Shown: positions 1-64,000 of the stretch, one piece after another | Position numbering within the stretch: position 1 is the first letter of the stretch | How the letters are laid out: every line of letters starts with the position of its first letter | Program-made: the position numbers and the translations under genes | Origin: Escherichia coli | Lineage (GTDB): Bacteria > Pseudomonadota > Gammaproteobacteria > Enterobacterales > Enterobacteriaceae | Assembly (NCBI RefSeq): GCF_051903065.1 | Contig: NZ_CP178438.1 | Direction: 5' to 3' (one strand) | Length of the DNA: 64,000 nucleotides | The notes under the pieces: generated by a model | Database searches by the model: none | The model's input: the letters and a program-made list of their open reading frames with translations, nothing else | What the model was told of the DNA's origin: nothing

Positions 1-697
1 CAAATAACGCTTTTGCGGCCCCCTGCTCGACTATCCGCCCCTGGTCCATAAAAATCGCCCGGTCCGCAACATCCCGGGCAAAGCTCATTTCGTGTGTCAC
101 AATCACCATCGTGCGCTTTTCCTGCGCCAGCTGACGGATGGTGTTCAGGACTTCGCCCACCAGCTCTGGATCCAGCGCTGACGTTGGCTCGTCAAACAAA
201 ATCACCTCAGGACGCATTGCCAGCGCACGCGCAATCGCAACACGCTGCTGTTGACCGCCAGACAAACGACGTGGATAGCTGGTTTCTTTACCTGCCAGCC
301 CAACTTTTGCCAGCAGCTCGCGAGCGCGCGCCGTGGCCTCTTCTTTCGGTTCGCCTTTGACGATCACCGGCCCTTCAATAATGTTTTCCAGCACCGTACG
401 ATGCGGAAACAAATTAAAGTTCTGGAAGACAAACCCGACGTGCTGACGCAACTGGCGAATCAGCGATTTTTGCTGACTTAATGAACGTGCAGTATCAATA
501 GTGATATCGCCAACGGTGATCGTTCCCGCTTCGGGTTGTTCCAGCAGATTTATGCTGCGTAGCAACGTGGTTTTGCCGGAACCACTCGGACCGATAATTG
601 CCACCACTTCGCCAGGCTTTACCTCGAGGTCGATACCGTGCAGCACCGTCTGACCGTGAAATTTTTTCACCAGGTTCTTAACTTCAATGGCACTCAT
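1..697 (-). CDS. tcyN: Cystine ABC transporter ATP-binding protein, C-terminus beyond window start
   Basis: Minus-strand reading frame open to the window edge; ATG at 697 overlaps the upstream gene's TGA stop (ATGA); translation shows Walker [10 protein letters not shown] and ABC signature LSGGQQQR; synteny with yecS. Confidence 0.8.
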
Positions 698-1362
698 TTT
701 GGTTCTCTCTCCTGGCGATTAAGTTGATTCTCAAAATGGTTCTGCAACGTCGATAATACTGTCGCCATGATCCAGTAGATGAGCGAAGCCGCCAGGTACA
801 TGGTGAACACCTCCAGCGTGCGCGAGGTAATCAACTGCGCCTGACGGAACAGCTCCGGCACCTGGATTGTCGCGGCCAGCGACGTATCTTTTACCAGACT
901 GATAAAGCTGTTCGACAGCGGCGGCAACGCCACACGCGCCGCCTGTGGCAAAATCGCGCGACGCATAGTCTGCCATGGCGTCATACCAATACTGGCAGCT
1001 GCTTCCCACTGGCCTTTATCAATAGAAGAAATGGCGGCGCGAAGCGTTTCGGCAGCATAGGCGGCAGTGTTGAGCGACAGACCAATCATTGCTGACGGAA
1101 TGGGATCTAATTCGATACCAAACTGCGGCAGGCCGTAATAGATCATAAAAAGTTGTGCGATGAGCGGCGTACCACGAAAAATAGAGATATAAAAACGCGC
1201 CAGCCAGCGCACGGGCCAGATTGGCGACAGGCGCATCAGCGCGAGAATAAACCCGAGCAGTAAGCCAAAAAACATGCCGCCGATACTGAGTTGCAGCGTA
1301 TACCCAGCCCCTTTCAGCAGGAACGGCAAGGAATCAATAACCAGTTGTATACTTTCTTGCAT
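694..1362 (-). CDS. tcyL: Cystine ABC transporter permease
   Basis: 222-aa ORF with hydrophobic polar-amino-acid permease features; position between dcyD and tcyN. Confidence 0.85.
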
Positions 1363-1376
1363 GAGCGTTCCCGGAG

Positions 1377-3268
<1,892 letters not shown>

Positions 3269-3355
3269 ATTCACCCCGAATGTTGTTATGTCTGTTTGCA
3301 GTGTAGAGCCATTGTTTGTAAACACAAAAACAACTCCGCTACATCTTATTCTTAT

Positions 3356-3907
3356 TTAATATATATCAGAAGCAGGCAGGCTGGAGGATTTCTGCACAAG
3401 TCCGGTACAGGTTTGGCGCTGATAGTGTTGATACTTCCGTAATGCGATGCGGTAATTGTTGGTGCTGGTGGTGGGCAGCCACGGGGCGAGGATTTCATCA
3501 AGGAAACCGTCCTGCAGCTGATCGAGGGAAATATTTTGCTCGTGTAGATGATTCCCCAAACGGCGCAGACGAACGACATATTCACGCACCGTACCAGGGC
3601 TCATTTCAGTTTGCTCAAAAAGAAATTGCTTAAAGCCGATAATATCGAAAAAATCACTCTGCGTTTTGCAATGTAAATCACCGCAAAATCGGCACAATGC
3701 CGCCCATGATTTTTGTTCCGTTTGCCAGCCATTTTCATCAAGCAGCGTGTCCAGGCGGGAAATCTCGATTTTATTCACTATTTTGCCGTCGCGAACTAAG
3801 GTAATGCGATCGAGTAATTTACGGCAATGCGCGCAATGGGTCTGGCTGTGTTTAAAGTCTTTAAGATAGCGGCTTAATGGCCGTCTTTTCAGGTGCTGCA
3901 CCATCAT
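3356..3907 (-). CDS. fliZ: Flagellar regulatory protein FliZ
   Basis: ORF 3356..3943 trimmed to 183 aa (MMVQHLKRRPL...); immediately downstream of fliA on the same strand. Confidence 0.85.
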   Translation of the reverse strand: MMVQHLKRRPLSRYLKDFKHSQTHCAHCRKLLDRITLVRDGKIVNKIEISRLDTLLDENGWQTEQKSWAALCRFCGDLHCKTQSDFFDIIGFKQFLFEQTEMSPGTVREYVVRLRRLGNHLHEQNISLDQLQDGFLDEILAPWLPTTSTNNYRIALRKYQHYQRQTCTGLVQKSSSLPASDIY

Positions 3908-3952
3908 TAAGAACTCCTGGTAGTCAAAGTTAAAGTGCGGCATTTACTGACG

Positions 3953-4672
3953 TTATAACTTACCCAGTTTAGTGCGTAACCGTTTAATGGCCTGGCTGTG
4001 TAACTGACTGACCCGCGATTCCCCGACCTCCAGCACCGCGCCAATCTCTTTGAGATTCAGCTCTTCCTGGTAATAGAGGGTTAATACCAGTTTTTCGCGC
4101 TCCGGCAACGTTTCGATAGCTTCCATCACCCGCTGGCGCAGATTACTGTCCAGCAGTTGTTGTAGCGGGTTTTCTCGCTGATGATCATCAGTAACCAGTT
4201 CAATGCTATCGCCGTGCTCTTCGCGCCACTCATCGTAGGAGAAGAGCTGGCTGTTATTGGTGTCGAGCAACATTTGGCGATAGTCGGCAATATCGATCCC
4301 TAAACGTTCCGCTACCTCAGTTTCCGTGGCGTTGCGGCCAAGTTCCTGCTCCAGTTGCCCTATTGCCTGTGCCACTTCACGCGCGTTGCGTCGCACGCTG
4401 CGCGGCACCCAGTCACGGCTGCGAAGTTCATCCAGCATAGCGCCACGGATACGCTGCACTGCGTAAGTTGTAAATGCCGTTCCTTGTAGGGCGTCATAGC
4501 GTTCGACGGCATTAAGTAACCCAATGCCGCCCGCCTGTAGCAGATCGTCAAGTTCCACGCTCGCGGGCAGTCGAACCTGCAGGCGCAATGCTTCGTGACG
4601 CACCAGCGGGACATAACGCTGCCACAGCGAGTGTTTATCCATTACACCTTCAGCGGTATAGAGTGAATTCAC
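3953..4672 (-). CDS. fliA: RNA polymerase sigma-28 factor for flagellar operons
   Basis: 239-aa ORF with sigma-70 family regions 2 and 4; canonical position next to fliC. Confidence 0.95.
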   Translation of the reverse strand: MNSLYTAEGVMDKHSLWQRYVPLVRHEALRLQVRLPASVELDDLLQAGGIGLLNAVERYDALQGTAFTTYAVQRIRGAMLDELRSRDWVPRSVRRNAREVAQAIGQLEQELGRNATETEVAERLGIDIADYRQMLLDTNNSQLFSYDEWREEHGDSIELVTDDHQRENPLQQLLDSNLRQRVMEAIETLPEREKLVLTLYYQEELNLKEIGAVLEVGESRVSQLHSQAIKRLRTKLGKL

Positions 4673-4794
4673 GATAAACAGCCCTGCGTTATATGAGTTA
4701 TCGGCATGATTATCCGTTTCTGCAGGGTTTTTAATCGGACGATTAGTGGGTGAAATGAGGGGTTATTTGGGGGTTACCGGTAAATTGCGGACAG

Positions 4795-4817
4795 AAAAAA
4801 CCCCGCCGGCGGCGGGG
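4795..4817 (-). terminator. Rho-independent terminator downstream of fliC
   Basis: Minus-strand GC-rich hairpin CCCCGCCGCCGGCGGGG followed by a T-run, about 175 nt past the fliC stop. Confidence 0.55.
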
Positions 4818-4849
4818 AAGCACGTTGCTGACAAATTACCATTCATGTT

Positions 4850-4958
<109 letters not shown>

Positions 4959-4991
4959 TGCCGTCAGTCTCAGTTAATCAGGTTACGACGA

Positions 4992-6290
4992 TTAACCCTG
5001 CAGCAGAGACAGAACCTGCTGAGGAACCTGGTTAGCTTTGGACAGCACGGAGTTACCGGCCTGCTGAACGATCTGCGCTTTAGACATATTTGACACTTCG
5101 GTCGCATAGTCGGCATCCTGAATACGGGACTGCGCTTCAGACAGGTTAGTGGTGGTGTTATTCAGGTTGGTTACAGCAGAGCTCAGACGATTCTGTACCG
5201 CACCCAGAGAAGAACGGAATTTATCAACAGAAGCGATAGCTTTGTCCAATAGTGCCAGTGGGTTCTGAGTTGCAGTACCTTTCAGCTCAGTAGTTGCACC
5301 AGTACCGCTCAGTTGCAGAGTACCGGTATCAACAGCTGTAGTTGGAGCTGCAACACCGCTGTTCGCCAGAACGTCAACACCGGTCGCACCAGCCTGATAG
5401 TTTTTACCCTGAATGGTTACGTAACCAACAGCTGCACCGTTGGCGTCAGAAGTTACTTTGATCAGCTGACCGTTCTGAGTCGCTCCAGTAACACCATTAG
5501 TAGCGTCATCATAGGTGACGTCAGTGGTGTTCAGGTTAACTGCACCAGAGGCCGCGTTTACAGACACAGCATAGTTGTCGCTGCCAGAAGAAACAACGAA
5601 GGTACCAGTACCGTCACCAGCAGAGTCCTGAACTTCGTGCAGGCTCAGGGTGCTTGCATTCACGCCCAGTTTAGTTGCTACTGCGCTCAGGTCCACGTTC
5701 TTCGATGCAGCAGTAGTATTGCCGATCGTAGTGATAGAATCGCTCAGTTTCAGGGAGTTCTGAGAAACAGAGAAGCCGCTCAGACCCAGAGTAGAAGAGT
5801 CTATTTTCTGCAGGTCGATAGAGATAGTCTGGCCATCGTTCGCGCCAACCTGAATTGCCATAGAACCGTTTTTAGCCAGTACGTTCACGCCGTTAAACTG
5901 GGTCTGACCAGAGACGCGGTCAATTTCATCCAGACGAGATTTAATTTCATCCTGAATAGAAGAGAGATCGGAATCAGAGTTGGTACCAGTGGTGGCCTGC
6001 ACGGTCAACTCACGCACACGCTGCAAGTTGTTGTTAATCTCTGACAGCGCGCCTTCTGCTGTCTGTGCTAGAGAAATACCGTCATTGGCGTTACGTGCAG
6101 CCTGAGTCAGACCTTTGATGTTAGAAGTGAAGCGGTTAGCAATCGCCTGGCCCGCAGCGTCATCTTTAGCGCTGTTAATGCGCAGACCAGAAGAGAGGCG
6201 CTCGATAGAAGTCGACAGCGCAGACTGGTTTTTGTTGATGTTGTTCTGAGTGATCAGCGAGAGGCTGTTGGTATTAATGACTTGTGCCAT
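4992..6290 (-). CDS. fliC: Flagellin (432 aa; conserved N- and C-terminal D0/D1 domains, variable central domain)
   Basis: N-terminus [54 protein letters not shown] and C-terminus ...[11 protein letters not shown] are canonical flagellin; the central part is Thr/Ser/Gly/Ala/Asn-rich. Confidence 0.95.
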
Positions 6291-6366
6291 GATTCATTTT
6301 CCTGTTTTCAAGTCTACGGTTTAAGTATTGGGCTTCCACCCTTCGGCTTCGTCGCCGTCAACCCTG

Positions 6367-6393
6367 TTATCGTCTGGTCACTCACAACCTTTA
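6367..6393 (-). promoter_or_regulatory. Sigma-28 (class 3) promoter of fliC
   Basis: Minus-strand TAAAGGTT, 11-nt spacer, GACGATAA, about 75 nt upstream of the fliC ATG; matches the TAAAGTTT-N11-GCCGATAA consensus with few mismatches. Confidence 0.55.
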
Positions 6394-6466
6394 GAATTTT
6401 TTTCTAGCGGTCGAAATACTCCCCTTCCTCGTTGCTGTTCGTGTCATTAAGCCAAAAAATAAATCG

Positions 6467-6493
6467 TAAACTTTGCCCCGCTTACGCCGATAA
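6467..6493 (+). promoter_or_regulatory. Sigma-28 (class 3) promoter of fliDST
   Basis: TAAACTTT, 11-nt spacer, GCCGATAA, about 40 nt upstream of the fliD ATG; near-perfect consensus. Confidence 0.65.
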
Positions 6494-6535
6494 CCCCGGT
6501 ATTCGTTCTATACGTCGCATGATTAAGGAATCTAT

Positions 6536-7951
6536 ATGGCTAGTATTTCAACGCTTGGGGTTGGGTCGGGGCTGGACTTAAGCAGCATCCTTGACAGTCT
6601 GGAGGCGGCAGAAAAATCTACCCTGACGCCGATATCAAAACAGCAAAGCTCTTATACCGCGAAACTGAGCGCCTACGGGACGCTGAAAAGCGCACTAGAG
6701 AGCTTCCAGACAGCCAACACAGCACTGAATAAAGCCGATTTATTTACCGCCACCTCAACCACCAGCAGTTCATCGGCTTTCAGCGCCACCACCACGGGCA
6801 GCGCGATTGCCGGGAAATACACCATTAGCGTTAGCCAACTGGCGCAGGCACAAACGCTGACCACAAAAATTAGTCAAAAAGACAGTAAAGCTGCCATCGC
6901 AACCAGCGATAGCGTACTGACCATCCAGCAAGGCGGCGGTAAAGATCCGGTCACGATTGATATCAGCGCGGCTAACTCGTCACTTTCCGGCATTCGCGAT
7001 GCCATTAACAACGCCAAAGCTGGTGTCAGCGCCAGTATCATCAATGTGGGAAACGGCGAATATCGTCTGTCCATCACCGCTAACGATACGGGCAACGATA
7101 ACGCTATGAAACTTAGCGTCAGCGGCGACAGCGCCCTGGAAAGTTTTATGGGTTACAACGGAACGTCGGGTGATAGCAGCAATGGCATGATTGAAAGCGT
7201 CACCGCGCAAAACGCCAAACTGACAGTCAATAACGTTGAGATTGAAAACAGCAGTAACACTATCAGCGACGCGCTGGAAGATATCACACTCAACCTGAAT
7301 GACGTCACCACCGGTAATCAGACACTGACCATCAGTAAAGACACATCCAAAGCTGAAAATGCAGTCAAAGCATGGGTGGATGCCTATAACACATTGCAGG
7401 ATACATTCAGTAGCTTAACCAAATACACCGCTGTCGATGCCGGAGCAGAAAGTCAGGACTCCAGTAATGGAGCATTACTTGGTGACTCCACACTGCGTAC
7501 CATCCAGACACAGCTTAAAACCTTGCTCGCCAATACTCACAGCAGTTCAAACTATAAAACGCTGGCACAGATTGGCATTACCAGCGATGCCAGTACCGGC
7601 AAGCTGGAAATCGCGACCGACAAACTGCAAACGGCACTAAAAAAAGATGCCGCAGGCATCGGTGAAATGTTTATAGGTGACGGTAAAAGTACAGGGGTAA
7701 CTACCGGCATTAGTAGCAACCTGACCAGTTGGCTCTCTTCCACCGGGATAATCCAGGCCGCAAAAGATGGCGTCAGCAAAACGCTGAATAATTTGACCGA
7801 CCAGTACAACGCAGCCAGTGAGCGTATCGATACCTTAATGACGCGCTATAAAGCCCAGTTCACCCAATTAGATGTGTTAATGAACTCGCTTAACTCCACC
7901 AGTAGCTATCTGACACAGCAGTTCGACACCTCAAATAGCAACTCGAAATAA
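6536..7951 (+). CDS. fliD: Flagellar filament capping protein (hook-associated protein 2)
   Basis: 471-aa ORF, divergent from fliC, followed by fliS and fliT. Confidence 0.9.
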   Translation: MASISTLGVGSGLDLSSILDSLEAAEKSTLTPISKQQSSYTAKLSAYGTLKSALESFQTANTALNKADLFTATSTTSSSSAFSATTTGSAIAGKYTISVSQLAQAQTLTTKISQKDSKAAIATSDSVLTIQQGGGKDPVTIDISAANSSLSGIRDAINNAKAGVSASIINVGNGEYRLSITANDTGNDNAMKLSVSGDSALESFMGYNGTSGDSSNGMIESVTAQNAKLTVNNVEIENSSNTISDALEDITLNLNDVTTGNQTLTISKDTSKAENAVKAWVDAYNTLQDTFSSLTKYTAVDAGAESQDSSNGALLGDSTLRTIQTQLKTLLANTHSSSNYKTLAQIGITSDASTGKLEIATDKLQTALKKDAAGIGEMFIGDGKSTGVTTGISSNLTSWLSSTGIIQAAKDGVSKTLNNLTDQYNAASERIDTLMTRYKAQFTQLDVLMNSLNSTSSYLTQQFDTSNSNSK

Positions 7952-7966
7952 TCTTCAGGAGAAACT

Positions 7967-8377
7967 ATGTACGCGGCAAAAGGCACCCAGGCCTATGCAC
8001 AAATTGGCGTCGAAAGCGCCGTAATGAGCGCCAGCCAGCAACAGCTGGTCACCATGCTATTTGATGGAGTGCTGAGCGCACTGGTTAGGGCGCGCCTGTT
8101 TATGCAGGACAACAATCAGCAAGGCAAAGGCGTCTCTTTGTCAAAAGCGATCAACATCATTGAGAACGGGCTGCGGGTGAGTCTTGATGAAGAGAGCAAA
8201 GACGAACTAACCCAAAACTTGATTGCTCTTTATAGCTATATGGTCAGGCGCTTGCTGCAAGCCAATTTACGCAACGATGTCTCCGCAGTCGAAGAGGTGG
8301 AAGCATTAATGCGTAATATTGCCGATGCCTGGAAAGAGTCTTTACTCTCCCCTTCTTTGATTCAGGACCCAGTCTGA
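7967..8377 (+). CDS. fliS: Flagellin-specific export chaperone
   Basis: 136-aa ORF; operon position. Confidence 0.9.
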
Positions 8378-8742
8378 TGAACAATGCACCGCATTTGTAT
8401 TTCGCCTGGCAACAACTCGTCGAAAAAAGCCAGCTCATGTTACGCCTGGCAACAGAAGAACAGTGGGACGAACTCATCGCCAGCGAAATGGCGTATGTGA
8501 ATGCGGTGCAGGAGATTGCACACCTGACTGAAGAGGTTGAGCCGTCCACCACGATGCAGGAGCAGCTCCGCCCGATGCTGCGCCTGATTCTCGACAACGA
8601 AAGCAAGGTAAAGCAGTTATTACAGATTCGGATGGATGAACTGGCGAAACTGGTCGGTCAGTCATCGGTGCAAAAATCGGTGTTAAGTGCCTATGGCGAT
8701 CAGGGCGGCTTTGTGCTGGCTCCGCAGGATAACCTCTTTTGA
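8377..8742 (+). CDS. fliT: FliD-specific chaperone / FlhDC anti-activator
   Basis: 121-aa ORF whose start overlaps the fliS stop (ATGA). Confidence 0.85.
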
Positions 8743-8819
8743 ATCTTAAAGAGCCAATGGCTCGCGAATAATCCGATTACGGCTACGCTTCTAATGTTCC
8801 CCTTGAATGGAGTCGAAGA

Positions 8820-10307
8820 ATGCGTAATCCCACGCTGTTACAATGTTTTCACTGGTATTACCCGGAAGGCGGTAAGCTCTGGCCTGAACTGGCCGAGCGC
8901 GCCGACGGTTTTAATGATATTGGTATCAATATGGTCTGGTTGCCGCCCGCCTATAAAGGCGCATCGGGCGGGTATTCGGTCGGCTACGACTCCTATGATT
9001 TATTTGATTTAGGTGAGTTTGATCAGAAAGGCAGCATCCCTACTAAATATGGCGATAAAGCACAACTGCTGGCCGCCATTGACGCTCTGAAACGTAATGA
9101 CATTGCGGTGCTGTTGGACGTGGTAGTCAACCACAAAATGGGCGCGGATGAAAAAGAAGCTATTCGCGTGCAGCGTGTAAATGCTGACGACCGTACGCAA
9201 ATTGATGAAGAAATCATTGAGTGCGAAGGCTGGACGCGTTACACCTTCCCCGCCCGTGCCGGGCAATACTCGCAGTTTATCTGGGATTTCAAATGTTTTA
9301 GCGGTATCGACGATATCGAAAACCCTGATGAAGATGGCATTTTTAAAATTGTTAACGACTACACCGGCGAAGGCTGGAACGATCAGGTTGATGATGAACT
9401 CGGTAATTTCGATTATCTGATGGGTGAGAATATCGATTTCCGCAATCATGCCGTGACGGAAGAGATTAAATACTGGGCGCGCTGGGTGATGGAACAAACA
9501 CAATGCGACGGTTTTCGTCTTGATGCGGTCAAACATATTCCGGCGTGGTTTTATAAAGAGTGGATCGAACACGTACAGGAAGTTGCGCCAAAGCCGCTGT
9601 TTATTGTGGCAGAGTACTGGTCGCATGAAGTCGATAAACTGCAAACGTATATTGATCAGGTGGAAGGCAAAACCATGCTGTTTGATGCGCCGCTGCAGAT
9701 GAAATTCCATGAAGCATCGCGCATGGGGCGCGACTACGACATGACGCAGATTTTCACGGGTACATTAGTGGAAGCCGATCCTTTCCATGCCGTGACCCTC
9801 GTTGCCAACCACGACACCCAACCGTTGCAAGCCCTCGAAGCACCGGTCGAACCGTGGTTTAAACCGCTGGCGTATGCTCTAATTTTGTTGCGGGAAAATG
9901 GCGTTCCTTCGGTATTCTATCCGGACCTCTACGGTGCGCATTACGAAGATGTCGGTGGTGACGGGCAAACCTATCCGATAGATATGCCAATAATCGAACA
10001 GCTTGATGAGTTAATTCTCGCCCGTCAGCGTTTCGCCCACGGTGTACAGACGTTATTTTTCGACCATCCGAACTGCATTGCCTTTAGCCGCAGTGGCACC
10101 GACGAATATCCCGGCTGCGTGGTGGTCATGTCGAACGGGGATGATGGCGAAAAAACCATTCATCTGGGAGAGAATTACGGCAATAAAACCTGGCGTGATT
10201 TTCTGGGGAACCGGCAAGAGAGCGTAGTGACCGACGAAAACGGCGAAGCAACCTTCTTTTGCAACGGCGGCAGCGTAAGCGTGTGGGTTATCGAAGAGGT
10301 GATTTAA
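8820..10307 (+). CDS. amyA: Cytoplasmic alpha-amylase (GH13)
   Basis: 495-aa ORF with GH13 motifs ([18 protein letters not shown]). Confidence 0.9.
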
Positions 10308-10312
10308 ATTCA

Positions 10313-10333
10313 TCCCCGGCGGCAAGCCGGGGA
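10313..10333. terminator. Putative bidirectional terminator hairpin between convergent amyA and yedD
   Basis: Inverted repeat TCCCCGGC GGCAA GCCGGGGA seen directly; flanking T-runs are weak. Confidence 0.4.
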
Positions 10334-10340
10334 GATTTCA

Positions 10341-10754
10341 TTACGGCAATGGCGTCGGTAACGGCGCTTTATCCAGCGCGGCGGCACACTCTGCTGTCGG
10401 GCGATCCACACGCTCCATCGTCATACCATCGTACTCAATGGTGTTACCGTCACGCTCAACCTCGTACAGCTCACGTTTTACGGTAACGTTAGTGAGATCA
10501 TCAGACATCAATGTCAACTTACCCGGCACGGCAATCACCCGCTGCCACTGACGGCAATCCAGGGTATCGCCCTCTTTAGTGACAATCAGGCTGCCTATCG
10601 CTTCCGGGCTGACCAGCGCACGTTGCGGCCCTTTGGTCTGCCAGTAGCCCGCCAGCCAGTCCGGCGCGGGGGTTTTCACGACATTGTTATAGTTTTCGAC
10701 TTCGGCACAGCCCGCCAGCAACATGAGCGCGCCTGCAATTGCGAGTTTTTTCAT
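10341..10754 (-). CDS. yedD: Lipoprotein YedD
   Basis: ORF trimmed to MKKLAIAGALMLLAGC, a lipobox signal peptide; 137 aa. Confidence 0.75.
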   Translation of the reverse strand: MKKLAIAGALMLLAGCAEVENYNNVVKTPAPDWLAGYWQTKGPQRALVSPEAIGSLIVTKEGDTLDCRQWQRVIAVPGKLTLMSDDLTNVTVKRELYEVERDGNTIEYDGMTMERVDRPTAECAAALDKAPLPTPLP

Positions 10755-10940
10755 CATTCGTCCTGCATGAGAAGAAAAGAGGATTGTGGCATTAAAGCCC
10801 TGATGTCGCCAGCCTTTCAAGGTTCAGAGAGAAATTTGATCTAACTATTATTTTTGTGAATTATTACCCCGAAAATAAATTTGCATGGTGTATGATTCGC
10901 GACTCTTGTTTCAAACCTTCTGAGTTCAGAGGCTACATTC

Positions 10941-12146
10941 ATGTCATGGCAGCAATTCAAACACGCCTGGTTGATTAAATTCTGGGCCCCCATCCCTGCG
11001 GTCATCGCGGCGGGTATTCTCTCTACTTACTATTTTGGCATTACTGGCACCTTTTGGGCTGTCACGGGTGAATTTACCCGTTGGGGCGGTCAGCTCCTGC
11101 AGCTGTTTGGCGTCCATGCTGAAGAGTGGGGTTATTTTAAAATTATCCATCTGGAAGGATCGCCATTAACCCGCATCGACGGGATGATGATCCTCGGTAT
11201 GTTTGGCGGCTGCTTTGCCGCAGCGCTGTGGGCCAACAATGTCAAACTACGCATGCCGCGTAGCCGTATCCGCATTATGCAGGCCATCATTGGCGGCATT
11301 ATCGCCGGTTTTGGCGCGCGTCTGGCAATGGGCTGTAACCTGGCGGCATTCTTTACCGGTATTCCTCAGTTCTCGCTGCATGCCTGGTTCTTTGCCATCG
11401 CCACTGCCATTGGTTCATGGTTTGGCGCGCGCTTTACCCTGCTGCCCATCTTCCGTATTCCCGTGAAAATGCAGAAAGTTTCTGCCGCCTCACCGCTGAC
11501 GCAAAAACCGGATCAGGCGCGGCGTCGTTTTCGTCTCGGGATGCTGGTCTTTTTCGGCATGCTGGGCTGGGCGCTGCTCACGGCGATGAACCAACCAAAA
11601 CTGGGGCTGGCAATGCTGTTTGGCGTCGGCTTTGGTTTACTGATTGAACGTGCGCAAATCTGCTTTACTTCGGCGTTCCGCGATATGTGGATCACCGGAC
11701 GTACCCATATGGCGAAAGCAATCATTATTGGTATGGCGGTGAGTGCCATCGGGATCTTCAGTTACGTACAGTTAGGCGTTGAACCCAAAATCATGTGGGC
11801 GGGACCAAACGCGGTAATTGGTGGTTTACTGTTTGGTTTTGGCATCGTGCTGGCTGGCGGCTGCGAAACCGGCTGGATGTACCGCGCGGTAGAAGGCCAG
11901 GTGCACTACTGGTGGGTCGGTCTGGGCAATGTGATCGGCTCAACGATTCTGGCGTATTACTGGGATGATTTCGCTCCGGCGCTGGCCACCGACTGGGACA
12001 AAATCAACCTGCTGAAAACCTTTGGTCCGATGGGTGGCCTGCTGGTGACATATTTGCTGTTGTTTGCTGCGCTGATGTTGATTATCGGCTGGGAAAAACG
12101 CTTCTTCCGCCGTGCGGCACCGCAGACTGCTAAGGAGATCGCATGA
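10941..12146 (+). CDS. yedE: YedE/YeeE-family inner-membrane transporter (selenium/thiosulfate-related)
   Basis: 401-aa polytopic membrane ORF; stop overlaps the yedF start. Confidence 0.8.
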   Translation: MSWQQFKHAWLIKFWAPIPAVIAAGILSTYYFGITGTFWAVTGEFTRWGGQLLQLFGVHAEEWGYFKIIHLEGSPLTRIDGMMILGMFGGCFAAALWANNVKLRMPRSRIRIMQAIIGGIIAGFGARLAMGCNLAAFFTGIPQFSLHAWFFAIATAIGSWFGARFTLLPIFRIPVKMQKVSAASPLTQKPDQARRRFRLGMLVFFGMLGWALLTAMNQPKLGLAMLFGVGFGLLIERAQICFTSAFRDMWITGRTHMAKAIIIGMAVSAIGIFSYVQLGVEPKIMWAGPNAVIGGLLFGFGIVLAGGCETGWMYRAVEGQVHYWWVGLGNVIGSTILAYYWDDFAPALATDWDKINLLKTFGPMGGLLVTYLLLFAALMLIIGWEKRFFRRAAPQTAKEIA

Positions 12147-12376
12147 AAAATATCGTTCCTGATTACCGTCTTGATATGGTGGGTGAACCCTGCCCTTATC
12201 CGGCAGTCGCAACTCTTGAGGCGATGCCGCAGTTAAAAAAAGGGGAAATCCTGGAAGTGGTGAGCGACTGTCCGCAGTCGATCAATAATATACCACTGGA
12301 TGCGCGTAATCACGGCTATACGGTGCTGGATATTCAGCAAGACGGGCCGACCATTCGTTATTTAATTCAGAAGTAA
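12143..12376 (+). CDS. yedF: TusA-like sulfurtransferase-fold protein
   Basis: 77-aa ORF with the CPxP motif (EPCPYP); translationally coupled to yedE. Confidence 0.8.
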   Translation: MKNIVPDYRLDMVGEPCPYPAVATLEAMPQLKKGEILEVVSDCPQSINNIPLDARNHGYTVLDIQQDGPTIRYLIQK

Positions 12377-12484
12377 TCCCTCATTCCCGCTGTGGCCCAC
12401 AGCGGGAATATCGTTGCCTCTGTACCACATAGATTTTACCCGCCCCCTCTCCTATTCTTTTCAGTGTGCTCTCAGGAGGTTTCT

Positions 12485-26505: not shown

Positions 26506-27242
26506 TGCGTCGTTTGTTATCTGTCGCACCTGTCCTTCTCTGGCTGGTTACGCCCCTCGCCTTCGCGCAACTGCCGGGTATCACCAGCCAGCCGCTGCCT
26601 GGCGGTGGACAAAGCTGGTCGCTCCCGGTGCAGACGCTGGTGTTCATCACCTCGTTGACGTTTATTCCGGCAATTTTACTGATGATGACCAGTTTCACCC
26701 GCATCATTATTGTTTTTGGTTTATTGCGTAACGCGCTGGGAACACCCTCCGCGCCACCTAACCAGGTATTGCTGGGGCTGGCACTGTTTTTGACCTTTTT
26801 TATTATGTCACCGGTGATCGACAAAATTTATGTAGATGCGTACCAGCCATTCAGCGAAGAGAAAATATCAATGCAGGAGGCGCTGGAAAAAGGGGCGCAG
26901 CCGCTGCGTGAGTTTATGCTGCGTCAGACCCGTGAGGCAGATTTAGGGTTGTTTGCCAGACTGGCGAATACCGGCCCGTTGCAGGGACCTGAAGCCGTGC
27001 CGATGCGCATTTTGCTCCCGGCCTACGTGACCAGCGAGTTGAAAACCGCATTTCAGATAGGCTTCACGATTTTCATCCCTTTTTTGATTATCGACCTGGT
27101 GATAGCCAGCGTGTTGATGGCATTAGGGATGATGATGGTTCCCCCCGCCACCATTGCTCTGCCCTTTAAACTGATGCTGTTTGTACTGGTGGATGGCTGG
27201 CAATTGCTGGTCGGTTCGCTGGCGCAGAGCTTTTACAGCTAG
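26505..27242 (+). CDS. fliP: Flagellar export apparatus protein FliP
   Basis: 245-aa ORF with signal peptide and polytopic membrane segments. Confidence 0.95.
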
Positions 27243-27251
27243 AGAGGCAAA

Positions 27252-27521
27252 ATGACACCTGAATCGGTCATGATGATGGGGACTGAAGCGATGAAAGTCG
27301 CGCTGGCACTGGCTGCCCCGCTATTGTTGGTAGCGTTGGTCACGGGCCTTATCATCAGTATTTTGCAGGCCGCCACCCAGATTAACGAAATGACGCTGTC
27401 GTTTATTCCGAAAATCATCGCCGTATTTATTGCCATTATTATTGCCGGACCGTGGATGCTCAATCTGTTGCTGGATTACGTCCGCACCTTGTTCACTAAC
27501 CTGCCGTATATCATCGGGTAG
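27252..27521 (+). CDS. fliQ: Flagellar export apparatus protein FliQ
   Basis: 89-aa membrane ORF. Confidence 0.9.
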
Positions 27522-27528
27522 CCGTACT

Positions 27529-28314
27529 ATGTTGCAGGTGACAAGCGATCAATGGCTTTCCTGGCTAAGTCTGTACTTCTGGCCGTTACTGCGCGTGCTG
27601 GCGCTCATTTCTACCGCGCCAATTCTGAGCGAACGCAGCGTGCCGAAGCGGGTAAAACTGGGGCTGGCAATGATGATCACGTTCGCCATTGCCCCATCAT
27701 TACCTGCCAACGATGTTCCTGTTTTTTCGTTCTTTGCTCTGTGGCTGGCCGTGCAGCAGATCCTGATCGGCATTGCGCTTGGTTTCACCATGCAATTTGC
27801 CTTTGCCGCTGTGCGAACCGCTGGCGAAATTATCGGTCTGCAAATGGGGCTGTCATTTGCGACATTTGTCGATCCGGCCAGCCATCTTAATATGCCCGTT
27901 TTAGCGCGTATCATGGATATGCTGGCGTTACTGCTGTTCCTGACATTTAACGGTCATTTATGGTTGATTTCACTGCTGGTCGATACCTTTCACACCCTGC
28001 CGATTGGTGGCGAACCGTTGAACAGCAATGCGTTTCTGGCACTCACCAAAGCAGGGAGTTTGATTTTCCTTAACGGGCTGATGCTGGCGTTACCGCTCAT
28101 TACTCTGCTGCTGACCCTGAATCTGGCATTAGGTTTACTGAATCGTATGGCCCCGCAATTATCCATTTTTGTTATTGGATTTCCATTAACTCTGACTGTC
28201 GGTATCTCTTTAATGGCGGCATTAATGCCGTTAATTGCGCCTTTTTGCGAACATTTATTCAGTGAGATGTTTAATTTGCTGGCTGATATTATTAGTGAAT
28301 TGCCATTAATATAA
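27529..28314 (+). CDS. fliR: Flagellar export apparatus protein FliR
   Basis: ORF trimmed to [13 protein letters not shown] (261 aa). Confidence 0.9.
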
Positions 28315-28339
28315 TTCCGTAACGTTTATCATGTTATCC

Positions 28340-28353
28340 TAAGGATTATCCGA
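28340..28353 (+). promoter_or_regulatory. Candidate RcsAB box (TAAGGATTATCCGA) upstream of rcsA
   Basis: Resembles the TaAGaatatTCctA consensus; lies about 250 nt upstream of the rcsA start. Confidence 0.3.
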
Positions 28354-28603
28354 AAAATAATACCTACGAACATCTTCCAGGATACTCCTGCGGCGAAATA
28401 TTTGTTTTAAGCTCACTCACATATCGCAACATTTACTTTACTTTAAGACAATTCCAGGCAAATTATACAACACTTTACGGGATAGTAAGTCCGCCTGAAA
28501 AATCGCGAGAGTGGCGCATTAGGTGACCCATGTTGTTCCGTTTAGTCATGATGAAATATTCAGGTAAGGGGAATTATCGTTACGCATTGAGTGAGGGTAT
28601 GCC

Positions 28604-29227
28604 ATGTCAACGATTATTATGGATTTATGTAGTTACACCCGACTAGGTTTAACCGGGTATCTGTTGAGTAGAGGGGTTAAAAAAAGAGAAATCAACGACA
28701 TTGAAACCGTTGATGACCTTGCCATAGCTTGTGATTCACAGCGCCCTTCAGTGGTGTTTATTAATGAGGACTGTTTCATCCATGATGCTTCTAACAGTCA
28801 GCGCATCAAGCACATCATTAATCAACATCCCAATACGTTATTTATCGTTTTTATGGCAATTGCCAATGTTCATTTTGATGAATATCTATTGGTCAGAAAA
28901 AATTTATTGATCAGTTCTAAATCGATTAAACCGGAATCTCTCGACGATATCCTTGGCGATATTCTGAAAAAAGAGACAACGATAACCTCTTTTTTAAATA
29001 TGCCGACGTTATCATTGAGCCGAACCGAATCGAGTATGTTGCGAATGTGGATGGCAGGTCAGGGAACCATTCAAATCTCTGACCAAATGAATATCAAAGC
29101 CAAGACCGTTTCATCGCATAAAGGTAATATTAAACGTAAGATCAAAACGCATAATAAACAGGTTATCTACCATGTCGTCCGACTGACGGATAATGTGACT
29201 AATGGTATTTTTGTCAACATGCGCTAA
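28604..29227 (+). CDS. rcsA: Capsule (colanic acid) synthesis co-activator RcsA, LuxR-type HTH
   Basis: 207-aa AT-rich ORF with C-terminal LuxR-type HTH. Confidence 0.9.
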
Positions 29228-29270
29228 CACATTCTGACTGGTGGTTTCCCACCAGTCAGGCTGAATAAGA

Positions 29271-29549
<279 letters not shown>

Positions 29550-29621
29550 CTATACTTAAGAGATGCCAGGCGGACTTAACGACTGGCGGCAACAACAGAG
29601 TAACGGTTGCGAGGAAAGATG

Positions 29622-29849
29622 ATGAAAACCGCAAAAGAGTACAGCGATACCACAAAACGTGAGGTCAGCGTCGATGTCGATGCCCTGCTGGCGGCGATCA
29701 ATGAAATTAGCGAAAGCGAAGTTCACCGCAGCCAGAACGATTCTGAACACGTTAGCGTCGATGGACGTGAATATCATACATGGCGTGAATTGGCGGATGC
29801 CTTCGAACTGGATATTCATGACTTCAGCGTCTCTGAAGTGAATCGTTGA
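29622..29849 (+). CDS. yodD: Stress-induced small protein YodD
   Basis: ORF trimmed to MKTAKEYSDTTK (75 aa). Confidence 0.7.
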   Translation: MKTAKEYSDTTKREVSVDVDALLAAINEISESEVHRSQNDSEHVSVDGREYHTWRELADAFELDIHDFSVSEVNR

Positions 29850-29862
29850 ATGCACAATAAAA

Positions 29863-29949
29863 AAATCCCGACCCTGAGGGGGTCGGGATGAAACTTGCTT
29901 AAGCAAGAAGCACTTAAAAAATTCGTTACACCAGGAAATCTGATGTGTT
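29863..29949 (-). ncRNA. dsrA: DsrA small regulatory RNA (Hfq-dependent; activates rpoS translation, represses hns)
   Basis: Minus-strand sequence AACACATCAGATTTCCTGGTGTAACGAATTTTTTAAGTGCTTCTTGCTTAAGCAAGTTTCATCCCGACCCCCTCAGGGTCGGGATTT matches recalled DsrA, including the terminator stem-loop. Confidence 0.85.
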
Positions 29950-30128
29950 CATCACCTTATCCGCAATTTTTTTCGCTGACAAGAAAATATTCGCCATATG
30001 AATGATTAACGCTACTTATGAATAGAAATGTGACGCACGTCACCCCTTGGTGGCTCTGGCGTCAGCGGGATCGCTCCCGAAAAAATCATCTTTGATTATT
30101 TGTGCTGTTTTGAGAATCATCCTGGTAA

Positions 30129-32653
<2,525 letters not shown>

Positions 32654-32739
32654 CCTGACGACTCCCAACCTGCTTTTTTATGATTCTGGCATAACCTGGC
32701 GATAGCGTACCGCAAAACAGCGATAATTTTATAATGGTG

Positions 32740-32878
32740 GCATGATAAGACGCGACAGACATCGATAGTTTTGTTTTATAACGTAGGCATGATAAGACGC
32801 GATAGCGTCGCATCAGGCAATTCAGTGCAGACACTGGCACACCCGACCGGATGCGACGTGAGCGCCACATCCGGCCTG
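32740..32878. repeat. REP/BIME-like palindromic repeats in the dgcQ-yodC intergenic region
   Basis: Direct repeats of GGCATGATAAGACGCGA and REP-like CGCATCAGGC / GATGCGACG...CATCCGGCC motifs. Confidence 0.45.
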
Positions 32879-32895
32879 GTGTTAATGATTCCCTT

Positions 32896-33078
32896 TCAAA
32901 CTTCTTCCACAGGACGACTCCCCTCCCCCGGAACAAGCTCGGTTTCATGAAAAGCTTCCCGCTTGACCCCGTAACCGTCATACCAACGACACTCAACCAT
33001 ACCGCTGGAGTATCCAGTGACAATCATCCGCGGGCCGCCCTCTTTAACCGTAACTTCCTCACTAACCATAAAGCTCAT
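32896..33078 (-). CDS. yodC: Small protein YodC (DUF2158)
   Basis: 60-aa ORF MSFMVSEEVTVKEGGPRMIVTGYSSGMVECRWYDGYGVKREAFHETELVPGE.... Confidence 0.65.
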   Translation of the reverse strand: MSFMVSEEVTVKEGGPRMIVTGYSSGMVECRWYDGYGVKREAFHETELVPGEGSRPVEEV

Positions 33079-33156
33079 ACTCGCCTCCTTTTTTCGAGTG
33101 AAACTTGTTCACCTTAGTTGAAGATGGCGAATTTTGCATAATAGCCTGTGCGAGTA

Positions 33157-34074
33157 TTAATGTGCCTGACCGCGCATTTTCGCTACGGCTTTCACTCCCA
33201 GCACCACGATGCCGCCGATGATAAATCCAAGAATCAGATTTAAAACAGTCGGTAATATCATCGCCACCACTGCACTTTGCTGCCCGGCGAAATGTTCAAT
33301 CGCGTGATGCAGCGGCGCAATACCATGTACAACAATCCCGCCGCCGACGAGGAACATCGCCAGCGTGCCGACAATCGATAACGCTTTCATCAGCCAGGGC
33401 GCGATAATCAATAACCCTTTACCTAATGCCTGCATCAGCGCGCTGGATTTTTCCGCCAGCCAATACCCCAGGTCATCAATCTTAACGATAACCCCTACCA
33501 GACCGTAGACGCCCACGGTCACTACCAGCGCGATGCCTGAAAGCACCAGCACCTGATTAAGCAACGGCGCTTCGGCCACAATCCCCAGCGTGATGGCGAC
33601 GATTTCCGCAGACAATATAAAATCGGTACGAATCGCCCCTTTTATTTTGTCCTTTTCAAACTTCAGCGGATCCTGTGCCGCCAGCTTCTCCAGACGCTGC
33701 TGGCTCTGCGCCGGATCTTCCTTATGTTTACGCGCCTCCAGCATATGCAGCACTTTCTCTACCCCTTCAAAGCAGAGAAACGCGCCACCGATCATCAACA
33801 GAGGCGTAATCGCCCACGGGATAAACGCACTGATAATCAGCGCCAGTGGCACCAGAATCACTTTATTGATCAGCGATCCTTTCGCCACGCCCCAGACCAC
33901 GGGAAGTTCCCGGTTGGCCCTCACGCCTGAAACTTGTTGCGCATTGAGCGATAAGTCATCCCCTAATACACCGGCGGTTTTCTTCGCCGCCAGTTTGCCC
34001 ATCACGGAGATATCGTCCAGCAGTGTGGCGATATCATCGAGCAACGTCAGTAAACTACTCCCGGCCAAAAGCAT
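33157..34074 (-). CDS. yedI: Inner membrane protein YedI (DUF808)
   Basis: 305-aa polytopic membrane ORF. Confidence 0.8.
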
Positions 34075-34246
34075 TCCCTCTCATTTTTATTGTTGAAGGG
34101 TGTAAGTATGAAGCAAAAACGGCAGCTCTGACACTTGCTTCACAGGTCAACATTTTTTTAACAATCAAGTGCAATTATATCTCTCGCCAGCAGAATGATT
34201 TTCACGTTTACTATGAACCACCTTTTTATTTCCACCGTGAGGGATT

Positions 34247-35167
34247 ATGCGTTTCCGCCAGTTATTACCGCTTTTTGGCGCGCTGTTTGCGTTGTATATC
34301 ATTTGGGGCTCAACCTATTTTGTCATTCGGATTGGCGTGGAAAGCTGGCCTCCGTTAATGATGGCGGGCGTTCGATTCCTGGCAGCCGGTATTTTATTGC
34401 TGGCATTTTTGCTACTGCGCGGACACAAACTCCCCCCGCTACGTCCGCTGCTCAATGCCGCGCTGATTGGCCTGTTATTGCTGGCTGTCGGTAATGGCAT
34501 GGTGACGGTTGCCGAACATCAAAATGTTCCTTCCGGCATCGCCGCCGTAGTGGTTGCAACCGTGCCCCTTTTTACCCTGTGCTTCAGCCGCCTGTTTGGC
34601 ATTAAAACGCGCAAACTGGAATGGGTGGGTATTGCCATTGGGCTTGCCGGAATCATCATGCTCAATAGCGGTGGAAATTTAAGCGGCAATCCGTGGGGCG
34701 CGATTCTGATTTTAATCGGCTCGATTAGCTGGGCGTTTGGCTCAGTTTATGGCTCGCGCATTACCTTACCTGTAGGGATGATGGCGGGTGCGATTGAGAT
34801 GCTGGCGGCAGGCGTGGTGTTAATGATCGCGTCGATGATTGCGGGTGAAAAACTGACGGCGCTCCCTTCCCTTTCAGGCTTCCTTGCGGTCGGCTATCTG
34901 GCGCTGTTTGGTTCGATTATCGCCATCAACGCTTATATGTATTTAATCCGTAATGTCAGTCCGGCTCTCGCCACCAGCTACGCTTACGTTAACCCGGTGG
35001 TCGCGGTCTTGCTGGGTACGGGACTGGGCGGAGAGACGTTGTCGAAGATTGAATGGCTGGCGCTCGGCGTAATTGTCTTCGCGGTGGTACTGGTCACGTT
35101 GGGAAAATATCTCTTTCCGGCAAAACCCGTAGTTGCGCCAGTTATTCAGGACGCATCAAGCGAGTAA
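34247..35167 (+). CDS. yedA: EamA/DMT-family exporter
   Basis: 306-aa ORF with 10 predicted transmembrane segments in two EamA repeats. Confidence 0.8.
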   Translation: MRFRQLLPLFGALFALYIIWGSTYFVIRIGVESWPPLMMAGVRFLAAGILLLAFLLLRGHKLPPLRPLLNAALIGLLLLAVGNGMVTVAEHQNVPSGIAAVVVATVPLFTLCFSRLFGIKTRKLEWVGIAIGLAGIIMLNSGGNLSGNPWGAILILIGSISWAFGSVYGSRITLPVGMMAGAIEMLAAGVVLMIASMIAGEKLTALPSLSGFLAVGYLALFGSIIAINAYMYLIRNVSPALATSYAYVNPVVAVLLGTGLGGETLSKIEWLALGVIVFAVVLVTLGKYLFPAKPVVAPVIQDASSE

Positions 35168-35626
35168 ATGTATCCCCTGCGTGTCGATCTGCGCGCTGGC
35201 ACCTTCGCCGCAGATCCACTCTTCCAGACGCTCGGTAAGCGCTTCATCCGTCAGCTTCTCGCGCCCACGTAACGCGCACTCCCAGACAATCAATACGCGC
35301 CAGCCGAGTTCCTGCAAGCGACTGATATCGCGGCGATCGCGCTCAACATTTTTACCTATCTTCTCCAGCCAGAACTCGGTTCGAGTCGCAGGCACTTTAA
35401 ACAGATAGCAGTGATGATGGTGCCAGAAGCAGCCGTGGGTAAATATCACGCAACAATATTCATCAACGACAAAATCCGGGCGTCCGGGCAGACTGGCGTC
35501 CTGAACGCGAAACGCCAGGCCCTGCCCGGTTAACAGACTGGCGAGGCGCTTCTCTATCGCCGTATTACGCGTGGCAATCGCGCGCATATTTTTGCTGCGA
35601 GTGGCCTTATCGTGAACGTCGGCCAT
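35156..35626 (-). CDS. vsr: Very-short-patch repair endonuclease
   Basis: 156-aa product starting [28 protein letters not shown]; its 5' end overlaps the dcm 3' end by 20 nt in another frame. Confidence 0.85.
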
Positions 35627-37025
35627 GTTGTGCCTCTTGCTGACGCAACGCCACCGCCTGTTTGATTTTTGGCTCAAGCAGTTTTGCCACCGCGGCAAAG
35701 ACCGGCACGACCACCGAGTTACCGAGCTGGCGATAGGCCTGAGTGTCCGAAACCGGAATGCGGAATTTCGCTTCTCCCGGCGCTTCAAAACCCATTAAGC
35801 GCGCACATTCCCGAGGCGTTAACCGACGTGGACGATGTTGCTGATTCAGCGGATCGTCAAAGTCTTTCTCACCCGTGGCCATATCCCAGCCGCGATCGAT
35901 TAAAATTTCCGCGCCATCTTTGTAATAACGCGCAGACAGCGTACGCGTGACGCTTTGCGGATTGTTCGGATAAACCATTCCATAACCGAAGCCGTTACCG
36001 CGCGCCTGATGTTTTTTCGCATAACGATAGAGGTACTTCCACAGCACCGGCGTCAGGATATATTTCGCCTCGACCATCGGGTCCAGCAGCTGCGCCAGCG
36101 TCACTCGCTGTGCAGGGAAACATTCGCTGATATCACGCAGAGTAAAATCGGCTTTCAGATTAAGATCGCGACGAAAACCCACCAGCACGATGCGTTCACG
36201 GTGCTGCGGCAGGAAATGTTTACCATCGATGATTTTCGGATCGTCCGGCCCGTTATCTTCTGCATCAGCCACGTCATAGCCCAGTTCGTCCAGCGTCTGC
36301 ATGATGATGCGGAACGTTTTTCCTTTATCGTGACTTTTCAGGTTTTTGACGTTTTCGAGCACAAACATCGCCGGACGACGCGCGTCGATAATACGCACCA
36401 CATCAAAGAACAGCGTGCCCTGGGTATCGCAGGCAAAACCGTGCGCCCGCCCGAGCGAGTTCTTTTTCGATACGCCAGCCAGCGAAAATGGCTGACAAGG
36501 GAAACCGGCCAGTAAAACATCGTGTTCAGGAATGTGTTGACGAATATGTTCCGCCGCCGCCTCATCACTCACGCCTTCTTTATGGCTGAGGGTGATGTCG
36601 CGGATATCTTCATTAAAATGATGCGTCGCCGGGTCGCAATAATGATTGGCTTTATAAGTGCGTACCGCATGTTTGTTCCATTCGCTGGTAAACACGCACT
36701 GTCCGCCAATCGATTCAAAACCGCGACGGATGCCGCCAATTCCGGCAAATAGATCGATAAAGCGAAACGCATAATGCGGATGATGTGCCGGTGGTTTGGG
36801 TAACAACGTTTGCAGATGGGCGAACTCTTTCTCACTTAAACGGTGCCATGCCGAGTCATTCGCCAGCGCACGTTTTAAAATTGCCGCGCTCCAGTGATTC
36901 TCACCCACACCATTAAGCTGCGCCACCAGCGTTTTAACATCATAAATTTGCAGCAGTTTCTCCAGCATTGCCTGTGCGGCATTCCCGGTGCTGTATGAAT
37001 CGGTTACTGATATATTTTCCTGCAT
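35607..37025 (-). CDS. dcm: DNA cytosine-5 methyltransferase (CCWGG)
   Basis: 472-aa ORF with C5-MTase motifs (FAGIGG motif I; PCQPFS catalytic motif IV; ENVKN). Confidence 0.9.
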
Positions 37026-37091
37026 AGATTTAACCGGCCATCTGAGATGGTCGACAGGTTAACATAATTACAGCCATTTAGGGCCACGCGC

Positions 37092-37787
37092 TCAGCCCGC
37101 GGGTGAAAACGCATCTATCACCTTGTGATCGACACCTTCATTCTCCCCCGCCAGTTCGGCACTGAGCTTCGCCATAAACTCGACTAAAAATTGCGCGTTG
37201 TGCTGCGCCAGCTGCTTGCCTCTTGCGGTTTGCATGGTTTGCGGTAGCTTCAGCAACTTAGTCTGGAAATGATCCAGCGCGTAGCGTTTATCATCAAGCG
37301 GGCGATGCTGTGCGAACGGATCTTCACCATCAAACAGCGCCATGCCCAATGCCCCTGAAACGGCAAACACGCGCGCCAGGCCAATCGCCCCCAGGGCTTC
37401 CAGCCGATCCGCATCCTGGACGATTTTAGCTTCCGTTGTTAAGGGGGCGATTTGCGCGCTGAAACTGTGAGCGGCAATGGCATGACAAACGGCCTCGATT
37501 TTCTCCGCCGGAAATTGCTCGAACTCTTCACGGAGCAGGCGACGCGTCTCTTCTGCCGCCAGGATTGAAGAACGCTGCCGTTGCGGATGATTTTTCGCCA
37601 GACTCACAATATCGTGGAAATAACAGGCGGTTAAAATCACCAGCATATCGACGTCATCATCTGCCGCCAGCTTCTGTGCCGTAGCCCAGACGCGGCGAAA
37701 ATGACACACGTCATGGGCCGCGTCCTGGTGCTGATGATGGTTTTTCAACCAGTTTTCGAACTGTGCCTGCCAGTGTTGTAAGTCCAT
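37092..37787 (-). CDS. yedJ: HD-domain phosphohydrolase
   Basis: 231-aa ORF with HD motif (H...HD). Confidence 0.8.
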
Positions 37788-37826
37788 ACGCGCTCCGTTG
37801 CCAAAGAGTCGCCACCTTAGCAGTTT

Positions 37827-38210
37827 TTATTCATAGCGTCTGCTACGTGCGGGACGAGGTCGGGTGTACCAGGCAATGCTGCCTAACAATGCCCCGACCA
37901 GAGCCATAAATAAAAATCCGACCAGTGCCCCTAACCACTTTCCCGCGGTAGAGCCTAAATCGCTTTCAAATCCCGACACGGGGGCATCGGGGATCCGGCT
38001 CATCACCCAGATGTAACGCGCCATTGCCCAGACGAAATAGCCACACCATGTATAGAAAGCCCACAAAGCCAGTTTGCCGCCAGGGCTGCGAGAGAGTCTC
38101 TCTTCCATCTTTGTCGAACCGTATTCCATTTTGAGATAACCCGGAAAATTCAGACTTAGTACTATTATGTGATAAAAGTCACATTTTTCCACATTGAATG
38201 AGCCAGTCAA
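37827..38210 (-). CDS. yedR: Inner membrane protein YedR
   Basis: ORF with two transmembrane segments; the reference length is about 121 aa, so the start is uncertain. Confidence 0.65.
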   Translation of the reverse strand: MTGSFNVEKCDFYHIIVLSLNFPGYLKMEYGSTKMEERLSRSPGGKLALWAFYTWCGYFVWAMARYIWVMSRIPDAPVSGFESDLGSTAGKWLGALVGFLFMALVGALLGSIAWYTRPRPARSRRYE

Positions 38211-38349
38211 GACTCAATCATTTTTTGAACAAATAGATAAATTTTGCGCAACGGCAGTGAATACAGGAAAAATCGTTTTGAGCGATTTTATTTATCTTTG
38301 ATATCGGCTTTATTAATTCATTTAATCAATATATTAGCACTGAATACAA

Positions 38350-38447
38350 TTATACCTTTTTATTTTTCTGTGTCATGATGCCTCCGTTATTAGCCTTTTA
38401 TCGTCTTGTTTATATTTTTTGGGCCGGCATGATGCCGGCTTTTTTTA
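38350..38447 (+). ncRNA. rseX: Candidate small RNA (RseX-like) ending at a strong intrinsic terminator
   Basis: Hairpin GCCGGC-ATGAT-GCCGGC followed by TTTTTTTAT at 38423..38448 in the yedR-yedS intergenic region; the 5' end is not determined. RseX is recalled to map to this intergenic region in K-12. Confidence 0.3.
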
Positions 38448-38757
38448 TGCCTTCATTAATGTGCGCGTGATCACACCAGCCGTTTAGCGCAACAATCATT
38501 GATACCCCCTATCTTTCCGCTCAACTCATAACATATTGATATGCATTTATAATCTTCATGAATGCTTATATTTAGAATTCATAATTCTGAATTATATTAA
38601 ATAGATTGGAAACATTTTGAAATCTTTTAAATATATTTGTTACATGTAATCCTTAAAATAAAATGAACTTCATAGAATAGTATCCAAATGTGCTTTTTTT
38701 TGGATAACGGCACTTATTGATATATTCATGAAGATTATAATCACAAGGGAATACATA

Positions 38758-39945
38758 ATGAAAAGAAAAGTTCTGGCAATGCTGGTCCCGGCGTTATTAG
38801 TTGCTGGCGCAGCAAATGCGGCTGAAATTTATAATAAAGATGGCAATAAACTGGATTTGTACGGAAAAGTAGCGGGCCTGCACTACTTCTCTGATGATGC
38901 TGGCAGCGATGGCGACATGTCATATGCCCGTATCGGTTTCAAAGGTGAAACTCAGATCGCTGACCAATTCACTGGTTATGGTCAGTGGGAATTTAACATT
39001 GGCGCAAACGGTCCTGAAAGCGACAAGGGTAATACCGCAACGCGTCTGGCATTTGCAGGTTTCGGCTTTGGTCAGAATGGTACTTTCGACTATGGTCGTA
39101 ACTACGGTGTCGTATATGACGTAGAAGCATGGACCGATATGCTGCCAGAATTTGGTGGCGATACCTATGCTGGCGCTGACAACTTCATGAACGGTCGTGC
39201 TAATGGTGTTGCAACCTACCGTAACAATGGCTTCTTTGGTCAGGTCGATGGCCTGAACTTTGCTCTGCAATATCAGGGTAATAATGAAGATGATGGATTA
39301 TTCGGTCAGGAAGGTTCTGGTAACGGTAATGGCCGTAAGTTAGCTAAAGAGAACGGCGACGGCTTCGGTATGTCCACTTCCTATGACTTCGACTTCGGTT
39401 TAAGTCTGGGTGCTGCATATTCTAACTCTGACCGTACCGACAATCAGGTTCACAAAGGTACTCATAACACTCGTTATGGAGATCGCTTCGATGCAACTGC
39501 TGGCGGTGAAACAGCAGAAGCATGGACCGTTGGTGCTAAATACGACGCTAATAACGTTTACTTAGCAGCTATGTATGCTGAAACCCGTAACATGACTGGT
39601 TACGGTGATGCTGATGCCATCGCTAACAAAACCCAAAACTTTGAAGTTGTTGCTCAGTATCAGTTCGACTTTGGTCTGCGCCCGTCCATCGCTTACCTGC
39701 AATCTAAAGGTAAGGATTTAGGCGGTGTAAATAGTGATAACTTCGACAGCCAGGGTAATCATCACTACACCAACAAAGATCTGGTTAAATATGTTGATAT
39801 TGGTATGACCTACTACTTCAACAAAAACATGTCCACCTATGTTGATTACAAAATCAACCTGCTGGACAACGACGACGACTTCTACAAAGAAAACGGCATC
39901 GCTACCGATGATATCGTTGCTGTGGGCTTAGTCTACCAGTTCTAA
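38758..39945 (+). CDS. yedS: General-diffusion outer-membrane porin (OmpC/OmpF/PhoE family), intact
   Basis: Signal peptide [21 protein letters not shown] followed by [16 protein letters not shown] and C-terminal ...VGLVYQF; RBS AAGGGA upstream of the ATG at 38758. Confidence 0.8.
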
Positions 39946-39987
39946 TCAGCCAACTCGCTGCGGCGTGTTACTGTAAAACTGAACACT

Positions 39988-40026
39988 AGCCTGAGTTCGT
40001 CCCTCATCGAACTCAGGCTTTTTTAT
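39988..40026 (+). terminator. Rho-independent terminator of the porin gene
   Basis: 12-bp perfect stem AGCCTGAGTTCG / CGAACTCAGGCT followed by TTTTTTA. Confidence 0.65.
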
Positions 40027-40537
40027 TGACATTTCATCTCCCTCTGCGGCACACGCAATTGCCAAAGCATATCGATACACCACCTTACCCTGCCCCTCCT
40101 GGCACAATATCTTCTACCAGCTACTCTTCCAGCCAACACCCCAAATACATTTCTTTATGAATTAATCCGCAACAAACACACTTCCCATATAGAAATATTT
40201 GCAAAAATAGTGCATGAAAAAAGCTTTTTCTCTGCCAATCCTGGATATAAATATTCATCAGCACCACAATATTCCACAGCACTAAATCTCTCCCCGCCAC
40301 CCCGTACCTCTGATAATGGTCTAAAATCATTGAGGCCACTTGCGACGACGTTGCTCAATAAGGAAAATTTGGCGTGAATAATATTCAACACCAGTGCAGC
40401 ATCATCATTACATACTTACACCCGCCGACTACCGCTTTCGATATATTGACTCAATTTTCCAGCCTGGTTAAAAATAGCGACCAGCTCAGTCGCAAATATA
40501 GTGACTACCCTAACTAAGCAACAATAAGGAATACACT

Positions 40538-64000: not shown

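Follow-up and report, generated by a model that had tools for sequence, protein, structure and literature searches.

The sigma-28 promoter upstream of fliA in Escherichia coli and its interleaving with the FlhDC-activated class 2 promoter

The window, a stretch of 64,000 nucleotides of Escherichia coli DNA, contains the fliC-fliA-fliZ region, in which it shares 100% identity with E. coli chromosomes that have annotations for fliA and flagellin. The sigma-28 gene fliA is a 239-aa ORF on the minus strand with the start codon GTG (3953..4672; ORF list, RefSeq annotation of K-12 and of the E. coli genomes with 100% identity). Colinear mapping, in which the window coordinate equals the NC_000913.2 coordinate minus 1,995,141, placed the second operon gene, fliZ, at 3356..3907 (minus strand) from the K-12 annotation. 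The likely Shine-Dalgarno sequence of fliA, GCAGGG, lies around 4682..4687 (minus strand). An intrinsic terminator at 4801..4817 (minus strand), identified by terminator scan and by the K-12 fliX annotation, marks the end of fliC and of the sRNA FliX and shields the fliA promoter from transcription upstream. The 3'UTR of fliC with its REP-like repeats (about 4795..4989, minus strand) ends at this terminator (4817..4801) and corresponds to K-12 FliX (NC_000913.3 2001912..2002106); only some 70 nt separate the end of the FliX region from the fliA core promoter downstream of it, and a 5' end has been mapped inside it (NC_000913.2 2000020, about window 4879; Kim et al., 2012, PMC3415461).

Comparison with the fliAZY region of K-12 revealed that this strain differs only at 4779..4791, further upstream, and in the fliC/fliD region, while MG1655 shares the 28-nt site discussed below (TGCAGAAACGGATAATCATGCCGATAAC) and the 100 nt preceding fliA without any difference. 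In the fliC/fliD region, both spacers of the divergent promoters (6366..6494) differ from K-12, the fliD -10 element is a perfect GCCGATAA where K-12 has ACCGATAA, and fliC encodes 432 aa here vs. 498 aa in K-12. These promoter differences are in line with how the fliC-fliD region varies among flagellin types.

On the minus strand, the sequence from the fliC terminator to fliA reads ...CCGATTAAAAACCC TGCAGAAA CGGATAATCAT GCCGATAA CTCATATAACGCAGGGCTGTTTATC GTG. The octamer GCCGATAA, with the conserved CGA core, occupies 4698..4705 on the same strand as fliA, is followed by C4697 and matches the sigma-28 -10 consensus at all eight positions. An earlier note on this DNA had located it at the same place, 26 nt upstream of the fliA start, which corresponds to the 25 nt that separate octamer and GTG (4672); both orientation and distance suit a sigma-28 promoter of fliA. 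The same note had called the -10 element weak, which does not hold, because the octamer is an exact consensus match with the commonest trailing C, and only the -35 element is poor. At the canonical spacing of 11 nt (spacer CGGATAATCAT, 4706..4716, minus strand, read from the sequence), the -35 octamer is TGCAGAAA (4724..4717, minus strand), which shares T1, A4 and G5 with TAAAGTTT, three of eight positions; the mismatch at the expected -35 position had thus been noted correctly. Spacers of 10 or 12 nt give a worse match to TAAAGTTT than 11 nt. The sole nearby TAAA (4733..4730) was considered as a -35 element and rejected, being 25 nt from the octamer and thus too distant for sigma-28.

Exact copies of GCCGATAA occur eight times in the window against 2.37 expected, a count attained in none of 100 shuffles. 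From the window background rate, the chance that fliA is preceded, on the correct strand and within about 60 nt, by an exact copy comes by simple arithmetic to about 1e-3. A full-consensus search recovered the fliC promoter (6367..6393, minus strand) and the fliD promoter (6467..6493, plus strand) as positive controls. When about 128,000 window positions were scored with a PWM built from the published FliA ChIP sites minus fliA itself, the fliA site ranked sixth, with the fliD, fliC and fliL promoters as its neighbors in rank. The third-best PWM match in the window (16.5 bits) is TAAATATGGCGTGCGGATCACCGATATT at 26071..26098 (plus strand), downstream of fliL; it has a good -35 element and does not appear in the published set of K-12 FliA peaks.

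The 52 published FliA ChIP sites were also scored leave-one-out, and the -10 score of fliA, 14.4 bits, was the maximum of the set. Its -35 half-score is 1.1-1.5 bits against a mean of -4.9 for random octamers, and about 5% of random octamers reach that value; of the 25 sites whose fold-above-threshold (FAT) value exceeds 4, a worse -35 half is found only at ves, yafY, yrfF and secD. At the aer promoter, mutagenesis identified three critical positions of the -35 octamer, T1, A3 and G5, and fliA keeps two of them, T1 and G5. The fliA site is accordingly one of those FliA promoters that rely chiefly on the -10 element.

Two look-alikes in the window, at 3616..3643 (plus strand, antisense in fliZ) and 12081..12108 (minus strand, antisense in yedE), carry a perfect GCCGATAAT, resemble fliA in their PWM totals and -35 scores and are identical in K-12, and both are absent from the 52 published K-12 FliA ChIP-seq peaks. 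Such motifs can thus be inert, which, together with a -35 element matching at only three of eight positions, speaks for GCCGATAA upstream of fliA being a chance occurrence that is neither bound nor functional. The low probability of an exact copy at that location and on that strand argues against this, as do the occupancy and conservation described below. Because look-alikes of equal score have no ChIP peak, the sequence score alone cannot explain the very high FliA occupancy at fliA. Contributions may come from the promoter context, from FlhDC or from the invariant T..AGAA block of the -35 region.

This occupancy is documented on an identical sequence: in E. coli K-12, TGCAGAAACGGATAATCATGCCGATAAC is the FliA ChIP-seq motif reported for fliAZY (Fitzgerald, Bonocora and Wade, 2014, PMC4183435; corrected table PMC4203485). 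With an FAT of 91, fliAZY stands fourth of the 52 sites, below only fliC (110), motA (101) and tsr (94), and its peak center at 1999845 falls at window 4704, on the octamer (PMC4183435, PMC4203485). The authors refer to Liu and Matsumura (1996) and treat fliAZY as a complex promoter known before their study, in which sigma-70/FlhDC and sigma-28 are combined (PMC4183435).

The second component of this promoter can be read directly from the sequence. A near-consensus sigma-70 -10 hexamer, GATAAT, lies at 4709..4714 (minus strand) within the sigma-28 spacer, 3 nt from the sigma-28 octamer, and can be assigned to the FlhDC-dependent class 2 promoter. Primary mapping of the fliA promoter is reported in Liu & Matsumura 1996, Mytelka & Chamberlin 1996, Ikebe et al. 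1999 and Tanabe et al. 2011. The fliA start was mapped to NC_000913.2 1999843 (minus strand), with a 5'UTR of 30 nt and an upstream sequence ending in ...GGATAATCATGCCG (Kim et al., 2012, supplementary table, PMC3415461). Mapped to the window via the K-12 locus, this class 2 (sigma-70/FlhDC) start is G4702 (minus strand), which is 7 nt downstream of GATAAT and inside the sigma-28 octamer. A scan of 4500..5100 with the sigma-70 consensus found no full promoter and no good -35 element; this is uninformative because class 2 promoters are activator-dependent and have no good -35 element. The arrangement seen at 4709..4714 and G4702, a sigma-70 -10 element with a poor -35 and a start about 7 nt downstream, is that of a class 2 promoter.

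The FlhD/FlhC ChIP-seq peak at this locus is centered at NC_000913.2 1999877, about window 4736 (Fitzgerald et al., 2014, PMC4183435), which points to a putative FlhD4C2 binding region at 4733..4775 (minus strand), a well-conserved block. It contains a half-site-like AACCCCCAAATAACC at 4761..4775. However, the pattern AAYGSNNAAATARCG with up to three mismatches is barely above chance in the window (143 matches vs. 115 expected) and thus too unspecific to fix the FlhDC box, whose position we infer from the ChIP peak.

In the start-site table of Kim et al. (2012, PMC3415461), no start is listed near 4690, and 4702 is the sole proximal one. The distance from octamer to start is 6-8 nt at other sigma-28 promoters and 6 bp at aer. 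By analogy, a sigma-28 start would be expected at 4689..4692 (minus strand), near 4690 and about 10-12 nt downstream of the class 2 start, with a leader of about 17-20 nt.

Under the conditions of Fitzgerald et al. (2014, PMC4183435), deletion of fliA had little effect on dual-regulated genes, so most of their transcription comes from the sigma-70 promoter. When FliA was overexpressed in a flhD deletion, RNA of all dual-regulated targets went up (PMC4183435), and the site is therefore able to fire productively. In a follow-up preprint, lacZ fusions of the "well-characterized" fliA promoter gave no detectable FliA-dependent activity over the sigma-70 background, for which its authors blame the strong sigma-70 promoter.

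The fliL promoter of fliLMNOPQR, TCAAGACGCAGGATAATTAGCCGATAAG (24198..24225, plus strand), a K-12 FliA ChIP motif with an FAT of 18, is built in a similar way. It consists of the -35 element TCAAGACG (four of eight positions), the spacer CAGGATAATTA and a perfect -10 element GCCGATAA (24217..24224) followed by G. As at fliA, GATAAT lies in the sigma-28 spacer (24209..24214), the -35 element is weak, and FlhDC and FliA are co-bound. Unlike fliA, however, the gap between GATAAT and octamer is 2 nt instead of 3 nt, the FAT is 18 instead of 91, and FliA overexpression elicits only a small or even a repressive response.

These observations bear on an alternative in which the octamer-bound FliA holoenzyme is mainly a brake or hand-off switch on class 2 transcription, occluding the sigma-70 -10 element and start instead of forming a productive promoter. 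With -10 elements 3 nt apart and G4702 inside the octamer, the two promoters are mutually exclusive in space; an FAT of 91 that coexists with barely altered dual-gene expression in the fliA deletion, and a 2.1-fold decrease of fliL expression under FliA overexpression, would also suit this alternative. However, the rise of dual-target RNA upon FliA overexpression in the flhD deletion argues against it, and according to published Salmonella work, bistability needs the class 3 component of PfliA, which indicates that the feedback is positive rather than negative. We therefore consider such a role improbable.

The canonical class 3 promoters, fliC (6366..6393, minus strand), fliD (6467..6494, plus strand), tar and tsr, are like fliA in their consensus -10 element, 11-nt spacing and comparable FliA occupancy. 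They differ from it in having a strong -35 element (7-8 of 8 positions) and no overlapping sigma-70/FlhDC promoter, and their expression collapses on fliA deletion, while class 2 transcription of the fliA operon continues. The sites at ves and yafY/ykfB resemble fliA in that they combine a perfect GCCGATAAC with a very poor -35 element (ves one of eight, yafY two of eight) and show substantial occupancy (FAT 44 and 24). Because these two are well bound, a matching -35 element is not obligatory in the ChIP-defined set. Unlike fliA, ves and yafY/ykfB have no overlapping activator-dependent sigma-70 promoter and no known feedback on the flagellar regulon.

To describe the conservation of the site, species-representative genomes were scanned once, and the 80 closest fliA loci listed (86-97% protein identity) were compared. 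They come from more than 25 genera, including Escherichia, Salmonella, Citrobacter, Enterobacter, Leclercia, Kosakonia, Cedecea, Buttiauxella, Kluyvera, Siccibacter, Franconibacter, Mangrovibacter and Pantoea. Among these 80 closest species loci, the octamer is GCCGATAA in 76, GCCGATTA in two and GCCGATGA in two; both GATAAT and the 11-nt spacing are present in 80 of 80, and the octamer lies 24-26 nt from the start codon in all. Their -35 octamer follows T[GCA][CT]AGAA[AT], with T1, A4 and G5 invariant. Variation among the same loci is concentrated at 4723, 4717, the three bases between both -10 elements and the discriminator at 4691..4694. The core promoter and leader of Salmonella diarizonae are identical to the window at 55 of 56 positions. 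Within E. coli, the 126-nt region is found in 5379 of 5426 complete genomes and is at least 99% identical in 5333 of them.

GCCGATTA and GCCGATGA are the sole octamer departures among the 80 closest loci listed, and both are known from weaker published FliA sites. GCCGATTA replaces GCCGATAA upstream of fliA (at about 1960..1975) in L001 and L002, which are titled E. coli and have a FliA 95-97% identical; GCCGATGA occurs in L075 and L076, genomes labeled Klebsiella/Enterobacteriaceae.

The near-invariance of the octamer across the 80 closest species loci listed, together with strong ChIP-seq occupancy, excludes the coincidence that the earlier note had offered as one of two readings; a chance occurrence, with neither binding nor function, is extremely improbable. 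The other reading, an autoregulatory FliA promoter with a degenerate -35 element, is borne out by the FliA ChIP motif with its FAT of 91, the published dual promoter and the FliA-driven RNA in the flhD deletion.

Because the octamer overlaps the class 2 start and the initial transcribed region, its conservation cannot be credited to sigma-28 alone. The octamer might even be kept only for its role as class 2 start site and initial transcribed sequence, with FliA binding being incidental and without selected function. The position of the class 2 start within the octamer fits this explanation, as does the high conservation of the whole core promoter beyond the octamer, and many E. coli FliA sites are thought to be non-functional products of drift. 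However, initial transcribed regions are rarely kept at eight of eight positions to the consensus of another sigma factor over more than 25 genera, and the adjacent discriminator varies. The same promoter pairing recurs independently at fliL, and drift sites within genes are not conserved between species, whereas the fliA site is. Furthermore, Salmonella reportedly shows a phenotype when the class 3 component is removed. Incidental binding is accordingly very unlikely.

According to the citing literature, fliAZ has two promoters in both E. coli and Salmonella, and the Salmonella sigma-28 (class 3) transcript is poorly translated for FliA and acts through FliZ. FliA raises FliZ, and FliZ represses ydiV, by which the inhibition of FlhD4C2 is relieved. 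Because FliA is poorly translated from the sigma-28 transcript, the positive feedback in Salmonella is indirect and runs mainly via FliZ. It seems reasonable, by analogy, to carry these results on translation and feedback over to E. coli, where fliZ would likely be the main beneficiary of the sigma-28 transcript. In Xenorhabdus, transcription of fliAZ is reportedly unaffected by FliA.

Folding of leaders from 4702 (class 2) and from 4692 or 4690 (predicted class 3) gave the same accessibility of the Shine-Dalgarno sequence and the start codon, and secondary structure was thus rejected as the reason why the short transcript is poorly translated for FliA. The class 2 leader differs from the predicted class 3 leader only by its 12-nt 5' extension GAUAACUCAUAU, of which 75% is A/U. 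An explanation of FliA translation by an AU-rich leader has reportedly been given by Tanabe, and the A/U-rich extension agrees with it, though this is no evidence for it. In the predicted fold of 4613..4702 (minus strand), the fliA Shine-Dalgarno sequence and GUG pair with the early coding region, giving the start codon an unpaired probability of about 0.03-0.04, and this pairing holds whichever promoter makes the transcript. The model hints that translation initiation of fliA is intrinsically structured.

Taken together, the element is very probably the sigma-28 (FliA)-dependent class 3 promoter of fliA-fliZ-tcyJ, interleaved with the FlhD4C2-activated sigma-70 class 2 promoter. Early in assembly, upstream FlhD4C2 would recruit sigma-70 polymerase to GATAAT (4709..4714), and transcripts starting at G4702 with a 30-nt leader would yield FliA and FliZ. 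FliA would be kept inactive by FlgM, which is exported once the hook-basal body has been completed. Free FliA holoenzyme would then bind GCCGATAA (4698..4705), relying on the -10 element and the residual T..AG in the -35 element, and would initiate about 10-12 nt further downstream, near 4690, with a shorter leader. If the Salmonella results apply, the shorter transcript would give little FliA and still FliZ, whose repression of ydiV would reinforce FlhD4C2 activity. Such a loop would be positive, indirect and coupled to the assembly checkpoint.

A more specific version of this promoter can be proposed from its very high FliA occupancy despite the poor -35 element and from the missing ChIP peaks at the look-alikes. 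Something besides the recognized -35 and -10 elements might load the sigma-28 holoenzyme, candidates being FlhD4C2, by way of the alpha C-terminal domain, and the invariant CAGAA block, as another contact upstream. Because the sigma-28 -10 element covers the class 2 start, the site would then be an activator-assisted sigma hand-off that switches leader and FliA:FliZ output upon FlgM export. This version is speculative, and we regard it as rather unlikely.

For the class 3 promoter itself, occupancy by FliA and by FlhDC, the class 2 start and FlhDC-independent transcription by FliA are all documented in the literature on an identical sequence. The promoter is real, functional and already known. 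It is the hybrid class 2/class 3 promoter of fliAZ(Y) in E. coli and Salmonella, at the same locus and with the same sequence, without substantive difference. Since it has been described since the 1990s and was mapped genome-wide in 2014, its confirmation in the window adds no new biology. Inert look-alikes a few kb away are not separable from the fliA site by motif score alone, and a perfect sigma-28 -10 element with a poor -35 element can still be a strongly occupied and conserved promoter.

Follow-up and report, generated by a model that had tools for sequence, protein, structure and literature searches.

The explanation that best accounts for the data, and one that we regard as very probable, is that the Escherichia coli DNA studied here carries fliC in its H39 form and that the H39-specific part of the gene was most likely recombined in from an Enterobacter-type flagellin lineage. 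Throughout, the window is the whole stretch of 64,000 nucleotides that was analysed (contig NZ_CP178438.1). The variable centre of its flagellin gene is 89.8% identical in DNA to that of Enterobacter kobei, whereas its identity to the E. coli H48, H25 and H33 centres is 46-63% in a forced alignment. An identity of about 90% to an Enterobacter flagellin, in the variable middle of the gene, points to gene exchange between the two genera.

The gene and its locus

The window gene is a normal flagellar-filament gene of E. coli at the canonical locus. An ORF of 432 aa with an ATG start occupies 4992..6290 on the minus strand, and the matching record carries the RefSeq label 'FliC/FljB family flagellin' (WP_047625206.1). 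The ORF is intact and, by alignment, full length relative to its relatives. The locus order, from the ORF order and RefSeq, is that of K-12: fliC is divergent from fliDST and upstream of fliAZ, with fliA-fliZ-tcyJ on one flank and the divergent fliD-fliS-fliT-amyA on the other. The first 49,997 bases of the window show 1 mismatch to E. coli 23CRST027 (NZ_AP045789.1), a human faecal isolate from Ecuador. The parts of the gene, and the neighbouring cap gene, are as follows.

4992..6290, stop codon included, minus strand: fliC coding sequence, H39 allele, 432 aa (ORF list, RefSeq, Pfam, H39 typing)
5868..6278, minus strand: N-terminal conserved helical region, residues 5-141 (PF00669)
5262..5780, minus strand: central hypervariable region, residues ~171-343, predicted to be H39-determining and surface-exposed (no Pfam family; allele comparisons)
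5001..5255, minus strand: C-terminal conserved helical region, residues 346-430 (PF00700; 95.9% nucleotide identity to E. kobei over the last 270 nt)
6536..7951, plus strand: fliD, filament cap protein, 471 aa, divergent from fliC (ORF list, RefSeq)

The Pfam matches are strong at both ends of the protein, with Flagellin_N (PF00669) at residues 5-141 (158.9 bits against a cutoff of 26.6, E 9.8e-47) and Flagellin_C (PF00700) at residues 346-430 (108.9 bits against a cutoff of 23, E 1.6e-31); the central ~170 residues (~171-343) match no family in the Pfam scan. Residues 5-141 we take to be D0/D1 of the standard flagellin domain scheme. The preliminary description had claimed a 432-aa flagellin allele at this position, with conserved ends around a distinct centre that determines the H antigen, and had given the K-12 flagellin as longer, at about 498 aa; it had left the H type unassigned. 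ORF, RefSeq annotation and Pfam agree on the allele, and the Pfam matches at the two termini around a centre that has no family bear out the architecture. That length was right as well, as K-12 fliC is annotated as 1497 nt, 498 aa, and the window allele is 66 aa shorter.

How common is this allele in E. coli? The full gene is present at 99.6% identity or better in only nine of 5,426 complete E. coli genomes, and 4,508 further genomes of the same set match the conserved ends only. The central 521 nt are found at no less than 99% identity in these nine genomes, and no other genome has a match better than 66%, over 71% of this stretch, so that the centre deserves to be called distinctive, as had been claimed. 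It is far from identical to the K-12 centre, the identity being 46.2% in nucleotides after forced alignment. E. coli members of the fliC-H39 cluster are like the window allele, with the same locus and 99.5% DNA identity, and the E. coli H39 alleles differ by 0.2-0.5% in DNA among themselves. Residue 245 is Asn in the window protein and Asp in three of the four other aligned E. coli cluster members, a minor variant within the type. When other E. coli H39 carriers are compared with the window, fliC shows 6 differences in 1299 positions, versus 7-17 per 1000 in the flanks. The H39 allele is already known, the exact protein is in RefSeq, and overall this is an ordinary feature.

Two other parts of the window may be recorded here. 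Between yedL and fliE (13882-17297) there is, by annotation of the matching record, a small degraded island with a frameshifted DUF5503 gene, a truncated GNAT acetyltransferase, a leucine-rich-repeat protein gene and an integrase fragment. The gene of 7,983 nt at 49638-57620, which follows a tRNA-Asn gene, encodes a giant surface protein with Ig-like domains. The remaining window, up to yeeO, is by annotation the usual E. coli core genome.

Assignment of the H type

Which H antigen does the allele specify? The typing panel was that of the MeltArray E. coli serotyping assay, with a primer pair and a probe per type for 53 H types (PMC11529414, Table S8-5), and each oligonucleotide of the panel was scanned against fliC on both strands. 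H39-F, H39-R and the H39 probe have 0 mismatches each, and stand in the right order and orientation for a 221-bp amplicon. The matches in the scan start at gene nt 832 (H39-F), 886 (probe) and 1034 (H39-R), and two of the three oligonucleotides, H39-F and the probe, are inside the variable region. The sites are:

5440..5459, minus strand: primer H39-F site, gene nt 832-851 (exact match, PMC11529414 Table S8-5)
5382..5411, minus strand: H39 mediator probe target, gene nt 880-909 (3' 24 nt scanned, 0 mismatches; the 30-nt target was read directly)
5239..5257, opposite strand to the gene: primer H39-R site, gene nt 1034-1052 (exact match)

None of the other 52 H sets fits. The best of them, H56, has 12 summed mismatches, all in conserved sequence, and the K-12-type set (H48) is not one of the three that match the window gene best. 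As controls, K-12 was typed as H48, strain 2013C-3264 as H25 and ATCC 8739 as H33, with 0 mismatches each. Because the H39 oligonucleotides match exactly, the other 52 sets mismatch and the controls type correctly, the allele is taken to be fliC-H39, an assignment made from 69 nt of exact oligonucleotide matches together with the controls.

One might ask if the allele represents a new, unnamed H antigen that lies outside the 53 recognised types. It is rare (nine of 5,426 genomes), and RefSeq gives it no H name. Moreover, the papers on the nine carrier strains, with searches by assembly and protein accession, gave a serotype for none of them (the PapRG-06-5 paper gives ST8525 without a serotype), and the contig records of the sister alleles held no link to a published H39 serotype. 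Against this stand the exact fit of the H39 primers and probe, in order and with two of three in the variable region, and the correct typing of three controls by the same panel, and we consider a new antigen very improbable. H39 itself is long established, with a reference strain in the MS-H panel; fliC-H39 is known from O157:H39 atypical EPEC, and some published fliC-H39 isolates are non-motile. The serotype of the strain would thus be written O?:H39, and as far as the window itself is concerned, the use of the result is confined to assigning the serotype.

Extent of the Enterobacter-like tract

The comparator for mapping the tract was the strain with H25 and the same fliD class as the window. 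From fliS across fliD and the intergenic region to nt ~190 of fliC the two are 98-100% identical; between about position 6100 and the stop codon they are 56-92% identical, and directly downstream of it the figure is again 94-100%. The identity to E. kobei mirrors this profile, at 82-99% inside the tract and 56-89% outside it.

4992..6100, boundaries +/-50 nt, minus strand: H39-specific, Enterobacter-like tract, gene nt ~190-1299 (sliding identity, 50-nt profile)

In the 50-nt profile the gene falls into three parts. Over gene nt 1-200 it has 98-100% identity to the H25 and H33 alleles of E. coli, and over gene nt 401-1299 its best matches are those of Enterobacter, at 84-100%. The part between, gene nt 201-400 (window 5891-6090), is only 80-88% identical to every allele examined, those of E. 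coli H25, H33 and K-12 and of Enterobacter alike; a third parent may be its source. The H39-specific segment is about 1.1 kb long and both of its boundaries are within fliC. Judged by these boundaries, a tract contained in fliC is what would be produced by recombination with the conserved ends of the gene as homology.

The neighbouring fliD is divergent in its own way. Compared with K-12, it has a dS of 2.08, a dN of 0.146 and 66-81% nucleotide identity, and is as divergent as fliC, while fliS, fliT, amyA, fliA and fliZ have dS values of 0.03-0.09, which are usual for E. coli. The window's fliD is not Enterobacter-like (72% in nucleotides). Of 5426 complete genomes, 1322 have its class at 95% identity or above, and the H25 strain has it at 98-100%. 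Since the class is widespread and is found with H25, the fliD allele classes of E. coli are deep and only loosely coupled to the fliC type.

Comparison with other flagellins

The 90%-identity cluster of the window protein includes sequences labelled Enterobacter kobei, E. soli and E. asburiae. These Enterobacter members share the length of 432 aa with the window protein; their alignment to it has no gaps, and amino-acid identity is 95-96%, the centre included. In nucleotides, the fliC of E. soli is 91.9% identical to the window gene, the closest sampled, and that of E. kobei 90.8%. The Enterobacter copies are at the syntenic fliD/fliC/fliA position, on contigs of 4.7-5.2 Mb. The E. kobei and E. 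soli genes, then, have the same length and chromosomal position as the window gene and 91-92% nucleotide identity; they differ from it in belonging to another genus, in their flanks, in 8-9% of their DNA, and in the fit of the H39 oligonucleotides, which have 12 mismatches to the Enterobacter gene. They differ also at the start of the gene, where the first ~200 nt of the window allele are of E. coli type.

Is the gene more alike between the genera than its surroundings? The flanking genes amyA, fliT, fliS, fliD, fliA, fliZ and tcyJ of Enterobacter are 66-86% identical in nucleotides to those of the window. Between the window and Enterobacter, dS is 0.34 for fliC (0.275 for the centre and 0.177 for the C-terminus) versus 0.81 to more than 2.6, which is saturation, for the flanking genes, so that synonymous divergence between E. 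coli and Enterobacter is 2-8 times lower in fliC. It must be kept in mind that dS is generally lowered by high expression and codon bias, both of which apply to fliC. At its conserved ends the gene shows 85-93% identity between genera for alleles of every kind, so that the informative comparison is that of the variable centre.

In a collection of 5.8 billion proteins the nearest full-length relatives are from Enterobacter, at 91-94%, followed by Pantoea/Enterobacter sequences at about 80%, and the nearest other allele of E. coli ranks after these, at 79%. When only the central 172 residues were used as the protein query, there were 13 matches, mostly fragments. Among about 100,000 species-representative genomes, an exact 30-mer conserved in the group had 0 matches, and a codon-degenerate search with a group-specific peptide had one, in the MAG of an uncultured Enterobacter, the fliC of which is but distantly related.

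Within E. coli, the nearest alleles are H33 (ATCC 8739, 428 aa) and H25 (2013C-3264, 443 aa), which are of a similar size class and identical or nearly so over the first 200 nt; the H25 strain also has the window's class of fliD. Their centres, however, are 48-51% identical to that of the window in amino acids and 60-63% in nucleotides, and so are different antigens. The K-12 gene (H48, 498 aa) shares the locus, the promoter type and the 3' UTR with the window gene and is 85-87% identical to it in nucleotides over the terminal domains, but it is 66 aa longer, its centre cannot be meaningfully aligned (46% in nucleotides) and its linked fliD is of another class (dS 2.08).

The yedD side of the Enterobacter loci with an H39-like fliC (loci L002-L006, positions 1-3200) is a variable insertion hotspot that adjoins the flagellar region. 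Beyond yedD the strains vary: gtrA/glycosyltransferase modules are present in some and a reverse transcriptase gene in one, and in one there is a direct run into fliE-fliF.

Origin and direction of the proposed exchange

What events would account for the H39 gene? We propose that the H39-specific part (gene nt ~190-1299) is a member of a lineage of flagellins whose other members are found in Enterobacter (E. kobei, E. soli and their relatives). Entry into E. coli was most likely by homologous recombination within fliC, with the conserved ends serving as homology arms, and after entry the allele would have spread to a few lineages of E. coli, hardly changing any more. Neighbour-joining trees were built from the full protein and from the centre by itself; in them E. 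coli H39 is one tight clade of sequences 99-100% alike. This clade is sister to E. kobei/E. soli, and both are nested beneath Enterobacter sp. LM3, an unnamed sequence and Pantoea/Enterobacter branches. Members of the Enterobacter group differ by 4-13% in DNA among themselves. GC3 is 45.7% in the H39 centre, about 51% in the copies from Enterobacter and 26-38% in the centres of other E. coli alleles. The nesting, the asymmetry in diversity and the weak trend in GC3 together speak for an Enterobacter-like donor and import into E. coli. As even the closest of the sampled Enterobacter alleles differs from H39 by 8% in DNA, either the donor is not among the sampled alleles or the event is not recent.

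Might the transfer have gone the other way, with H39 arising in E. coli and being exported to Enterobacter? The evidence on direction is indirect, and the first 200 nt of the gene are typical of E. coli. On the other hand, the E. coli H39 sequences make up one tight clade within deeper branches of Enterobacter and Pantoea, and the Enterobacter alleles come from several species and diverge by 4-13%, P0003 by itself being on record in 386 blocks of the collection. In E. coli, moreover, the allele is rare. The GC3 of the H39 centre is also much above that of other E. coli centres. We think export from E. coli unlikely.

One might suppose, alternatively, that no transfer took place, and that H39 is an ancestral polymorphism of both genera kept by balancing selection. 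Alleles of fliC are very old and are maintained as polymorphisms, the ends of the gene are 85-93% alike across genera for any allele, and the nearest Enterobacter allele remains 8% away. An allele as old as the genera, however, should be at least as diverged as its neighbours, and the dS of the centre and C-terminus of fliC, 0.18-0.28, is far below the 0.81 to saturation of the neighbouring genes. Nor would one expect an old E. coli allele to be almost without internal diversity, as H39 is. Shared ancestry of this kind seems to us quite improbable.

That the Enterobacter matches are mislabelled or contaminated assemblies containing E. coli DNA can scarcely be credited: wrong labels do occur in public assemblies, and one member of the cluster is labelled just as Enterobacterales, but the genes are on contigs of 4.7-5.2 Mb whose neighbouring genes, at 66-86% to the window, are not those of E. 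coli, the Enterobacter alleles are 8-13% away from E. coli H39, and several independent assemblies and species agree.

Import of the H39-specific part by recombination within fliC is thus the reading that we retain. A phage or plasmid carrier of H39 fliC was also considered and was rejected, as no H39-like flagellin was found on the records searched: none among the phage records, and none in the plasmid collection, where the best full-length match is 74.8% identical. Several E. coli records of the plasmid collection (matches H83, H90 and H91) do have full-length flagellin genes. One is a 393-kb record whose flagellin is 74.8% identical to H39, and plasmids of about 115 kb have a flagellin that is 53% identical to H39; some other matches are 4.8-4.9 Mb long and look like chromosomes filed as plasmids.

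Expression and structure

Two non-coding features accompany the gene.

6367..6393, minus strand: putative sigma-28 (FliA) class-3-type promoter, TAAAGGTT-N11-GACGATAA, upstream of fliC (consensus match)
4797..4991, minus strand: fliC 3' UTR, 195 nt, with REP-type repeats at 4830-4927 and an intrinsic terminator (terminator scan, Rfam)

The sigma-28 consensus is TAAAGTTT-N11-GCCGATAA. The motif upstream of fliC is the sole match in the 64-kb window, where 0 are expected by chance, and this consensus match identifies a putative sigma-28-dependent promoter. The terminator scan predicts a GC-rich hairpin with its stem at 4801-4817, followed by a T run. An Rfam scan of the locus gave only the REP-derived naRNA4/ES036 in the 3' UTR, with one match at and one below the family gathering score. 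The 3' UTR is 95-98% identical to that of K-12 and is at the position of the K-12 fliX sRNA, which is annotated directly after fliC. In the much-used strain ATCC 8739 (NZ_CP043852.1, locus L007 3339-5764, H33), an IS66-family element with three ORFs, ISEc43, lies in the fliD-fliC intergenic region, upstream of fliC and where the class 3 promoter is located; it could affect flagellin expression.

Transcription of fliC by FliA-RNA polymerase occurs late in flagellar assembly. Flagellin is chaperoned by FliS, exported via the flagellar type III apparatus and polymerised beneath the FliD cap; its terminal helices make up the filament core (D0/D1), including the surface recognised by TLR5, and its central domain faces outward and is read by antibodies as the H antigen. 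H39 FliC would be expected to follow this path, with FliA transcription, FliS chaperoning, type III export and FliD-capped polymerisation, and its central ~170 residues would fold into the outward-facing H-antigen domain. As far as the analysis goes, the mechanism is textbook flagellin, and we noticed no departure from it.

The AlphaFold model of H39 FliC is poor, with a mean pLDDT of 62, and does not suffice for comparing the folds of outer domains; in this weak model the central domain is beta-rich, with a pLDDT of about 80-90 for residues 200-300. A fold search with the weak model gave generic flagellin matches only, with a TM of about 0.2, and the central 172 residues have no sequence relative among PDB structures (best E 0.7). 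Going by the usual domain limits, we take the H39 centre to be about 55 residues shorter than the D2/D3 region of Salmonella flagellin. Salmonella FliC (PDB 1UCU / 3A5X) has the flagellin architecture in common with H39 FliC and gives the best fold matches, with E of about 1e-17, while its sequence match covers the terminal domains. The best PDB match to H39 FliC is the K-12 filament structure, 8cxm.

Significance

It is not settled where the extreme diversity of the variable regions of flagellins comes from. Hu and Reeves (2020, PMC7018530) argue that these regions were acquired from outside the species, which is the accepted model, and state that none of the hypervariable forms of E. coli is like a flagellin of another species and that their source is not known. 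By the comparisons above, the H39/Enterobacter pair is a specific counter-example to the statement of no resemblance, and it is a candidate answer to the question of source. Sharing of a flagellin by H39 and Enterobacter is not described in the literature that was searched, the coverage of which was incomplete. We lean, if only somewhat, to the view that H39 is the first E. coli hypervariable form with an identifiable outside gene pool (the Enterobacter cloacae complex and E. soli), imported by recombination in fliC. As one form common to two genera, with about 90% DNA identity and with recombination boundaries mapped inside fliC, the pair can be dated and sampled.

There are practical consequences as well. 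In metagenomes and mixed samples, Enterobacter flagellin could give cross-reactions in H typing based on sequence or on mass spectrometry, and it may likewise cross-react with an H39 antiserum.

A weaker version of the H39 pattern is seen in an H33-like flagellin of E. coli, whose centre is 74% identical in amino acids to that of Pluralibacter and 70% to that of Erwinia pyri. An H25-like E. coli flagellin groups with a flagellin of 'unclassified Escherichia', at 57%. The proteins in these two groupings are P0063, P0053, P0069, P0131 and P0065. Judging from such sequence groupings, relatives in other species may exist for several of the short flagellin types of E. coli. The sharing of a variable region between genera is a modest but concrete addition to what is known, and the H39 and H33-like cases suggest that neighbouring enterobacterial genera are a working reservoir for the H antigens of E. 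coli.

Follow-up and report, generated by a model that had tools for sequence, protein, structure and literature searches.

How is transcription of the divergent flagellar genes fliC and fliD controlled from the DNA that lies between them? The question was addressed in a 64-kb stretch of E. coli DNA (the window, meaning the whole stretch that was analyzed), in which the gap between the two genes spans exactly positions 6291–6535. According to the list of open reading frames, the gap of 245 bp ends on one side at the ATG of the minus-strand gene fliC (6290) and on the other at that of the plus-strand gene fliD (6536). An earlier note on this DNA had described the gap as carrying divergent sigma-28 promoters, one for each gene, and had assigned both to class 3 of the flagellar hierarchy. 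The analyses below examine the two motifs, their conservation, their relation to the well-studied K-12 locus and the additional regulatory input that fliD appears to receive.

Genomic Context of the fliC–fliD Intergenic Region

The genes that frame the region, together with the gene for the sigma factor itself, were assigned by protein family searches as follows.

3953–4672, minus strand: fliA, the sigma-28 gene, 239 aa (NCBIfam NF005413, 363 bits against a cutoff of 201)
4992–6290, minus strand: fliC, flagellin, 432 aa (NCBIfam NF005294, FliC/FljB, 496 bits against a cutoff of 387; RefSeq annotation)
6536–7951, plus strand: fliD, filament cap, 471 aa, first gene of fliDST (NCBIfam NF005955, 685 bits against a cutoff of 387; RefSeq annotation)

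The window is chromosomal DNA of E. coli, and positions 4900–8800 are 100% identical to strain 23CRST027, for which the RefSeq gene order is tcyJ–fliZ–fliA–fliC on one side and fliD–fliS–fliT–amyA on the other. The FliA protein encoded in the window is identical to that of K-12 over all 239 aa, and promoter specificity is therefore transferable from K-12 to the window.

Few other features were detected in the gap. No Rfam family was matched in 6291–6535, and the open reading frames and repeats found there amounted to mechanical frames of 21–49 aa and two short inverted repeats, which were rejected as features. A terminator-like hairpin at 6486–6465 on the minus strand overlaps the fliD promoter; it is weak, with three G–C pairs and an 8-nt loop, and was taken as a chance occurrence. 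A scan for sigma-70-like promoters with a threshold of at least 9 of 12 matches gave no hit in the region; an activator-dependent class 2 promoter would escape such a scan.

Several neighboring loci were recorded in the course of the analysis. In K-12, the fliC 3′ UTR encodes the sigma-28-dependent sRNA FliX (FliX sRNA paper); the matching stretch of the window, 4673–4991 on the minus strand, is about 97% identical to K-12 and includes a strong terminator-like hairpin at 4817–4801. Rfam placed the sRNA genes DsrA and RseX at 29863–29949 (minus strand) and 38357–38446 (plus strand), and three tRNA genes at 48174–48260, 49252–49324 and 63631–63703. Between yedL and fliE (13882–17297) lie a frameshifted DUF5503 gene, a GNAT fragment, a gene for a leucine-rich-repeat protein and an integrase fragment, and this stretch looks like a decayed island beside the fliE–fliF class 2 promoters.

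Two Divergent Sigma-28 Motifs

The sigma-28 consensus compiled by Hollands et al. (2009) is TAAAGTTT-n11-GCCGATAA, and fliC and fliD are counted there among eight well-characterised sigma-28 promoters of E. coli (PMC2859248). A motif of this architecture faces each of the two genes in the window.

6393–6386, minus strand: fliC sigma-28 −35 octamer TAAAGGTT, 7 of 8 consensus positions, with G for consensus T at position 6; invariant in a 17-sequence alignment
6385–6375, minus strand: fliC promoter spacer, 11 nt; variable between species, at a mean of 0.41 bit (1.7 bits for the octamers)
6374–6367, minus strand: fliC sigma-28 −10 octamer GACGATAA, 7 of 8, with A for consensus C at position 2 and the CGA core intact; invariant in the 17 aligned sequences
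6467–6474, plus strand: fliD sigma-28 −35 octamer TAAACTTT, 7 of 8 against TAAAGTTT; invariant in the 17-sequence alignment and in nearly all of 91 loci (see below)
6475–6485, plus strand: fliD promoter spacer, 11 nt; mean information across species 0.22 bit
6486–6493, plus strand: fliD sigma-28 −10 octamer GCCGATAA, 8 of 8, a perfect consensus

The fliD motif thus deviates from the full consensus at a single position and the fliC motif at two, one per element. The motifs lie where the earlier note had placed its divergent promoters and agree with the K-12 FliA motifs defined by ChIP-seq (PMC4183435). Its description of the fliD element as near-perfect was confirmed, as was its statement that the fliC motif is imperfect in both halves, with one mismatch each in TAAAGGTT and GACGATAA; the elements, which it had called hexamers, are octamers.

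When both strands of the window were scanned with the consensus, allowing up to three mismatches, four sites were recovered against 0.75 expected from shuffled sequences, and no shuffle reached four. The fliC and fliD motifs were the only sites in the 64 kb with two mismatches or fewer, a class for which about 0.03 sites would be expected in 128,000 positions by our own calculation with equal base frequencies. A weight matrix was also built from 23 published K-12 FliA ChIP sites, from which fliC and fliD were excluded. The matrix placed the fliD site at rank 1 in the window (19.2 bits) and the fliC site at rank 12 (12.1 bits), and it recovered the fliA motif at 4697–4724 (minus strand) and the fliL motif at 24198–24225 (plus strand), both of which are the motifs defined by ChIP in K-12. 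Because the fliC site scores low with the matrix, its assignment is based on context, conservation and identity to K-12 and not on the score alone. The site at rank 2, GGAAGAAGCGTTTTTCCCAGCCGATAAT (12081–12108, minus strand, 17.2 bits), is located in yedE on the antisense strand and is absent from the 52 FliA sites published for K-12.

Conservation across Enterobacterales

Species-representative genomes were scanned with a flagellin N-terminus pattern, which returned 120 loci, 91 of them with a divergent fliD within 1.2 kb. A sigma-28 motif with at most three mismatches was present on both sides in all 91. On the flagellin side, 82 loci have two mismatches, 6 have one and 3 have three; on the fliD side, a single mismatch predominates (71 loci, with two mismatches in 18 and three in 2). 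By our own calculation, again with equal base frequencies, a match with no more than two mismatches would arise by chance on one strand of 450 nt about once in 10,000. The 11-nt spacing holds in 91 of 91 loci, and each spacer column holds 0.2–0.4 bits of information, each octamer column 1.7–1.9 bits. At fliC the −10 octamer stands 66–95 nt from the ATG (median 77 nt); for fliD the median of this interval is 41 nt.

The particular forms found in the window are also the prevalent ones. The combination of TAAAGGTT and GACGATAA at fliC is the commonest, occurring in 45 of the 91 loci and in genera that include Escherichia, Enterobacter, Kluyvera, Pantoea, Erwinia and Cedecea, and at fliD 69 of the 91 have TAAACTTT with GCCGATAA. 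In Citrobacter, Buttiauxella and Salmonella arizonae, fliC carries TAAAGTTC with GCCGATAC, and in Serratia it carries TAAAGGTT with GCCGATAC. The locus of Salmonella and Citrobacter resembles that of the window in its divergent genes, in a sigma-28 motif on each side, in the fliD motif TAAACTTT-N11-GCCGATAA and in an FlhDC-like block at the same distance, but differs in its fliC motif (TAAAGTTC-N11-GCCGATAC) and in the interval from the fliC −10 element to the ATG, which is 69 nt there and 76 nt here.

Two short contigs assigned to a Collinsella sp. metagenome-assembled genome (L079 and L080) carry enterobacterial fliC–fliD regions, one K-12-like and one Salmonella/Citrobacter-like; these most likely reflect contamination of the bin.

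Comparison with the K-12 Locus

The fliC/fliDST locus of K-12 (Fitzgerald et al. 2014, PMC4183435) belongs to the same species and shares with the window the gene pair, its divergent layout and the FliA protein. The −35 and −10 octamers of fliC and the −35 octamer of fliD are identical between the two, and both spacers are 11 nt long in each. The differences are concentrated elsewhere. The fliD −10 octamer is ACCGATAA in MG1655 and GCCGATAA here, one base nearer to consensus; both spacer sequences differ, as do several positions of the right half-site of the FlhDC-like block; and the allele in the window has a 19-bp deletion in the interval that separates the −35 elements, with about 15% of aligned columns differing. 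With respect to the −10 octamer, it is K-12 that is atypical among the aligned E. coli alleles, since strains O157:H7 and O127:H6 also carry GCCGATAA. In vivo occupancy by FliA is published for both sites in K-12 (PMC4183435).

The fliC Promoter

In K-12, the FliA ChIP-seq motif of fliC, TAAAGGTTGTTTTACGACAGACGATAAC (TAAAGGTT…GACGATAAC), has an occupancy (FAT) of 110, the highest of 52 sites, and fliC RNA falls from 2319 to 11 upon deletion of fliA (PMC4183435). The gene also has the top RNA level, and lower occupancies are reported for the tar promoter, which has no mismatch (FAT 57), and for fliD (FAT 43) (PMC4183435). Across all 52 K-12 sites, mismatch count and FliA occupancy are negatively correlated (Spearman rho = −0.46, p = 0.0006), but at the top of the occupancy range mismatch count fails to predict rank, and fliC, with two mismatches, comes first. 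The fliC promoter is the only strongly bound K-12 site whose −10 octamer has a base other than C at position 2, a deviation that is kept across many genera. The mismatches at fliC are no mark of a weak promoter.

A further element adjoins the fliC promoter on its upstream side.

6394–6404, minus strand (A's at 6403–6397): conserved A-tract GAAAAAAATTC, a candidate proximal UP-element subsite, directly upstream of the fliC −35 octamer at about −43 to −37

The columns of this tract of seven A's are conserved in 76 unique promoter-anchored sequences, and the corresponding T-run is invariant in the 17-sequence alignment. Its placement is that of a proximal UP-element subsite, an alpha-CTD contact site for which an A/T-rich tract at about −38 to −46 is expected, and it may act as one. 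Fredrick and colleagues reportedly described, in 1995, an UP element upstream of the sigma-D promoter of the B. subtilis flagellin gene hag. The two promoters are alike in that each serves a flagellin gene, is read by a factor of the sigma-28 family and has an A-rich tract immediately 5′ of its −35 octamer or hexamer; they differ in that B. subtilis belongs to another phylum than E. coli and that the UP element of E. coli fliC is a candidate only. No paper on UP-element function at E. coli fliC was found in the literature consulted.

Transcription of fliC is predicted to begin downstream of the −10 octamer within the following leader.

6291–6360, minus strand: predicted fliC 5′ UTR, about 68–72 nt, with the Shine-Dalgarno sequence AGGA; its start is placed from the −10 octamer

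At aer, Hollands et al. (2009) mapped the start to 6 bp past the −10 octamer (PMC2859248), and the rule applied here, taken from aer, places a sigma-28 start about 6–7 nt after that octamer. By this rule the fliC start would fall at about 6358–6362. In Enterobacter, whose fliC octamers are the same as those in the window, the fliC start determined by RNA-seq agrees with the K-12 −35 and −10 elements (Wiegand et al., PMC10705468). Mapped start coordinates for fliC or fliD were also sought in the ROSE in-vitro transcription and genomic SELEX papers, which give nothing for these two promoters, and the FliX sRNA paper contains no fliC 5′-end data.

Near its 5′ end the fliC leader contains two short hairpins, at 6357–6344 and 6341–6330 (CGGC/GCCG and GGGU/GCCC). 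A consensus fold of 20 sequences spanning genera keeps both stems while the loops vary, with one pair changed on both sides. The fold of the leader is not significantly more stable than that of shuffled sequences (z = −1.5), and with a single covarying pair no regulatory RNA element is claimed.

One further observation concerns the −10 element. The sequence GTTAT occurs at 6366–6370 on the plus strand, where it falls within the sequence complementary to the fliC −10 octamer, and is the target-adjacent motif of prophage-encoded TldR RNA-guided repressors that silence host fliC (PMC10705468); in the fliC promoter, the guide of such a repressor would be directed at the variable spacer (PMC10705468).

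Probable FlhDC Input at the fliD Promoter

On the fliD side, the predicted leader is short.

6498–6535, plus strand: predicted fliD 5′ UTR, about 35–38 nt, with the Shine-Dalgarno sequence AAGGA; its position is set from the −10 octamer

Folding gave no stable structure for this leader in comparison with shuffled sequences (z = +1.15), and by the spacing rule given above the fliDST start would lie at about 6498–6501.

The K-12 data indicate that sigma-28 is not the only input to fliDST. FliA occupies the K-12 motif TAAACTTTGCGCAATTCAGACCGATAAC (TAAACTTT…ACCGATAAC) with a FAT of 43, and deletion of fliA lowers fliDST RNA from 633 to 356, which is not significant, while deletion of flhD or flhC lowers it from 633 to 3 (PMC4183435). 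FlhDC was detected at the fliDST promoter by ChIP-qPCR, overexpression of FliA in an flhD deletion restores fliD expression, and fliAZ, fliLMNOPQR and fliDST are all dual regulated in K-12 (PMC4183435). For Salmonella/Citrobacter, the fliC and fliDST promoters are given as class 3, with class 2 in addition for fliD (Kutsukake & Ide 1995 and Wozniak et al. 2010, as cited in PMC4183435). The proper label for fliD is dual class 2/class 3 and not class 3. The sigma-28 promoter that the earlier note assigned to fliD is real, but the assignment to class 3 holds in part, as the K-12 operon also depends on FlhDC. Expression independent of FliA, which the same note had named as the observation that would speak against its reading, is half borne out for fliD by the K-12 RNA values (633 to 356), and the reality of the sigma-28 promoter is unaffected.

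A candidate for the FlhDC site lies between the two sigma-28 promoters.

6406–6448, no strand assigned: FlhDC-box-like bipartite block, AGCGG-tcg-AAATACTC, 11-nt spacer, TGCTGTTC-gtg-TCATT; probably the site through which a class 2 (sigma-70) fliD promoter is activated

The FlhDC box is said to have the form AAYGS-N2-3-AAATARCG, followed by a spacer of 10–12 nt and then the inverse, as put forward by Stafford and colleagues in 2005. Against this consensus, the block at 6406–6448 matches at 18 of 26 positions and lies at the same place in K-12; 69 positions in the window score 18 or more. The scan also recovered the regions upstream of fliA (20 of 26) and fliL (19 of 26). A match of this kind, taken alone, is too degenerate to serve as evidence, and the block was retained owing to its conservation and to the published FlhDC binding in K-12. 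In the multi-genus alignment, two more conserved blocks are apparent between the sigma-28 promoters, (TAG)..CGAAATAC and TTATTC..GCCATTAA, and the blocks GAAATA and TTATTC…CATTA stand at fixed offsets from the fliD −35 element in 85 unique sequences from across the order as well as in the 17-sequence alignment. Taken with the K-12 binding data, this conservation suggests that 6406–6448 is probably the FlhDC activator site of a class 2 (sigma-70) fliD promoter, a feature that the earlier note had overlooked.

The position of the corresponding −10 element can be proposed from its distance to the box. The first six bases of TAAACTTT, TAAACT (6467–6472), form a candidate sigma-70 −10 hexamer that overlaps the sigma-28 −35 octamer. 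At fliD, the nearest −10-like hexamer (TAAACT) follows the box after 18 nt; the corresponding intervals to GATAAT are 19 nt for fliA and 20 nt for fliL. Because these distances are alike at the three promoters, the −10 element of the class 2 fliD promoter is proposed to overlap the −35 element of its class 3 promoter. The fliDST promoter thereby resembles those of fliAZ and fliLMNOPQR, in which an FlhDC-box-like match likewise stands 18–20 nt upstream of a candidate sigma-70 −10 element overlapping a FliA motif. It differs from them in that the hexamer at fliA and fliL is GATAAT and falls in the sigma-28 spacer or −35 region, whereas the sole candidate at fliD is the weaker TAAACT, whose use is proposed from its spacing.

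The fliA and fliL control regions themselves (4697–4775, minus strand, and 24148–24225, plus strand) each contain a FliA motif that is the K-12 ChIP motif with GATAAT embedded in it, and an FlhDC-box-like match 19–20 nt upstream of that GATAAT.

The right half-site of the FlhDC-like block reads TGCTGTTC-GTG-TCATT in the present allele and CTTATTC-CCG-CCATT in most genera. Since it departs from the cross-genus consensus at several positions, FlhDC input at fliD might be weaker in this allele than in K-12.

Weighing of Alternative Explanations

Based on the data above, the 245-bp region is, with high confidence, the standard E. coli fliC–fliDST control region, comprising divergent FliA promoters and a probable FlhDC input to fliDST. 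Short degenerate motifs do arise by chance, and 11 other sites in the window outscore the fliC site in the weight matrix, so that both motifs could in principle be fortuitous, with the genes transcribed from other promoters. Such an explanation has a negligible probability. It would have to account for two sites of no more than two mismatches that are 73 bp apart, each oriented toward a late flagellar gene, against an expectation of about 0.03 for the whole window; for the conservation of both motifs in 91 loci whose spacers vary; and for their identity or near-identity to sites bound by FliA in K-12. The region also yielded no sigma-70-like promoter at 9 or more of 12 matches from which the genes might be transcribed instead. 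The earlier note had further proposed that the mismatches at fliC may tune relative expression, that is, that they weaken this promoter relative to fliD. The overall correlation between mismatches and lower occupancy at the 52 K-12 sites, and the near invariance of C at −10 position 2 among strongly bound sites, speak for this proposal. However, the identical K-12 element has the highest FliA occupancy (110, against 57 for tar with no mismatch and 43 for fliD) as well as the top RNA level, and GACGATAA and TAAAGGTT, together the commonest form across genera, have been maintained over many of them with no drift. Flagellin is, moreover, required in much larger quantity than FliD. The proposal is not supported by these comparisons and is judged highly improbable.

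How far sigma-28 matters at fliD is more evenly balanced. In practice, fliD could be a class 2 gene for which the FlhDC-activated sigma-70 promoter is the main one, the sigma-28 promoter serving as a back-up at high FliA levels, as in filament repair or swarming, and the chances of this are rated as even. The K-12 RNA, which shows no significant fall without fliA and nearly vanishes without flhD (633 to 356 and 633 to 3, respectively), argues for it, as do the presence of FlhDC at the K-12 promoter by ChIP-qPCR and the conserved FlhDC-box-like block at a fixed distance from the fliD −35 element. The restoration of fliD expression by FliA overexpression in the flhD deletion was also listed in its favor. 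On the other hand, FliA does occupy the K-12 fliD site (FAT 43), and the present allele combines a perfect −10 octamer with an FlhDC right half-site more degenerate than that of K-12, such that the balance may differ here. It is important to note that a predominantly class 2 fliD adds to, and does not exclude, the assignment of the region as the standard control region with divergent FliA promoters.

For that control region, a simple model can be outlined. FliA–RNA polymerase would read TAAAGGTT-N11-GACGATAA on the minus strand to start the fliC mRNA near 6358–6362 and TAAACTTT-N11-GCCGATAA on the plus strand to start the fliDST mRNA near 6498–6501. The A-tract upstream of the fliC −35 element may contribute to promoter strength in the manner of an UP element, despite the two mismatches. 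In the flagellar hierarchy, the anti-sigma factor FlgM is exported once the hook–basal body is finished. Because FliA reads both promoters, their firing would await completion of the hook–basal body and export of FlgM. In addition, FlhD4C2 probably binds 6406–6448 and would activate a sigma-70 promoter that overlaps the sigma-28 −35 element or lies slightly upstream of it; with this promoter added, fliD would become a dual class 2/class 3 operon.

Allele Dimorphism and Possible Exchange

The intergenic region belongs to a divergent segment of the chromosome. Positions 5782–8800, which cover the 5′ end of fliC, the intergenic region and fliDST, are 81.5% identical to K-12, whereas the fliA/fliZ side (3900–5248) is 96.6% identical. 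Two types of the intergenic region occur within E. coli. Identity to the present allele is 95% or more in about 1,325 complete genomes and about 70% in about 3,190 that carry the K-12/O157 type; roughly a quarter of complete E. coli genomes have the allele seen here. The pattern looks like that of a divergent haplotype that goes together with the flagellin type.

Part of the region may have been exchanged more widely. The fliC leader and promoter (6291–6405), including the spacer GTGAGTGACCA and the short form without the 19 bp, are almost identical in Pseudocitrobacter faecalis, whereas the flanking coding DNA of that species is just about 80% identical. Judged from this contrast in identity, a small segment bearing the fliC leader and promoter seems to have been exchanged between genera. 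In another strain, E. coli 2015C-3121 (L004, positions 515–914), homology to the intergenic region ends just past the fliC promoter and the A-tract, and an IS1 transposase gene starts about 100 bp beyond, at the place expected for fliD.

Implications

The fliC and fliD sigma-28 promoters were already known, and what is described here is textbook biology in a non-K-12 allele, of little importance beyond correct annotation. Two cautions apply to the reading of such promoters. Mismatch count against the consensus is no predictor of strength among strong FliA promoters. The K-12 reference, furthermore, has an atypical fliD −10 octamer, ACCGATAA; GCCGATAA is the form in the majority of the E. coli alleles examined and of related genera.

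More generally, the features of the present allele, which is 19 bp shorter, has an altered right half-site and carries a perfect fliD −10 octamer, could be thought to shift fliDST from the mainly class 2 control measured in K-12 to mainly FliA control. We consider such a shift unlikely. It would carry the FliT/FliD feedback on FlhDC along with it and, if true, would mean that a textbook regulatory network is wired differently in different natural lineages of E. coli.

Follow-up and report, generated by a model that had tools for sequence, protein, structure and literature searches.

That H-NS silences the Escherichia coli capsule-regulator gene rcsA, and that the small RNA DsrA relieves this silencing, is established knowledge (Sledjeski and Gottesman 1995, in the summary given by PMC12152304). 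When DsrA is overproduced it counters H-NS and thereby activates rcsA transcription; its pairing with the hns mRNA, close to the start codon, promotes decay of that mRNA (PMC12152304, PMC3950696, PMC5651002). In PMC11879457, rcsA is described as highly expressed in a strain lacking hns and hha, which bears the silencing out again. The gene is also reported to be activated by RcsA-RcsB~P through an RcsAB box (PMC7913699, PMC5758874). In a literature-derived list of RcsAB sites the box of E. coli/Shigella rcsA is given as TAAGGATTATCCGA and that of Salmonella enterica rcsA as TAAGGTTTATCCGA (PMC4381331 Table S1), and the Salmonella site was placed at -264 from the start codon (PMC7913699). The RcsAB box at rcsA is thus no novelty in itself; it is already known. 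RcsAB binding, the need of the box for autoactivation, H-NS repression and the mechanism of DsrA are all taken here second-hand from the literature.

The window, which is the whole 64-kb stretch of E. coli DNA that was analysed, contains the rcsA region with the gene order fliR-rcsA-dsrB-yodD-dsrA-yedP, in agreement with the annotation of K-12 MG1655. A 2.2-kb segment containing rcsA (window 28000..30200), used as query, has 100% identity with several E. coli chromosomes and is found at a coverage of at least 80% in 5214 of 5426 complete genomes. The rcsA coding sequence (28604..29227, plus strand) encodes 207 amino acids at 38.0% GC and is identified as an NCBIfam equivalog, its product scoring 404.5 bits with the equivalog HMM NF011940 against a curated cut-off of 162. 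The protein is identical to K-12 RcsA at 206 of 207 residues (99%); the sole substitution is L70H, at residue 70 (28811..28813). The upstream neighbour, fliR, ends at 28314. Downstream lies dsrB on the minus strand (29271..29459), followed by yodD and yedP; FliR, DsrB and YedP are equivalog matches as well. In the gap between rcsA and dsrB, which converge, an inverted repeat with perfect 11-bp arms around a loop of 4 nt is present at 29234..29259, probably a terminator shared by the two genes or a stabiliser hairpin. Neither strand of the repeat has a T-run. The locus is the canonical, well-studied E. coli rcsA capsule-regulator locus, and its central points are already known.

The RcsAB box TAAGGATTATCCGA is located at 28340..28353 on the plus strand. 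The earlier note had proposed a candidate RcsAB box at this place, and the proposal holds to the letter, since all 14 positions are those of the published E. coli rcsA site and both the position and the -264 offset are the same. The box extends from -264 to -251 relative to the ATG and from -132 to -119 relative to the transcription start (see below). It agrees with the consensus TaAGaatatTCcta, as quoted in PMC4325325, in 10 of 14 positions, and the five conserved ones (T1, A3, G4, T10 and C11) are all among them. The offset equals that of the Salmonella site (28604 - 264 = 28340). In K-12 the box occupies 2,023,704..2,023,717, and the window promoter is identical to that of K-12 across the box; over the 371-bp alignment, three bases differ between the two, none of them in the box. 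An alignment of the window to K-12 and Salmonella keeps the entire promoter, box included, in register. Alignment of the leader with the K-12 rcsA promoter, which the earlier note had named as the check on its proposal, therefore puts the motif on the published box and not beside it. The reading of 28340..28353 as the RcsAB box of a canonical, H-NS/DsrA-controlled rcsA locus is given a probability of about 0.93, with the binding itself known from secondary literature.

Motif statistics within the window carry little of this assignment. A weight matrix was built from 11 published boxes of other genes, rcsA being left out, and under this matrix TAAGGATTATCCGA scores 11 bits and ranks 4th of 127,974 positions. 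Chance alone would give about 6 matches of equal score in 64 kb and about 0.03 in a spacer of 289 bp. For the degenerate core T.AG.....TC..A the window has 21 occurrences where 25 are expected, and the core, the consensus (with up to 3 mismatches) and the matrix are all at or below the chance level in the 64-kb window. The other top matrix matches, at 16195..16208, 62347..62360 and 29266..29279 (TGAGAAAATTTTTA, TAAAAATATTCTAA and TAAGATTACTCTGC, respectively), are within chance expectation; the last of these is at the 3' end of dsrB, immediately beyond the putative terminator hairpin of rcsA. The lack of core enrichment and the half-dozen equal scores expected by chance are what would be seen if the motif were an accidental AT-rich near-palindrome in an AT-rich spacer, with no regulatory role. 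With the statistics at chance level, the box was validated through conservation and literature instead.

For this purpose rcsA loci from 80 species of Enterobacteriaceae were aligned, including Escherichia, Citrobacter, Salmonella, Enterobacter, Lelliottia, Kosakonia, Buttiauxella, Trabulsiella, Leclercia and Cedecea. The RcsAB box was found in all 80. Columns 1, 3, 4, 5, 10, 11 and 14 of the box are invariant, among them the five conserved consensus positions, and columns 2, 8 and 9 vary freely. Columns conserved to at least 90% number 10 of 14 in the box versus 6 of 40 in the flanks, which are only 67% conserved. The median score of the independent matrix at the box is 16.4 bits, versus a 99th percentile of 1.9 for all positions of the aligned region. 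The commonest version among the species is TGAGGATATTCCTA, a better match to the consensus than that of E. coli; at 11 bits, versus a species median of 16 bits, the E. coli box ranks among the weaker ones. In 79 of the 80 species the box and the -10 hexamer are 121 bp apart, while the leader varies in length from 53 to 218 nt; selection is therefore on the geometry of the box relative to the promoter. An accidental motif would not be expected to keep seven invariant columns in 80 of 80 species, the five essential positions included, between flanks conserved to 67% and at a fixed distance from the -10 hexamer, nor to coincide letter for letter with the site listed in the literature (PMC4381331). 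Conservation in the alignment effectively refutes an origin by chance, which is regarded as extremely improbable.

It was also considered that the box might be mainly a site for the RcsB homodimer, or be shared with other partners, and not be a specific RcsA-RcsB operator. According to PMC5758874, phosphorylated RcsB alone shifts a Salmonella rcsA probe (-275..-247) in EMSA, and the RcsB box TN(G/A)GAN4TC(T/C)NA has nearly the same pattern (PMC7913699). However, in PMC5758874 the binding of the rcsA probe by RcsB~P is described as weaker than that of flhDC, and the authors attribute the difference to the absence of RcsA. Position 5 of the box is G in all 80 species, where the RcsB homodimer box has A, and RcsA-dependent autoactivation has been reported (PMC7913699). 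A site devoted mainly to RcsB alone or to other partners is accordingly held to be very unlikely.

The transcription start of K-12 rcsA was mapped to version-2 coordinate 2021860, with an untranslated region of 132 nt (PMC3415461 supplementary file 2). The sequence flanking this start, TATCGCAAC...TTATACAACA, matches 28422..28472 of the window, so that the rcsA start is at 28472. The earlier note had spoken of a markedly AT-rich 290-bp leader. Its composition stands for the spacer between fliR and rcsA (289 bp, 39.8% GC), but the term leader does not, as the mapped start leaves only 132 nt of 5' untranslated leader (28472..28603, plus strand). This leader is only mildly AT-rich (45.5% GC); the AT-rich part of the spacer is the 157 bp of untranscribed DNA upstream of the start (35.0% GC), which carries the box. 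Folding gave no sign of a special structure in the leader (z = -0.46). Its first approximately 30 nt (ACTTTACGGGATAGTAAGTCCGCCTGAAAAA) and the last approximately 30 nt before the ATG are strongly conserved among the 80 species.

From the mapped start, the plus-strand hexamer TTTACT (28437..28442; 4/6 matches) is probably the -35 element and AATTAT (28461..28466) is probably the -10 element, the two being separated by an 18-bp spacer and the latter lying 6 nt upstream of the start. The -35 region is near-invariant across the 80 species, and GCAAATTATA around the -10 hexamer is conserved in nearly all of them. A generic sigma-70 scan returned no plus-strand promoter upstream of rcsA. The scan missed the proposed weak promoter because it matches only 8 of 12 positions, as is expected for an activator-dependent promoter. 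An alternative -10 hexamer, GATAGT (28481..28486), which would place a second box-like element (see below) at a class II activator position, was ruled out by the start at 28472. A minor plus-strand start, with three reads in the K-12 dataset of PMC3415461, lies at about 27921, inside fliR and 683 nt upstream of rcsA.

The rcsA promoter region is also a target of YdaT, a factor of the Rac prophage. The DNase I-protected site TGAATTGCCATTAATATA, whose sequence is given in PMC11879457, is found at 28296..28313 on the plus strand. This site, 27 bp upstream of the RcsAB box, belongs to the AT-rich tract, falls in the last codons of fliR and lies at -176..-159 from the start. In the same paper the YdaT site is described as being "~170 bp upstream of the TSS", which agrees with the start at 28472, and two RcsAB "boxes" are named, box1 and box2, of which box1 is under the YdaT footprint that includes 28296..28313. 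This part of the footprint does not overlap 28340..28353.

A second element resembling an Rcs box, TAAGACAATTCCAG, was recognised at 28444..28457 on the plus strand by its match to the consensus and its conservation. It lies at -28..-15, between the -35 and -10 hexamers, and agrees with the consensus in 10 of 14 positions, the five conserved ones all being present. In 79 of the 80 species the published box lies 104 bp, or about ten helical turns, upstream of it. Its conservation pattern, T(A/G)AGA..(A/T)TTC(C/T), mirrors the RcsB box, with variation at the positions that are variable in the consensus; in Buttiauxella the element reads TGAGAGCATTCTTA, a complete RcsB box, or TGAGAAGTTTCTTA. Its median matrix score across species, about 9 bits on both strands, is exceeded only by that of the known box. 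Full-text searches with the box and with the first 12 bases of the second element, TAAGACAATTCC, returned nothing relevant. It is possible, though on the present comparison of sequences rather doubtful, that TAAGACAATTCCAG is a second, undescribed Rcs operator in the rcsA core promoter, and it is offered as a lead and not as a finding. The whole core promoter is highly conserved, so the resemblance may be a coincidence; the element may be box2 of PMC11879457, or merely conserved core-promoter sequence. If RcsB or RcsAB binds TAAGACAATTCCAG, looping or the displacement of H-NS could let it act together with the distal box; it could also work the other way and limit the positive feedback by blocking the access of RNA polymerase.

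Other conserved stretches were noted in the spacer. The block AACATCTTCCAGGATACTCC (AACATCT.CCAGGATA) at 28369..28388 on the plus strand, at about -103..-84, was recognised in the alignment. It contains AGGATA, the letters of the main box's left half, and an overlapping 14-mer, CCAGGATACTCCTG (28377..28390), matches the consensus at 9 of 14 positions. In TAAGCTCACTCACA, at 28408..28421, the CTCACA part is conserved; in many genera the core pattern appears there again (TTAGC...CTCACA), exactly 68 bp downstream of the main box.

The coding sequence of rcsA and the spacer upstream of it are AT-rich relative to the flanking genes, as had been claimed from the sequence at the outset, with 38.0% and 39.8% GC versus 48-53% in the neighbours. 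The span 28315..29227 has 38.6% GC and is among the lowest 6.6% of 913-bp windows in the 64 kb. For comparison, the GC content is 48.6% in the window as a whole, 48.1% in fliR, 53.1% in fliP, 51.3% in dsrB and 51.6% in yedP. The GC content of rcsA is depressed at all three codon positions, with a GC3 of 41.8% versus 50-65% in the neighbours. A GC content still lower than that of rcsA, at 34-37%, is found in five other islands of the window (14131..15043, 16191..17103, 38091..39003, 46331..47243 and 62221..63133). Of these, the first two overlap a DUF5503 pseudogene with a frameshift and a leucine-rich-repeat protein next to an integrase fragment, and 38091..39003 is the drpB-ompC spacer.

The GC profile along the window, the further check that had been advised, shows an AT-rich tract of about 1.2 kb (about 28090..29300, 38.5% GC versus 48.6% for the window). 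The tract begins about 225 bp inside the 3' end of fliR and finishes just past the rcsA stop codon. The AT-richness looked for in an H-NS-silenced locus is found here, 28100..29230 having 38.5% GC versus 48.6% for the window, and the tract 28090..29300 is presumed to be an H-NS binding domain that H-NS would coat over its whole length. Scanning with the high-affinity H-NS motif TCGATAAATT gave three loose matches, all within the rcsA coding sequence, and no strong match in the rcsA promoter. Silencing by H-NS that is relieved by DsrA, as the earlier note had suggested on the basis of the composition, finds support in the literature (PMC12152304, PMC11879457).

The same composition could be read as a mere mark of horizontal acquisition with no relation to regulation, in keeping with the depression of GC at all three codon positions and with the other AT-rich islands of the window, which are obvious foreign or decayed genes. 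However, rcsA is syntenic and AT-rich in all 80 of the Enterobacteriaceae species sampled; in each of these 80 other species its GC content falls short of that of the flanks by 9 points or more (mean 40.3% versus 54.0%). Any acquisition would therefore be ancient, with a composition that has not ameliorated since; the low GC content of rcsA is an ancient trait. H-NS-dependent repression of rcsA is reported in the literature, and acquisition and H-NS regulation are compatible, because H-NS targets exactly such DNA. Composition without any regulatory relation is thus considered next to impossible, and control of the tract by H-NS is retained as the preferred reading.

The DsrA small RNA gene was identified at 29863..29949 on the minus strand as a full-length match to the Rfam covariance model RF00014 (model positions 1-85; 102.5 bits versus a gathering score of 60). 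The distance from the rcsA stop codon is 636 bp to the 3' end of DsrA and 722 bp to its 5' end, so that the figure of about 650 bp downstream that had been given beforehand is correct. DsrA is convergent with rcsA, and in 14 of the 16 other genera that were tested it occupies a corresponding place, downstream of rcsA and on the opposite strand. DsrA acts in trans, and its nearness to rcsA is therefore a matter of conserved synteny and not of a mechanism in cis. The RefSeq annotation of a strain that is 100% identical over this region has no dsrA feature at 29863..29949; in K-12 dsrA is annotated.

The components of the locus fit the following scheme. The AT-rich tract of about 1.2 kb, with rcsA within it, would be coated and silenced by H-NS, and DsrA would lower H-NS synthesis in trans by pairing with the hns mRNA, with the silencing relieved as a result. 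The RcsA-RcsB(~P) heterodimer would bind TAAGGATTATCCGA, the centre of which is 125 bp upstream of the start, and activate the weak rcsA promoter. Activation of rcsA by RcsA-RcsB would amount to positive autoregulation, a loop that H-NS and the degradation of RcsA by Lon would restrain.

Compared with the described systems, the locus is closest to that of K-12, whose RcsAB box (Wehland and Bernhard 2000; Ebel and Trempy 1999) has the identical 14 bp at the same -264 offset; nothing relevant in the K-12 rcsA promoter differs from the window. The Salmonella enterica box TAAGGTTTATCCGA is at the orthologous -264 position and differs by one base, A to T at position 6. The boxes of the capsule operons (wza, galF, amsG, tviA) and of flhDC follow the same 14-bp pattern, with T1, A3, G4, T10 and C11. 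They differ in what the bound site does: the rcsA box drives autoregulation from about -125, whereas the flhDC box mediates repression. The H-NS/DsrA anti-silencing system (Sledjeski and Gottesman 1995) was defined at this very locus; the AT-rich target and the downstream dsrA are both present, and no difference was found between that system and the locus described here. The rcsA-DsrA-H-NS circuit and its RcsAB box are a textbook case of capsule regulation, small-RNA anti-silencing and positive autoregulation. To this the present comparison makes modest additions, namely that it is the phasing of the box to the promoter, and not its distance from the ATG, that is conserved across 80 species, and that the E. 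coli box is a comparatively weak one. The one loose end with a certain value concerns the promoter spacer and the second, conserved element there that resembles the box.

Follow-up and report, generated by a model that had tools for sequence, protein, structure and literature searches.

Background

Descriptions of the dcm and vsr arrangement date back to about 1990. It joins a mutagenic methylase to the nuclease repairing the damage that the methylase causes, and represents a classic functional linkage encoded by a gene overlap. The targets of Vsr are T:G mismatches in the CTWGG/CCWGG context, which result from deamination of Dcm-methylated cytosine (PMC2715241, PMC4924334). PMC4444293, citing Dar and Bhagwat (1993), describes dcm as partly overlapping vsr and reports that the dcm-6 nonsense mutation, at codon 45, abolishes vsr activity too, and PMC12907096 describes vsr as lying downstream of dcm and being co-transcribed with it. 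Genetic linkage of vsr to the methylase that creates its substrate is also found in other Enterobacterales and in Neisseria, and the vsr and methylase genes of Caulobacter are unlinked (PMC12907096).

The closest described system to the locus reported here is the E. coli K-12 dcm-vsr operon (b1961-b1960). In the K-12 MG1655 annotation vsr occupies 2030448..2030918 and dcm 2030899..2032317, an overlap of 20 nt, within the gene order yedI, yedA, vsr, dcm, yedJ, drpB. We have analyzed the corresponding region in a 64,000-nucleotide stretch of Escherichia coli DNA (GCF_051903065.1, NZ_CP178438.1), referred to below as the window. The locus shares with the K-12 operon its flanking gene order, its gene lengths (1419 and 471 nt) and its 20-nt overlap in the +1 frame; unlike K-12, it encodes a Dcm with the changes Q234K and F434L (2 of 472 residues) and a Vsr with the changes D21N and R58C (2 of 156). 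We consider it very probable (roughly 0.95) that this is the chromosomal E. coli dcm-vsr pair in its canonical form, with Vsr separately initiated and its output tied to dcm expression. The overlap arrangement is already known and ordinary. What the comparison across species adds is that the exact overlap is confined to the core Enterobacteriaceae genera sampled, that selection inside the overlap tracks the Vsr frame, and that vsr can outlive dcm.

Results and discussion

The dcm-vsr junction in the window

dcm and vsr are arranged head-to-tail on the minus strand (Table 1). The first-pass annotation had placed the start of vsr within the 3' end of dcm, in another frame, and its coordinates proved exact to the base; the 20-nt length was confirmed from both the ORF list and the minus-strand sequence, which reads ATGGCCGACGTTCACGATAA across the overlap. 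The dcm frame ends at the junction as ...QHGRRSR followed by the stop, and its share of the overlap runs from the second base of the His467 codon through codons 468-472 (GRRSR) to the TAA. The vsr frame begins as MADVHDK, and its share consists of codons 1-6 plus two bases of codon 7. Relative to the dcm frame, the phase of the vsr ATG is +1. Translation of both frames across the junction, where that annotation had proposed looking for a frameshift or stop in either gene, revealed neither, and no internal stop or frameshift occurs in dcm (0) or in vsr (0). Being a dual-coding site, the junction is sensitive to assembly frameshifts and therefore useful as a quality check, and none is present here. 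The suggestion that the region could serve as an internal check of integrity is borne out by its open frames, its intact catalytic motifs and its agreement with the K-12 gene lengths. For both genes the term intact refers here to open frames with catalytic motifs in place and not to activity of the products.

Table 1 Features of the dcm-vsr locus (positions counted from the first letter of the window)
Feature	Position	Strand	Description
dcm, DNA-cytosine (C5) methyltransferase gene	35607..37025	minus	ORF from ATG to TAA, 472 aa, 1419 nt
vsr, very-short-patch repair T:G mismatch endonuclease gene	35156..35626	minus	ATG 35626..35624, TGA ending at 35156, 156 aa, 471 nt
dcm/vsr dual-coding overlap	35607..35626	minus	20 nt, identical to K-12
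Shine-Dalgarno-like AAGAGG of vsr	35632..35637	minus	read from sequence; 5 nt 5' of the ATG, within dcm codons 463-465
vsr/yedA convergent (tail-to-tail) overlap	35156..35167	both	12 nt, 3' ends
yedA	34247..35167	plus	

Two further features border on this junction. The vsr frame can be extended mechanically upstream of its ATG to yield a TTG-initiated ORF of 210 aa (35156..35788), which is considered below. At its other end vsr meets yedA tail-to-tail, and the annotations of K-12 and five more E. coli genomes show this arrangement too.

Comparison within E. coli

The junction had also been proposed for comparison with K-12, and over the 71 nt centred on it the window and K-12 MG1655 show no difference, the K-12 annotation having the same 20-nt overlap. 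Across the whole 1870-nt dcm-vsr region there are 34 nucleotide differences from K-12 (98.2% identity), and the four amino acid changes given above are the only ones. Three of the variant residues (Dcm L434, Vsr N21 and Vsr C58) are absent from five other sampled E. coli alleles. The complete 1870-nt region is 100% identical in the E. coli strains 23CRST027 and 23CRST031, and it is present at a coverage of at least 80% in 5358 of 5426 complete E. coli genomes, with the annotated order dcm, vsr, yedA in every genome among the matches listed. Six E. coli genomes were picked from across the identity range for closer comparison (23CRST027, K-12, N96, AR_0013, O157:H7 and M159-1), and the same 20-nt overlap is annotated in all six. 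Both frames are intact and the geometry is the same in N96, AR_0013, O157:H7 and M159-1, at nucleotide identities down to 94.9%. The odd features of the locus are limited to mild, lineage-specific substitutions, namely Dcm F434L in motif X and Vsr D21N and R58C.

Identity of the encoded proteins

The Dcm protein scored 259.6 bits against the Pfam DNA_methylase family (PF00145), 72.1 bits against DNA_meth_N and 949.3 bits against the NCBIfam model NF007772 ('DNA cytosine methylase'), whose curated cut-off is 710, and it aligned to PDB 3ME5 across its full length (residues 1-472). C5-methyltransferases are recognized by motif I (FxGxG), motif IV (PCQ, with the catalytic Cys), motif VI (ENV), motif VIII (QxRxR) and motif X (GNSV). 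All five are present in the window's Dcm: motif I as DLFAGIGG (91), motif IV as GFPCQPFS (174) with Cys177, motif VI as ENV (224), motif VIII as QHRER (274) and motif X as GNSV (435). With 470 of its 472 residues identical to K-12 Dcm, the enzyme would be expected to methylate the inner C of CCWGG. Residue 434, which directly precedes the GN of motif X (QLGNSV), is Leu here. K-12 Dcm, 3ME5 and M.HhaI all have Phe at this position, as do five other E. coli alleles and 29 of 29 orthologues from other species. The exact allele carrying Dcm L434 is found in 75 contigs in public data, and it is an established variant.

The Vsr protein scored 128.9 bits against Pfam Vsr (PF03852; cut-off 27) and 179.2 bits against TIGR00632 (cut-off 97.85), and it matches the structures 1CW0 (E=1e-104), 1VSR and 1ODG. 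It resembles this family in being full length and in keeping the catalytic, zinc-binding and intercalating residues, and differs only by D21N and R58C. Residues D51, T63, H64, C66, F67, W68, H69, H71, C73, W86, D97 and C117 are all present. Among these, Asp51, His69 and Asp97, together with Thr63 and His64, are known as catalytic residues (1VSR/1CW0), Cys66, His71, Cys73 and Cys117 as zinc ligands, and Phe67, Trp68 and Trp86 as intercalating residues. Of 40 Vsr proteins from other species, 3 have Asn at position 21, and residue 58 is variable among them. As 154 of its 156 residues are shared with the characterized K-12 enzyme, this Vsr would be expected to place its nick 5' of the T of a T:G mismatch lying in a CTWGG/CCWGG site. 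The pairing of a cytosine methyltransferase with a T/G repair endonuclease, as recognized at first pass, is stated in the published record (PMC4444293, PMC2715241, PMC4924334, PMC12907096).

Geometry of the pair across species

One genome per species (GTDB) was searched for an internal Vsr peptide motif, independently of the junction, and this search returned 42 loci. An intact dcm abuts vsr in 16 of the 42, and 14 of these 16 keep the same ATG, the 20-nt overlap and the +1 frame. The overlap is kept in Escherichia albertii, E. whittamii and four further Escherichia (two of them labelled E. coli), in Salmonella enterica arizonae and diarizonae, in four Citrobacter, and in a Klebsiella MAG, Enterobacter soli and a proteobacterial MAG. 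In the other two (Raoultella and Enterobacter sp. 10-1) the dcm stop is in place and the homologous ATG has been replaced, with in-frame ATG or GTG codons close by as alternatives. Among the genera sampled, the exact 20-nt overlap is confined to the Escherichia-Salmonella-Citrobacter-Klebsiella-Enterobacter group, and this geometry is not a chance feature of the window.

Beyond this group, the linkage in Enterobacterales varies in its geometry and takes the form of a gap or of divergent genes. In Cedecea and Shimwellia dcm and vsr are 10 nt apart, in Erwinia mallotivora 30 nt and in Erwinia psidii 118 nt. In Mixta the spacing is about 200 nt, and in Buttiauxella, in which an opposite-strand ORF of 172 aa lies between the genes, it is 875-958 nt. 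In two Pantoea dcm is divergent from vsr, and a search for dcm in the neighbourhood of vsr in Tatumella, Winslowiella and others found none nearby. Since dcm and vsr are 10 to 958 nt apart or divergent in related genera, the overlap is not required for the pair to persist. Two loci display a further state. In Escherichia sp. MOD1-EC7003 dcm is reduced to a remnant of 196 aa by an in-frame deletion and retains the same TAA, ending inside an intact vsr. In Klebsiella indica vsr is intact and dcm is almost wholly gone.

These arrangements bear on the possibility that translation of vsr, and perhaps its transcription too, does not depend on dcm, the overlap being a neutral by-product of a shift of the dcm stop that extended Dcm into vsr. 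The separated or divergent genes of Erwinia, Cedecea, Mixta, Buttiauxella and Pantoea favor it, as does the persistence of vsr without dcm in K. indica. The Dcm C-termini of Mixta and Buttiauxella (...AVSKR and ...AAKKR, each followed by the stop) lie about 11 residues earlier than that of E. coli, and a Dcm construct crystallized as 3LX6 is without the last residues of the protein; both points likewise count in its favor.

Selection across the junction

The 140 nt around the junction were aligned without gaps in 18 sequences, representing five named genera and one unclassified MAG, and column entropy was measured by codon phase (Table 2).

Table 2 Column entropy by codon phase across the junction (18 sequences)
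Segment	dcm third positions	vsr third positions	Remaining phase	Mean
Upstream, dcm only	1.23	0.55	0.46	0.74
Overlap	0.12	0.50	0.24	0.27
Downstream, vsr only	0.11	0.97	0.04	0.38

At the overlap the entropy pattern changes from that of the dcm frame to that of the vsr frame, and both frames are thus coding, each on its own side of the junction. By mean column entropy the overlap is the least variable part of the junction, and the variation left within it falls at vsr third positions. In the overlap the N-terminus of Vsr is therefore conserved while the tail of Dcm drifts, a pattern that also fits independent expression of vsr. Since the dcm TAA lies within vsr codons 6-7 (GAT AAG), which encode the conserved Asp6-Lys7, a fixed overlap length follows from purifying selection on the Vsr N-terminus. 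We infer that the length is held constant mainly by the position of the TAA within these codons together with the intolerance of the Vsr N-terminus to indels. As the fixed length may be a passive result of selection on Vsr, the geometry alone does not prove selection for coupling.

The same entropies address the protein that would result from reading the vsr frame farther upstream. Variation upstream of the ATG follows the dcm frame only, which indicates that the extension of the vsr frame in this segment is not under coding selection and argues against both a longer Vsr and a frameshift fusion. A longer Vsr initiated at the TTG at 35788 (the 210-aa ORF) was rejected on this phase of substitution and on the 1CW0 chain, which begins at Ala2, consistent with initiation at the ATG at 35626. 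A Dcm-Vsr fusion protein produced by +1 ribosomal frameshifting within the overlap could draw on the +1 offset of the frames and on a vsr frame that is open for 54 codons 5' of its ATG. We regard such a fusion as scarcely credible: the entropy peak upstream of the vsr ATG lies at the third positions of dcm codons, not of vsr codons, the Vsr in the 1CW0 structure again begins at Ala2, and no slippery motif is apparent in the overlap sequence. Dar and Bhagwat reportedly showed in 1993 that Vsr is not a fusion.

Expression of vsr

The preferred reading, a canonical pair with a separately initiated Vsr, would operate as follows. Dcm would methylate the inner cytosine of CCWGG, deamination of the resulting 5-methylcytosine would create a T:G mismatch, and a Vsr nick 5' of the T would lead to resynthesis of a short patch and restoration of the site. 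The start codon of vsr, in the +1 frame, and the AAGAGG that would serve as its ribosome-binding site lie within the last dcm codons, so that a single dcm-vsr mRNA would give rise to two proteins, Vsr being initiated at its own ATG. Expression of Vsr would in this manner be tied to that of the enzyme creating its substrate.

For co-transcription, and for the dependence of vsr on dcm, this reading draws on published work (PMC12907096, PMC4444293). The loss of vsr activity in dcm-6 could reflect Rho-dependent transcriptional polarity instead of translational coupling. A search of the available literature for translational coupling of vsr with dcm returned no match, and the mechanism rests on secondary citations. 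In the window, a crude consensus scan of the minus strand detected no sigma-70-like promoter and no terminator-like site between dcm and vsr. It likewise detected no promoter-like site inside dcm or between yedJ and dcm, a scan of this kind being too crude to find the real dcm promoter. The absence of an internal promoter or terminator is only weakly consistent with a single dcm-vsr transcript.

These data also weigh on independent expression of vsr. The gene possesses a good Shine-Dalgarno sequence of its own (AAGAGG, with a 5-nt spacer) and an ATG, both of which are predicted to be unpaired, and a start site of this quality adds to the points in its favor from the species comparison. It has to be set against published reports that the dcm promoter drives transcription of both genes and that dcm-6 mutants lose vsr activity (PMC12907096, PMC4444293), and against the lack of any promoter-like site on the minus strand within dcm in the consensus scan. 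On balance we judge independence to be unlikely, though a serious contender. It differs from the preferred explanation only in the degree of coupling and not in the identity of the genes.

In a stricter form of coupling, the ribosome-binding site of vsr would be masked by a hairpin in the junction mRNA that is melted only by ribosomes completing dcm, so that Vsr synthesis would strictly depend on prior synthesis of Dcm. The predicted fold of 120 nt at the junction has an energy of -39.5 kcal/mol (z = -2.05), and 8 of 200 shuffled sequences were equally stable. Its predicted closing stem, formed by GCGGUGGC with GCCACUCGC, brackets the Shine-Dalgarno sequence, the AUG and the dcm stop, and the pair formed by alignment columns 45 and 94 occurs in GC, CG, UA, GU and UG variants. 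The effect of the dcm-6 nonsense allele on vsr activity, as reported in PMC4444293, would be expected of such a gate, and in MOD1-EC7003 the degraded dcm keeps an in-frame ORF running into the overlap with an intact vsr downstream. The comparative data argue otherwise. Over the 18 sequences covariation is no better than chance: 119 of 500 shuffles matched the score, 455 of 500 matched the number of pairs in which both partners had changed, and RNAalifold gave a covariation term of +0.2. Outside Escherichia the z-scores of the fold range from -0.66 to +1.8. The Shine-Dalgarno sequence and the AUG fall in predicted loops and are not occluded, their mean probability of being unpaired being 0.64 for the window and 0.34-0.75 for the other sequences; in addition, Klebsiella indica has an intact vsr with almost no dcm upstream. 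Most columns of the stem are invariant because they are coding, and their invariance says nothing for or against a hairpin. We find a hairpin-gated start quite improbable, and a hairpin occluding the vsr ribosome-binding site was rejected as unsupported for its lack of covariation above shuffles, its lack of consistent stability outside Escherichia and its predicted unpaired Shine-Dalgarno sequence and AUG. The GAG core of the vsr Shine-Dalgarno sequence is kept in 18 of 18 aligned junctions (G61 invariant, A62 nearly so).

A more speculative proposal has two separate parts: that vsr needs ribosomes reading through the end of the upstream frame, in a true translational coupling possibly aided by the weakly supported hairpin, and that Dcm F434L alters the methylase while Vsr is retained. 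We hold this proposal to be doubtful. If true, the need for read-through could explain why the decaying dcm of MOD1-EC7003 has kept an in-frame remnant that ends at the same TAA.

Other observations in the window

The abundance of CCWGG/CTWGG over the 64-kb window was examined as a possible footprint of VSP repair. CCWGG and most of the sites derived from it by deamination gave the same range of observed-to-expected ratios (0.59-0.70), CCTAG gave 1.07, and the small counts make these ratios uninformative at this scale. The rseX sRNA is located at 38357..38446. A porin gene at 38758..39945 is intact in the window, and K-12 has the yedS pseudogene at the same position.

Distribution and substitutions of the dcm-vsr allele

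Searching the 5426 complete E. coli genomes with the dcm-vsr region returned no match in 59 genomes and only a partial match in nine, and two of the matches in this collection lay on plasmids. Identity of at least 99% to the window allele was found in only 14 of these genomes. The Dcm encoded here carries leucine at position 434, within motif X (QLGNSV). This position is phenylalanine in K-12 and five other E. coli alleles, in 29/29 orthologues from other Enterobacterales, and at the equivalent position of both the Dcm structure 3ME5 and M.HhaI. The exact Dcm allele of the window is present on 75 contigs in public data.

Vsr differs from K-12 and the five other sampled E. coli alleles by two substitutions, D21N and R58C. 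Asparagine at position 21 is present in 3 of the 40 other species, and column 58 is variable across other species (R/Q/D/H/N/E). Cysteine at position 58 was found nowhere else among the E. coli alleles and the 40 other species compared. The exact window Vsr allele is carried by 566 contigs.

Features and substituted codons in and around dcm-vsr
Feature	Position	Strand	Detail
yedA	34247..35167	+	
vsr/yedA overlap	35156..35167	convergent	12 nt
Vsr codon 58	35453..35455		R58C
Terminator-like hairpin, then T-run	35568..35594	+	within vsr, antisense
Vsr codon 21	35564..35566		D21N
Dcm codon 434	35724..35726		Leu
rseX, Hfq-binding sRNA	38357..38446	+	Rfam RF01401, 96.7 bits (gathering score 50)
OmpC-like porin gene, intact	38728..39945	+	Pfam Porin_1, 471.7 bits; annotated start equates to 38758

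Decayed dcm and non-overlapping dcm-vsr pairs in other species

Two loci of the cross-species survey retain an intact vsr next to a decayed dcm. At the locus of Escherichia sp. MOD1-EC7003 (L045, 2588..3629), where yedJ is missing, dcm is reduced by an in-frame internal deletion to a 196-aa remnant that joins approximately residues 1-34 to approximately 311-472 and bears numerous substitutions. Neither the 20-nt overlap nor the junction sequence has changed there. In Klebsiella indica (L015, 9019..9738) just ~50 dcm codons (residues ~297-347) persist between yedJ and vsr; the frame of this remnant still stops at the TAA within vsr, and its sole start candidate is a GTG located 25 codons upstream. 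In K. indica, vsr is an orphan gene that occupies its ancestral locus.

Elsewhere both genes are present and do not overlap. In Buttiauxella (L047, 7418..8292, together with loci L042 and L043) dcm and vsr are spaced by 875-958 nt, and the B. agrestis gap contains a 172-aa opposite-strand ORF whose N-terminus resembles a signal peptide. The two genes are divergent in both Pantoea latae and P. septica.

Flanking features

The 3' ends of minus-strand vsr and plus-strand yedA overlap in the window, an arrangement annotated likewise in K-12 and five other E. coli genomes. The plus strand of vsr contains a terminator-like hairpin, which lies past the yedA stop codon at a distance of about 400 nt. 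This signal may be incidental, because the same bases, read on the minus strand, code for Vsr residues 11-20, which are highly conserved.

Beyond dcm, rseX has drpB (yedR) on one side and the porin gene on the other, a placement shared with K-12. The porin gene is annotated as ompC in strain 23CRST027, whose dcm-vsr region is 100% identical to that of the window, and it is intact here, whereas K-12 has the yedS pseudogene in its place.

Follow-up and report, generated by a model that had tools for sequence, protein, structure and literature searches.

An rseX small RNA gene between drpB and an intact yedS-type porin gene in Escherichia coli

The plus strand of the intergenic region between drpB (yedR) and a yedS-type porin gene almost certainly encodes RseX, an already known, curated, and experimentally studied small RNA, in the Escherichia coli window analyzed here (a single stretch of 64,000 nucleotides). 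A covariance-model scan of the whole window at Rfam gathering thresholds returned a full-length match to the rseX family (RF01401; model positions 1 to 94 of 94; 96.7 bits; E value, 4.9e-12). The gathering score of this family is 50, and the K-12 gene reaches 97.7 bits with the same model. The RefSeq annotation of MG1655 lists that gene as the ncRNA rseX (b4603, "small regulatory RNA RseX") at 2033649..2033739 (+), where it is flanked by drpB (b1963) and the pseudogene yedS (b4496); yedJ, dcm, and vsr lie upstream. A sequence-only reading of the window had named RseX as a possibility, based on a strong intrinsic terminator and on the location of the gene in K-12 between yedR (now drpB) and yedS. 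The two comparisons it suggested, with the Rfam model and with an RseX sequence (here K-12 b4603), both came out positive, and the location it gave matches the K-12 annotation. The terminator it described (GCCGGC-ATGAT-GCCGGC followed by a T-run) is present, with the last of seven T's at 38446. Its proposed extent of 38350 to 38447 captured the RNA, but the boundaries are shifted to 38357..38446; the 5' end had been set 7 nt too far upstream, where the likely −10 hexamer TACAAT (38345..38350) ends.

Pairwise alignment with K-12 showed 98% identity across 171 nt, and the RNA itself differs from K-12 rseX by two substitutions and one T-run indel over 90 to 91 nt. Position 38365 (nt 9 of the RNA) is U here and A in K-12, while position 38382 (nt 26) is C here and U in K-12; the latter lies in the loop of the 5' hairpin and gives CCUCC. 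Both substitutions fall outside the invariant core of the RNA. The tail carries seven T's versus eight in K-12, so the RNA is 90 nt versus 91 nt, and promoter position −13 (38344) is A here and T in K-12. The full-length model match, the neighboring genes, the terminator, and the core sequence are all as in K-12. The differences between the two genes are thus allelic only, confined to the RNA and promoter position −13, whereas the downstream porin gene is a pseudogene in K-12 and intact here. The rseX allele in the window is a common allele, and we infer that it behaves in the same way as K-12 RseX.

The gene order dcm, yedJ, drpB (yedR), rseX, and yedS-type porin gene is that of K-12, according to the window open reading frames (ORFs), the K-12 annotation, and the annotation of a strain identical over a 631-bp query, which was used for the neighboring genes (Table 1). 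The rseX and porin genes share the plus strand, and drpB/yedR lies on the minus strand. The drpB start has been mapped experimentally to ATG-22, which corresponds to the upstream of the two annotated starts, at 38129 in the window (PMC7648144). Measured from this start to the porin start at 38758, the intergenic region spans 628 bp, or 649 bp with the shorter drpB annotation. The length of 517 bp given in the sequence-only reading is the distance separating the longest mechanical ORFs (38210 and 38728) and does not hold for the annotated starts. Its remark that no ORF lies upstream on the plus strand is likewise only loosely true, as mechanical ORFs of 44 amino acids (38244..38378) and 31 amino acids (38375..38470) exist. 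The G+C content of the intergenic region is 30.4% versus 48.6% for the window, a composition that fits silencing by H-NS. In the RefSeq annotation of the identical strain, this region is empty and rseX is omitted.

The window also encodes a second small RNA, DsrA, at 29863..29949 (−), with a full-length Rfam match of 102.5 bits, and three tRNA genes at 48174..48260 (−), 49252..49324 (+), and 63631..63703 (−). The last two, each 73 nt long, are identical in sequence and lie on opposite strands, separated by about 14 kb. Such repeated tRNA genes are frequent integration sites for genomic islands.

Table 1. Coordinates of rseX, its sequence elements, and the neighboring genes in the window
Feature	Position	Strand	Basis or remark
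dcm	35607..37025	−	Window ORFs and identical-strain annotation
yedJ	37092..37787	−	Window ORFs and identical-strain annotation
drpB/yedR, shorter annotation	start 38108	−	Identical-strain annotation
drpB/yedR	start 38129 (K-12 start)	−	K-12 annotation; equals mapped ATG-22
Likely rseX −10 hexamer TACAAT	38345..38350	+	−12 to −7 from annotated 5' end; read from sequence
rseX small RNA gene	38357..38446	+	90 nt; RF01401 match and K-12 alignment
Weak 5' hairpin	38370..38394	+	Rfam consensus structure and minimum-free-energy fold
Invariant core, RseX nt 29 to 49 (CGUUAUUAGCCUUUUAUCGUC)	38385..38405	+	Identical in 8 of 8 copies
U-rich spacer UUGUUUAUAUUUUUU, candidate Hfq contact	38406..38420	+	Directly 5' of terminator hairpin; read from sequence
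Rho-independent terminator	38421..38446	+	Stem-loop 38421..38441, then T7 (terminator scan)
yedS-type porin gene	38758..39945	+	Intact, 395 amino acids; PGAP "porin OmpC" in identical strain

RseX is predicted to fold into a weak hairpin at the 5' end, followed by a long single-stranded stretch and the terminator. The terminator reads GCCGGC (38423-38428), ATGAT (38429-38433), GCCGGC (38434-38439), and T7 (38440-38446), and the terminator scan assigns it a 9-pair stem, six pairs of which are G-C, with a loop of 3 nt. In 38100..38800, scanned on both strands, there is no other terminator-like site, against an average of 0.3 in shuffled sequences. The 5' hairpin is formed by the pairs G14-C38 and U15-G37 and by A19-U23 with G30-U34, closing the loop GCCUCC. 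Across the eight homologues, 97.5 to 100% of these positions are paired; the helix hardly varies, and no covariation was found in the eight-sequence alignment, so that conservation neither supports nor refutes this hairpin. The centroid fold retains the terminator hairpin alone, and the overall fold of RseX is no more stable than that of shuffled sequences (z = −1.26). When the Rfam structure is placed on the eight-way alignment, 99% of the positions are paired, and the only compensatory change is in Citrobacter, where the basal pair of the terminator stem is A-U instead of G-C.

The eight copies compared, K-12 included, span Escherichia to Citrobacter. Besides the core at nt 29 to 49, their alignment contains a second invariant block, CUGUGUCAU, and variation is found in the loop of the hairpin, in the U-rich spacer, and in the bases near the promoter. 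A U-rich stretch followed by a terminator hairpin and a 3' poly-U tail is the usual Hfq-binding module of enterobacterial small RNAs.

The likely −10 hexamer is kept or nearly kept in all seven copies for which upstream sequence was compared. The accompanying −35 element is weak (TTAATC at 38322-38327, with a 17-nt spacer), and a consensus scan missed the rseX promoter, with fewer than 4 of 6 matches in the −35. The K-12 gene has a sigma70-type promoter supported by 5' RACE, and its RNA is a primary transcript (PMC8313858). A separate promoter-like site on the plus strand, TTGATA-17-TTTAAT (38298..38326; 10 of 12 consensus matches), lies 24 nt further upstream, and a start from it would yield an RNA of about 114 nt.

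Of 5426 complete E. coli genomes, 4876 (~90%) contain a match to a 111-nt query covering the gene (38340..38450); 993 of these carry it at 99% identity or higher, including one O157:H7 strain at 100%. The sequence is nearly always single and chromosomal, residing on a plasmid in 2 of 4879 places. Its absence from some E. coli lineages agrees with a published survey in which rseX is listed among the small RNA genes that vary within E. coli and Shigella (PMC3318445). A homologue search with a degenerate pattern built from conserved Rfam columns, using one genome per species, recovered copies in Escherichia albertii, Escherichia whittamii, two further Escherichia species, a divergent E. coli, and Citrobacter amalonaticus. 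All of these exceed the Rfam threshold (70.9 to 95.2 bits), and in Citrobacter the locus runs yedJ-yedR-rseX-porin, as in the window.

RseX was isolated as a multicopy suppressor of the loss of the RseP protease (PMC8313858; PMC7648144; PMC1804206). In K-12, it represses ompA and ompC through Hfq according to Douchin et al. 2006, as cited in PMC8313858, and fimB and ihfB are also repressed (PMC8313858; PMC7648144). The gene is silenced by H-NS: native RseX is undetectable in the K-12 wild type and is detected only after H-NS removal, when an hns deletion reveals a band of ~91 nt and a product of ~75 nt (PMC8313858). Hfq dependence, target repression, and H-NS silencing thus come from the K-12 literature; the identity of rseX, its terminator, its synteny, and its conservation are established here, and complementarity of its core to the Shine-Dalgarno regions of ompA and ompC is predicted here.

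Pairing was computed with a windowed hybridization-plus-accessibility calculation, which replaced full-length duplex folding of RseX against 200-nt target regions, as the latter produced unrealistic all-through duplexes. The predicted ompA duplex involves nt 37 to 50 (GCCUUUUAUCGUCU) and positions −21 to −7 of ompA, over the Shine-Dalgarno sequence, with a total energy of −13.3 kcal/mol. For ompC, the K-12 allele is predicted to pair through nt 29 to 44 with positions −15 to +1, covering the Shine-Dalgarno sequence and the start codon. The C at nt 26 of the window allele creates CCUCC, and this allele has a slightly better predicted alternative at ompC −28 to −9 (−12.7 kcal/mol). The ompA site extends one nucleotide past the core, to nt 50, and nearly all of each site falls inside the invariant core. 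Taken alone, these energies are weak evidence, modestly better than shuffles, since dinucleotide shuffles of the RseX body pair equally well in 6 of 60 cases for ompA and in 8 of 60 for ompC. The location of the predicted target sites within the core is the best evidence here and suggests that the invariant core is the functional seed.

These elements can be arranged into a proposed mechanism. A sigma70-type promoter with a weak −35, situated in an AT-rich, H-NS-silenced region, would start transcription at about 38357, and the GC-rich hairpin with its U7 tail would stop it at about 38446, so that an RNA of 90 nt results. Together with Hfq, the conserved single-stranded core (nt 29 to 50) would pair with the ribosome-binding regions of ompA and ompC and, per later work, RseX would also pair with fimB and ihfB. 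Such pairing would block translation and lower mRNA levels, leaving less porin load on the envelope. RseX in this respect resembles MicA (SraD), another Hfq-dependent translational repressor. MicA is a sigmaE-dependent repressor of ompA, and the predicted RseX site on ompA (−21 to −7) overlaps the Shine-Dalgarno-proximal stretch that MicA pairs with. The two RNAs nevertheless have different sequences and loci and are regulated differently, MicA being a member of the sigmaE regulon. RseX lacks an envelope-stress promoter motif and is subject to H-NS silencing (PMC8313858).

Three other explanations of the conserved element were weighed against an rseX gene. The hairpin could be the terminator of a short protein-coding gene, namely, the 31-codon ORF inside the RNA (MMPPLLAFYRLVYIFWAGMMPAFFMPSLMCA; 38375..38470). 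This ORF exists mechanically with an ATG start, and its first ~15 codons lie within the conserved core, which makes the corresponding peptide segment look conserved. The ORF continues through the hairpin, however, and ends 24 nt past the 3' end of the RNA, and its start is preceded by UUUUUCUGUGUC, which contains no Shine-Dalgarno sequence. Indels in the U-rich spacer and the T-run make its length vary between 18 and 42 amino acids among the eight homologues, and the Citrobacter copy starts with ATT rather than ATG. With neither frame, length, nor start codon conserved, we rejected the ORF as a gene, and a coding origin of the hairpin is hardly credible. The element might instead be a terminated leader, or attenuator, whose read-through controls the downstream porin gene. 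The shared strand is compatible with this, and so is the constant arrangement: the porin gene starts 311 to 317 nt past the 3' end of the RNA in all eight genomes, including C. amalonaticus, and is intact (366 to 397 amino acids) in seven of the eight, being broken in K-12 only. Several observations speak against it, namely, the strength of the terminator (a 9-pair stem plus U7), the lack of an alternative anti-terminator structure in the predicted fold, and the weak promoter-like sites between the terminator and the porin gene (38571..38598 and 38637..38664). RseX supplied alone in trans also lowers ompA, fimB, and ihfB reporters (PMC8313858), and an attenuator is accordingly very improbable.

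The remaining explanation holds that the 5' conservation of rseX reflects a promoter on the minus strand and that the plus-strand RNA is incidental. An antisense sigma70-like site, ATGACA-N16-TATAAT (11 of 12 matches; 38376..38349, −), does lie inside the 5' end of rseX, adjoining the rseX −10 in back-to-back orientation. Nowhere else in the 64 kb of the window, on either strand, does a sequence match at least 11 of the 12 sigma70 consensus positions, and the complement of the site's −35, GTGTCAT, is invariant in all eight homologues. An equal site nevertheless arises in 33 of 500 shuffles of the AT-rich region (~7%), the −10 is not kept in E. albertii or Citrobacter, and the drpB promoter has been mapped elsewhere, so this site is not that promoter (PMC7648144). 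On these three grounds, the antisense site is most likely silent or spurious. A minus-strand promoter would also leave unexplained the core at nt 29 to 49, the conserved terminator, and the published trans activity of RseX, and we give this account next to no credence. The preferred reading remains that the element is the rseX gene.

The adjacent porin mRNA was also considered as a target of RseX and rejected. The best predicted site has an energy of −7.6 kcal/mol after opening costs and uses the terminator stem, while pairing at the porin start codon reaches only −6.8 kcal/mol. As a separate observation, the RseX core region (38375..38397) and the signal-peptide coding region of the porin gene (38782..38805) share a stretch on the sense strand, CGTTATTAG, which occurs as ATGATGCCTCCGTTATTAGCC in RseX and as ATGCTGGTCCCGGCGTTATTAGTT in the porin gene. 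This sharing could be due to chance or could be a trace of an origin of RseX from a porin 5' fragment.

The location of rseX beside a yedS-type porin gene parallels MicF-ompC and MicC-ompN, in which a porin-repressing small RNA likewise lies next to the gene of another porin. The linkage of rseX and the porin gene is kept in the eight genomes, and RseX represses other outer membrane proteins. The arrangement differs in orientation, as rseX is codirectional with yedS while micF and micC are divergent from their adjoining porin genes. One could imagine rseX and an intact porin gene as an H-NS-silenced "porin-swap" module, in which desilencing would turn on the YedS-type porin and lower OmpA and OmpC through RseX. 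Such a module seems rather unlikely at present; its basis is limited to the conserved spacing, the intact porin gene in most of the genomes, and the AT-rich intergenic region. The antisense site might add a further layer of control to such a module by transcriptional interference.

The main value of the finding lies in correct annotation, as a sequence scan recovered a real, curated small RNA gene that automated annotation leaves out. Strains with an intact neighboring porin gene, such as the one analyzed here, would be better suited than K-12, in which that gene is broken, to the question of the physiological role of RseX.

Follow-up and report, generated by a model that had tools for sequence, protein, structure and literature searches.

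The porin gene ompS1 of Salmonella enterica is quiescent; it has an OmpR-dependent promoter P1 and an upstream negative region, and is subject to silencing by H-NS and StpA and to antagonism by LeuO. Models for the looping of DNA between distant regulatory sites are the distal OmpR site F4 of ompF as well as lac, gal and ara. The Escherichia coli gene yedS has been given as "yedS (ompS1)" and equated with the Salmonella gene (PMC2731931), and two copies of the OmpR motif obtained by ChIP, TGTWACAW, have been reported upstream of ompS1 (PMC3586657). Similarly to ompS1, yedS has an OmpR motif upstream of a weak promoter and a long AT-rich (30% GC) spacer, and, comparable to the H-NS silencing of ompS1, the rseX gene next to yedS is reported to be H-NS-repressed (PMC8313858).

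We analysed the upstream region of yedS in a stretch of 64,000 nucleotides of E. coli DNA (the window), where a perfect 17-bp inverted repeat brackets the porin promoter. No description of a 17-bp inverted repeat in this position was found in the literature searched, including the accessible ompS1 literature. As an element the repeat adds nothing new: it is a real sequence coincidence or a relic quasi-palindrome and not a functional pair, and the two arms most likely represent a lineage-restricted coincidence rather than a regulatory or a mobile element. The negative outcome is useful, since it resolves a striking promoter-flanking repeat into an invariant leader segment and a freely drifting spacer segment. 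It also documents an intact yedS/ompS1 control region, composed of rseX, a variable distal spacer, OmpR boxes, a -10 element, a covarying hairpin and an invariant leader, and this layout may help the study of the quiescent porin YedS, which is linked to carbapenem susceptibility.

Organisation of the rseX-yedS region

The gene order in the window is dcm (35607-37025, minus strand), yedJ, yedR/drpB, rseX, yedS and hchA, with the rseX promoter region facing the divergent yedR/drpB gene. The left border of the variable spacer is formed by rseX, 100 bp upstream of the left arm of the repeat, and this arm sits between the rseX terminator and the OmpR boxes. The features of the region, with their positions in the window, are the following:

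38357-38446, plus strand: rseX sRNA gene (Rfam RF01401, 96.7 bits, E = 2.4e-13; rseX is annotated at the same place in K-12)
38421-38441, plus strand: intrinsic terminator of rseX (terminator scan)
38547-38563, plus strand: left arm of the repeat, TTATAATCTTCATGAAT, at -211 to -195 from the yedS ATG, in the distal upstream spacer
38607-38649, plus strand: OmpR-box-like region, GAAACATTTTGAAATCTTTT followed by TTTGTTACATGT
38673-38683, plus strand: candidate -10 elements TAGAAT and TAGTAT of an OmpR-type core promoter, placed by analogy with ompC and ompF
38690-38713, plus strand: hairpin at the 5' end of the leader, with GUGC, a U-rich loop and GCAC (single-sequence fold and compensatory changes)
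38724-38740, plus strand: right arm of the repeat, ATTCATGAAGATTATAA, at -34 to -18 from the ATG, in the leader, downstream of the 5' hairpin and upstream of the Shine-Dalgarno sequence
38758-39945, plus strand: porin gene yedS (ompS1-like), intact, 395 aa; homologues carry Pfam PF00267

The first-pass annotation had described a perfect 17-bp inverted pair just upstream of a porin start, with the arms about 160 bp apart and on either side of the porin promoter, and this description is borne out. Both arms were found at these positions, 17 nt separate the end of the right arm from the yedS ATG (38758), the OmpR-box and -10 region falls between the arms, and the porin gene had been correctly identified as yedS. 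The gene is intact in this strain, in contrast to the pseudogene in K-12.

Within the OmpR-box-like region, TGTTACAT at 38638-38645 (inside TTTGTTACATGT) fits the OmpR motif TGTWACAW, and the whole block is kept across Escherichia, Citrobacter and Enterobacter. The -10 block GAACTTCATAGAATAGTATCC shows 0-2 mismatches in 20 loci from the three genera. The stem of the leader hairpin carries compensatory changes (GUAG/CUAC and GUAC/GUAC in Citrobacter, GUGA/UCAC in Enterobacter) and its poly-T loop contains 7 to 9 T, depending on the E. coli strain. The covariation of the stem indicates that this element is RNA, which, together with the analogy to the related porin promoters, suggests a transcription start at about 38686-38691. 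With such a start the right arm would lie inside the yedS mRNA leader, and about 135 bp would separate the left arm from the start downstream of it. The traits tested for an OmpR-type porin promoter with a structured leader were all present, namely the OmpR motif, the conserved -10 element, the covarying hairpin and the intact open reading frame.

Several further candidates in the region were discarded. A 405-aa form of the porin, given by the mechanical ORF list and by some database entries, starts from the in-frame ATG at 38728-38730 in the right arm; this start is without a ribosome-binding site, and RefSeq places the start at 38758. A 31-codon hydrophobic ORF overlapping rseX (38375-38470, plus strand) contains stop codons in other Escherichia and is therefore no conserved gene. 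Rfam scans of 37500-40600 and 38300-38800 found rseX as the only family, and a sub-threshold match to STnc430 (25 bits against a gathering score of 47) proved to be the rseX terminator read on the other strand. The promoter scan returned sites no more numerous than in shuffles. The left arm holds a lone TATAAT (38548-38553) and the palindrome TTCATGAA; as a promoter this TATAAT was rejected, being without a usable -35. Matches of the arms to a Fur box or a marbox, judged by eye, were weak (about 12/19 for Fur, in the right arm only) and were dropped. RNAduplex pairing of RseX (from the window), MicF and RybB with the yedS leader was no better than that of shuffled sRNAs and does not account for the invariance of the right arm.

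The inverted repeat and its chance expectation

The arm TTATAATCTTCATGAAT at 38547-38563 on the plus strand has its exact reverse complement, ATTCATGAAGATTATAA, at 38724-38740; 160 nt separate the two arms, and the segment including the arms measures 194 bp. Each arm is made up of two small palindromes, TTATAA and TTCATGAA. The pair is the sole perfect inverted repeat of at least 14 bp in the window with arms at most 400 bp apart, and no further copies of the 17-mer were found in the 64 kb, allowing for up to two mismatches. Perfect pairing stops at 17 bp. The repeat finder extended it to 38 nt with 74% complementarity; the part past 17 bp pairs at 11/21 positions, barely above the expectation for AT-rich DNA.

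None of 3000 dinucleotide shuffles of the 547-bp intergenic region (30% GC) gave a repeat of 17 bp, the maximum being 15, and the common 18/19 form exceeded all 400 shuffles run for it. Among 200 block-shuffled 64-kb windows, one gave a repeat of at least 17 bp, which corresponds to about 0.005 per window and about 0.4 per E. coli genome, a figure that rests on this single event. The repeat is locally unusual, yet it is not extraordinary for a genome-wide scan, and since it exceeds every local shuffle, a chance origin needs this genome-wide multiple-testing argument. Chance in AT-rich DNA, which the first-pass annotation had offered as one option, survives in this qualified form. The repeat is longer than in the local shuffles and its 16/17 or 18/19 form is widespread in E. 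coli. Rather than pure noise, it is better called a lineage-restricted quasi-palindrome, which E. coli shares with its closest relatives only.

Conservation of the two arms within and between species

The locus region is present in 4879 of 5426 complete E. coli genomes, once per genome, and only four genomes are at least 99% identical to the window over it. A 40-mer containing the right arm (38712-38751) is identical in 4839/4868 E. coli genomes, and the window's left-arm 40-mer was found exactly in three genomes. Variable sites were counted along the region in nine E. coli sequences, i.e. the window and an unbiased spread sample:

rseX: 4/90
Distal spacer, left part: 15/100
Left arm: 5/17, the highest density in the region
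Distal spacer, right part: 8/42
Core promoter: 7/84
Leader: 2/34
Right arm: 0/17
Remainder to the ATG: 0/17

The alignment of the spread sample accordingly is nearly invariant from the OmpR boxes through the ATG and variable in the left arm. This asymmetric conservation, with a right-arm 40-mer kept in almost all genomes against a left arm variable at almost a third of its positions, argues against a functional pairing of the arms. As a SNP-rich marker for host tracking, the yedS-yedR intergenic region has been in use before (PMC11267920), which fits the picture of a drifting spacer.

The left arm occurs in several alleles. The allele TTATAATTTTCATGAAT, carried by K-12, O157 and most strains, has T at 38554 and pairs with the right arm at 16/17 positions, or at 18/19 if the next two bases are included; a probe for this K-12 T allele matched 2621 genomes, 2325 of them exactly. 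TTATAA-TTTCATGAAT is a one-base deletion variant, and CCATAATATTCGTGAAT pairs at 13/17; the strains of this 13/17 type, FDAARGOS_1264 and 1105, carry A at 38554. C at 38554 is the single base that perfects the repeat. Probes requiring it match 27 and 63 genomes in two overlapping sets; C is present in about 63-90 of the 5426 genomes, and the perfect repeat is an allele of roughly 1-2% among E. coli genomes. At least five different haplotypes flank the C allele; in two of them, those of strains OZ197100 and EC50, the perfect repeat extends over 19 bp. The allele may have come to lie on several haplotypes by recombination or by recurrent, possibly templated, mutation. The base equivalent to 38554 is T in Escherichia sp. 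MOD1-EC7003 and E. whittamii and C in E. albertii. Because the first two carry T, C is probably derived in E. coli, although the C of E. albertii makes the direction uncertain.

The distance between anchors placed beside the arms is 164-167 bp in 14 E. coli sequences, the differences coming from the length of the poly-T tract and from the one-nucleotide deletion within the left arm. Four polymorphic sites (38543, 38554, 38564 and 38565) fall in 23 bp around the left arm, and at 38543 and 38564 all four allele combinations occur among the 14 E. coli sequences, which indicates that recombination or recurrent mutation has acted over a very short distance. A template switch on the right arm would produce just the T-to-C change of 38554. 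In E. coli 2015C-3121, an IS1 lies in the first OmpR-box-like sequence (equivalent to about 38619-38627 of the window) with a 9-bp target duplication, GAAATCTTT; it puts about 0.8 kb between an intact yedS and the distal spacer with the left arm, and represents a natural deletion-like variant.

A scan with one genome per species identified orthologs of the locus in four further Escherichia lineages, in about a dozen Citrobacter and in two Enterobacter. In blastn comparisons of the Escherichia relatives with the window, rseX is 90-92% identical, the distal spacer 67-83% and the proximal promoter with the leader 96-98%. The left arm keeps 10/17 bases in Escherichia sp. E1V33, 14/17 in E. whittamii and 12/17 in E. 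albertii, which is no better than the segment flanking it (66-70% identical in these three). All 17 bases of the right arm are kept in the three Escherichia lineages scored besides E. coli; the arm is invariant in the four aligned and 16/17 in C. amalonaticus. The bracket was also scored independently of position, by comparing any distal 17-mer of each ortholog with the leader of the same locus. The best distal-leader complementarity was:

E. coli: 15-17 of 17
Escherichia sp. MOD1-EC7003: 15 of 17
E. whittamii: 14 of 17
E. albertii: 13 of 17, at the level of shuffles
Escherichia sp. E1V33: 13 of 17, at the level of shuffles
Nine Citrobacter: 11-13 of 17, at the level of shuffles
Two Enterobacter: 12-13 of 17, at the level of shuffles

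The promoter architecture is old and conserved, whereas the bracket of arms is not. From Salmonella, no ompS1 ortholog came out of the genome scan, which returned Escherichia, Citrobacter and other genera, and the only Salmonella locus in it (L056, S. arizonae, 65%) is without the promoter block. The best 120 matches of the YedS protein are all from Escherichia or Shigella.

We consider it probable that the arms do not work as a pair and that, in this strain, two unrelated pieces of the DNA between rseX and yedS are reverse complements of each other by happenstance. The right arm would be constant as part of the invariant leader of the yedS porin mRNA, and the left arm would be ordinary AT-rich distal spacer, drifting at the rate of its flanks. 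Given the analogy with Salmonella ompS1 and the H-NS control of the neighbouring rseX, this spacer is probably generic silencer-bound upstream DNA of the H-NS/StpA kind, with a role for H-NS and LeuO. The 16/17 (18/19) quasi-palindrome of most E. coli would then have been perfected in a minority lineage by the T-to-C change at 38554. Its origin would lie either in chance or in an old local inverted duplication, and not in selection. Against this explanation stand the length of the repeat, greater than in all 3000 local shuffles (and, for the 18/19 form, than in 400), and the occurrence of the C allele on at least five haplotypes, a possible sign of recurrent mutation or of selection in favour of the perfect form. 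In addition, a species-specific regulator site may overlap the left arm. For the functional readings of the pair, the first-pass annotation had itself named lack of conservation between strains as the refuting result, and this is what was found.

Other explanations of the arm pair

A structural origin, in which the arms are relics either of the termini of a decayed miniature element or of an ancient, since drifted inverted duplication of the leader segment, seems rather unlikely. It agrees with 17-bp inverted repeats of terminal style about 160 bp apart, with their weak 38-nt extension (74% complementary) and with a complementarity that decays with phylogenetic distance, as for a neutral relic. 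ERIC/IRU and IS-derived MITEs likewise are short intergenic segments, here of 194 bp, with terminal-style inverted repeats; in contrast to them, the segment here is single-copy, always present and filled with a conserved host promoter. One copy per genome (median 1, maximum 2 places) was found in the 4879 E. coli genomes, in near as well as in distant BLAST searches, and the one two-place record examined, 2015C-3121, is the locus split by IS1. Among the locus-bearing genomes, 4876/4879 keep at least 80% of the 194-bp segment, i.e. there is no presence/absence polymorphism. A target-site duplication was not found at the arms (GCAT precedes the left arm and TCAC follows the right arm), and a 12-nt direct repeat precedes both arms, so the arrangement is not a target-site duplication. 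The interior, with OmpR boxes, -10 element and hairpin, is kept in three genera and is older than the repeat. Terminal inverted repeats are therefore the MITE trait that was found, and multiple copies, target-site duplication, presence/absence variation and an interior unrelated to the host were not. The decayed miniature element suggested in the first-pass annotation is refuted by copy number, by the missing target-site duplication and by the conserved promoter interior. An inverted duplication is opposed by the pairing of only 11/21 positions beyond the 17 bp.

Paired operators are improbable. In this explanation, also put forward in the first-pass annotation, a dimeric or tetrameric regulator would bind both arms, loop out about 177 bp with the OmpR boxes and the core promoter, and repress yedS. 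The arms do bracket the core promoter, their centres are 177 bp apart, close to 17 helical turns, each contains the palindrome TTCATGAA, and the repeat is longer than in local shuffles; upstream negative regulation of Salmonella ompS1 was reportedly described by Oropeza in 1999. At ompF (distal site F4), lac (O1/O3) and gal (OE/OI), too, two sites flank the promoter at a loop-compatible distance, but there both sites are conserved and match the motif of their regulator. In yedS no stretch of the spacer is less conserved than the left arm, and sister species and genera in which the promoter is kept show chance-level complementarity. The 13/17-type E. coli (which have TTCGTGAA), E. albertii and E1V33 have lost the palindrome TTCATGAA, as have most Citrobacter at the right-hand site. 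The spacing varies by up to 3 bp, at odds with fixed helical phasing, and the arms are without the OmpR motif TGTWACAW, which lies between them at 38638-38645. Moreover, IS1 separates the arms in the natural strain 2015C-3121. With one arm unconstrained, a polymorphic spacing and arms unlike the OmpR motif, looping operators are unsupported.

It appears very improbable that the perfect 17-19-bp form is made recurrently by template switching in minority strains, with a strain-specific effect on yedS. The common allele resembles quasi-palindromes corrected by template switching in that it pairs at 18/19 and the derived T-to-C change exactly perfects it, on several haplotypes. However, in the classic hairpin hotspots the arms are far closer than the 160 bp found here, and the haplotypes are accounted for just as well by recombination among old alleles. 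If this explanation held, the effect would come from a duplex in rseX read-through transcripts or from altered H-NS bridging across the promoter, and porin expression and carbapenem permeability would differ between otherwise similar strains. An influence of the perfect allele on yedS expression would amount to a strain-level regulatory polymorphism, which nothing here supports.

Very unlikely, too, is a long-range RNA helix, in which transcripts from upstream (rseX read-through or a P2-like promoter) would pair the arms as a 17-19-bp duplex beside the ribosome-binding site and thereby, with just as little probability, block translation or create an RNase III site: although the isolated arm duplex reaches -19.1 kcal/mol (-16.5 kcal/mol with the U-G wobble of K-12), the C-to-T and A-to-G differences of other strains would be wobble-compatible and Salmonella ompS1 is reported to have an upstream promoter, the minimum-energy and centroid folds of 38530-38775 leave the arms unpaired with the right arm pairing locally, the inferred main start lies between the arms, a strong rseX terminator stands upstream, pairs are broken in the 13/17-type E. 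coli (3/17), in E. albertii (5) and in E1V33 (7), and the right arm never varies, hence there is no covariation.

A 12-nt direct repeat, ACATATTGATAT (38531-38542) and ACTTATTGATAT (38712-38723), directly precedes each arm. Its right-hand copy falls within the 8-nt stretch TTATTGAT, which is present in Escherichia leaders and missing from those of Citrobacter and Enterobacter, and which looks like a small tandem duplication of ATATTCAT. The sequence TTGATATATT resembles TCGATATATT, the high-affinity motif of H-NS. As to the porin itself, the YedS protein of this strain shares 94-97% identity with its counterparts in E. albertii, E. whittamii and E1V33 but only 87-88% with most E. coli YedS clusters, whereas the distal upstream DNA is E. 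coli-like, unlike the affinities of the protein. This difference suggests that yedS is here a mosaic or recombinant porin allele.

Follow-up and report, generated by a model that had tools for sequence, protein, structure and literature searches.

An intact yedS general porin gene in Escherichia coli at the locus annotated as a pseudogene in K-12

Here we describe a gene in a 64,000-nucleotide stretch of Escherichia coli DNA, called the window throughout. It is almost certainly an intact yedS gene, coding for a porin that belongs to the enterobacterial general-porin family but is not one of its major members. The yedS open reading frame runs uninterrupted from 38758 to 39945 on the plus strand (395 codons plus stop), and neither the ORF list nor the translation nor the alignment with K-12 revealed a frameshift.

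Results

Gene, signals and start site

The yedS coding sequence and the elements around it are as follows.

38168-38183: CRP-like site TGTGATAAAAGTCACA, a perfect palindrome, between drpB and rseX (pattern search)
38357..38446, plus strand: rseX small RNA gene (Rfam RF01401, 96.7 bits against a gathering score of 50, E = 2e-13)
38421-38441: terminator hairpin of rseX (terminator scan)
38460..38475, strand not assigned: CRP-like site TGTGCGCGTGATCACA, between rseX and yedS (pattern search)
38609..38664, plus strand: candidate regulatory stretch with OmpR-box-like half-sites and a weak sigma-70-like promoter (scans near chance)
38745..38751, plus strand: ribosome-binding site AAGGGAA, 6 nt ahead of the ATG at 38758 (sequence; the RefSeq start agrees)
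38758..38820, plus strand: signal peptide of 21 residues, cleaved between ANA and AE (alignment with the signal peptides of K-12 OmpC, OmpF, PhoE and OmpN)
38758..39945, plus strand: yedS coding sequence, general porin (ORF, profiles, alignment, model)
39988..40026, plus strand: intrinsic terminator with a 12-bp stem and an 8-nt loop, then TTTTTTATT (terminator scan, folding)

The entry in the ORF list is longer (38728..39945, 405 aa) and the internal ATG at 38758 yields the 395-aa product. A start at the upstream in-frame ATG (38728) would lengthen the product by 10 residues, and this ATG lacks a ribosome-binding site like AAGGGAA. RefSeq annotates the 1188-nt version with the start at 38758 in E. 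coli ECNB21-M121 (WP_047623682.1), the DNA of which is 100% identical at yedS. Removal of the signal peptide leaves a mature protein of 374 residues. Its N-terminus is conserved with K-12 OmpC, OmpF, PhoE and OmpN, and its C-terminus reads ...VGLVYQF; YedS possesses a cleavable Sec signal peptide as well as a C-terminal aromatic beta-signal with a terminal Phe. The terminator hairpin (39988-40019) starts 43 nt past the stop codon, 7 of its 12 stem pairs are G-C and a T run follows. Its folding energy was -21.5 kcal/mol (z = -6.5), and none of 200 shuffled sequences folded as well.

A sequence-only reading of the window had claimed a complete 395-aa porin with signal peptide, terminal YQF and its own ribosome-binding site and terminator. 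All of these elements were located at the coordinates listed above, and a premature stop or a frameshift was absent. A sequencing artefact is unlikely, given that 174 public contigs encode the identical protein and that identical DNA is present in independent complete genomes.

YedS has the sequence and the predicted fold of a general porin

YedS matched Pfam PF00267 (Porin_1) with 471.8 bits against a gathering score of 23.7; residues 27-395 covered the full profile. It passed NCBIfam NF007841, an OmpC model of the 'subfamily' and not of the equivalog type, with 541.3 bits (cut-off 484). The equivalog cut-offs for OmpF (446 vs 583 bits) and PhoE (442 vs 599 bits) were not reached. Among the K-12 paralogues identity was highest to OmpN (73%), followed by OmpC (65%), OmpF (62%) and PhoE (61%). 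When YedS was aligned with these four porins the constriction residues of OmpF, i.e. K16, R42, R82, R132, D113 and E117, were invariant; in the numbering of the YedS precursor these are K37, R58, R96, R147, D127 and E131. The PEFGG motif on L3 is located at residues 130-134 and the terminal YQF is kept. The lysine which PhoE carries at the equivalent of OmpF G131 has a role in anion selectivity. At this site YedS has a glycine (NGR) whereas PhoE has the lysine (TKR).

By sequence, the closest solved structure is OmpK37 of Klebsiella pneumoniae (6v78, E = 2e-145), then Omp36, OmpK36 and OmpC. An AlphaFold2 model calculated with a 58-sequence alignment as input (pLDDT 78.6, pTM 0.78) predicted 16 barrel strands and an N-terminal piece which completes the last strand. 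Low model confidence was confined to the signal peptide and loops L4 and L5. A Foldseek search with this model retrieved 6v78 (TM 0.92 on target) with OmpC and OmpK36 next; TM scores on target were 0.90-0.94 for OmpK37, OmpC, OmpK36, OmpF and PhoE. Pfam and NCBIfam profiles, the alignment with OmpC, OmpF and PhoE, and the model with its Foldseek matches thus bear out the earlier assignment as an OmpC/OmpF-type general porin.

The yedS locus in the window and in K-12

Upstream of yedS lie dcm, yedJ and drpB (yedR) on the minus strand, then rseX on the plus strand; hchA (plus strand), hprS and hprR are located downstream. The gene order in K-12 MG1655 is the same, with rseX just upstream and 'pseudogene yedS b4496' annotated at that place. 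The window gene thus shares the flanking genes of K-12 yedS and belongs to the yedS locus. The 5' 480 nt are nearly identical to K-12 yedS and DNA identity in the flanks is 91-100%. In the alignment K-12 yedS has two lesions. A CAG to TAG change creates an amber codon at window positions 39241-39243 (codon 162, Q162), and 1 bp is deleted at about window position 39420 (codon 221). That yedS is disrupted in K-12 had been put forward in the sequence-only reading; the MG1655 annotation and both aligned lesions confirm it.

The gene for RseX, an Hfq-binding sRNA, immediately precedes yedS and has the same orientation, an arrangement which mirrors the pairings of ompC with micF and of ompN with micC in K-12.

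Intact yedS is ordinary in E. coli

The exact YedS protein belongs to a 90% cluster with 1201 members. In a search of 5426 complete E. coli genomes with the full 1.9-kb query, i.e. the gene plus its conserved flanks, 1291 matched at ≥95% and 6 at ≥99%. With the variable central 521 bp, 643 complete E. coli genomes (~12%) matched at ≥95% and 8 at ≥99%. Each of the other intact yedS alleles is found on 1000 contigs or more.

We examined 16 E. coli loci, 15 across the similarity ranking of the 1.9-kb search and one from an O157:H7 genome taken from the 521-bp search. Nine were intact, with alleles of 352, 357, 371, 387, 395 and 404 aa. The other seven were disrupted: the K-12 type, an O157:H7-type deletion (twice), an IS3 insertion (twice), an IS1 insertion together with a frameshift (once) and another frameshift (once). 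The choice of loci leaned to suspicious rows, so that nine versus seven shows variety and not frequency.

Therefore, intact yedS is ordinary in E. coli and K-12 represents one of several independent losses (K-12, O157:H7, IS1, IS3). Because the gene was lost independently in several E. coli lineages it is dispensable. The contrast with K-12 is no discovery, since intactness is not unusual and K-12 is but one of the lineages which lost yedS. The intact gene, the pseudogene state in K-12 and the relevance for carbapenems are already known.

O157:H7 strain 2-6-2 and strain 110, which has the identical sequence, carry the allele class of the window (96.5% DNA identity). Their yedS is inactivated by a 1-bp deletion of its own at about window position 39363 (codon 202). 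In addition, the drpB annotation of each genome records a frameshift.

Divergent alleles and selection at the yedS locus

dN/dS ratios of the window yedS were calculated according to Nei-Gojobori against Escherichia sp. E1V33, E. whittamii, E. albertii, Escherichia sp. MOD1, two other E. coli alleles and two Citrobacter sequences. The overall range was 0.05-0.15. In the external loops dN was 2-16 times that of the rest of YedS (barrel, L3 and periplasmic turns), and dN/dS was 0.07-0.26, i.e. below 1. The optimal-codon fraction, a rough measure, was 0.73 for yedS compared to 0.91 for ompC, 0.79 for ompF, 0.64 for ompN, 0.52 for phoE and 0.34-0.55 for neighbouring genes. dN/dS and codon usage indicate that YedS is a translated, selected and long-maintained protein.

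The E. coli yedS alleles have the signal peptide through residue 23 in common and their flanks are nearly identical. The mature proteins encoded by the other E. coli alleles are 52-88% identical to that of the window; for the intact alleles of 352, 357, 371, 387 and 404 aa the range is 52-83%. At least three lineages may be distinguished, an OmpN-like one with PEFGG (395-404 aa), an Enterobacter-like one (387 aa) and one with VEWGG in place of PEFGG on L3 (352-371 aa). No NCBIfam porin cut-off was reached by alleles of the VEWGG lineage, which in the tree branch off outside OmpC, OmpF, PhoE and OmpN. Most E. coli alleles are more distant from the window allele than are those of Escherichia sp. 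E1V33 (97%), E. whittamii (95%) and E. albertii (94%). Its class is common to several Escherichia species, and the gene has repeatedly been knocked out.

Such a pattern of alleles would be compatible with diversifying or frequency-dependent selection acting on a surface protein. A tentative and less likely reading is that the yedS locus represents a balanced polymorphism of long standing; the pattern would be expected of a cassette-like surface receptor on which phages, colicins or immunity exert frequency-dependent selection. The polymorphism may span at least three deeply divergent porin lineages between a fixed 5' end coding for the signal peptide and a fixed terminator. A balanced polymorphism at yedS was not described in the literature searched.

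A step further, the main selected role of YedS might be that of a variable surface structure, e.g. a phage or colicin receptor, an immune target or an adhesin, and not that of an additional channel for diffusion; in that case diversifying or frequency-dependent selection would maintain the polymorphism of the locus. We consider this improbable as the main role. It would explain six intact allele lengths with shared signal peptide and flanks at a single locus, the concentration of allele differences in the external loops, the recurrent independent knock-outs and the sharing of an allele class with E. albertii, E. whittamii and Escherichia sp. E1V33. However, barrel and constriction are strictly conserved, which argues for selection on the channel too, and even in the loops dN/dS stays below 1. 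Surface structure and channel are compatible and not mutually exclusive roles, and a general porin remains our preferred reading of the gene.

Regulation and expression

The region upstream of yedS (38200-38800) has a G+C content of 24-36%. Since 24-30% was found in the promoter region, yedS is probably silenced by H-NS. CRP-like TGTG-N7-TCACA matches numbered four in the 64 kb against 0.58 expected, and three of the four belong to the two sites which flank rseX. The K-12 counterpart of the 38460 site (position 2033766, assigned to yedS) is included in a Footprint-seq preprint table of TGTGA..TCACA-type sites (PMC12871828), which we take to be CRP sites. In the window, both sites flanking rseX are putative CRP sites.

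Between 38609 and 38664, the half-sites GAAACA, GAAATC and GTTACA are phased by 10 bp in an OmpR-box-like manner and overlap a weak sigma-70-like promoter candidate (TTGTTA-16-TAAAAT, 38637-38664). A promoter scan of the region upstream of yedS was at chance level (6 found, 6.1 expected). For the OmpR-like half-site pattern 2 matches were found against 0.85 expected, a weak and marginal enrichment. The promoter-like and OmpR-like sequences are candidate sites and should be taken as leads only.

MicF-dependent control of YedS was reportedly described by Warner in 2013. We observed no pairing of the 5' seed of MicF (nt 1-33) with the translation-initiation region of yedS; the energy of -7.7 kcal/mol was worse than that of shuffled sequences. 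The positive control, MicF with ompF, gave -27.1 kcal/mol (z = -4.5). Similarly, pairing of RseX nt 1-60 with the yedS initiation region was not predicted, and the RseX-ompC control reached z = -2.9. Direct control of yedS by MicF or RseX is not claimed here because seed pairing was absent while the ompF and ompC controls worked.

In K-12 hns mutants rseX and its surroundings are derepressed, and rseX is undetectable unless hns is deleted (PMC8313858). A K-12 transcript designated 'yedS (ompS1)' was repressed 2.5-fold upon induction of sigma-E (PMC2731931). By analogy with Salmonella OmpS1 and OmpS2, it is rather likely that yedS is quiescent in the laboratory.

Is yedS then an intact but silent, decaying gene, never meaningfully expressed in this strain and without effect on permeability? 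A very AT-rich upstream region, the silence of neighbouring rseX as long as hns is present, the lack of a promoter which stands out in the scan and the recurrent loss of yedS across E. coli are all compatible with decay. However, the dN/dS of 0.05-0.15 against four other Escherichia lineages and Citrobacter points to continuing purifying selection. Codon usage is biased towards the level of ompF, well above that of the neighbours; no damage is seen in the ribosome-binding site, the signal peptide, the pore residues or the terminator; and the K-12 yedS transcript is measurable (PMC2731931). We consider a silent, decaying gene improbable. We continue to regard yedS as a maintained general porin gene.

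Orthology and the ompC label

Among the best 80 loci of a contig scan, close relatives of YedS came from other Escherichia species (88-97%) and from Citrobacter (78-81%), after which identity fell to ≤69%. With YedJ and DrpB of the window as tblastn queries, a yedJ-adjacent porin gene proved to be conserved in Escherichia, Citrobacter, Enterobacter, Lelliottia, Buttiauxella and Pluralibacter. A neighbour-joining tree puts these porins into one group, which neighbours the OmpN clade but is separate from it and lies at a distance from OmpC, OmpF and PhoE. A Salmonella ompS1 locus was not among the best 80 loci of the contig scan; the single Salmonella match among these did not adjoin yedJ and grouped with OmpN.

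That the window gene is the OmpC gene itself, as the RefSeq label 'ompC: porin OmpC' has it, is ruled out for practical purposes by synteny and identity: PGAP gives the identical gene the name ompC because the protein passes the 'subfamily' model NF007841, but true ompC adjoins micF and rcsD and is not located between drpB/rseX and hchA, YedS shares only 65% of its residues with K-12 OmpC and is nearer to OmpN, and in the tree it groups with the yedJ-adjacent porins, apart from OmpC. The label on yedS is a family-level name and no statement of orthology.

Other features of the window

Over 58 kb the window differs from E. coli ECNB21-M121 by 18 mismatches. In that genome an IS903B insertion with a 9-bp target duplication splits a gene for a family-9 glycosyltransferase. 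The insertion is absent from the window (58195-58203), where the gene is an intact ORF of 371 aa (57882-58997, minus strand).

The island between fliE and yedK contains a tandem duplication of ~1.96 kb with 89% identity (13413-15369 and 15367-17327). In the related genome this island carries a gene for a leucine-rich-repeat protein, GNAT acetyltransferase genes, a frameshifted DUF5503 gene and an integrase fragment.

A giant ORF for an Ig-like-domain protein of 2685 aa with a TTG start is located at 49563-57620 on the plus strand. It has internal repeats which are 86% identical (52673-53454 and 53282-54063), and its counterpart in the related genome has an internal stop and carries a pseudogene annotation. 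The ORF adjoins a tRNA-Asn gene (49252-49327), of which a second copy is present at 63628-63703.

Discussion

How might YedS work? The protein would be exported by Sec, and cleavage between ANA and AE would release the mature form of 374 residues, which BAM would insert into the outer membrane through the C-terminal ...VYQF signal. YedS is expected to assemble into a trimer of 16-stranded beta-barrels. Every pore would be narrowed by L3 (PEFGG, D127, E131) opposite the basic cluster K37/R58/R96/R147. Such a geometry would allow a non-specific, probably cation-preferring diffusion of small hydrophilic solutes, beta-lactams included. Loops L4, L5 and L7, longer than in OmpC and OmpF, are also the parts in which the alleles differ. 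The AT-rich upstream region, shared with H-NS-repressed rseX, suggests that yedS is silent under laboratory conditions, with expression presumably low. A silenced YedS would matter mainly when it is derepressed or when OmpC and OmpF are both lost.

We infer an effect of YedS on antibiotic uptake, a relevance which the sequence-only reading had already suggested for an additional porin. As quoted in two later papers, functional YedS was tied to carbapenem susceptibility (Warner et al., 2013, AAC 57:1935, as cited in PMC4048246 and PMC11267920), and to this extent the suggestion is supported. An intact, derepressible yedS might constitute a back-up entry route for beta-lactams which is absent in K-12 and O157:H7, and would be of relevance for resistance by porin loss. 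The 'ompC' label in RefSeq can mislead automated calls of porin loss. The mere presence of an intact yedS in the window matters little; it is a common, annotated state and the link to carbapenem entry has been published. The divergent alleles and the recurrent inactivation of yedS could be a useful system for the study of selection on surface proteins.

How does YedS compare with known porins? OmpC and OmpF have in common with YedS the family and the fold, the type of signal peptide, PEFGG on L3, the basic cluster and the C-terminal YQF. However, identity is only 62-65%, the genes occupy another locus and the neighbouring sRNA is micF, whereas it is rseX in the case of yedS. In addition, the external loops L4, L5 (~12 extra residues) and L7 (~13 extra residues) of YedS are longer. 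OmpN is the closest K-12 paralogue (73%) and OmpK37 the closest solved relative (6v78; TM 0.92, 64% identity). Together with OmpS1 and OmpS2 these two are counted among the 'quiescent' porins. OmpN and OmpK37 share the constriction residues and a long L4 with YedS. L5 and L7 of YedS exceed theirs by ~12 and ~13 residues, respectively, and the ompN locus is a different one, between uspF and ydbK and with micC.

In Salmonella the porin OmpS1 is quiescent: H-NS/StpA keep it silent, and LeuO and OmpR activate it. In the OmpS1 model LeuO relieves the silencing by H-NS (PMC4264507). In one E. coli paper ompS1 is used as a synonym of yedS (PMC2731931), and some database entries name yedS alleles 'outer membrane protein S1'. 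The model of H-NS and LeuO control fits the AT-rich region upstream of yedS; regulation of yedS by LeuO, H-NS and OmpR would be in analogy to OmpS1.

The nearest counterpart is E. coli YedS itself (b4496, formerly b1964-b1966), which has the same locus and the same flanks as the window gene. The K-12 version differs by the amber codon at Q162, by the deletion in codon 221 and by loops L4-L7, which come from another allele. In the clinical isolate of Warner et al. (2013), as far as the work is quoted in later papers, YedS is an intact OmpC-like porin just as in the window.
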